Assembly (NCBI GenBank): GCA_937900435.1
Contig: CALCEG010000010.1
Coordinates: 1-43,223 of the forward strand
From: an uncultured Alphaproteobacteria bacterium
GTDB lineage: Bacteria > Pseudomonadota > Alphaproteobacteria > Rs-D84
DNA length: 43,223 bases
Direction of reading: 5' to 3'
The position numbers were made by a program, and so were the translations under genes. Shown here piece by piece: positions 1-43,223 of this stretch. The notes below the pieces were generated by a model, which was not told the DNA's origin, made no database searches, and worked only from the letters and a program-made list of their open reading frames with translations. Every line of letters begins with the position of its first letter. Position 1 is the stretch's first letter.

Positions 1-212
1 CAATGATCAAATGCCTGGAAAGAGCTACTAAAAGAGTTTATTCCTAACCAACCCAACAAAGGCATTACAGCCTGAAACAGACCAAACATAAATGCAGTTA
101 GAAGAACTATTTTCAGCACCATTCGCTTTTCAATAATTCCACATGTTATAGAAACTGCAAAACAGTCCATAGCCAATGCTACAGCCAGAAAAAATATATC
201 TATCAGTGTCAT
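1..212 (-). CDS. mntP: MntP-family manganese efflux pump, N-terminal 70 codons (gene runs off the window start)
   Basis: Not in the ORF track because it is open-ended. Manual translation from the ATG at 210-212 (minus) gives MTLIDIFFLAVALAMDCFAVSITCGIIEKRMVLKIVLLTAFMFGLFQAVMPLLGWLGINSF. AMDxFAVS and FQxxMPxxGW are hallmark MntP/DUF204 motifs. Confidence 0.7.
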   Translation of the reverse strand, partial: MTLIDIFFLAVALAMDCFAVSITCGIIEKRMVLKIVLLTAFMFGLFQAVMPLLGWLGINSFSSSFQAFDH

Positions 213-218
213 TAAGAA

Positions 219-1304
219 TTATATCTCTTTTTCAATTTTATAATCGTTACGCTCTTGTGAATTTCTACTAATTAGTTCGCCTAAGAAACCAGTAAGGAAC
301 ATCAGAGTACCCAACATCATTCCGGTTAGAGCTATAAAGAAATATGGATTATCTGTAACCAAACGAGCAGGAATACCATTTGCCAGAGAAATCAGTTTAC
401 TTGCACCAACTATAATTATTGCTATAAAACTGATAATGAACATTACAGAGCCCCATAAACCAAAGAAATGCATTGGTTTCTTTCCAAAACGATTCAAGAA
501 CCAAAGCGACATTAAATCCAAATAACCGTTTACAAATCTGTCTAATCCAAATTTGCTTGTACCAAATTTACGCGCCTGATGCTTTACAACCTTTTCTCCT
601 ATCTTTCCAAAACCGGCATTTTTTGCAAGGAATGGAATATATCTGTGCATTTCGCCATAAACTTCTATGTTTTTCACAACATCGCGCTTATAGGCTTTCA
701 AACCACAGTTCATATCGTGCAGTTTAATCCCTGTAACCTTTCTTGCTGTATAGTTATAGATTTTTGACGGCAGATTTTTACTTAATTTGCCATCATAACG
801 TTTCTTCTTCCAACCGGATACCAAATCGTAGCCATCCTCCTTGAGCATACGAACCATTTCCGGAACCTCTTCCGGACTATCTTGTAAATCGGCATCCATA
901 GTAACTACATAATCGCCCTGAGCCATCTTAAAGCCACAGAACAACGCAGGTGATTTTCCATAATTTCTACGGAACTTTATTCCTTTGACATTTGAATTTT
1001 CATTCTGCAAATTCTCTATTATTGTCCAGGAATTATCTGTACTACCATCATCAATGCAAATTATTTCAATTTGTTTCAACGTCTGACCACAAACACTATC
1101 CAAACATTCACGCAAATAATCACCAACATTATATACAGGAATAACAACAGAAACTTTTGGCACATACTTAATACTATTCTGCACCAGAACATCTGCAACT
1201 GTATCTGGTGTTCCATCTGCATTTTTCACAGTGATTGTTTTTATATTTTTTCCTGTACGTACTTTTGTCATGTTAACACGTTTCTTTGTTATTTTCTTTA
1301 CCAT
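219..1304 (-). CDS. Family-2 glycosyltransferase, polyprenyl-phosphate sugar transferase type (ArnC/GtrB/DPM1-like)
   Basis: 361-aa ORF with VSVVIPVYN, DDGSTD and DADLQD GT-A motifs plus two C-terminal TM helices (HFFGLWGSVMFIISFIAIIIV and YFFIALTGMMLGTLMFLTGFLG). Confidence 0.8.
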   Translation of the reverse strand: MVKKITKKRVNMTKVRTGKNIKTITVKNADGTPDTVADVLVQNSIKYVPKVSVVIPVYNVGDYLRECLDSVCGQTLKQIEIICIDDGSTDNSWTIIENLQNENSNVKGIKFRRNYGKSPALFCGFKMAQGDYVVTMDADLQDSPEEVPEMVRMLKEDGYDLVSGWKKKRYDGKLSKNLPSKIYNYTARKVTGIKLHDMNCGLKAYKRDVVKNIEVYGEMHRYIPFLAKNAGFGKIGEKVVKHQARKFGTSKFGLDRFVNGYLDLMSLWFLNRFGKKPMHFFGLWGSVMFIISFIAIIIVGASKLISLANGIPARLVTDNPYFFIALTGMMLGTLMFLTGFLGELISRNSQERNDYKIEKEI

Positions 1305-1320
1305 AACCCAACCCTATATA

Positions 1321-2934
1321 TTATTTATCGTTTTTTAATTTTTTGATTTCTTCTTTCAGTTGCAAATATTCATCATGCACACGCACAGGATATTCCCACA
1401 CATACTTAATTTTTTGTTTTAGTGTCCGCTGCGACATCAGTACTTTACCAGTAACAGTCTGCGAAACACGTCCTTCGCGCATACCATACTTTATATAGTG
1501 ATACAACGGATTTATTCCTGATTTTTTTACATCGATATACCTGTTCAAATAATATTTTGTATCAAAGTATTTTGATGGATTTCGTCCTTCATCTGCACCA
1601 TATCTGATATAGTGTTCAATTGGATTAAATTTTGCACCTTTTACATCCAAATTATTTTTCAAGTACCACCTTTCATCAAATAATTTTGATTTCTTTAATG
1701 TTTTATATTCATCTTTATCAATTGCACTGTTTCTTTTATCCACTGGCAAACAACGAACATATCGTCCTTCGTCCATACCAAATTCTATATAATGCAACAA
1801 TGGACAAATTTGCGCACACGCGACATCCGGATTATCAAACAGATATGCATTTGTATCAAATCGTGTTGACGGATTTCGTCCTTCGGTCCAACCACAAGTC
1901 AAATAATGTTCGATTGGACAAACCCCAGCCTGTTTTACATCGGGATATTTTCGCAAATAATATTCTTCATCAAACAACCCTGAACATCTAATTTTGTTAA
2001 ACAAAAGAATCTTTTCAAATCTTTTAGTTCTAATCAACCCCAGTTTCTTTTTTAATTTTAACCAAAACATTTTTCTATTCCTCTTTGGCGTATTATTAAA
2101 ATTATTTGTTTGTATTATTGGCTTTACAGACGATAACATTTTCCCCAGTTCGACATTAAAAGCATCATCTGATTGATATCGATTAAAAGTACGACACAAG
2201 AAATGATATAATTCTGTCCGCGCCAAATCATCGATTTTACTTTTTTCAGCAAAATCTAATATTGTTTTTACGACACACAGAATATCACTTTTACGTTTTT
2301 CAGATTTTTTATCATCACAACTTATTGAATCCGTACTAAGTGTATATTGATACACAGGTTCATTACATACAAAAATATTTTTACACAATAAAAATGCATA
2401 GAACACAAAAACATTATCAGCGCAATACTTACCTTCTAAAAATCTTATATTATGTTTTACAATTAAGTCGCGTTTAAACAGCTTATCACATGCCGACCCA
2501 TTTCTTAAACACGCAATTTTATCAACCAAGCGCGAAAAAGTTCCTGTTGAACGATGTAGTAAATTATTATATGTTACAAATACAATGTCGGTATTTTTAT
2601 CACACGCAGTCTTATATAATTTTTCAAAATAATCTGCAGGAATTCCATCATCAATATCAAAGAATCCGACATATTCACCTGTTGCAACATTCAACGCAAA
2701 ATTTCTTGCAACCGATGGTCCTGAATTTTTTTCTAGTTTATAAATTTTGAATCTTTTATCAGATTTTGTTTTTTTCAACAAGTATTCATACGAACCATCT
2801 GTTGAACCATCATCAACGATTATAAATTCGATATTTTTCAGTGTTTGCGCTTTTAAAATACGCAACGCATCGCCGCAAAAACGCAATCTATTAAAAACAG
2901 GAACAACAACAGAAACAGCGATATTTTTTTTCAT
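1321..2934 (-). CDS. Family-2 glycosyltransferase with a C-terminal tandem-repeat domain
   Basis: 537-aa ORF. The N-terminus has VSVVVPVFN, VDDGSTDGS and FFDIDD GT2 motifs. Residues 321-491 form four tandem repeats of about 36 aa. Confidence 0.75.
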   Translation of the reverse strand: MKKNIAVSVVVPVFNRLRFCGDALRILKAQTLKNIEFIIVDDGSTDGSYEYLLKKTKSDKRFKIYKLEKNSGPSVARNFALNVATGEYVGFFDIDDGIPADYFEKLYKTACDKNTDIVFVTYNNLLHRSTGTFSRLVDKIACLRNGSACDKLFKRDLIVKHNIRFLEGKYCADNVFVFYAFLLCKNIFVCNEPVYQYTLSTDSISCDDKKSEKRKSDILCVVKTILDFAEKSKIDDLARTELYHFLCRTFNRYQSDDAFNVELGKMLSSVKPIIQTNNFNNTPKRNRKMFWLKLKKKLGLIRTKRFEKILLFNKIRCSGLFDEEYYLRKYPDVKQAGVCPIEHYLTCGWTEGRNPSTRFDTNAYLFDNPDVACAQICPLLHYIEFGMDEGRYVRCLPVDKRNSAIDKDEYKTLKKSKLFDERWYLKNNLDVKGAKFNPIEHYIRYGADEGRNPSKYFDTKYYLNRYIDVKKSGINPLYHYIKYGMREGRVSQTVTGKVLMSQRTLKQKIKYVWEYPVRVHDEYLQLKEEIKKLKNDK

Positions 2935-2942
2935 AACAAAAC

Positions 2943-3560
2943 CTAAAAATCCTTACCAAAGAAAAGTTCACGCAACCACAACGACAACTTCACCCTTGTT
3001 TTACCAGCAACAGGTTTTGTTATCTTCATTTTTTTCACTGCCATTGACAAATCTCGACTATCACCCTTTGGACAATATGGCGCGTGCGGCACAAATTTTA
3101 ATACCAATTTATTATCTTTTATCGCAGACGTTGGAATTGTTGCCAAATAAGAACTTGGTTCAGAAACCGCCCACGTTATAATTTTACGTTCATTGGCATA
3201 AACATCAACTGTTTGCGATGTTTCTTGTTCTGCAAATACCCCAAACGCATCTATTTGCAATTTCAACACAACGCCATCACTACCAGGTATATATAACTTC
3301 ATAATTGTTTCATTTCCAACAGTGCATCTATATTCATTTTCTTGTCCACCCCAACCATCTTTCACTCTCATATACTTCAGACTATTTCCCCCACGATTAA
3401 AAGTAATTTCTGTCCCCAGTTCATACAATCTGTAATCACCCAACTGTTCTGCGCTTACGTTTGATAAACCAGTCTGCTTATTAGTTATAAAAAACACCGC
3501 CCCACCCAACAGAACAAAACCTATTACAACCAATAAAATTTTAAGAAATTTATTTTTCAT
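2943..3560 (-). CDS. Hypothetical N-terminally anchored protein in the glycosyltransferase cluster
   Basis: 205-aa ORF packed tightly between neighbouring genes (gaps of 8 and 2 nt). N-terminal hydrophobic anchor KILLVVIGFVLLGGAVFFI. No recognisable domain. Confidence 0.55.
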   Translation of the reverse strand: MKNKFLKILLVVIGFVLLGGAVFFITNKQTGLSNVSAEQLGDYRLYELGTEITFNRGGNSLKYMRVKDGWGGQENEYRCTVGNETIMKLYIPGSDGVVLKLQIDAFGVFAEQETSQTVDVYANERKIITWAVSEPSSYLATIPTSAIKDNKLVLKFVPHAPYCPKGDSRDLSMAVKKMKITKPVAGKTRVKLSLWLRELFFGKDF

Positions 3561-3562
3561 AA

Positions 3563-4495
3563 TTATGCCTTTTTACGTTTCGGTGTAATTGATATTTTAC
3601 ATACTGGTATTACATCAAACAAGAAAACTTTATGATTAATCGTATTACTTTGACTTTTCACCCTGATTATTGGCAAACCTAAAAACGAAATTCTAAACTT
3701 ATTTATATTATAGCGCGGTTTTCCTTCACGAACGATTGAAACACCTGTTCTAACCGCATTTTTATATATCAAATCAACCATTTTTTCTGTTGTATACGGA
3801 TACAAATATTGCACCCCATCCATATTTTTCAAACCTGCTTTTTTCAAGAATGGAATTCCTGCCTTGAACATATCTATCGGTTTTTCATACATAGAATGAG
3901 ACACTTCGCCAATCTGACCGTTGACCAAAGTCGAAAACCTATACCCGTTCTTTAATATCAACCTAGACAACCCAACTTCATACTTTAAAACAATCAATTG
4001 TTTTTCTTCTTGATGACAAACTCTGCCAAAGAAATCTGCGATAAAAGATTCATTTGCTAACTTTTTACTAAGCCCTAAAAACCAAGATTGAATTTGAACA
4101 GGTGTCAACGCATTTTCAAAATCCACCATTCCTGTAAAATCCACACCACGCGATTCCAAATCTTGCAATATTGGCGCCAACCCCCACAAAGGACCGTACA
4201 CACTATCGTTTACGAAATAAACCCAATCGTATTTATTAAGCAAACCATTATCCAGCGCATATTTAAATCCGCGTTTATACGACCCAAAATCATATTCATT
4301 ATGACGTTCTGCAGATACATATAAAACATTACCTAATTTTTTTACTTTATCTAATTCTTCATCTGTCGCATTGCTATCCATAACAAAGACAACATCACCA
4401 ACCTTGGTTAATTCCGAAACATAATGCAACAAACTGCCATCAACAACACCTTGAACATCATAAGCCGCAAAAACAAACAATCTCTTATTAGCCAT
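3563..4495 (-). CDS. Putative RgpF/COG3754-type polysaccharide (rhamnan-synthesis-like) glycosyltransferase
   Basis: 310-aa ORF. HNEYDFGSYK and FVNDSVYGP resemble the N.GyDFgsyk and NDSvyGP motifs of the RgpF family. This assignment is from memory only. Confidence 0.55.
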   Translation of the reverse strand: MANKRLFVFAAYDVQGVVDGSLLHYVSELTKVGDVVFVMDSNATDEELDKVKKLGNVLYVSAERHNEYDFGSYKRGFKYALDNGLLNKYDWVYFVNDSVYGPLWGLAPILQDLESRGVDFTGMVDFENALTPVQIQSWFLGLSKKLANESFIADFFGRVCHQEEKQLIVLKYEVGLSRLILKNGYRFSTLVNGQIGEVSHSMYEKPIDMFKAGIPFLKKAGLKNMDGVQYLYPYTTEKMVDLIYKNAVRTGVSIVREGKPRYNINKFRISFLGLPIIRVKSQSNTINHKVFLFDVIPVCKISITPKRKKA

Positions 4496-4735
4496 TTAAC
4501 ACCCCACATATTTGTTTTATTATTATACCAGATTCAAATCTATCCAACACACCCGTTGCATTTTTCTCAAATTATCTTTGAGTATATTGTTATTATATAC
4601 ATCTGTCATAACATTTACCATCTGTTCTGTATCAGCGATTTTAAACAACAGCCATCTTTCTGATTATTTTTTACCGCCCAGAATGCGATTAATTTTCAAT
4701 CAGCATAGCACAATTTATTTTATTTTCAATAACAT

Positions 4736-4766
4736 AAAAAATCCCCCTGCACAGGGGATTTTTTTG
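4736..4766 (-). terminator. Intrinsic terminator downstream of the tail-fibre-like gene (hairpin is symmetric, so possibly bidirectional)
   Basis: aaaaaATCCCCCTGcaCAGGGGATttttttt: a GC stem with one bulged C, flanked by an A-run and a T-run, 22 nt past the stop at 4788. Confidence 0.6.
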
Positions 4767-4787
4767 AATTTTATCAACAATATTTTT

Positions 4788-6020
4788 TCACAAACAAACG
4801 CTAAACACATTTTTTGGATTAAAGTTTATTATTTTTCCTTTAACAACATCAAATGTTCCTGCATCCATTGAAATCAACGGTGTCCCATTAGTCGAATGAT
4901 AGATTTTATTATCATCAACATCATATATAAATCCATCGGGCGCATACCAAGCACATCTTCCATTCGACCCCAAAAACAATGAATGTAAAGAATCGAATGT
5001 ACTAAAGTCTGACGAAATTTGAACCGATGTACAATTTAACAAAACATTTTTTAATGTTCCGTCTTCATTTCTACCGTTTGGAATCAAACCTTTAACCCCA
5101 GGTAAAGTAAAAACAATTCCACCGATATAACCAAATCCATTAAACACTTGTTTAATTTCTGTTATAACCCCATCAACAACTGATATTAGACCAATTGGTA
5201 ACGACTGCCCAGCAACAGCTATATTTGTATCTTCCAAATATCTGTTTACAACATTATTTACAGTATCATACCAAACATGCCATTGCACATCAGCCAAACT
5301 ATCGCTTGCTCCAGCCGACATTGTATCAAGCGATTGATAATTCAAAACACCCGTATTTGTTCTATAAATTGCAACAATTCTGTTGCCAAAAATAGCAGGA
5401 CAAACTAAATCATCAGCAATCACAACAGGATTGAATATACCTACTCCATTTGGCACATAAACTTTACTGCCTGCTTTTAATGTCAGTGTTCCTGCGTTCA
5501 ATTCCAGTTTAATATCTTGTGGAATTTCTGTGATACAATTAGACATATATGAATAAAATTTTTCATTAGTAACCAAAGTTTCATTTTGTATTAAATTTTC
5601 TATATAACCAATCTTAGTTAACAAAACACCAACAGATTCCTTATTAATAAACTCATCATAACGTTCACTAAAACCATTTAATTCCTCTTGAAAGTCTTTC
5701 AATACCTCCATAACATAATTAACATCTTGATTTAACAATTTTGAATCTATTTTTGCCATTGGCTGATAATCGACAACACGCATTAACGGCAATTTTCTTG
5801 AAATATCGATACTATCCAGTGATGATGGCGCAATACCAAACACCACCTTCCCCCCAACAAACGGGAAATCAGCATTTTCACCCGCTGACACACCAACTAT
5901 ATCATACCCTGTTGCCGGCTTATTATTTTTCAAGACCACAACATTATCTTTTTCAAAATACGGAAAATCGAAATAAAACTCTACTGTTGTGCAATTTCCC
6001 ATATAAGATACTTTACTCAT
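4788..6020 (-). CDS. Phage tail-fibre-like protein (T7 gp17-type N-terminal domain pattern)
   Basis: 410-aa ORF. The N-terminus VSYMGNCTTVEFYFDFPYFEKDNVVVLKN...YDIVG...GKVVFGIAPSSLDSIDISRKLPLMRVVDYQP...LLNQDVNY follows the Y.G.g..t.F.f.FpY...v.V...Y...v.F..aP...i.I.R...R..D....LN pattern of tail-fibre N-terminal domains. No other phage gene is nearby. Confidence 0.55.
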   Translation of the reverse strand: MSKVSYMGNCTTVEFYFDFPYFEKDNVVVLKNNKPATGYDIVGVSAGENADFPFVGGKVVFGIAPSSLDSIDISRKLPLMRVVDYQPMAKIDSKLLNQDVNYVMEVLKDFQEELNGFSERYDEFINKESVGVLLTKIGYIENLIQNETLVTNEKFYSYMSNCITEIPQDIKLELNAGTLTLKAGSKVYVPNGVGIFNPVVIADDLVCPAIFGNRIVAIYRTNTGVLNYQSLDTMSAGASDSLADVQWHVWYDTVNNVVNRYLEDTNIAVAGQSLPIGLISVVDGVITEIKQVFNGFGYIGGIVFTLPGVKGLIPNGRNEDGTLKNVLLNCTSVQISSDFSTFDSLHSLFLGSNGRCAWYAPDGFIYDVDDNKIYHSTNGTPLISMDAGTFDVVKGKIINFNPKNVFSVCL

Positions 6021-6043
6021 TTATAAAACTCCTTTTGCTATAA

Positions 6044-6100
6044 CAAAAAAAGCCTGCAAAAATTGCAGGCAAAAAAAATAACAGACGTTTATCACGTCTG
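6044..6100. other. Two consecutive hairpins upstream of the tail-fibre-like gene (insulator or bidirectional terminator)
   Basis: aaaaaaaaGCCTGCAaaaaTTGCAGGCaaaaaaaa at 6052-6070, flanked by A-runs on both sides, followed by CAGACGTttatcACGTCTG at 6082-6100. Confidence 0.4.
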
Positions 6101-6461
6101 CTTACACGCGCTAATTATATCACAAATTCAAAAAAAAATCAATCAGAAAACCAACTGCAACCACAGAAGAAATAAACCAAATTCGCCAACAACTTACCCC
6201 TGATGAACTTGGTACTTTCATTGCCGAAGAAATTGACCTTGAATCTGAACAAGACCGAAATATATTAAAAAAAATGTATGATGTAATGAAAAACTCACAA
6301 AAAACAGAATAACCAACTGTCTTAAATCACATAGATACAAAATTCACTCACCAAAAAACCGCTACACCACTCACATTTCCGCCAATTTTAACCATTTTTC
6401 TATGTAAAGTTTTCTCTTCCTTTTCTACACAAAATATTATATAATCCATGCGAATGTAGTC

Positions 6462-7391
6462 ATGCGAATTATCACTCTTTTTTTTATGATTTTTCCTTTT
6501 ATGGCATCGGCAAACGTCTTGCCACTGGATGATGCGTTGCGTGCAACATATACCGCATGCGTTGGTATTGATGATGAATTGAGTGACCTGAAAACAATGG
6601 CCGGCATAAATACTGCAATTACATCTGTTGGAACGGCGGCCGGTGTTGGGGCAACGGTCACAGGGCTTGTAAAAGCCAGCAAGGATAAGCAGATTGAAAT
6701 AAAACTAGAAAAACTACGCGAAATTGAACAAAAAAATCCAGACCTACAGTCCACAAATGCTGAATGGGATAATTTTGAATCTGACCTGACAACAGAACTG
6801 GCCAATGCAAAAATAGAGGTTGAAAAATATCAGGCTGAAATTGAAAAACTGAATAAGCAATCAAAAAAATTGGGTAATTGGCGTACTGGCTTGATGGCGG
6901 GCGCAACCGCAACCAATGTGGCCGGCGCAATTATTGCCGGTACGAACAAGGTGGATGGCGACCTGAAAACGCAAATAGACAATTGTATCGGCAGTGTCAA
7001 AACCCTGCAAAATTCTATTATGCAGGCACGCATAAATGGTGAAGACGTGTCCGAGGCCGAGTCTATCGCATCCGCCTGTGGTGAATATGAATATGTTGAT
7101 GTGTCCAAGATAAATAATCGCGCCAAAGGTGCAATGATTTCATCTGCCGTTGGTGCTGCGACCGGTTTGGCCGGAACAATTACATCCGCCACAGCCAATT
7201 CAAACAAAATACACGATGCCCAGGGTGATGCAGCACAACAGAAAGAAAAGAATCTGAATACTGCGGCAAATGTGTTGGCGGGCGCAACAACTGTGGCTTC
7301 GGCAACGGCAACTGTATTCAACGCGACACAGATATCCGCGATAAAAAAAGTAGCCGCAGTTGCTGAAAAATGTACGGGGGTATTGAAATGA
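6462..7391 (+). CDS. Secreted protein with four glycine-zipper-like Ala/Gly/Thr segments separated by coiled-coil stretches
   Basis: 309-aa ORF. Signal peptide MRIITLFFMIFPFMASA. Segments AITSVGTAAGVGATVTGLV, GLMAGATATNVAGAIIAG, AMISSAVGAATGLAGTITSA and NVLAGATTVASATATV. The stop overlaps the next start (ATGA). Confidence 0.7.
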   Translation: MRIITLFFMIFPFMASANVLPLDDALRATYTACVGIDDELSDLKTMAGINTAITSVGTAAGVGATVTGLVKASKDKQIEIKLEKLREIEQKNPDLQSTNAEWDNFESDLTTELANAKIEVEKYQAEIEKLNKQSKKLGNWRTGLMAGATATNVAGAIIAGTNKVDGDLKTQIDNCIGSVKTLQNSIMQARINGEDVSEAESIASACGEYEYVDVSKINNRAKGAMISSAVGAATGLAGTITSATANSNKIHDAQGDAAQQKEKNLNTAANVLAGATTVASATATVFNATQISAIKKVAAVAEKCTGVLK

Positions 7392-16495: not shown

Positions 16496-17065
16496 ATGAA
16501 ATTTAAATTATTATATTTTGGCGACATTTTAATTAATCCTAAAAAGCGCGCACAACACATTGCAGATATTCGTATGCAGTTTCACCCACAACTAAAAAAG
16601 TTAATTGAACACAGTCCTTGGACTAATTTGACGCAATATATGGTACCCAATCCAACAAAAAGCCCAATTTCAACCAGACACATTGGTGGCATAGATTGGA
16701 ATCCGATTATTACACCAAATTTAAAATTAATGGCAGAACTAGATATTCAAATGTTGCACCCCGAAATTGTTGGTGTTCCACGCAGTGATATTGACAATCG
16801 GGTCAAGACAATACTTGACGGACTACGCTGTCCACAAAACGAACACGAAATTGGTGCGAACACACCGCGCGACATTGGTCCAATCTATACACTGTTGGAC
16901 GATGACCATTTGATAACCAGATTATCTGTAAACACCAGCCACCTTCTTGACTCGTCATTATTTTCATCTGATATTATTCGTACACCCGATTCAATATTTA
17001 TGATGATTGATGTCAACGTTCGTGTTGCCGAAGGTACATTGGAAAACCTGCCGTTTATGGTATAA
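16496..17065 (+). CDS. Hypothetical protein with a RusA-like DxDN..K...D.L...DD motif block
   Basis: 189-aa ORF with its own promoter-like signal and terminator. VPRSDIDNRVKTILDGL...LLDDDHLITRLSV parallels RusA RRRRDLDNLQKAAFDAL...WLDDAQVV. The N-terminal part is unlike RusA. Confidence 0.5.
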   Translation: MKFKLLYFGDILINPKKRAQHIADIRMQFHPQLKKLIEHSPWTNLTQYMVPNPTKSPISTRHIGGIDWNPIITPNLKLMAELDIQMLHPEIVGVPRSDIDNRVKTILDGLRCPQNEHEIGANTPRDIGPIYTLLDDDHLITRLSVNTSHLLDSSLFSSDIIRTPDSIFMMIDVNVRVAEGTLENLPFMV

Positions 17066-17084
17066 GGTGTTTTTAGCCAACACT

Positions 17085-17110
17085 CACCGCTATCCCAGCG
17101 GTGTTTTTTT
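17085..17110 (+). terminator. Intrinsic terminator of ORF 16496
   Basis: CACCGC-tatccca-GCGGTG followed by TTTTTTT. Confidence 0.65.
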
Positions 17111-17112
17111 CT

Positions 17113-17149
17113 AAAAAATACCCCCCAAGGAAATTCAACCTTGGGGTAT
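17113..17149 (-). terminator. Intrinsic terminator of ORF 17166-17699
   Basis: Minus strand: AUACCCCAAGG-uugaauuu-CCUUGGGGGGUAU followed by UUUUUU. Confidence 0.6.
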
Positions 17150-17165
17150 TCAACTTAAAATTTAT

Positions 17166-17699
17166 TTAATCATTTTGCAATTGCTTGTTCGCCAAAAATT
17201 CTTGCAATCTATCAGGCGCAATCCCTAACTTTTTAAGATTCTCTATTGCTTTTTCATATTTATCTTTTTTATTACCCGACTGTTTTTCTTCCATAACAGC
17301 ATCTTTCAATTCTTTTGTTCCTGCATGGTTGCGCAGACGATAAAAATAATCCCCCTTTTCATCAATATACTTATTTCTTGCTGCAGACCATATTCCACGC
17401 ACATCTTCGATATCATAACTATCGTCCGTTTTATCAACTGCCGCAAACTCGACACGTTCACCATTTATTTTAACAGCGAATTTACTTACCCCATAAACAC
17501 GTTCAATCGTAATATCTTTACCAACTTTTATTGTTCTTGCTTTACTTGCGTTTTTTTCTTTTGCATCATAATCCTTTCTTTCATTAGTTGGTATTTCATT
17601 ACCATCAACTGTTTCGACAATAACTTCGTTATTATCTTCTTTCAAGGCTTCTATAACCTGCAACAAAATCGCTTTTTTATCTATGTTTTTATCTGCCAT
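17166..17699 (-). CDS. Hypothetical charged 177-aa protein
   Basis: ORF with AAGGAG 6 nt upstream of its ATG and a downstream terminator. No recognisable motif. Confidence 0.55.
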   Translation of the reverse strand: MADKNIDKKAILLQVIEALKEDNNEVIVETVDGNEIPTNERKDYDAKEKNASKARTIKVGKDITIERVYGVSKFAVKINGERVEFAAVDKTDDSYDIEDVRGIWSAARNKYIDEKGDYFYRLRNHAGTKELKDAVMEEKQSGNKKDKYEKAIENLKKLGIAPDRLQEFLANKQLQND

Positions 17700-17755
17700 A
17701 AAAATCTCCTTTCATAAAATAAACAATTCCGCAATCACAGAATTGTTTTACAAAA

Positions 17756-17941
17756 TTATTTTTTCTTTTTTATTTGTTTCTTTTTTTCTGGGCTTTTTTT
17801 ATCTGCCTTCAGTTCTTTTTTAAAGACATTCAGCCCATTTGCCAAATTTTTCATCATTGTTGGGATTTTATTATGCCCAAACAAAATGGCAACCAAGACA
17901 ACGATAATCAGAATTTCTGCCCAACCAAAACGTCCAAACAT
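17756..17941 (-). CDS. tatA: Twin-arginine translocase subunit TatA/E
   Basis: Trimmed to the ATG at 17941, with AAGGAG upstream. MFGRFGWAEILIIVVLVAILFGHNKIPTMMKNLANGLNVFKKEL is the typical TatA TM helix, FG hinge and amphipathic helix. Confidence 0.8.
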   Translation of the reverse strand: MFGRFGWAEILIIVVLVAILFGHNKIPTMMKNLANGLNVFKKELKADKKSPEKKKQIKKKK

Positions 17942-17958
17942 AACAAACTCCTTTTTAA

Positions 17959-18777
17959 TTATTTTGCAACATAGCAATCCAGTCCATCAGACTTTGCGTT
18001 TCTGCAAAATCCATTTGCATCATTTGCGTTATTAAATGGCACACGCAATCTGTACGTTGTTGTTCCGTTTTTCAACTGTGCTGCCAATATAACAAACTGT
18101 TTACCGCTGAACAAACTTTTGTGCGAATTACTCAATTTACGTTGTGCAGCCTCTGCCAATGCGCGCGTACTATAAGACCCAAATTGCACATACCACGATG
18201 CCGCCGAAGTTTTAGCAACGACTGTTTTAGTTTCTGTTTTTGTCGTCTGTTGTTTAGCTACTGTTTTTTGCACAACTTTTGTTTCGGCAGTTTTTACATT
18301 AACCTCTGTTGTTGTTTTTTGTTCTGGGTTAAATTTAACTTCCTTGCGTTCTTCGACCACGCGTACAGGCACACCAGCTTTTTCTTGTTGTGGTTGCACT
18401 TTAACTTCTTCTGCTTTCTTTGTTTCTTGCGCGACAGTTTTTTGTGGCTGTTCCTGCGGTTTTACTTCTTGCGCTGGTGCGACCTGCACTTGTTTTACAG
18501 GCGGCATAACATTCATATCAGGCGTATCAACTGGCACACCATCATCTGCCGAAAATTCCACTGGCGCATCCAAATCAATTTCAACAGTTGATGCAGAATC
18601 ACTACCGATTGCTTGAACGATGATATATGTTGCCAATATAATAACCGCAACCCCAACCGACAACAACAACCAAGGTTTTTTTGGTCTTGGTACAACGAAC
18701 TGTGGCACATCTGGCAAAGAATCATTTGAATCTGTATCGTCCAAATCCAACAAATCTAAATTATTATCATCATTCAT
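17959..18777 (-). CDS. SPOR-domain (peptidoglycan-binding) membrane protein
   Basis: 272-aa ORF. Acidic N-terminus, TM helix WLLLSVGVAVIILATYIIV, a Pro/Gln/Lys/Val-rich linker, and a C-terminal SPOR-like WYVQFGSYSTRALAEAAQRKL...YRLRV...FCRNAKSDGLDCYV. Confidence 0.8.
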   Translation of the reverse strand: MNDDNNLDLLDLDDTDSNDSLPDVPQFVVPRPKKPWLLLSVGVAVIILATYIIVQAIGSDSASTVEIDLDAPVEFSADDGVPVDTPDMNVMPPVKQVQVAPAQEVKPQEQPQKTVAQETKKAEEVKVQPQQEKAGVPVRVVEERKEVKFNPEQKTTTEVNVKTAETKVVQKTVAKQQTTKTETKTVVAKTSAASWYVQFGSYSTRALAEAAQRKLSNSHKSLFSGKQFVILAAQLKNGTTTYRLRVPFNNANDANGFCRNAKSDGLDCYVAK

Positions 18778-18853
18778 GACTATCCCCTCTGGTAAAATTT
18801 TACTTACGATGTATTATACCATAAAAAAGCACCAAAACAAACAGATATATAAA

Positions 18854-18997
18854 TTATTTTGGCATATTTCCAAAATTAGGTGGCACAATCAATTTTTGAT
18901 TTTCTTGTACGATTGGTTCAACTTCGCACTTTTTTGCGCACCCAAACAAGACGACCGGCACCACAACCAACGCACACAACATCAAGACTTTTTTCAT
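18854..18997 (-). CDS. Small lipoprotein (47 aa), absent from the ORF track
   Basis: Manual translation: MKKVLMLCALVVVPVVLFGCAKKCEVEPIVQENQKLIVPPNFGNMPK. Lipobox LFGC, and AAGGAAGG 5 nt before the ATG. The PPxF tail recalls small alphaproteobacterial DUF3035/BamF-type lipoproteins (weak). Confidence 0.55.
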   Translation of the reverse strand: MKKVLMLCALVVVPVVLFGCAKKCEVEPIVQENQKLIVPPNFGNMPK

Positions 18998-19059
18998 ATC
19001 GACCTTCCTTTTCATTTATGTTTTGGGCGCGCAAAATTAATCACGCGCCCTTTATTTTT

Positions 19060-20793
19060 TTACATCGGCATCTTCACCGAATTTTTCATCATTTCAACAA
19101 ATTCGTCCAGTGGTACAGATTCCTGTTTTTCCTGTCCCAATCTGCGCAAAGTCACACGTTTATCTGCCAATTCTTTTTCACCAACGACTGCGATAATTGG
19201 CGTCTTGGCTAATGACAATTCGCGGATTTTATAGTTTACTTTTTCATCACGCAAATCCGCACGCGCATTAACCCCTGCTTCACGCAAAGCATCGACTACT
19301 TCATTTGCATAATCTGCAAACTTTTCAGAAATAGGTGCCACAACAACAGGTTCTGGCGACAACCACAGTGGCAAATGTCCACCTGTTGATTCTAACAATA
19401 TTCCCATAAAGCGTTCAATAGAACCCAATATCGCGCGATGCAACATAATTGGACGATGCTTTTCGCCATCTTCGCCGATATAAGACAAATCGAATCGTTC
19501 TGGCAAATTCATATCCAACTGCACCGTACCGCATACCCATACACGACCAATCGCATCACGCATTGAAATACCAATTTTTGGGCCATAGAATGCACCTTCG
19601 CCATCGGCAACAGTATAGTTTGCGTTTACAGATTTCAACGCATTATGCAATGTGTTTTCTGCGAAATCCCAAACCTCGTCAGAACCGATACGGAATTCAG
19701 AATCTGGCCTTGTTTCCAGCGTCATATGCAATTCATCAAATCCCAGCGCACTATAAACACTTTTAATCAGATTTAATGCCTTGGCTACTTCTTCTTCCAT
19801 TTGTTCTTCGGTACAGAAAATGTGTGCATCATCCTGTGTCATTTCACGTACGCGCATCAACCCAGCCAACGAACCAGACGATTCATAACGATGAACCTTG
19901 CCAAATTCTGCCAGATACATTGGCAGGTCTTTATATGACGTAATACCATGACCAAACACCAACATACCACCTGGGCATGACATTGGTTTAACACAGAAAT
20001 CTTTGCCATCTTGTGTTTTACCAGCATAGTTATGTGATGCATACTTTGCCCAGTGGCCACTGCGTTCCCACAATGCGCGTTCCATAACAGTTGGCGTTGA
20101 TATTTCTAAATAACCTTCCTTGTTCTGACGTTCACGGATAAAGTCAATCAATTTACGATAAACCTTAAACCCTTTGTCATGCCAGAACACAGACCCTGGT
20201 GCATAATCAGGTTCAAAGTGGAACAAGTCCATATCTTTACCCAATTTTCTGTTGTCGCGCGCTGCGGCTTCTTCTTGCATTTTCAAGAACGCGTCTAATT
20301 CCTCTTTTGTTGCGAATGCATCAACATAAATACGTTGCAACATTTTGTTTTTCGCGTTTCCTTTCCAGTACGCCCCTGCAACACTACGAATTTTAAAAGA
20401 ATCCCTTGGCAAATCTTTGGAACTTTCCACATGTGGTCCACGACATAAATCAACAAAATCGCGGAAAGTATAAATCGACAACGCTTCGCCTGCAGCATCA
20501 TATTCATTTAACCATTCCATTTTATAAGGTTGATTTGCGAATATTTCCTTGGCTTCGTCCAGGTTAACATTTTTTTGTTCAAATCGCCCATTTGACTTAA
20601 TCAAATCGCGCATTTCTTTTTCGATTTTTGCAAAATCATCTTCGGAAAAACGATATTCTGTATCAAAGTCATAATAGAACCCATTTTCGATTGCTGGTCC
20701 CCCTGCAAATTTAACATCTGGGTGCAATTTTTTAACAGCTGCGGCCATAACGTGTGCCAACGAATGACGTATCGTTTCAATTGGATAAGACAT
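19060..20793 (-). CDS. thrS: Threonine--tRNA ligase lacking the N-terminal TGS domain
   Basis: 577-aa ORF. HSLAHVMAAAV, GFYYDF, CRGPH, FCVKPMSCPGG and HRPIMLHRAILGSIERF. The protein begins at the editing (second additional) domain. Confidence 0.95.
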   Translation of the reverse strand: MSYPIETIRHSLAHVMAAAVKKLHPDVKFAGGPAIENGFYYDFDTEYRFSEDDFAKIEKEMRDLIKSNGRFEQKNVNLDEAKEIFANQPYKMEWLNEYDAAGEALSIYTFRDFVDLCRGPHVESSKDLPRDSFKIRSVAGAYWKGNAKNKMLQRIYVDAFATKEELDAFLKMQEEAAARDNRKLGKDMDLFHFEPDYAPGSVFWHDKGFKVYRKLIDFIRERQNKEGYLEISTPTVMERALWERSGHWAKYASHNYAGKTQDGKDFCVKPMSCPGGMLVFGHGITSYKDLPMYLAEFGKVHRYESSGSLAGLMRVREMTQDDAHIFCTEEQMEEEVAKALNLIKSVYSALGFDELHMTLETRPDSEFRIGSDEVWDFAENTLHNALKSVNANYTVADGEGAFYGPKIGISMRDAIGRVWVCGTVQLDMNLPERFDLSYIGEDGEKHRPIMLHRAILGSIERFMGILLESTGGHLPLWLSPEPVVVAPISEKFADYANEVVDALREAGVNARADLRDEKVNYKIRELSLAKTPIIAVVGEKELADKRVTLRRLGQEKQESVPLDEFVEMMKNSVKMPM

Positions 20794-20835
20794 AATAATA
20801 ATCCTTATATTTTTTTATTTTAATTAATTTGCTTG

Positions 20836-20864
20836 ATTATATAAATTTGTGCGATTTATCGCAA
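20836..20864 (-). promoter_or_regulatory. Sigma-70-type promoter of thrS with an embedded palindrome
   Basis: Minus strand reads TTGCGA, a 17-nt spacer, then TATAAT. The inverted repeat TGCGAT-aa-ATCGCA overlaps the -35 and the spacer. AAGGA precedes the ATG. Confidence 0.5.
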
Positions 20865-21074
20865 TACAGAAATTACACCCCCACAGGGGTTGTAGTAGTT
20901 GTTGTAAAAAAGTTCTTAAAAAGATTCATAACAATAAAATACTACACCCAACAAAACAAAAAATCAAGCAATTAAAACAATCCGTTCCACCACAACTTTC
21001 ACTTCCGCGTAATTCCAACCACTACGATAGTTCTCTCCTTTTATTCCCACCGCCCGTATCGGGGCCCACTCACA

Positions 21075-21160
21075 CTCTCGTCATTCCCGCGTATCGGGCC
21101 CCACAAAATTTAAGTAAATTTTGTGGGTGATTCTAGGCGGGAATCCAGTGCCCCGCAGGG
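21075..21160. repeat. Palindromic element family 1 (GTCATTCCCGCG-TA-GGCGGGAATCCAG type), copy split by a 40-bp hairpin segment
   Basis: CTCTCGTCATTCCCGCGTA [TCGGGCCCCACAAAATTTAAGTAAATTTTGTGGGTGATTC] TAGGCGGGAATCCAGTGCCCCGCAGGG. TA is present on both sides of the inserted segment. Confidence 0.7.
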
Positions 21161-21193
21161 TAATTCATCCCCCTAATCCCCTACGCACGCTCT

Positions 21194-21237
21194 CTCTCGT
21201 CATTCCCGCGTAGGCGGGAATCCAGTGCCCCGCAGGG
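21194..21237. repeat. Palindromic element family 1, intact copy
   Basis: CTCTCGTCATTCCCGCGTAGGCGGGAATCCAGTGCCCCGCAGGG. The 8-bp stem ATTCCCGC/GCGGGAAT encloses a 4-nt loop. Confidence 0.8.
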
Positions 21238-21333
21238 ACAAACACACCCAACCCCTTGCAGTGAAAAAAATTAAATAGAATGATATAGATAAATGATTTA
21301 GATATGCGCGGTGCCGAAAACGTAGTGCGCAAA

Positions 21334-21361
21334 AAAATCCCCTTTTACGGGGATTTTTTGT
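21334..21361 (-). terminator. Intrinsic terminator of ORF 21377-23533
   Basis: Minus strand: AAAAAUCCCC-guaaaa-GGGGAUUUUUUU, directly after the stop. Confidence 0.65.
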
Positions 21362-21376
21362 TAATTCGATGAAGTA

Positions 21377-23533
21377 TCATTTTTTCCAGTTTCTAATATC
21401 CCACTGATCTCCGCTTGTTATACCCATGGCATTATGCAAGCAAACTTCACGCATTTTTGCAGAGTCCATTTTCTTGTCATTACCCCACTCTATATTTTTC
21501 TTATAAGTTTCAATCTCAGCAGCGTCAGCTTCATAAGCCCCATTTAAAATCTCATTCAACGTCACAATATTACGACAAGTATTTGTTTTATAATCTTGCG
21601 TATTTGAACAGGTTGGGCTATCTTCCTTGTCTATAACCGCTGTAAATTGCGCCCCTGTTGGCGAACAAATCATTTCTTCATAGCAATGCGGAACATTTGC
21701 CATTTGTGCGCAATATGTTTTTATACGCGATGTTGGCCAGTTTTCTTCACTTTCTGCGGTTTCTTCATAACATTCGTAAATTTCACTTAAACATTCGTTA
21801 AAGTTAACCATCGCTGTTTGCGCACGCGCCAAGACGCTTTCAGCCTCTGCATTTGCAAATTCCAGACGTTTTTGTTGCAAAGCCTGTTGCGCTGCAACTT
21901 TTTGATAACCAATATTTTGCGCGGTTGTACGCAACTGTTCACCGTACGCATCACAATCAGCATTTGCATCCAACGCATACTTCTGCATAATACTGCGACG
22001 TGCATCAGCAACCGGTTTACGCAAGTCTGCATACGGGTCACCATTTGACGTTGTATAACCAAAGCAAGTCGCGGAATTAGAAGTTGTATAACCACTTGAT
22101 GCAGTTACAAAATTCAACTCGTACGTACCTGTGTTATTAACTGTTATGTGGCTATTATAATTATAAGGACACTGTCCTGCACCATTACCACATTTTGTAC
22201 CTGATGGCGGCATACCACACGCCTCGTAAATACCGTTAAAGCAAGAATCCAGAACACGCGCACAAACATTATTATGTGCATATTCAAACAATTCATACCC
22301 CCACGTTTCCGCCAAAGAATCTTTTAAGTCTGCCACATTCGAAATAGCACCACTAACGCCTGCCAGGCCACCAACAATATCAGAAACACCTGTAAACGCA
22401 TCAAATAAACTATCTTCATCATCAGTCAATATTGTGATTGTTTGTTTTTTCGCCTCTGCCCACGATTGCAACTGCGCCAAAATATCTGACCCTGTACCAT
22501 CAAGATTCTTCACATCAAAACCAAAAGAATTCCCACTTTCAGAACAATAGCTAGGTGCAGTTGACTTAGAACACTTACCATCATAAAGCGCATGCTTTTC
22601 ACACCAGTTATCAAATTCATCATCTGTCGCTGTTCCGTTTTTACTCGCTTCTTTCCACGACACACAATTCATAACTTTTTCTGCATCTGTTAACTTAAAG
22701 GCTTCTGACACATCTTTACCACCACTTGCAACCAACAGCGCCAATTCCCCAGAAACCTTAATCAACTCTTCATTTGCAGTTTCCAACGCAGCCTCAGCCT
22801 CTGCAAACGCTTTTACACGACCAGCGCACGCACATCTGCGTTGTGCAGCATTACGCGCAGTACAAATTTCATCCATACACGCATAATAAGATTCCATACA
22901 GTTATTAAACGCATCTGTTGAAATCAAACCAGTCGTAGAATCGATAATATTCGAATAATTTCCTGTGTATAATTTATTAGACAAATACGAATAACTTTTC
23001 GAAGTCGAAGCCTTAGACCCGCGAATTGCACTGCCCTGCAAAGAAACACGCGCCGCATCTGCTGCCTCTGACGTTGCGGTACGCGCACGAACAGTCCTGC
23101 GCATATTTGCATTTGCCCGATTTGTTGCATCCAACCTGCGCGACACAACATTACGCGTTGATGTATTTGTACGCGGTTGTGCAACATTTGCGCGATTAAC
23201 AACTGTACGAGATGTTACTGCACGCGTTTTATTTTGTCCGCGTTCTGATGCCGCCGCTGCTTGTTCCCCAGACGGCACAACTGTTGTACGCGCAACCGTA
23301 CGGCGCGAAACAGTCGAATTTGCATTTGCGCGTGGATTTGCACGCGTTGCTGTTCTGGTATTTGCGCGCGGACTTTGTGAATTTTCATAGATTGGTACAA
23401 CAGGTGCCACCGGGTCTGCCAACACAGAACGCACAGACAAAACAGTCGAACATACAAAGAAAGCACCCGCCAGCAAGAACACCGTCCCCAGCGCATTTTT
23501 CATTGAATCTATTACTTTTTTATTTACCATCAA
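21377..23533 (-). CDS. Large secreted Cys-rich protein with an Arg/Thr/Asn-rich repetitive N-terminal region
   Basis: 718-aa ORF. Signal/anchor sequence ALGTVFLLAGAFFVCSTVLSVRSVLA. Residues about 55-165 are RANxR/TR-rich low-complexity sequence, followed by many Cys pairs. Local similarity to the 6462 product (G[EK]DVSEA; Y[TY]AC). Confidence 0.7.
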   Translation of the reverse strand: MMVNKKVIDSMKNALGTVFLLAGAFFVCSTVLSVRSVLADPVAPVVPIYENSQSPRANTRTATRANPRANANSTVSRRTVARTTVVPSGEQAAAASERGQNKTRAVTSRTVVNRANVAQPRTNTSTRNVVSRRLDATNRANANMRRTVRARTATSEAADAARVSLQGSAIRGSKASTSKSYSYLSNKLYTGNYSNIIDSTTGLISTDAFNNCMESYYACMDEICTARNAAQRRCACAGRVKAFAEAEAALETANEELIKVSGELALLVASGGKDVSEAFKLTDAEKVMNCVSWKEASKNGTATDDEFDNWCEKHALYDGKCSKSTAPSYCSESGNSFGFDVKNLDGTGSDILAQLQSWAEAKKQTITILTDDEDSLFDAFTGVSDIVGGLAGVSGAISNVADLKDSLAETWGYELFEYAHNNVCARVLDSCFNGIYEACGMPPSGTKCGNGAGQCPYNYNSHITVNNTGTYELNFVTASSGYTTSNSATCFGYTTSNGDPYADLRKPVADARRSIMQKYALDANADCDAYGEQLRTTAQNIGYQKVAAQQALQQKRLEFANAEAESVLARAQTAMVNFNECLSEIYECYEETAESEENWPTSRIKTYCAQMANVPHCYEEMICSPTGAQFTAVIDKEDSPTCSNTQDYKTNTCRNIVTLNEILNGAYEADAAEIETYKKNIEWGNDKKMDSAKMREVCLHNAMGITSGDQWDIRNWKK

Positions 23534-23668
23534 GACTCTCCTTGTTTTCCGGCAATCCCCCAGAAACCCAACCTTTCACTAGATTGCACCACGCACAATG
23601 CGTGTTATGTTTATTTAATTATAACAATTTTTTTTAATTCTGTAAACACTTTAGTTTAATTAACTTTT

Positions 23669-23697
23669 ATAAAAAAATCCGTCAAATTGACGGATTA
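23669..23697 (-). terminator. Intrinsic terminator of the lipoprotein gene
   Basis: Minus strand: AUCCGUCAA-uu-UGACGGAU followed by UUUUUUUAU. Confidence 0.65.
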
Positions 23698-23704
23698 AAC
23701 AATT

Positions 23705-24079
23705 TTATTCAGACACTGTTGCCACACCACCACCATTTGCTGTTCTGACGGCGCGTGGATTTGGGCAATCATAAACATTCGCAACCAAGACAAACGCACG
23801 TTCCGGCCCAAATATAACCCATTCATTTGGTTTTGTACGCATACTTGTAATCCAATAAGCGTTTCCGACACGCGCTTGATCCACAATACGGTTTTCCAGA
23901 TATCTGCGTGCATCTTCGGCATCATACACCGAAACCTCTGATTCCAGTTTATACAAGAACGTACAACCAATCGGTTCTGCATCCAATTTAACTAAATATT
24001 GACTGCCATTTTCATTTTTAATCATTCCACCACACGCAGCCAACCCCAACAACATAAACAACGCAAATATTTTTTTCAT
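23705..24079 (-). CDS. Lipoprotein (possibly DUF4156-like)
   Basis: 124-aa ORF. MKKIFALFMLLGLAAC lipobox. The remainder is compatible with small OM lipoproteins of unknown function. Confidence 0.65.
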   Translation of the reverse strand: MKKIFALFMLLGLAACGGMIKNENGSQYLVKLDAEPIGCTFLYKLESEVSVYDAEDARRYLENRIVDQARVGNAYWITSMRTKPNEWVIFGPERAFVLVANVYDCPNPRAVRTANGGGVATVSE

Positions 24080-24093
24080 AACACCTTCCTTTT

Positions 24094-25035
24094 TTATTCA
24101 ACATTAACTATATCATAATTTTTAGGATTACTAAATAATTTTCTTAGCACCAAATTATTCATCGCATGACTACCCTTATAAGACTCTAAATCAGCACAAA
24201 TCATCCCCCCACTTGTAAACATATCGCCAATAACATCGATAATTTTATGTCTTACAAATTCATCTGGCCAAATAAGTTCATTAATTGTCCCATCCCCTGT
24301 ATCATTTAATGCAATAACATTATTTTCGTTTGCACCACGTCCCATACCGCGCTTTTTTAAATATTCCCATTCTGAATATTTACCAAAGGTACGGGCACGC
24401 GCAACATTTTTAACAAAATCTTCAACCGCCCCATCACTTTCATCAAACGAATAAGAAAAACTTTGTCTGCCGATAATTTTTTCTGGATAAACCAAAGTCG
24501 CATTTATATTTAAAACATCACCAGCATTCGGACTAAGCCGCACAAAGCCATCAGCCTTGCGCCCAGAGATTTTATTAAAGAACCATATTTTCAAACGCGC
24601 CATTATCGGTAATTGTTTAAAGACCTCCGCTGCTTTTACAACTATTTCACGCCTTACAATAACACGTTTTAATTTTCCTCCTGTTGTACCAACTTTCAAA
24701 AATTCTTTGATAAATTCTGCAGCACTGCCATCAATAATTGGTGTTTCTGCGCCATTAATTTCAACAATAGCACTATCAACCCCAACCATAAACAGCGCCG
24801 CCATCAAATGTTCAATCGTCTGAACGTACGCACCCGACATCAAACCAATTGTTGTATTACGCATTTTTGTTTCACCGACATTATCATAAGTTGCCGGTAT
24901 AAAATCAGTATTTTCCATATCAACCCGTCTAAAGAATATTCCTTTTTTATCAGACGGCTTAATTACCAAATCAACTTTTTCCCCAGAATGAATTCCTTGC
25001 CCAGAAATTCTTACTTCCTTGTTAAGTGCAGACAT
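24094..25035 (-). CDS. lpxC: UDP-3-O-acyl-N-acetylglucosamine deacetylase
   Basis: GQGIHSGEKV, TIEHLMAALFMVGVDSAIVEINGAETPIIDGSAAEF and HKIIDVIGD. Start set at MSALNKEV (25035). Confidence 0.9.
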   Translation of the reverse strand: MSALNKEVRISGQGIHSGEKVDLVIKPSDKKGIFFRRVDMENTDFIPATYDNVGETKMRNTTIGLMSGAYVQTIEHLMAALFMVGVDSAIVEINGAETPIIDGSAAEFIKEFLKVGTTGGKLKRVIVRREIVVKAAEVFKQLPIMARLKIWFFNKISGRKADGFVRLSPNAGDVLNINATLVYPEKIIGRQSFSYSFDESDGAVEDFVKNVARARTFGKYSEWEYLKKRGMGRGANENNVIALNDTGDGTINELIWPDEFVRHKIIDVIGDMFTSGGMICADLESYKGSHAMNNLVLRKLFSNPKNYDIVNVE

Positions 25036-25934
25036 TGCATTTTCTCCTTTAACCAATCAAAGAACAAGTTATCAATAACAGTTTCCAGCTTTGCATATTT
25101 AATTTTATCTTGCAATTCCTGGGGCAAACGCACCCAATCTTTTTCCGTAGTTATTAATTTTGCATTTTTTTCATCTGCTAATTTGATTAACTTTTCCAAA
25201 TCTTGTTTTGTATATTGATAGTGGTCTGGAAAGCTTTTAGTTGCTACAACATTTTTTATCGCGGCAAAGAATTTCTTGGGATAACCAATCCCAGCAAACG
25301 CAACCAACTTTTCATCTTCGTCATACGGCGACACTGTTTGATTTTTTGCATAAAATACAGGGATTCCTGCTGGTAATTTGAAATTCTTTTTTGGTTTATC
25401 ACTTTTAATAACAATAATCACATCAGCATTTTTTATATGGCTTTTTGGCACACGCAACGGACCTGCCGGCAACAATAATCCATTACCAAACCCCAGTCCT
25501 TCATCAAACACCAATATCGATATATCTTTTTTAATCGTTGGATTTTGCAACCCATCATCCATAACAATCGGCACATCTGCATTTTGCTTACTTAACAATT
25601 CTATATTCTTTTTTCTGTTTCCCACATGAACAGTTAATCCATTCTTAGACAACATAGTTGCCTCGTCCCCGATACCATTTGTGTCTTTGGATTTTTTATA
25701 ACCACGCATAACAACAGGCGCATCAAGCCTGTTTGCAATTTCTTTAACTATTGGTGTTTTTCCGACCCCCCCAGCCAATATATTACCAACACAAATTACC
25801 AACCTGCGCGATTTAAATTGCTTATGTTTTCTGAACCACCAAACAACACGCCCGATAAAATAATAAACAAACGAAACAGGAACCAGCAACCAGGCGATTG
25901 GATTTTGTTTTAAAAACCAAAACGGAGTTTTCAT
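25011..25934 (-). CDS. lpxK: Tetraacyldisaccharide 4'-kinase
   Basis: 307-aa ORF. P-loop VGNILAGGVGKTPIV, GDEATML, DDGLQN and FPDHYQY. Confidence 0.9.
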   Translation of the reverse strand: MKTPFWFLKQNPIAWLLVPVSFVYYFIGRVVWWFRKHKQFKSRRLVICVGNILAGGVGKTPIVKEIANRLDAPVVMRGYKKSKDTNGIGDEATMLSKNGLTVHVGNRKKNIELLSKQNADVPIVMDDGLQNPTIKKDISILVFDEGLGFGNGLLLPAGPLRVPKSHIKNADVIIVIKSDKPKKNFKLPAGIPVFYAKNQTVSPYDEDEKLVAFAGIGYPKKFFAAIKNVVATKSFPDHYQYTKQDLEKLIKLADEKNAKLITTEKDWVRLPQELQDKIKYAKLETVIDNLFFDWLKEKMQCLHLTRK

Positions 25935-26731
25935 TTCTTAGCCTTTTTTGTTAATTTTTTCTGCGCTGCTAATTCACGTTTTCTTTGCTTAAAATCCATT
26001 GCATTCAAATCTTGTTCAACAGGTTTTATACCAAATTGTGCATCCATATCATGAACTTGCTTTACCATAAAATCTTCCAAGTCCTTGCGGATTTTTTCAA
26101 ATTCTTCGTCTGTTGCCTTACGCGGAACAAACACAGGCTCCCCGATATTACAAACAATTCTTGAAAAAGGCAACGCCACAAAATACCTGTCCCACCTGTC
26201 TTGCACCCACGCGCGCGATGCGCTATAACAGACTGGTATAATCGGTGCCCCTGACATTTTCGCAAAATACAACGCCCCATCTTGGACACGCAGCGATGGT
26301 CCCCCTGGTCCATCTGGGGACATACAAATACCATAATTTCCTTTCCCCAGCACACGCAATCCTTCACGCAGGACCGACACCCCACCCTTGGACGAAGACC
26401 CATAAATCGCGCGCAATCCGAACAACCGTTGAAGTTTTGCCATCATTCGCCCGTCTTTATGCCGACTTGCGATTGCATATGCATTCATACGTCCCAAACA
26501 AATAATCGGACTCAGCATCATACTGCGCCCATGCCAGAACACAAAAATCGCCGGCTTTTTCCTGTATTTATAGAACACATCAATATTATTAACTTTTTTA
26601 ACAGACGTAAAATAAACGAACCAAATTGGGATTGCGAACAATACTGCGATAATCCATTGAAAGATTCCTAAACCCAAAACAGGTTCCCAAAAACCTTTCC
26701 ATAACTTTCTAAAAGTCTTATTTTGAAACAC
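25931..26731 (-). CDS. DUF374-family (lysophospholipid acyltransferase-like) protein of the lipid A/Kdo neighbourhood
   Basis: 266-aa ORF overlapping the lpxK start by 4 nt. N-terminal TM helix. FWHGR, RHKDGRMMAKL, GSSSKGG and MSPDGPGGP match the DUF374 pattern recalled from memory. Confidence 0.7.
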   Translation of the reverse strand: MFQNKTFRKLWKGFWEPVLGLGIFQWIIAVLFAIPIWFVYFTSVKKVNNIDVFYKYRKKPAIFVFWHGRSMMLSPIICLGRMNAYAIASRHKDGRMMAKLQRLFGLRAIYGSSSKGGVSVLREGLRVLGKGNYGICMSPDGPGGPSLRVQDGALYFAKMSGAPIIPVCYSASRAWVQDRWDRYFVALPFSRIVCNIGEPVFVPRKATDEEFEKIRKDLEDFMVKQVHDMDAQFGIKPVEQDLNAMDFKQRKRELAAQKKLTKKAKK

Positions 26732-26816
26732 GACACACCTTTATATTTTAAAACTGCAACCATCTTAGCAAGAAAATAAACACAATTCAAGAACATCAAT
26801 ATTTTCACTTTTTTTA

Positions 26817-26844
26817 TTGACTATTCTAATAAATAGTATATAAT
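26817..26844 (+). promoter_or_regulatory. Sigma-70-type promoter of tRNA-fMet
   Basis: TTGACT, a 16-nt spacer, then TATAAT. The -10 element ends 13 nt before the tRNA 5' end. Confidence 0.55.
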
Positions 26845-26857
26845 GTATACACCTTAT

Positions 26858-26926
<69 letters not shown>

Positions 26927-26934
<8 letters not shown>

Positions 26935-27004
26935 AAGTTTCAAAACTTGCCCATTGGGGCAAGTTTTTGTTTGTTTTACAATACCTACAAAAAGTTCGAA
27001 AGTT
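26927..27004 (+). repeat. 78-bp direct repeat, left copy (last 8 nt of tRNA-fMet, its terminator, and 34 more nt)
   Basis: Exact match to 27752-27829 (offset 825 bp). Identity continues with 1 mismatch to 27010/27835. Confidence 0.9.
26944..26970 (+). terminator. Intrinsic terminator of tRNA-fMet
   Basis: CTTGCCC-attg-GGGCAAG followed by TTTTTGTTTG. Confidence 0.7.
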
Positions 27005-27009
27005 GAAAT

Positions 27010-27040
27010 TTAAAAAAGTGGCAAAAAATCGCCACTTTCG
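27010..27040 (-). terminator. Intrinsic terminator of the GNAT gene
   Basis: Minus strand: AAAGUGGC-gauuuuuu-GCCACUUU followed by UUUAAAUUU. Confidence 0.5.
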
Positions 27041-27049
27041 AACTGATTT

Positions 27050-27616
27050 TTATTTTTTATATTCGCTTGCTAATTTAGAAAACACAGCAAAATCCTCCCA
27101 TTCCTGCATCTGTTTATTAAAATTTGCATCTCTTTCTACACCATCTTTCTTTAAACCTAATTTTTTTAGTGTTCCACAACTTGCTTTATTTTTTACATTA
27201 GCCTTTGCAGACAATTTATGAAAACCCATTTGGAAAAAGTATGCTTCTAATGCCTTTATACCTTCGGTTGCAAAACCATTATGTGCAAACTTTTTACAAA
27301 CCCATGCACCAAATTCTCCACATTCGCGTTTCCAAGAGATACTGTGAACACTCACCATACCAACAAATTCATTAGTATCTTTTTTAAACATAGCATACGA
27401 TACAGCTTTACCGTTTTCGATATTTTGTTTACCAGAAACCAAAAAATCATATTCTTCTTCCGGCTTTTTTACTAACGCAAATGGCATAAATTTAAAAAAT
27501 TCACGATTGTTTGATATTTCGTTATATAATAATTTTGCAAAATCAAAACTAGGTTCAATTGTTTTTAGATTTAATCTTTTAGTTGAAATAAGTTTCTTGA
27601 ATTTTTGCTGTTTCAT
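27050..27616 (-). CDS. GNAT-family N-acetyltransferase (RimJ/RimL-like)
   Basis: 188-aa ORF. TKRLNLKTIEPSFDFAKLLY N-terminus, VGMVSVHSISWKRECGEFGAWVCKKFAHNGFATEG acetyl-CoA-binding core, and GFHKLSAKANVKNKASCGTLKKLGLKKDG. Confidence 0.85.
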   Translation of the reverse strand: MKQQKFKKLISTKRLNLKTIEPSFDFAKLLYNEISNNREFFKFMPFALVKKPEEEYDFLVSGKQNIENGKAVSYAMFKKDTNEFVGMVSVHSISWKRECGEFGAWVCKKFAHNGFATEGIKALEAYFFQMGFHKLSAKANVKNKASCGTLKKLGLKKDGVERDANFNKQMQEWEDFAVFSKLASEYKK

Positions 27617-27751
27617 ATAAAACCTCTCTGTTTATATAAAAGTATATCATACACAATGAATTAAATCAAATTTACTAACTTCAACATACCTTTCATAATA
27701 TCAATCTCTTACCCTATTTCCACCAATTCGGTTCGAGAACCACACACACTG

Positions 27752-27829
27752 CGCAACCAAAGTTTCAAAACTTGCCCATTGGGGCAAGTTTTTGTTTGTT
27801 TTACAATACCTACAAAAAGTTCGAAAGTT
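27752..27829 (+). repeat. 78-bp direct repeat, right copy
   Basis: Exact match to 26927-27004. It is preceded by GGTTCGAGAACC...CTGCGCAACCA, a degenerate tRNA 3'-half-like stretch. Confidence 0.9.
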
Positions 27830-27956
27830 AAAATTAAAAAAAATTGCTATTACAGAAATGTTAAATTCACAAGAATCCGCCTTAAACAAAAAAAGCCTTG
27901 AACGATAATATCAATACTCATCCACAACAGTGTATTTTTGCGTAACCACAACAATC

Positions 27957-27985
27957 TTGACAAAATATATTATTTGTATTATTAT
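27957..27985 (+). promoter_or_regulatory. Candidate promoter of ORF 28007
   Basis: TTGACA, a 17-nt spacer, then TATTAT. AAAGGA lies 7 nt before the ATG. Confidence 0.4.
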
Positions 27986-28006
27986 TAATAAAACAAAGGA
28001 TTTAAT

Positions 28007-28441
28007 ATGCAATCGATTAATTTCAAAGACGCAATGATAATTTGCGCAACATTAAATAACATTGGTCACCTTAAAGTATACAGAAACACCCCCTACCAAG
28101 ATACATTAAGGTACACCCCCAGAAAAGGTTATGCAACCGATGAGTCGAATTCATTGGCGTGTGATTGCCTGCGTAAGCTTGGTTTTACAAACGTTCAAAT
28201 TAATCCTGAAAAAAGCGTATATCATTGTATTTCTGCAACCATTGAATGTGAATACGATTTATCAACCAAAACAATAAAGCACGCCAACCCAAACGACCTT
28301 CGCGCATTACTCTACATAATAAATTACATCAAGACCTGGTGTGTTGTTTCCTTGCCATCAGAATCTGGTTCCGACCCCATACCATTTAACAAATACCTAT
28401 CAAATATAAAGAATTATTTATCACAACAAAAACAAAGATGA
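28007..28441 (+). CDS. Hypothetical 144-aa protein
   Basis: ORF with promoter-like, SD and terminator signals. No recognisable motif and no signal peptide. Confidence 0.55.
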   Translation: MQSINFKDAMIICATLNNIGHLKVYRNTPYQDTLRYTPRKGYATDESNSLACDCLRKLGFTNVQINPEKSVYHCISATIECEYDLSTKTIKHANPNDLRALLYIINYIKTWCVVSLPSESGSDPIPFNKYLSNIKNYLSQQKQR

Positions 28442-28445
28442 CCAC

Positions 28446-28470
28446 ACCGCCAAAATCGGCGGTATTTTTT
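28446..28470 (+). terminator. Intrinsic terminator of ORF 28007
   Basis: ACCGCC-aaaatc-GGCGGT followed by ATTTTTT. Confidence 0.6.
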
Positions 28471-28543
28471 CACAACTTATTTTTTTATTCAAAACACAAT
28501 AAATATAGTTATAATTATAAAAACCATACCAAAAGGTACCGCT

Positions 28544-28747
28544 ATGAATTCAGATTTTGAAAACAAATGGGAACCAACCACTGAATACACTCACATGGTT
28601 GAACGCGAAGAACAATTTTCAAATTACAAACTTGAACGGGCAACTAATAAAGAACTTGAAATGTTAAACAGCCCATCCCCCATATTTGATGCTCTTTTCA
28701 AATTTATTCAAATATTCAAAAAAAACAATAAACAGAAATCCCATTAA
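28544..28747 (+). CDS. Hypothetical 67-aa acidic protein
   Basis: ORF with AAAAGG upstream, lying first in the apparent 28544-30299 operon. No motif recognised. Confidence 0.4.
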   Translation: MNSDFENKWEPTTEYTHMVEREEQFSNYKLERATNKELEMLNSPSPIFDALFKFIQIFKKNNKQKSH

Positions 28748-28776
28748 AAATAATAACAACTACAAAAAGATAAAAA

Positions 28777-29727
28777 ATGTCAATAAAACCTACACCAAAA
28801 AAAATATCAAACTTTGTTGAAAAATATATAAAGCTGTTTCAATCAGACCCAACTATCAGTTCAGAATATATCTATAAAGTCCCCGCATCAGAACTGAATA
28901 ATCTGGGTGATTTTTTACGCGATGACGACTGTCGTGTTTATCTGTGTTTCTATCCATTATCCGACCAAGAATACGACAAAAAAAACGACGAATTTATGTT
29001 TGCTGAATACCACTATCCCAAACGAATGACATTAAAAGACGGCAAACTAAAACTTGAATTAAATGTTGTAATACCTGCTAAAAATAGATATGTTGACAAA
29101 GCAAAAATTGTTGAAATTATTGCCCACGAACTTGACCACGCATACGAAACATGGCATAAATTACAACCAACTACCAATACAGACAATAAATTATCCTATT
29201 TTGCCAAATTATTTAAAATCGCAAAGAAAAGAAAAACAATAAAAAAACAATTAAAAGATTACGATAATATACTACCACAACAAGATAGTACTTTTCACGA
29301 TGATTTTCGTTGGGTTGCATATTTTTGCGTTGACCTTGAAATCAGTGCTAATCTTGCTGGCATCAATGCATTTTTACAAGAAAACAATAACGATAAAACA
29401 AAACTAGAACTAAGTCGTGGTTATCAAACATTTCAAATTATAAAAGAAAAATTTGAAAAGATAAAAACAAATGCAACAAATTCCGACTGGGCTTGGGCAC
29501 AAAGAAACGTTTCATATATTGGTACAAACAAACAAGAAAATGTATCTGATTTCAAGAAACGATTTATAGAATATTATGAACATAAATTTAATGAATTTGA
29601 AAACAACTTAAAAAAAATCACTACAAAAACAAACGATAAACATAATACGCTTAAATCAGCTAGTGATAAACTAACACAAAAAATTATTCTAAAAACAAAA
29701 CAATCGAACAAGAAAGATTCTTTATGA
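28777..29727 (+). CDS. Hypothetical cytoplasmic-type protein with an HExxH motif (putative zincin)
   Basis: 316-aa ORF with no signal peptide. IIAHELDHAYETWH, with HELDH at nt 29125-29139. The stop overlaps the next start (ATGA). Confidence 0.6.
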   Translation: MSIKPTPKKISNFVEKYIKLFQSDPTISSEYIYKVPASELNNLGDFLRDDDCRVYLCFYPLSDQEYDKKNDEFMFAEYHYPKRMTLKDGKLKLELNVVIPAKNRYVDKAKIVEIIAHELDHAYETWHKLQPTTNTDNKLSYFAKLFKIAKKRKTIKKQLKDYDNILPQQDSTFHDDFRWVAYFCVDLEISANLAGINAFLQENNNDKTKLELSRGYQTFQIIKEKFEKIKTNATNSDWAWAQRNVSYIGTNKQENVSDFKKRFIEYYEHKFNEFENNLKKITTKTNDKHNTLKSASDKLTQKIILKTKQSNKKDSL

Positions 29728-30299
29728 AAAAACAAATAATTTTATCATTAGTATTTTTAACACATAACGCTTTTGCATATACAACCGGTATTCAACAATA
29801 CATTGGCATTGATGCCGGATTAAATATCGGGGATTACACACAAAAAACAGACCTGGACGACACATATTATTCTGCAACTGTCAACGCTGGCATCCGCGTA
29901 AACCGCAATTTTGGGGCAGAATTATTTTTCACACACTCTTCGACAAACAACCTTGAATACATATATGATTTAAACGCAATAAACCACGAAGTTTATTATA
30001 TGGTGTTTGGTTTTGATATTTTTGCATATTATCCCCTGTCCAAGAACGCGGACTTTTTCACAACTTTTGGTGTTGCGAGCCACAAGGTTTACAACAAATA
30101 CGAATACATAACCGAAATAAATGAAACTAATACAACAAATTCAGACAACGATATCAGCACCCGAATTGGTATTGGTTTTTTATACACTTTTCCTGGCAAT
30201 CATGTATCTGCAGTAATACGATATAATTACACACCAATTAATAATGATATATTTAAAACAATGTCAAAATTTTCATTTGGTTTCAGATACACATTCTAA
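29724..30299 (+). CDS. Small outer-membrane beta-barrel protein (OmpW/OMP_b-brl-like)
   Basis: 191-aa ORF. Signal peptide MKKQIILSLVFLTHNAFA, alternating aromatic beta-strand pattern, and a C-terminal FGFRYTF. Confidence 0.7.
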   Translation: MKKQIILSLVFLTHNAFAYTTGIQQYIGIDAGLNIGDYTQKTDLDDTYYSATVNAGIRVNRNFGAELFFTHSSTNNLEYIYDLNAINHEVYYMVFGFDIFAYYPLSKNADFFTTFGVASHKVYNKYEYITEINETNTTNSDNDISTRIGIGFLYTFPGNHVSAVIRYNYTPINNDIFKTMSKFSFGFRYTF

Positions 30300-30913
30300 T
30301 CATCAAAACACTTTTTTAAATCTGCCCCATTTTCCAACTGGTCAACCTGTTTGTTTCTAATTTCCTGTGCGGCTTTTATTTTTTGTTTTATCAGAATTAA
30401 ATCAGGATGTTTTTGTAATTCTTGATGAATCAAATCAATCGCATTATCTATATCATCTTTTTTATTAACAAACACCGGCATCACAGAATCCGCCGCCAGC
30501 GACACCGAATTTTTTAATTCTTTATCAAAATCATCTATCACCGACAAATAAGTTTTAATATGTTTTTCTTCGTGTTTAAGTATTGCATTGTATGCACAAG
30601 TATCTGGGGTATGCCTGATATCTATATTAACAGTAAAATCATTATAGCCGACTGTTGCATTTACATTTTTCAACCAAACACAATATCCATCTTTGACCTG
30701 ACTTACATCAACCTCTATATCATAATTATCAACCAATGTCGCCACAACATTCCCATGCCACAAGTCCATTGGTACGCGCGGTTGTGCGACTAATTTTTTC
30801 CAATCAGGCTTATAAATATCAACATTTGGGCTAACCTTAAAATCCATACAATCAGCCGCAATCAACGGCCCACCACAGAACACAAACAAAAACAGCAGAA
30901 TATATTTAACCAC
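30296..30913 (-). CDS. Secreted protein with an HExxH motif (possibly a DUF922-like zinc peptidase), last gene of the virB3-virB4 operon
   Basis: 205-aa ORF. Its GTG start immediately follows the virB4 TAG stop. Signal peptide MVKYILLFLFVFCGGPLIAA. ILKHEEKHIK, with HEEKH at nt 30560-30574. Confidence 0.6.
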   Translation of the reverse strand: MVKYILLFLFVFCGGPLIAADCMDFKVSPNVDIYKPDWKKLVAQPRVPMDLWHGNVVATLVDNYDIEVDVSQVKDGYCVWLKNVNATVGYNDFTVNIDIRHTPDTCAYNAILKHEEKHIKTYLSVIDDFDKELKNSVSLAADSVMPVFVNKKDDIDNAIDLIHQELQKHPDLILIKQKIKAAQEIRNKQVDQLENGADLKKCFDD

Positions 30914-33349
30914 CTATTCCAACGCGCCTTGTTTTTTCAAATATTCGTTAACAAAATTACTGCCATACATTTTGTACAATTCTTCGGCCATCAACACTGA
31001 CGAGCGTCCAGATTCAAACAATCTTAACAAACTACCCAATCCGCCTAATTCTGTATTTAAAATCACAGATTCCCCATTCACAGGTCGCGACAACAGAACC
31101 GCCCTTTTAAGATTTGGATATGCTTTTCCTTGGATAAACGCCATTTCCAACGGATTCAGATTCCAGTGTTCATAATCACGCGCATCCGCCGCAGGATTTC
31201 TAAAGAACAATACAGTTTGTGCCTGTCCACGCACAACATCACCAATTCCCAATTTATCCAGCACATTTGCACGTTGGAACGCAACCATATACGCTTGACG
31301 ATTTTTACGTCCTTCTTGTAACCCAGCGATAAAATTATCGCGGAACATTTTGTTTTCCAACATTGGCGCAGTTTCGTCAATCATAATAAGTGATGGATTT
31401 CCACCCGACACAGTAATATTATTAATTCTGTGCAAAATATAAGAAATAACCGCAGGCGACAAAACTTCATCTTGCAGAATTTCTGTAAAATCGAACGTAG
31501 TTAATCTTGAATTTAAATCCAACGTATCAGATGTTTCATTAAACATATCGCCATATTGCAATGGGTCTACCCACTTTTTCAATGCACTTCTCATATTACC
31601 AGACGAAGAAAAACAACTTTCCCACAAATTTTTCAACATTCTGTCTTTATCGGACAAATAATCAAAGTTCACCGAAACAGCGCGCGCAATTTCATCTGCG
31701 GATTGCGCATCATTTTGCCCTGATATAATCGAAAACCAGCGACGCAAGAAAGCACGATTTGCCGCACTATCTGGTATCTTAAGTGGATTTAAATGAGTCA
31801 AGAAACTTTCTTCTGTTTTATTAGCCGCTGTAACTTTTTCCTTGCCATTCATTGTGATATACTTACCACCAACCGCCAACGTAAAGATTTCTGCACCTTT
31901 ATTTCTGTCAAAGAAGAATGTTTTTAACTTTTGGTGTCTTAAACTTTGCGCGATTAAGAACGAGAATAAAGTAGTTTTCCCACCACCTGTTGGCCCAATT
32001 GTAAGTGTATGTCCAACCGCCGCTGGCTTATCAGAAACATGGAACTGGAATTGATATGGTGTTCCCTGGGCTGTTGGGAAAACAACCAACGGTCCGTCGC
32101 CCCAATCAGAATTTTCGATACCGCGTGGCTGCGAAGACATTGGAATACTGATTGCGGCTGTTTTCGACAACAATTTAAAAGTACGCGGAAACACATCAAA
32201 TCCTGGGATTTGCGCAAACCAAGAAACCTTTGACGCAAACGTTTCAACCACTGGCGAAATACCAAACGAAGCTGCAATTTTTTTGAATTCATCCACATAT
32301 TTTTTTAATTCATCTTTTGTTGCGCCAAACAGAACAAACAGCGGATAATAATTAACCAAGCTTTGATTTCCTGAAATATTTTCGTCCATTGCACCTTCTG
32401 CTTGGAATATTTGTTCTTCGGTCGACATCTGTTTTTTTTCATCTGCAACCGCGCGTTTTTGTCTGATTGTTGCTTCAACATCTGCAGCGCCCATTATACG
32501 AAAACCATTCATTACAATCATTTCTGTTTGGATTGTTGAAACAGTATCAAAAAATTCTTCATCTAAATAATCTGGCGACATTTTAAAAGACAACATTGCC
32601 GCGAACGACTGATTTGGGCCACTTATATATCTAACTTCACCATCTTTCAAGAATTCTACATCATCAACAGTTGTCAGATTTTTAATATTATTATCCGCCT
32701 TTTTGGGTTTTGGCTTTGAAATTGGCGACAAAATACGCCCCAAAAAGGTCGCCATATTATCATCACTGTTGTTTTTCAAAACTTTTGGTTTATACGCTGC
32801 CAACATAGACTCGATATAATTACCATATTGATTTAATTTTGCACGCGCATCATTTCCACTAACCGACAAAACTATATAATAATTATTCAAGAAAATCTTT
32901 AACCCTTGCCCACGCCATTTATCATAAATACGTTGCAGTGTTTGTTGATGAAATTCATATTTAGTATTTTCATCTGCGGCATCACGAATCATATAAAAAC
33001 GCAAAACCACCCCAGTATCACGAATTTGATTAAACAGTTGTGCACGCAAATCCAAGAATTTTTCTTTTGTTTTATCATCTTGCAACGATGTTTGAATACC
33101 TGCGACCCGATACACCCTGATTAAACTGCCATCAGTCATCGACATTGAATTATCGTTATACACCGTATCAAACGGCAAATAATTTGCATACTTTGCATAA
33201 CCAAACTTTGGAAAGATTTTTTTTGTCAGCATTGGGACACAAATCAACAAAGCTAAAAACAATAAAACAATCAGCATCACCATCACCGTCATAGAAAACG
33301 GTACTTGTGAACCTGCGAAATAATCAAAAAAATCTTTAATATTATTCAT
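30914..33349 (-). CDS. virB4: Type IV secretion system ATPase VirB4/TrbE/CagE family
   Basis: 811-aa ORF. N-terminal TM segment, Walker A GPTGGGKTTLFSF, Walker B-like LIMIDETAP, and the size and order expected after virB3. Confidence 0.92.
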   Translation of the reverse strand: MNNIKDFFDYFAGSQVPFSMTVMVMLIVLLFLALLICVPMLTKKIFPKFGYAKYANYLPFDTVYNDNSMSMTDGSLIRVYRVAGIQTSLQDDKTKEKFLDLRAQLFNQIRDTGVVLRFYMIRDAADENTKYEFHQQTLQRIYDKWRGQGLKIFLNNYYIVLSVSGNDARAKLNQYGNYIESMLAAYKPKVLKNNSDDNMATFLGRILSPISKPKPKKADNNIKNLTTVDDVEFLKDGEVRYISGPNQSFAAMLSFKMSPDYLDEEFFDTVSTIQTEMIVMNGFRIMGAADVEATIRQKRAVADEKKQMSTEEQIFQAEGAMDENISGNQSLVNYYPLFVLFGATKDELKKYVDEFKKIAASFGISPVVETFASKVSWFAQIPGFDVFPRTFKLLSKTAAISIPMSSQPRGIENSDWGDGPLVVFPTAQGTPYQFQFHVSDKPAAVGHTLTIGPTGGGKTTLFSFLIAQSLRHQKLKTFFFDRNKGAEIFTLAVGGKYITMNGKEKVTAANKTEESFLTHLNPLKIPDSAANRAFLRRWFSIISGQNDAQSADEIARAVSVNFDYLSDKDRMLKNLWESCFSSSGNMRSALKKWVDPLQYGDMFNETSDTLDLNSRLTTFDFTEILQDEVLSPAVISYILHRINNITVSGGNPSLIMIDETAPMLENKMFRDNFIAGLQEGRKNRQAYMVAFQRANVLDKLGIGDVVRGQAQTVLFFRNPAADARDYEHWNLNPLEMAFIQGKAYPNLKRAVLLSRPVNGESVILNTELGGLGSLLRLFESGRSSVLMAEELYKMYGSNFVNEYLKKQGALE

Positions 33350-33645
33350 TATGCTGCCAACTTTCTTGGTATTTTCTTTTTAAACAGTTGTATTTTTGCG
33401 GACACAATTTGCCCCAGTTGAGGGTCTTTTTTTGCGAACACCATCATAACACAATGCACCCCAATAACAGAAATCAAAAAGAACATTGGGCTAACAGGAT
33501 CTGCTCCTTTGGTAATAATCAGCGACCCAACGAACATAATCATATAAATAATAAACTGCACAGCAAAATTAATTACCGCCAGCGAATAAGGCACATAAAA
33601 AAGAAGTGCCGGATTAGCCAATGCTTTTAAAACTTGCTGTTTCAT
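33349..33645 (-). CDS. virB3: Type IV secretion system protein VirB3
   Basis: 98-aa ORF with two TM helices (LLFYVPYSLAVINFAVQFIIYMIMFV and PMFFLISVIGVHCVMMVF). The stop overlaps the virB4 start. AAGGA lies upstream. Confidence 0.8.
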   Translation of the reverse strand: MKQQVLKALANPALLFYVPYSLAVINFAVQFIIYMIMFVGSLIITKGADPVSPMFFLISVIGVHCVMMVFAKKDPQLGQIVSAKIQLFKKKIPRKLAA

Positions 33646-33660
33646 ATTCTCTCGTCCTTT

Positions 33661-33873
33661 TTAACAATTATAACAATTTCAACAATTTTCAACAAGTATA
33701 AAAAGACAAATACTCAAAATTGTTAAAAGTGTTAAAAAGTGGTAATTTTTTCAACTGTTAATTCTTTTTATGATTTTTTAACAAAAACGACACAAACGTG
33801 CAAATTTCTAGGATTTTTTTGTTAAAAACTTGTTAATAAAAAACTAAAAACCGTTTTCAACAATTTCAACAGG
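33661..33873. promoter_or_regulatory. Iteron-like repeat field and candidate promoter upstream of virB3
   Basis: About 12 copies of TTGTT(G/A)A(A/T)A and its complement. These include four contiguous 9-nt units at 33661-33696 and two at 33856-33873. The minus-strand promoter TTGTTG-17-TATAAT (33667-33695) lies inside the first block. TTAA-N7-TTAA occurs at 33822-33836. Confidence 0.45.
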
Positions 33874-33906
33874 CCCTACTAAAACAACAATAAATAATAA
33901 TATTAT

Positions 33907-33934
33907 TTGATTTTTAAAAAAATATGTTTATAAT
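33907..33934 (+). promoter_or_regulatory. Sigma-70-type promoter of rpmJ
   Basis: TTGATT, a 16-nt spacer, then TATAAT. The -10 element ends 23 nt upstream of the ATG, and AAAGGA is in between. Confidence 0.5.
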
Positions 33935-33957
33935 CGCCTTGTAAAAAGGATAACGAT

Positions 33958-34092
33958 ATGAAATTTTTAAGTTCATTAAAAGCTTGGAAGAAACGCGGTA
34001 ATGTAAAACAAATCCGTCGTGGCAAGCAGGTTATCTTGATTGACCCTGATAATCCAAAATTCAAAGCGAAACAGGGCTTCAAGAAAAAATAA
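33958..34092 (+). CDS. rpmJ: 50S ribosomal protein L36 (long, non-zinc type)
   Basis: Not in the ORF track (44 aa). MKFLSSLKAWKKRGNVKQIRRGKQVILIDPDNPKFKAKQGFKKK matches the alphaproteobacterial L36 pattern MK.r.SLKslk.R...v.RR.Gr.yvInK.nPrfKaRQG. Confidence 0.85.
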   Translation: MKFLSSLKAWKKRGNVKQIRRGKQVILIDPDNPKFKAKQGFKKK

Positions 34093-34095
34093 AAA

Positions 34096-34118
34096 TTCCG
34101 CCGATTGGCGGTTTTTTT
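34096..34118 (+). terminator. Intrinsic terminator of rpmJ
   Basis: CCGCC-gatt-GGCGG followed by TTTTTTT, ending at the next ATG. Confidence 0.65.
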
Positions 34119-34799
34119 ATGAAAAAATCAATTTTATCGTTATTAATATTATCGTGCTTTTTTTCAAACAACTGTTTGGGGGCTTTTACTGGTGGGGATA
34201 ACAGTCCGGGGGTACCAGACAAAGAATATGTTACTTGTAACACTTGCAAGGCCCCAACAACCGCATACCAAGGCATAATTGAAGATGAAAATGGTTATAA
34301 TGTATGCCAAAAATGCAACCCAGAAACAGAATTATTTATTGACGGTACAGGGTGTGTAAAAAAGTTAGATATGACAAGTTATGACAGAAAGTCGATGCGC
34401 GATTGTTGGATGGCTGAAAATTCCGCACAATATAACTGTTGTATACAACTTGGCAAAACATATCTTGATGAATATAAAAAGAAAACTAATAAAGATACAA
34501 ATAAATCTAATCATTTTAATTGTTGTTTGCTTAACGGAAATTGGAATAATAATTCATGTACTGATGGGGATGGTAATATTATAAACTTAAGCGATGTCGA
34601 AAAAAAATCCTTATCAACTAAAAAGTTCTCCTCAAACGGCGGCGCGTGGAACGCGCCCCTCATACTCTCGTCATTCCCGCGCAGGCGGGTATCCAGTGCC
34701 CCGCAGGTAAGATATAATCTGTATTACCCCCATCTGGTGCATAATATCAGCAACAATCTAACAAAAAAAATAACCGGCTTTTTTTGCAAAAATGTTTAA
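34119..34799 (+). CDS. Secreted Cys-rich protein whose C-terminal tail (about 45 aa) is encoded by repeat elements
   Basis: 226-aa ORF. Signal peptide MKKSILSLLILSCFFSNNCLGA and 14 Cys residues in the mature part. The ORF reads through the family 1 element (34665-34707, translated LILSSFPRRRVSSAPQ) and stops inside the family 2 element. Confidence 0.6.
   Translation: MKKSILSLLILSCFFSNNCLGAFTGGDNSPGVPDKEYVTCNTCKAPTTAYQGIIEDENGYNVCQKCNPETELFIDGTGCVKKLDMTSYDRKSMRDCWMAENSAQYNCCIQLGKTYLDEYKKKTNKDTNKSNHFNCCLLNGNWNNNSCTDGDGNIINLSDVEKKSLSTKKFSSNGGAWNAPLILSSFPRRRVSSAPQVRYNLYYPHLVHNISNNLTKKITGFFCKNV
34665..34707. repeat. Palindromic element family 1, copy inside the 3' end of ORF 34119
   Basis: CTCTCGTCATTCCCGCGCAGGCGGGTATCCAGTGCCCCGCAGG. 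It differs from the 21194 copy at a few positions. Confidence 0.8.
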
Positions 34800-34823
34800 A
34801 AAAGCCGGTATTTTTATTTTTTT
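34762..34823. repeat. Palindromic element family 2 (ACCGGCTTTTTTT...AAAAAAAGCCGGT), copy A, between convergent genes
   Basis: aaaaaaaaTAACCGGCTTTTTTTGCAAAAATGTTTAAAAAAGCCGGTATTTTTATTTTTTT. The shape is that of a bidirectional terminator. Confidence 0.8.
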
Positions 34824-34836
34824 ATATTACTTGTTT

Positions 34837-36051
34837 TTACATTCGTGGTCGTCCCCCACGCATCGGCGAAGCGGACTTTTGTTTACTGGTCGTTTTACCA
34901 TTATTTTTTCCGACAACGATTTTATCACCCATTTTTATTTCATCAGAAATAATTTCTGTTTCTGTTGCGGTGCTTAATCCCTTGGTGTATGGAACCAAGA
35001 CAACATCGCCGTCACGCAACAATGCGACGTGTGTAACCGGTGTTGCACCATTTGAATTTTCCATAATATTATCAAAATTACGAACCAAAAACGCCGCATT
35101 TGGTGCTTTCCATACATTATCGCGTTCAGAAATAACGATTGTCACAAACGCTGTCATACCCGGCATCAAACGCAAGTCAGTATTATCAACATCAATAACC
35201 ACAGTGTATACAACGACATTAGACGTTGTTGTTGGCGATAATCTGATTTGTCTTACAACCCCATCAAACGTTTCTGTTGGATATGCATCAACTGTAAAAG
35301 TTACAGGTTGATTTTCTTTTATAACCCCAATATCTGCTTCGGACACAGCAGTTTCGATTTGCATTTTTGTTAAATCTTCTGCAATTTCGAATAAGTCTGG
35401 TGTTTGGAACGATGCCGCCACAGTTTGACCAATATCAACTTTTCTTGAAATAACAGTCCCGTCCACCGGCGAAGTAATTGTTGCATATCCCAGATTAGTA
35501 AGTGCGCGGTCATATTGTGATTGCATACGGTTCACAGATTGTTCTGCTTGTTCGTATGCGGACTGTGATTGTTCCATTTCTGCGCGTGAAATATAATCTT
35601 TGTTGTACAAGAATTTATTTCTTTCAAATTCGCTTTTTGCCAGATTAAGTTGGGACATCGCGCTATCCAGTGATGCGCGCGCTTCATTAACAGATGCCTG
35701 TAATACAGATGGTTCAATTGTTAATAAAACATCGCCTTTTTTTACCTTGCTATTAAAATCAACATACAAGTTATCAATTGTACCTGACACTTGCGAACCA
35801 ACATTAACTGTATTAACAGGCTTAATTTCGCCAGTTGCACTGACAACTTGTTTTAAATCACCGCGTGTTATATTTAGTGTTATAAATTCATTTTTATTGG
35901 CATCATTACTGCCAAAAATTAACTTTATTCCAACCAAAGCTGATAAAATCAGCAAAATCCACCATTTTTTACGCCATATAAACTTAAAAAATCTTTTCAC
36001 AAAAGATGTTTTTTTTACATCTACTTTATTTTGTGTTTTTGATGTTTTCAT
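34837..36051 (-). CDS. Efflux-pump periplasmic adaptor (HlyD/MacA-type membrane fusion protein)
   Basis: 404-aa ORF. N-terminal TM anchor, lipoyl/hairpin pattern (GEIKPVNTVNVGSQVSGTI...VKKGDVLLTIEP, a long coiled coil, and ITSPVDGTVISR). The start overlaps the tolC stop (ATGA). Confidence 0.85.
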   Translation of the reverse strand: MKTSKTQNKVDVKKTSFVKRFFKFIWRKKWWILLILSALVGIKLIFGSNDANKNEFITLNITRGDLKQVVSATGEIKPVNTVNVGSQVSGTIDNLYVDFNSKVKKGDVLLTIEPSVLQASVNEARASLDSAMSQLNLAKSEFERNKFLYNKDYISRAEMEQSQSAYEQAEQSVNRMQSQYDRALTNLGYATITSPVDGTVISRKVDIGQTVAASFQTPDLFEIAEDLTKMQIETAVSEADIGVIKENQPVTFTVDAYPTETFDGVVRQIRLSPTTTSNVVVYTVVIDVDNTDLRLMPGMTAFVTIVISERDNVWKAPNAAFLVRNFDNIMENSNGATPVTHVALLRDGDVVLVPYTKGLSTATETEIISDEIKMGDKIVVGKNNGKTTSKQKSASPMRGGRPRM

Positions 36052-37376
36052 TTACTCTCTCCGTCATTTAATTCTACTTTTATTTCACCGACTGCCAACG
36101 CCACTGCGGCACGTTTAACAAACAAATCATACTTTGCGGCGTTATTTTGTTTTTCTGCATCTACCAGTTCAGATTGTGCAGTCTGCCAATCCAACATAGT
36201 TGCGCGACCAACCTTGTACATACCAGCAGTCACATTTTCGCTTTCTGTTGCGGACTTTAACAATGTTTCTGTTTGCTTCAGCACATTTTGTGCAGTTTTA
36301 TAGTTTTGATAAGCGGTAAATATATCTAGTTCCGCATTATCGTTTGTTGCACGTTCTTGTTCCAGTGCGCGTTCATAGTTATACTGTGCGGCGCGTGCAT
36401 TATACATATTTGCGAATCCTGCGAACAGTGGCATTGATGCGCGAATACCGATACTGCCGCTTATATTATCTTGACCTGCGCCAAACGTTTCAGTTGGGTT
36501 GTTGTTCCACGACAACGACCCAGACGCAGAAATTGACGGCAGATTACTAAGCAGTGTGCTGTTTCTGCGATACCACGCAGAATCTTTATTTGCAGTTGCG
36601 CGCAAAATATCAGGTCTGGTTTTTTGTGCTTGTTCAAACAGTTCGTCCAGTGATTTTGTTTCTTGTGGTGCGCCGATTTCCGATGGTAAATCTTTTATCT
36701 GAATATCTTGGTCTGCGGAAAAAGACAATTTATTCAACAAAGTACCCTTGGCGATTTTAAGATTATTTTTTGCACGTTCCAAATCCAAATCGCGACTGGC
36801 CAATGTTGTATCTGCGCGCAATACATCAGCCTTGGCGACAGATCCTGCTTTAAATTTATTTTTTGCAGTTTCGTGCGCTGTTTTTGCAACCTTGTACAAC
36901 ATTTCTGCTGACGTAACATCAGCTTGTGCTTTTAATAATCCGTAATAAGACCCAATAACAGAATATACATAATTTTGCACACTTTCGTCATAATCAAAAC
37001 CACTGGCGCGCCAAGACGCAATTGACTGGTTTAAATCAGATAATCTTTTACCAAAATCGAAAATCAGATAAGACGCAGACAACGATGCCCCATACGACCA
37101 ATCGCCCCATTGTTCATTTCTGTACGGCAAAGACGCATTTGCACCCAAACTAACACTTGGCAAATAATCAGCATAACCAGCATTTTTTGACATTCTGGCG
37201 GATTCAAAAGCCAAGAAAGACGCGGCTGTTTGTGGATTCCTGCATAAACCTAAATCGATAATTTGTTTTAAATCCATTGGTTCAGATGGTACTGTTGTGC
37301 GTGTCATACAATCATCGATTGCAGCATTTGCAACCATTGGACATAAAATTCCCAGTAAAAATAAATGTTTTTTCAT
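36048..37376 (-). CDS. tolC: TolC-family outer-membrane efflux protein
   Basis: Trimmed to MKKHLFLLGILCPMVANAA (ATG at 37376). Two repeats of the OEP pattern with long helical Ala/Gln/Leu-rich segments. 442 aa. Confidence 0.85.
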   Translation of the reverse strand: MKKHLFLLGILCPMVANAAIDDCMTRTTVPSEPMDLKQIIDLGLCRNPQTAASFLAFESARMSKNAGYADYLPSVSLGANASLPYRNEQWGDWSYGASLSASYLIFDFGKRLSDLNQSIASWRASGFDYDESVQNYVYSVIGSYYGLLKAQADVTSAEMLYKVAKTAHETAKNKFKAGSVAKADVLRADTTLASRDLDLERAKNNLKIAKGTLLNKLSFSADQDIQIKDLPSEIGAPQETKSLDELFEQAQKTRPDILRATANKDSAWYRRNSTLLSNLPSISASGSLSWNNNPTETFGAGQDNISGSIGIRASMPLFAGFANMYNARAAQYNYERALEQERATNDNAELDIFTAYQNYKTAQNVLKQTETLLKSATESENVTAGMYKVGRATMLDWQTAQSELVDAEKQNNAAKYDLFVKRAAVALAVGEIKVELNDGESK

Positions 37377-37425
37377 TAAAAAATCTCTCTCGCTCACAAT
37401 TACAAAAATTATATCAATTTTTTGG

Positions 37426-37454
37426 TTGAAATACAATTATTTTTTGCTTAATAT
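37426..37454 (+). promoter_or_regulatory. Candidate promoter of tRNA-Cys
   Basis: TTGAAA, a 17-nt spacer, then TAATAT. The -10 element ends 15 nt before the tRNA 5' end. Confidence 0.35.
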
Positions 37455-37469
37455 ATGCTTACTTGTGAT

Positions 37470-37543
37470 GGCCTGGTGGCAGAGTGGTTATGCAGAGGAC
37501 TGCAAATCCTTCTATGCCGGTTCGATTCCGACCCAGGCCTCCA
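37470..37543 (+). tRNA. tRNA-Cys (GCA)
   Basis: GGCCTGGTGGCAGAGTGGTTATGCAGAGGACTGCAAATCCTTCTATGCCGGTTCGATTCCGACCCAGGCCTCCA. Clean cloverleaf with CCA encoded. Confidence 0.95.
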
Positions 37544-37555
37544 AATTTAAGTAAA

Positions 37556-37579
37556 ACAGCCCTTGCGGGCTTTTTTTTT
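37556..37579 (+). terminator. Intrinsic terminator of tRNA-Cys
   Basis: AGCCC-ttgc-GGGCT followed by TTTTTTTT. Confidence 0.65.
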
Positions 37580-37598
37580 ATTTAGTATCATTTGCATT

Positions 37599-38696
37599 AT
37601 GATAACGTCGTTAAGTCTAACAGATTTCAGAAACCATAAAACCAGCAGAATAAATACCTGTGGTAATCAAAACATAATAATAACAGGCCCAAATGGTTCT
37701 GGTAAAACCGCAATTTTGGAAGCGATATCTATTCTTTCTGGCGAACGTGGTATGCGTGGCGCGTCAATGTCTGATATGGCGCGTTTTGGTGGTTCTGGTG
37801 GTTTCAGTGTTTTTGCGCAATTATCAGACGAAACAGAAATATCTGTCAGCTTTACAAATGGTGATTCTAACCGCCGCGCCAGAATAGATGGCGACAGTGC
37901 GCCCCTATCAGATTTATCAAAATATTTACGCGTGGTCTGGCTAACACCAAAAGAAGACCGATTATTTGTAGACAGTGCGTCTGACAGACGCGCGTTTTTT
38001 GACCGATTGGTATCCAGTTTTGATTCTGCACATTCTGGTCGAACTGCACGATTATCTAAATTATTAACAGAACGCGCAGTTGCGTTAAAGAATGGTGCTG
38101 ATTCAAATTGGTTAAATGCGCTGGATATTCAAATTGCAGGAACATCTGTTGCGATATCTGTTGCGCGTATTCAATACGCAGGACAATTAAATTACTTTTT
38201 ATCGCGTTGTGCGGTATCTGTATCTGGGGTTACCGAACAAATGTTAATTGATGGTATGTCTGCTGGCGATGCTGAACGTGCATATTTATCATACTTACAA
38301 AATAATCGTGTTTTAAGTGGCGACAAAATGATACTTGATGGGCCGCATAAATCAGACTTTGGGGTTTTTAATAATGAATTAAATTTGCCGGCATATTTAA
38401 CCAGTACAGGTCAACAAAAAACAGTTTTAATTGATTTAATTTTGGCGCATGCCGAACTGGTTTATACCAAGACTGGTAATCACGCGCTTGTTCTTTTGGA
38501 CGAAGCGGCGGCGCACCTTGATTCTGTTGCGCGTCAGAATATGTTTTTATCGCTTGGTAAATCACAGGCACAGGTTTGGGCGACTGGTCTTGACCCTGAT
38601 GTTTTCACAGATGTTCCAAACGCAACATTTGTTGCTTGCCTTGATGGCGGAATAAATAATATACTACGGGTGGAGAAAAAAAGATGTCAAGAATAG
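37599..38696 (+). CDS. recF: DNA replication and repair protein RecF
   Basis: Trimmed to MITSLSLTDFRNH (ATG at 37599). Walker A GPNGSGKTAILEAI, signature GQQKT, and Walker B LVLLDEAAAHLD. Confidence 0.9.
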   Translation: MITSLSLTDFRNHKTSRINTCGNQNIIITGPNGSGKTAILEAISILSGERGMRGASMSDMARFGGSGGFSVFAQLSDETEISVSFTNGDSNRRARIDGDSAPLSDLSKYLRVVWLTPKEDRLFVDSASDRRAFFDRLVSSFDSAHSGRTARLSKLLTERAVALKNGADSNWLNALDIQIAGTSVAISVARIQYAGQLNYFLSRCAVSVSGVTEQMLIDGMSAGDAERAYLSYLQNNRVLSGDKMILDGPHKSDFGVFNNELNLPAYLTSTGQQKTVLIDLILAHAELVYTKTGNHALVLLDEAAAHLDSVARQNMFLSLGKSQAQVWATGLDPDVFTDVPNATFVACLDGGINNILRVEKKRCQE

Positions 38697-39148
38697 ATTA
38701 TCAAACTTTATTAGATACCGCATTAAAATCTGTCGTCAAAGACGCATTAACACATGCTCAGTTTAATGGATTGGGTGATGGTACACATTTTTATATCACG
38801 TTTCGCACGCGCGATAATGGGGTTGTATTACCTGACTTTTTGCGCATACGTTATCCTGAATTAATGACCATAGTATTGCAATATTCATACAATAATCTGA
38901 ATGTATCAGACAAGGAATTTGGTGTTCAGCTAACATTCGATGGTCGTCCATTTTTTATTCGTGTTCCGTTTTCTGCGCTGGTTGAATTCAAAGACCCATC
39001 GGTTGATTTTATGTTATCGTTTCAAAATAACAACCAACCTGACAATGAAAACACAGGTATAGAATTACCATTGGAAGAAAAACCAGACACAGTCCCAGAT
39101 CCAGGTCGCGTTGTATCACTGGATGAATTCAGAAGAAATAAAAAATAA
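38684..39148 (+). CDS. sspB: Alphaproteobacterial SspB-like ClpXP adaptor (DUF1321-type)
   Basis: 154-aa ORF. YQTLLDTALKSVVKDAL, THFYITFRT, YPELMTIVLQ and FKDPSVDFMLSFQ match the alpha-type SspB pattern recalled from memory. Acidic/Pro-rich tail. Confidence 0.65.
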   Translation: MSRIDYQTLLDTALKSVVKDALTHAQFNGLGDGTHFYITFRTRDNGVVLPDFLRIRYPELMTIVLQYSYNNLNVSDKEFGVQLTFDGRPFFIRVPFSALVEFKDPSVDFMLSFQNNNQPDNENTGIELPLEEKPDTVPDPGRVVSLDEFRRNKK

Positions 39149-39197
39149 AAATACCGGCTTTTTTGATAAAAATGTCAAAAAAAGCCGGTTTTTTTAT
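39147..39197. repeat. Palindromic element family 2, copy B, between convergent genes
   Basis: aaaaATACCGGCTTTTTTGATAAAAATGTCAAAAAAAGCCGGTTTTTTTATT. Confidence 0.8.
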
Positions 39198-39202
39198 TAT
39201 TG

Positions 39203-39877
39203 TTAATAATCGTTCAAGAATGCTTCGCGCATAACATCTTTTATTTCCATACTTGATAACCCTGCACTACGCAAATAGTTTATTTGCATATTTGTTGGTT
39301 TGTATATTGCAGCGCTGTGGTCCGCGGTTGTTGGCTCAGACGCGATACGTTGTGATGGTATAAACTCTGTTTTTGCGCCCTGCTCTATCATTGCGACAAA
39401 AGACATATCAGATTTACATTCTGGACAATCTTTATCAATGATTGCCACACCTGACAGTTTTGAAATTGCGTTTTTGCCGGCAAAAAGTTTATTTTTTACA
39501 AAAATAGCCGTATTTTTATACAAATGTCTTGCTTTGCAATCATAGTCTAATTCACTGCCTATATTATGCATTAAAATATTGGCTTTAATTTCCGAATTTT
39601 TACCGGCGTTTTTAATAAAAATGTCAAAAAAAGCCGGATTTTTATTTTTTACATTTACACTAATGATAATGTTTTGGTTATCCGCCCCTAATTCGATATT
39701 CAGCCGGCATTTACCGGCAATTTCGCCAATATATATAATATGAACCGGTAAATCGTATTTTTTATCAATTGGTTTGTTTTCCAGTGTTGATAATTCTGGG
39801 CAATAATCCCCATTGCGGTAAACGATAGTTTCCGCTGGAAAAGTTTTTATGTTGAATTCGTCCCAGATGTATGACAT
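39203..39877 (-). CDS. SufB/SufD-family (Fe-S assembly scaffold-like) protein, short form
   Basis: The C-terminus FIPSQRIASEPTTADHSAAIYKPTNMQINYLRSAGLSSMEIKDVMREAFL parallels the SufD/SufB C-terminal block (..C.HgatvG.ld.eqlfYL.sRGi...A..ll..aF). Start set at the ATG at 39877 (MSYIWDEF); the track start is a GTG at 39886. Confidence 0.55.
   Translation of the reverse strand: MSYIWDEFNIKTFPAETIVYRNGDYCPELSTLENKPIDKKYDLPVHIIYIGEIAGKCRLNIELGADNQNIIISVNVKNKNPAFFDIFIKNAGKNSEIKANILMHNIGSELDYDCKARHLYKNTAIFVKNKLFAGKNAISKLSGVAIIDKDCPECKSDMSFVAMIEQGAKTEFIPSQRIASEPTTADHSAAIYKPTNMQINYLRSAGLSSMEIKDVMREAFLNDY
39601..39650. repeat. Palindromic element family 2, copy C, inside the SufD-like CDS
   Basis: TACCGGCGTTTTTAATAAAAATGTCAAAAAAAGCCGGATTTTTATTTTTT. 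It is translated in frame on the minus strand as NKNPAFFDIFIKNAGK. Confidence 0.75.
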
Positions 39878-39904
39878 ATTAATCACATTATAAAGGATTT
39901 TAAA

Positions 39905-40984
39905 ATGGGATTCAACTGTGGGATTGTTGGTCTGCCAAACGTTGGTAAATCAACATTATTTAATGCATTAACACAAAGTGCTGCGGCAGATGCTCAAAAC
40001 TATCCGTTTTGCACTATTGAGCCGAATACGGGCCGCGTTGTTGTGCCTGACGATACATTGCATGAACTTGCGCGTGTTGCGGGTTCGCAAAAAATAATAC
40101 CAACACAACTTGAAATTGTTGATATTGCTGGTCTTGTCAAGGGTGCATCCAGTGGTGAAGGACTGGGAAATAAATTCTTGGGCAATATCTTATCAACAGA
40201 CGCGATTATTCACGTTGTACGTTGCTTTGAAAACGATGATATTGTGCATGTAAACGGGCGTATAGACCCACTTGGCGATATCGAAACGATTGAAACAGAA
40301 TTAATGTTGGCAGACATTGAAAGCCTAGACCGACAAATCAAGAATCTTGAAAAGAAAGCGCGCGGTTTGGACAAAGACGCCGCGAAATTATTATCAGATG
40401 CGATTGCTATAAAGACTAATCTTGAAAAATCCATACCTGCGCGTGATGGTGGAATTGATTCTGTGCCGTTTAATTTACTGACTTCAAAACCGGTTATTTA
40501 TGTATGTAATGTTGAAGAATCAGCCGCCGCGACTGGCAACAAATATTCAGATATGGTTGTTGAAAAATTCGGTAAAGTGGCTGATGTTTTAGTTATATCG
40601 TCGAAGATAGAAATGGAAATTTCGCAAATTGTCGATACCGATGAACGAAAAATGTTTTTAGAAGACTTGGGGTTGTCAGAATCAGGCTTGGACAAGGTTA
40701 TCAAGACAGGGTACAAGACCCTTGGATTGCAAACGTATTATACGATTGGCCCCAAAGAAGCGCACGCATGGACAATAACTGTTGGTATGACTGCGCCCCA
40801 GGCAGCAGGAAAGATTCACACTGATTTTGAGCGTGGCTTTATTCGTGCCGAAGTGATTTCCCCATCAGACTATATTGCACTTGGTGGCGAAGTTGCGGTC
40901 AAAGAAGCCGGCAAAATGCGTCTGGTTGGTCGTGATTATATTATGAACAATGGCGATATATGTCATTTCTTGTTTAATACCTAA
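39905..40984 (+). CDS. ychF: Redox-regulated ribosome-binding ATPase YchF
   Basis: 359-aa ORF. GIVGLPNVGKSTLFNALT, YPFCTIEPN, DIAGLVKGAS, and the C-terminal TGS-like HTDFERGFIRAEV. Confidence 0.95.
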   Translation: MGFNCGIVGLPNVGKSTLFNALTQSAAADAQNYPFCTIEPNTGRVVVPDDTLHELARVAGSQKIIPTQLEIVDIAGLVKGASSGEGLGNKFLGNILSTDAIIHVVRCFENDDIVHVNGRIDPLGDIETIETELMLADIESLDRQIKNLEKKARGLDKDAAKLLSDAIAIKTNLEKSIPARDGGIDSVPFNLLTSKPVIYVCNVEESAAATGNKYSDMVVEKFGKVADVLVISSKIEMEISQIVDTDERKMFLEDLGLSESGLDKVIKTGYKTLGLQTYYTIGPKEAHAWTITVGMTAPQAAGKIHTDFERGFIRAEVISPSDYIALGGEVAVKEAGKMRLVGRDYIMNNGDICHFLFNT

Positions 40985-40998
40985 AAAAAGAATCAGAT

Positions 40999-41835
40999 AT
41001 GCAATTAATCACAGGCTGTCGTGGTCAACTGGGGATTTTAGTATCTAAATTATTACCGAATGCAATTTGCACAGATGTTGACACATTAGACATAACAGAT
41101 TCAAATTCTGTAAATAAATTTGTTAAAAAAAACGATATAGATTTAATTATAAATTGTGCTGCCTATACAGCGGTTGACAAGGCCGAGGATGACTCCACTA
41201 TTGCCCAAAAAATAAATACAGATGGCCCCAGAAATCTTGCAAAAACCGGTGCGAAAATTATACATATTTCCACAGATTATGTTTTTGATGGTCGTGGATA
41301 TATGCCTTATACACCTGATATGAAAACAAATCCAATATCAGTGTACGGAAAAACAAAGCGTGCAGGCGAAGTTGCAATAATAAACGAAACTAAAAATTAT
41401 GTAATTCTTAGAACTGCGTGGTTATATTCGATTTACGGAAATAATTTTGTAAAAACTATGCGTAATCTGGGGGCAACGCGCGACAGTATAAACGTGGTAT
41501 CTGATCAGATTGGCACACCAACATTTGCGAATGATTTGGCGTATGCGATTGTAAAGATAATTCCACAAATGTCGCCGGAAAAGTCAGGTATATATCATTT
41601 TACAAATATGGGTGTTTGTTCATGGTATGATTTTGCGACATCTATAATGGAATTGTCCGGTTTAAAATGCAAAGTAAACCCGATAAAATCATCACAATAT
41701 CCGACCGCAGCGCCACGTCCATATTACAGTGTTCTGGATAAAGATAAAACCAAAGAAACGTTTGGACTTGAAATTCCACATTGGCAAGACGGTTTAAAAA
41801 GATGTATATCGGATTTTAAAACCCAAACAAAATAA
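40999..41835 (+). CDS. rfbD: dTDP-4-dehydrorhamnose reductase
   Basis: 278-aa ORF. ITGCRGQLG, INCAAYTAVDKAE, STDYVFDG, YGKTKRAGE and RTAWLYSIYGNNFVKTM. Confidence 0.9.
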   Translation: MQLITGCRGQLGILVSKLLPNAICTDVDTLDITDSNSVNKFVKKNDIDLIINCAAYTAVDKAEDDSTIAQKINTDGPRNLAKTGAKIIHISTDYVFDGRGYMPYTPDMKTNPISVYGKTKRAGEVAIINETKNYVILRTAWLYSIYGNNFVKTMRNLGATRDSINVVSDQIGTPTFANDLAYAIVKIIPQMSPEKSGIYHFTNMGVCSWYDFATSIMELSGLKCKVNPIKSSQYPTAAPRPYYSVLDKDKTKETFGLEIPHWQDGLKRCISDFKTQTK

Positions 41836-41901
41836 AAAAATTACCGGCTTTTTTTGTAAAAATGTTAAAAAAAGCCGGTATTTTTATTTTTTTTTTTTTT
41901 T
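41834..41901. repeat. Palindromic element family 2, copy D, between convergent genes
   Basis: aaaaaaaTTACCGGCTTTTTTTGTAAAAATGTTAAAAAAAGCCGGTATTTTTATTTTTTTTTTTTTT. Confidence 0.8.
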
Positions 41902-42955
41902 ATAACGTTAAAAGTAATTTTAATTTTTCTGAATATTTTTTTATTTCTGTATCAATGTTCACTATTTCATCACGAACTGTTTCGTCCCCAGATAATAATT
42001 TATTAGTCAATTCTTGTTTTGTTGCATTCAGTTTTTCCAGATATCTTTGCAGTTTTAGCGAAACAATATATTTTTCAGCGGCATCAAAACTTAAATTTAA
42101 ATCATTGGTCGTTGTGTCAAAATCCACCCCCAACGTCCCCAAGAAATCCAGATATCTTTCCGCCAGTTCTGGGAAAGTATTAACAATATACACCAGTGTA
42201 TTTTTTGTTATGCCATCAATATCAGGTAATTTCACATCGATTTTTTTTGTTTCTTTTTTCCAACTTTGCCAGTTTTGGAATTTTCGTTTATTGTATTCTT
42301 GTTTATAGTGTTTTTTTAATTCGTTGTCTGTGATTTTATCTGTTATATTGTCCAAGAATTTTTCAGCCTGTGTACGTCCACCTGGCGTTGCGGTAATAAA
42401 GTTTTTGTTTGCTAAATCCCACAAGAAGTCAACCAACGGCACCGCGTTGTCGATAATTTTTCGCATTGCATCGCCCCCGGAATTTTTCAGTATTTCATCA
42501 GGGTCTTTACCGCCACTAACGAACGCGAATTTCACATCAGACGTATCGCGCAAGAATTGCATAACAATATCACATGCGCGCGCTGCTGCCTTTTGTCCTG
42601 CGCCATCACCATCAAAACAAAAAGTTATATTTCTGTTTGATTTACATAACAGTGCAATATGGTCTTCGGTCAATGCGGTCCCCAGTGGTGCGACAGTTTC
42701 TGGAAAACCGTTTAGTTGCATTTTTATTGCGTCAATTTGTCCTTCGACAATAATGCTGCGATTTGCACGATGAATACTTTCGCGCGCAAAGTTCAACCCG
42801 AACACAGTTTTTCGTTTATGAAAAATATCAGTATCAGATGTATTTATATACTTTGGTTCACTGCCATCCAAACTGCGTCCTGAAAAAGCAACGATTTGAT
42901 TGTGTGCATTAAATATAGGAAACATTAATTTATCCCGGAAAAAATCATATACGAG
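41900..42955 (-). pseudogene. dnaG: DNA primase DnaG, 5'-truncated (TOPRIM and C-terminal domains only; zinc finger and N-terminal RNAP subdomain are missing)
   Basis: The first ATG is at 42925. DnaG-like sequence YDFFRDKLMFPIFNAHNQIVAFSGRSL...KYINTSDTDIFHK...VEGQIDAI...FDGDGAGQKAA starts at about 42950. In-frame sequence above that is unrelated and hits a stop at 43010-43012. E. coli DnaG has about 200 residues before this block. Confidence 0.75.
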
Positions 42956-43192
42956 TTGAAAAACAGCAAAGCTGCATCGGCAGAAGTTGAAAAGCGTTTT
43001 GGAATTCCGTCATCTATGGTTTTGGACAAAGAGGGTAATTTTACTTTCACCTATATTTTCCTGCGGGATGAAAATGCCAAGAGAACGGATGGGCAATATA
43101 ACGCCAGCCTTACAATTTGGGTTGATGATTACAAAATCAACAATTACAGTTATACTGTTATTGATGACTTAAATAAAAAGACTATAGATTAA
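42956..43192 (+). CDS. Hypothetical ORF abutting the dnaG truncation point (possibly itself a 5'-truncated fragment)
   Basis: The track start is TTG. The frame is open from 42929 with no ATG until codon SSM(V). No motif recognised. Confidence 0.3.
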   Translation: MKNSKAASAEVEKRFGIPSSMVLDKEGNFTFTYIFLRDENAKRTDGQYNASLTIWVDDYKINNYSYTVIDDLNKKTID

Positions 43193-43223
43193 TTAATATG
43201 AAATCCTTTCGTTTATACAAGCC

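Follow-up and report, generated by a model that had tools for sequence, protein, structure and literature searches.

We think it fairly likely that the 825-bp unit behind the initiator tRNA gene is a mobile single-gene cassette, which sits at the 3' end (CAACCA) of tRNA-fMet without a recombinase of its own and belongs to a family specific for Candidatus Enterousia. The window, i.e. the whole stretch of 43,223 nucleotides analysed here, comes from this genus of the order Rs-D84, whose uncultured members have genomes of about 0.9 Mb and are common in animal guts. The unit, which carries a GNAT acetyltransferase gene, is a member of a previously undescribed family of small, integrase-less cassettes located behind tRNA genes of Candidatus Enterousia. 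The features of the locus are as follows:

26817-26844, plus strand: promoter-like site of tRNA-fMet (TTGACT-16-TATAAT, 11 of 12 consensus positions)
26858-26934, plus strand: tRNA-Met(CAT), probably initiator (ARAGORN), ending in CGCAACCA
26927-27022, plus strand: left repeat copy (tRNA tail CGCAACCA, terminator, spacer, left pal arm)
26942-26977, plus strand: terminator hairpin and T-run of the intrinsic-terminator type, module T of the left copy
26993-27044, no strand: pal, with 11-bp inverted arms AGTTCGAAAGT (26993-27003) and ACTTTCGAACT (27034-27044)
27039-27014, minus strand: terminator of the GNAT gene, a hairpin inside the pal loop
27050-27616, minus strand: GNAT N-acetyltransferase of 188 aa, Acetyltransf_3
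27641-27669, minus strand: promoter-like site of the GNAT gene (TTGATT-17-TATACT, with an upstream TG)
27685-27759, plus strand: preR, the 75-nt cassette-end element, ending in the tail CGCAACCA (27752-27759)
27752-27847, plus strand: right repeat copy (tail, terminator 27767-27792, spacer, left pal arm 27818-27828)
27848-29727, plus strand: resident downstream block (o144 promoter, o144, o67, o316)
27957-27985, plus strand: o144 promoter, within the resident block
28007-28441, plus strand: o144, ORF
28544-28747, plus strand: o67, ORF
28777-29727, plus strand: o316, ORF
29724-30299, plus strand: OMP beta-barrel gene, with which the conserved backbone resumes to the right of the variable region

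The tRNA-fMet gene serves here as anchor and integration site. It is probably an initiator because its ends (5' CGCGGGG and 3' CCCCGCA-A-CCA) leave the C1/A72 mismatch that is typical of initiator tRNAs. The gene is intact despite the insertion, and the right boundary of the GNAT unit repeats its last 8 nt. Only tRNA-fMet and two tRNA-Gln genes end in CAACCA in the genome of the window. A match of 18 out of 20 nt to the tRNA tail was also seen at 13033-13052, inside overlapping ORFs that are not established as genes, and was taken as chance.

A repeat search of the window detected a direct repeat of 96 nt on the plus strand (26927-27022 vs 27752-27847; 96% identity), the two copies being 825 bp apart. 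Their first 78 nt are identical (26927-27004 and 27752-27829), as an earlier note on this DNA had reported; the first mismatch (27005/27830) is followed by 5 more matching nucleotides, not by the 6 counted there. An exact repeat of this length in 43 kb cannot be due to chance. The repeat starts with the final 8 nt of tRNA-fMet and contains a terminator-like hairpin in each copy (26942-26967 and 27767-27792), both of which had been recognised earlier, and this hairpin reaches -12.7 kcal/mol when folded as single-stranded DNA (z = -4.3). The right pal arm is missing from the right copy.

The right copy is the native tRNA-fMet flank of the species, leading into the older o144-o316 block, because the same module also follows the end of an integrase island or of a peptidase cassette in other strains and leads into o144 there. 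In contigs L079 and L080 the order is preR, tail, repeat and o144, while in L186, L188 and L191 the 37-nt tRNA 3' copy that terminates an integrase island replaces preR and is followed by the terminator/spacer/left-pal module and then by o144. The 78-nt repeat is a copy of this flank module, composed of CCA tail, terminator, spacer and the left arm of the inverted repeat, and not an att core. Comparison of strains places the switch from native-type to GNAT-type sequence of the left copy in an A-run at about 27012-27017, and the GNAT-specific block (27005-27686) is joined at the pal centre to a left module of native type. In the six other contigs with a GNAT-to-o144 junction the right boundary differs from that of the window.

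The o144-o316 block represents variable cargo of older date, located between the tRNA site and the conserved backbone (OMP, o205 and VirB4). In another species (L086) identity reaches 99% for o67 and 98% for o316, whereas the backbone protein there is only 89% identical. Across 80 species the tRNA-fMet site ranges from empty (114-133 bp) up to more than 9.7 kb, and integrases occur at the site in about 14 of them. Where the site is empty, the OMP gene follows tRNA-fMet at a distance of 114-125 bp.

Both repeat copies occur together in no assembly besides that of the window, and the arrangement might thus be a product of assembly in which different strains were fused via the terminator module that they share. 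The genome was binned from a metagenome (187 contigs; estimated contamination 6.4%), several strain variants are present together in public samples, and contig L077 breaks within the repeat. We nevertheless regard such an artefact as highly improbable, as each junction was recovered separately in independent assemblies: the left one (tRNA, repeat, GNAT) in L190 of run ERR11636065, with 1 base different, and the context of the right copy in L079/080 and L186/188/191. The repeat (78-96 nt) is also shorter than usual reads, the switch at the left pal shares about 9 nt with other alleles, which is probably too little for a jump in a k-mer graph, and the same kind of duplication is found in two other species.

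Only one credible gene lies between the repeat copies, the 188-aa ORF on the minus strand. Its product matches Acetyltransf_3 (PF13302; E = 8e-20, 72.4 bits vs a gathering score of 25.4) over positions 1-138 of the 138 of the model, and the nearest solved structures are YdaF (1nsl) and MccE (3r95). The earlier description as a RimJ/RimL-like GNAT with its own terminator, the sole cargo, is right about the cargo, the family and the terminator (27039-27014). The equivalog cut-offs of NCBIfam are not reached (RimL: 33 bits vs 184; RimJ: 22 bits vs 190), and the protein is distantly like RimL, RimJ and MccE. The exact protein is not on record, so that comparisons rest on close homologues: 44 synonymous vs 4 non-synonymous codon differences separate it from the L061 allele, indicating purifying selection, and the GNAT alleles are 92.6-94.2% identical in DNA (differences mostly synonymous) vs 97-99% for the backbone. 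The promoter region is conserved among the GNAT cassettes of L061, L064 and L078. The cargo is predicted to be a functional N-acetyltransferase of the Acetyltransf_3 family.

Each cassette is built from a terminator (T), a spacer of about 25 nt, the 11-bp inverted repeat pal, one gene and preR, and the gene has its own promoter and may lie on either strand (plus in 33 cassettes and minus in 20) while the polarity of the modules is fixed. In the GNAT cassette pal begins 59 nt past the CCA end, and the same distance from the tail was observed in 16 of 23 modules. Its arms contain TTCGAA, are separated by about 29 nt and fold as a bulged hairpin in DNA (z = -4.4), with the terminator hairpin of the GNAT gene (27014-27039, minus strand) enclosed in the loop. 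This inner hairpin was rejected as a conserved structure, being strong only with minus-strand cargo and hence the terminator of that gene; only the outer arms are constant among cassettes.

The sequence before the right copy, which had been interpreted as a degenerate tRNA T-arm/acceptor half, turned out to be preR, a conserved 75-nt element that ends in C(A/G)CAACCA, and not a local tRNA copy in decay. When preR is aligned across 15 cassettes whose cargo is unrelated, the mean column identity is 80% and the CxCAACCA tail is invariant, and the model built for preR (R1) scores 64 bits at 27687-27759 (E = 1e-17). A role of preR as structured RNA was dropped, as the fold is not significant (z = -0.5) and no consistent covariation was seen by eye in the alignment.

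Matches to R1 were found in 76 of 121 Enterousia genomes (63%), with up to 9 per genome, and in none of the 22 other genera of the order (1 of 23 genera in all). They cluster on one strand at 0.6-1.2 kb from each other, usually as same-strand arrays behind tRNA-Gln or tRNA-fMet, and tRNA-Gln starts 13 of 20 sampled arrays. The units measure 0.4-2.5 kb and contain a single gene and no integrase, replication or regulatory module. Their cargo includes acetyltransferases (GNAT in 4 of 32 distinct cassettes), methyltransferases, HIT, NUDIX, Fic and ADP-ribosyltransferase enzymes, and peptidases. Searches of plasmid and phage collections revealed no DNA resembling the cassette.

Gene-less mini-cassettes of 150-230 bp are also present behind tRNA-fMet in relatives, interleaved with gene cassettes. 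Both kinds are small, lack an integrase, are stacked behind the tRNA and open with their own terminator. The mini-cassettes, however, end in an exact 19-20 nt copy of the host tRNA from the T-loop to CCA, whereas the gene cassettes end in the generic preR...CACAACCA and possess pal. An Rfam search of the tRNA-linked inserts of relatives scored nothing but tRNAs.

Metagenome contigs of the same species (backbone 97-99% identical, DUF374 identical) display four alleles at the tRNA-fMet site, all of which diverge right after ...CGCAACCA. These are the GNAT cassette (window, L078 and L190), a peptidase-M54-like cassette with another terminator (L079/080), an integrase island (L186/188/191) and another GNAT form in which the GNAT has been displaced distally by another cassette (L185). 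L081 probably carries the integrase island as well, judging from the 16 nt of the island's terminator at which this contig ends. A pair of empty and filled sites is also available: in G019 the tRNA, ending in ...CGCAACCA, runs directly into GTTAAATAAAAAATGCACCC, and in L086 a unit of T, pal, a gene of 261 aa and preR...CACAACCA stands between the same CGCAACCA and GTTAAATAAAAAATGCACCC. This insertion lies exactly after CAACCA, with just 6 nt repeated. Moreover, the GNAT cassette of another species (L061/062; 98% protein identity) is found directly behind tRNA-Gln(CTG), and relatives have integrase-bearing islands at the same tRNA-fMet. An integrase-less cassette inserted at a tRNA 3' end is supported because of this polymorphism at ...CGCAACCA, the same cassette behind tRNA-Gln and the integrase islands at the same tRNA; to this extent the integration footprint proposed in the earlier note holds. 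The comparison of occupancy among relatives that it had called for yielded insertion polymorphism, contradicting an ordinary tandem duplication without such polymorphism, and a simple local tandem duplication is ruled out by this polymorphism together with the second genomic site.

Duplications with the same limits as in the window, from CAACCA to the left pal arm, are found in two other species, G119 (76 nt at 100%) and G132 (about 240 nt at 99%, including a 180-nt mini-cassette), while neighbouring modules are typically just 50-80% alike. In all three arrays the duplicated stretch flanks the cassette nearest to the tRNA, i.e. the youngest. One way to generate this would be a transposition-like insertion, in which staggered cuts at the tRNA CCA end and the pal centre are filled in to give a long target-site duplication in one step, much as the CRISPR repeat is duplicated at spacer acquisition. 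The recurrence in three independent arrays, each around the youngest cassette, agrees with such a process. However, most cassettes have unlike modules on their two sides, the duplicated length varies from 76 to about 240 nt, the L086/G019 insertion occurred without such a duplication, and no transposase or Cas1-like gene was found in searches covering the tyrosine, serine and Y1 families. One-step duplication therefore appears quite improbable to us.

Under the cassette model that we favour, cassettes would stack head to tail behind tRNAs ending in CAACCA, mainly tRNA-Gln and sometimes tRNA-fMet, each newcomer pushing the older ones away from the tRNA. The tRNAs in use and most of the cassette ends have nothing but CAACCA in common. 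Because the limits of the duplication (CCA end and left pal arm) are found again in independent arrays of other species, we suppose that each boundary module has two recombination points, one at the CCA tail and one in the centre of pal. If a trans-acting recombinase worked first at one point and then at the other, the intervening stretch would be duplicated or lost. Excision would release a circle of 0.8 kb with the predicted junction preR...CGCAACCA, terminator, left pal arm and GTGGCAAAAAATCGCC, leaving an empty site with tRNA-fMet, terminator, left pal arm and AAAATTGCTATTACAG. No circle or direct empty-site contig was found among the contigs examined, and scans of JGI metagenomes gave no match to the predicted empty site and resident junction. 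The cassette anatomy and family, its distribution, the polymorphism at this exact site among strains of the species, the occurrence of the same cassette at two different tRNAs, the native-flank nature of the right copy and the recurring duplication limits are shown by the sequences; site-specific recombination, circular intermediates and the order of events are what we infer.

An alternative that does without a dedicated recombinase is ordinary homologous recombination after DNA uptake or conjugation. It would swap cassettes within conserved intergenic sequence, the modules being terminators and regulatory repeats, and the 78-nt identity would be a tract of gene conversion between two neighbouring paralogous modules. 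Indeed, terminator, spacer and pal are combined differently in the window, L078, L064, L061 and L190, and the GNAT region of L078 is itself recombinant. The GNAT allele of L078 has the same first 34 nt after the tail as the window and only the spacer differs; between an L078-type and a window-type left module only 7 spacer differences would have to be converted. Furthermore, preR resembles other preR of the same species more than it tracks a given cargo, a pattern compatible with homologous exchange and equally with a recombination site specific to the species. On the other hand, several observations are left unexplained by homologous recombination: first insertions directly after CAACCA with just 6 nt repeated (L086 vs G019), the transfer between tRNA-Gln and tRNA-fMet, whose common sequence amounts to CAACCA and short generic motifs, the confinement of arrays to CAACCA-ending tRNAs, and the 59-nt geometry and constant module polarity irrespective of the gene strand. 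The 180-nt mini-cassette within the G132 duplication, with just 6 nt of homology on its left side, also argues against it. On balance we consider this explanation unlikely, though clearly less so than one-step duplication.

The searches assigned no recombinase to the arrays, which also accords with homologous recombination. As the earlier note had observed for integrases, the contig of the window has no match to tyrosine (PF00589) or serine (PF00239) recombinases; nor is any recombinase encoded in or adjoining the arrays. Varying genes precede the anchoring tRNA, with no recombinase among them, and no conserved gene was seen upstream of tRNA-Gln. In G132 and G085 only two Xer-type tyrosine recombinases match PF00589. 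Serine recombinases were detected in 11 of 12 genomes searched, never adjoining arrays, and are absent from G132, whereas Y1 transposases (PF01797) are absent from 11 of the 12, with one match in G044. As candidate enzymes, the genome of the window encodes two Xer-type proteins (contigs C99 and C73), an integrase of 406 aa (C132), a serine recombinase of 535 aa (C49), a small resolvase (C35) and a protein of 197 aa (C90). The Int392 islands at tRNA-fMet have no preR and repeat the final 15, 20 or 37 nt of the tRNA, and are therefore not obviously cognate to the cassettes.

In a more tentative reading, to which we give somewhat less than even credence, Enterousia would have a new integron-like system of cassette arrays that dock at the CAACCA of tRNAs, with the 78-nt repeat as the footprint of two-point recombination. 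The composite site would span about 185 nt (preR with CCA tail, terminator and, at a constant distance, the inverted repeat) with two crossover points. A trans-acting recombinase, possibly the housekeeping Xer pair or an undescribed enzyme, would redistribute individual accessory genes across strains and between tRNA-Gln and tRNA-fMet. The locus bears on how reduced genomes such as those of Enterousia maintain a flexible gene pool, and illustrates a compact, highly ordered mode of exchanging individual accessory genes at tRNAs in which the elements need not each carry an integrase. Two-point recombination, if true, would add new recombination sites, point to an unknown or moonlighting recombinase and represent a second, independent solution to the problem that integrons solve. 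It is directly testable, since the candidate enzymes are few, the sites are short with clear limits, and both naturally filled alleles and an empty site deduced from the island attR are available.

Among known systems, MITEs and insertion sequences are recognised by inverted repeats at their termini and by a short target-site duplication whose length is fixed. In the Enterousia cassettes the T module is no inverted copy of preR, and the duplications (6 nt, 76-78 nt or about 240 nt) vary in length. Xer-dependent modules (IMEX, pdif) are bounded by dif-like 28-bp XerC/XerD sites, and no sequence with up to 8 mismatches to dif of E. coli, the reference used in place of the host's own, was detected in the cassette modules.

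The tycheposons of Prochlorococcus (bioRxiv 10.1101/2020.12.28.424599), which are tRNA-targeting, and the ssrA-specific islands of Dehalococcoides (PMC3146451) are integrative islands with tandem accretion. Like them, the cassettes integrate at a tRNA/tmRNA 3' end with partial copies of this end marking the boundaries, newcomers displace older elements, strains vary in occupancy, and the hosts are genome-reduced with few other mobile elements. The GNAT unit lies at the 3' part of an intact tRNA gene with a repeat of its 3' end, and shows polymorphic presence (four alleles) and tandem accretion (L185); its sole gene is the GNAT, with no tyrosine or serine recombinase of its own. Genuine integrase islands of the same type are found at this tRNA-fMet in Enterousia as well. 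The cassettes differ in repeating 6-8 nt of the tRNA instead of 15-48 nt, in their small size and single gene without integrase, replication or regulatory module, and in having the same 75-nt end element and a fixed-distance inverted repeat in every unit.

Integrase-less satellites such as the CIMEs of Streptococcus are att-flanked elements without recombination genes of their own, described as deletion derivatives of ICEs or IMEs that keep the att sites of a known integrase (PMC5704250). Their excision and mobilisation are attributed to the integrase of an autonomous relative with the same att sites. The GNAT unit likewise has flanking boundaries (CAACCA tails and conserved modules) and no recombination or transfer genes, and resembles them in its presumed movement by an enzyme in trans and in tandem accretion next to related elements. 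The cassettes, however, form a large uniform single-gene family rather than remnants, with no cognate integrase known.

Integron arrays have intI, attI and the Pc promoter adjacent, with mostly promoterless cassettes in one orientation, and their attC sites consist of R''/L''-L'/R' boxes (RYYYAAC...GTTRRRY). The Enterousia arrays lack an IntI gene, attI and a common promoter and are anchored at a tRNA 3' end; each cassette brings a promoter and a terminator of its own (as the promoter-like site of the GNAT gene illustrates), the cargo occurs on either strand (33:20), the pal arms AGTTCGAAAGT and ACTTTCGAACT carry no RYYYAAC/GTTRRRY boxes, and preR with its CCA tail is a second conserved element without integron counterpart. 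Sedentary chromosomal integrons contain many small, mostly single-gene cassettes with species-specific attC sites. The Enterousia arrays are similarly composed of small single-gene cassettes, each with an imperfect palindromic element, their boundary elements are more alike within a host lineage than linked to cargo, and the cargo consists of small accessory enzymes, GNAT acetyltransferases prominent among them; in these respects they look like integron arrays and not like decayed islands.

The region behind tRNA-fMet holds a direct repeat of 96 nt at 96% identity (26927-27022 and 27752-27847, 825 bp apart in a repeat search), the initial 78 nt of which align without mismatch and the start of which is the final 8 nt of the tRNA (CGCAACCA). 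Its features are as follows.

26858-26934: tRNA-Met(CAT), from ARAGORN
26942-26967 and 27767-27792: strong terminator hairpins, one per repeat copy (fold z = -4.3)
27050-27616, minus strand: GNAT gene of 188 aa, sole gene between the copies (Acetyltransf_3 full-length, E = 8e-20)
27039-27014, minus strand: the GNAT gene's own terminator
27669-27641, minus strand: promoter-like site of the GNAT gene

The repeat search, ARAGORN and a reading of open reading frames and terminators agree with the earlier note, which had described a repeat beginning in the tRNA end, including its terminator and bracketing a single GNAT gene; a recombinase search of the window contig was without match, in keeping with its statement that no integrase is present. 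With 5' CGCGGGG and 3' CCCCGCA-A-CCA as its ends, the tRNA has the C1/A72 mismatch of an initiator. The gene had been called RimJ/RimL-like, and the GNAT assignment holds, but the scores are far below the equivalog cut-offs (33 vs 184 bits for RimL, 22 vs 190 for RimJ); among solved structures, YdaF and MccE, which confers microcin-C immunity, are closest. Both repeat copies together are so far found in this assembly only.

The pieces of the repeat, together with the 60-75 nt preceding its right copy, recur at many non-syntenic sites in relatives with their order kept, 0.5-0.8 kb apart, and the GNAT unit is one member of a cassette family. The common order is a tail C(A/G/C)CAACCA, a variable terminator hairpin, a semi-conserved spacer, an inverted repeat (pal; AGTTCGAAAGT ... 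ACTTTCGAACT), one gene, and a conserved end element (preR) closing in the next tail. The sequence before the right copy, previously taken for a degenerate tRNA half, is the family-wide preR rather than a local tRNA remnant: 15 copies beside unrelated genes align ungapped with 80% mean column identity and an invariant CxCAACCA. A sequence-only model of preR scores 64 bits on the window's copy (27687-27759) and has matches in 76 of 121 congeneric genomes, with as many as 9 in one genome, mostly on the same strand and spaced 0.6-1.2 kb. A preR search across the order gave 82 positive genomes, all from this one genus of 23. A fold test of preR gave no significant structure, and the element resembles a protein-binding site more than an RNA.

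Thirteen of the 20 arrays fetched start at tRNA-Gln(CTG or TTG) and one at tRNA-Pro; no tRNA gene is present in the remaining six stretches, several of which end at a contig limit. CAACCA ends are confined in the window's genome to tRNA-fMet and two tRNA-Gln genes, and the commonest tails over 69 preR copies are CACAACCA (39), CGCAACCA (9) and CCCAACCA (6). The pal starts exactly 59 nt past the tail in 16 of 23 pal-bearing modules, as in both window copies, and its constant part is the outer 11-bp arms, whose starts are 40-41 nt apart. A strong inner pal hairpin is present only where the cargo is minus-strand, and is therefore the terminator of the cargo gene. Among 53 non-redundant cassettes the median body is 639 bp and the cargo lies in either orientation (33 vs 20), with constant module polarity. 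The cargo of 32 distinct cassettes is most commonly GNAT (4), and also includes methyltransferase, HIT, NUDIX, histidine phosphatase, Fic, ART-PolyVal, HD, M54-like peptidase, radical SAM, ABC exporter and small lipoproteins.

In the window's own genome, contig C2 (1-760) carries a second Acetyltransf_3-like GNAT, then a preR (66 bits) ending in CACAACCA with no terminator or pal after it, and is thus another family cassette, at the contig start. On contig C143, a terminator with 91% identity to that behind tRNA-fMet comes next after tRNA-Gln(CTG) at 1432-1505 (absent from one whole-genome ARAGORN output, present in others); the alanyl-tRNA synthetase gene follows at once, and this tRNA-Gln site is therefore empty. 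Contig L065 (Logan SRR29040560) has an 89%-identical GNAT among cassettes whose preR-like ends close in CCCTGCCA, not CACAACCA, a tail possibly adapted to another tRNA of its host; the contig also carries a deaminase, a NERD protein and a phage-lysozyme/Mu-F protein.

All genomes compared are metagenome bins, that of the window being 1.17 Mb in 187 contigs with the window as C10. Relatives were collected via the neighbouring DUF374 protein. Their records, from the gut of goat, sheep, yak, deer, chicken and human hosts, bear the name Candidatus Enterousia or are given as unnamed Alphaproteobacteria; the genus is placed in the genome-reduced order Rs-D84 (PMC12306168). Across the genus, a lipoprotein gene, LpxC, LpxK and DUF374 (minus strand) are followed by tRNA-fMet, a variable region, and OMP, o205, VirB4 and VirB3. 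This region ranges over 80 species from 114-133 bp (empty, 4 species) to more than 9.7 kb; in about 14 species it contains a 392-aa tyrosine integrase bounded by 11- to 37-nt tRNA 3'-end copies, and in about 35 it has gene-less 150-230-bp inserts closing with a 20-nt tRNA-end copy. This range of inserts makes the 3' end of tRNA-fMet a genuine hot spot for integration.

The gene-less inserts directly behind tRNA-fMet (e.g. L021, L026-L030, L036 and L040) are of two sequence types, each with its own terminator at the start and the 20-nt copy AAATCCATTCCCCGCAACCA at the end; they alternate with gene cassettes, and an Rfam search of them gave no match. Classical integrase islands at the same tRNA, in the conspecific L186, L188 and L191 and in L042 and L054 (genomes G004 and G021), encode a 392/393-aa tyrosine integrase with an Arm-DNA-binding domain, a Bro-N protein and an HNH protein, and are limited by 37-nt and 15-20-nt tRNA 3'-end copies, in places two in tandem. 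Elsewhere in the window, AAATCCATTACCCGCACCCA (13033-13052) matches the tRNA-fMet 3' 20-mer at 18 of 20 positions within overlapping open reading frames, probably by chance, and a 16-mer that surfaced as a weak preR-core look-alike, GAACGCGAATTTCACA, occurs in opposite orientations (15742-15757, minus; 42521-42536, plus) and may belong to another repeat family.

Occupancy at tRNA-fMet does differ among relatives. The unfilled flank of genome G019 reads ...CGCAACCA|GTTAAATAAAAAATGCACCC..., and in L086 the same two joined sequences are split by a 1.0-kb cassette (terminator, pal, 261-aa gene, preR...CACAACCA), with only CAACCA repeated. Conspecific contigs from other samples, with an identical DUF374 protein and a backbone 97-99% identical, all part company immediately after CGCAACCA, and carry the following alleles.

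L078/L187, L189, L194: GNAT cassette whose hairpin agrees with the window's and whose spacer and right boundary differ
L190: GNAT cassette, left junction as in the window but for a single base
L185: GNAT unit displaced by one more cassette next to the tRNA
L079/L080: cassette for a 208-aa M54-like peptidase, its terminator unlike the window's, then preR...CACAACCA, the window's right-copy module and o144
L186/L188/L191: integrase island with Bro-N protein and 393-aa integrase

An assembly chimera is unlikely to have created the two-copy arrangement, since both junctions are found independently and the left one has too few bases in common with other alleles for a graph switch. A further contig (L081) opens with the terminator that begins the islands in G004 and G021, and stops after 16 nt. 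In flanks of another species (L061/L062), tRNA-Gln(CTG) is immediately followed by a GNAT cassette of 98% protein identity, and two more species (L066, L071) have truncated or embedded copies in their tRNA-fMet region. At the DNA level, 5.8-9.2% separates these GNAT alleles from that of the window; nearly all differences are synonymous (44 to 4, 35 to 3 and 26 to 3), so that the gene is under purifying selection, and the alleles are older than the strain backbone, as expected of exchanged cargo. Right of the cassette, the orphan proteins o67 and o316 (28544-29727) are 99% and 98% identical in L086, a species whose DUF374 is only 89% identical; this AT-rich islet has thus itself passed between species recently.

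At the end of the conspecific integrase island, 37 nt of the true tRNA-fMet 3' end are repeated, with AAGTTTCAAAACTTGCCCATTGGGGCAAG...ACAACACCTACAAAAAGTTCGAAAGTTGAAATTTAAAAAAATTGCTATTACAG and o144 next, and this module recurs at the corresponding place in the peptidase allele. The window's right copy is therefore the native tRNA-fMet flank in this species, with the older o144-o67-o316 block behind it. Up to the A-run at the pal centre the left copy is of native type; from there on, inner hairpin and right arm (GTGGCAAAAAATCGCCACTTTCGAACT) are GNAT-type, a part common to L061 and diverged in L064 and L078, and the GNAT-specific block is thus about 27005-27686. The duplicated stretch is thus limited by the CCA tail at one side and the pal centre at the other. 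Most of 52 neighbouring module pairs are 50-80% alike and one is 94% alike, but two other species resemble the window, beside tRNA-Gln: G119 has 76 nt duplicated at 100% and G132 about 240 nt at 99%, embedded mini-cassette included, in both from CAACCA to the left pal arm. Six conspecific contigs (L078/L187, L185, L189, L190, L192, L194) have preR...CTGCGCAA joined straight to GGCGTATATTTTTATTTTCTATCACTTTCAAACT, the right half of pal, between GNAT and o144; with the 283 nt of other sequence that come after, it stands in place of the window's 27757-27935, and the tail-to-pal stretch is missing.

Cassettes would enter at the tRNA through conservative recombination in or beside CAACCA, as this covers the L086/G019 pair, the conspecific alleles, the second tRNA, the tRNA choice and the tails. 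A second exchange point would lie at the centre of pal. With S for the stretch from tail to left pal, excision at one point and re-insertion at the other, in a population carrying the native site, would give tRNA, S / GNAT, preR, tail, S / resident, and loss of S would be the converse product. The main rival, homologous recombination with gene conversion among paralogous modules, explains the module mosaics and could account for the 78-nt identity, because the L078-type module differs in its spacer only; however, first insertions, tRNA specificity, fixed module geometry and the G132 case are left unexplained. Single-step duplication through staggered cuts, which would make the second copy at insertion, is possible but unsupported. 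Two-point exchange is the simplest reading that covers all observations.

The recombinase would act in trans. No gene is conserved beside the anchoring tRNAs; some array-bearing genomes have tyrosine recombinases of Xer type only, serine recombinases are frequent but not universal, and Y1 transposases are lacking in 11 of 12 genomes searched, with one match in G044. No dif-like site with 8 or fewer mismatches to the E. coli dif was seen in the boundary modules. A TTCGAA-type box is found in the tRNA-Gln T-loop (GGTTCGAAT), in preR (GGTTCGCGAAT; the window has GGTTCGAGAAC) and in each arm of pal, in the window at 26909-26920, 27732-27743, 26993-27003 and 27034-27044, with TTCAAA in tRNA-fMet; its preR form is TTCGCGAA in most copies and TTCGAGAA in the window. 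This box may be a common recognition element, putatively bound by protein.

The Enterousia papers searched make no mention of mobile elements, and a literature search for tRNA-anchored cassette arrays like these gave nothing closer. The array layout is reminiscent of chromosomal integrons, but the attC boxes, IntI and attI that define integron cassettes are absent. The locus behaves like tRNA-targeting islands with tandem accretion, such as the tycheposons of Prochlorococcus (bioRxiv 10.1101/2020.12.28.424599) and the Dehalococcoides ssrA islands (PMC3146451), and like cis-mobilizable, integrase-less elements (PMC5704250); unlike tRNA islands, no recombinase lies within the unit. A distinct cassette-array system is a tentative reading with a real chance, though one that we lean somewhat against; what sets the locus apart from both islands and cis-mobilizable elements is the uniformity of its units, each a cassette of one gene whose boundary is composite and conserved.
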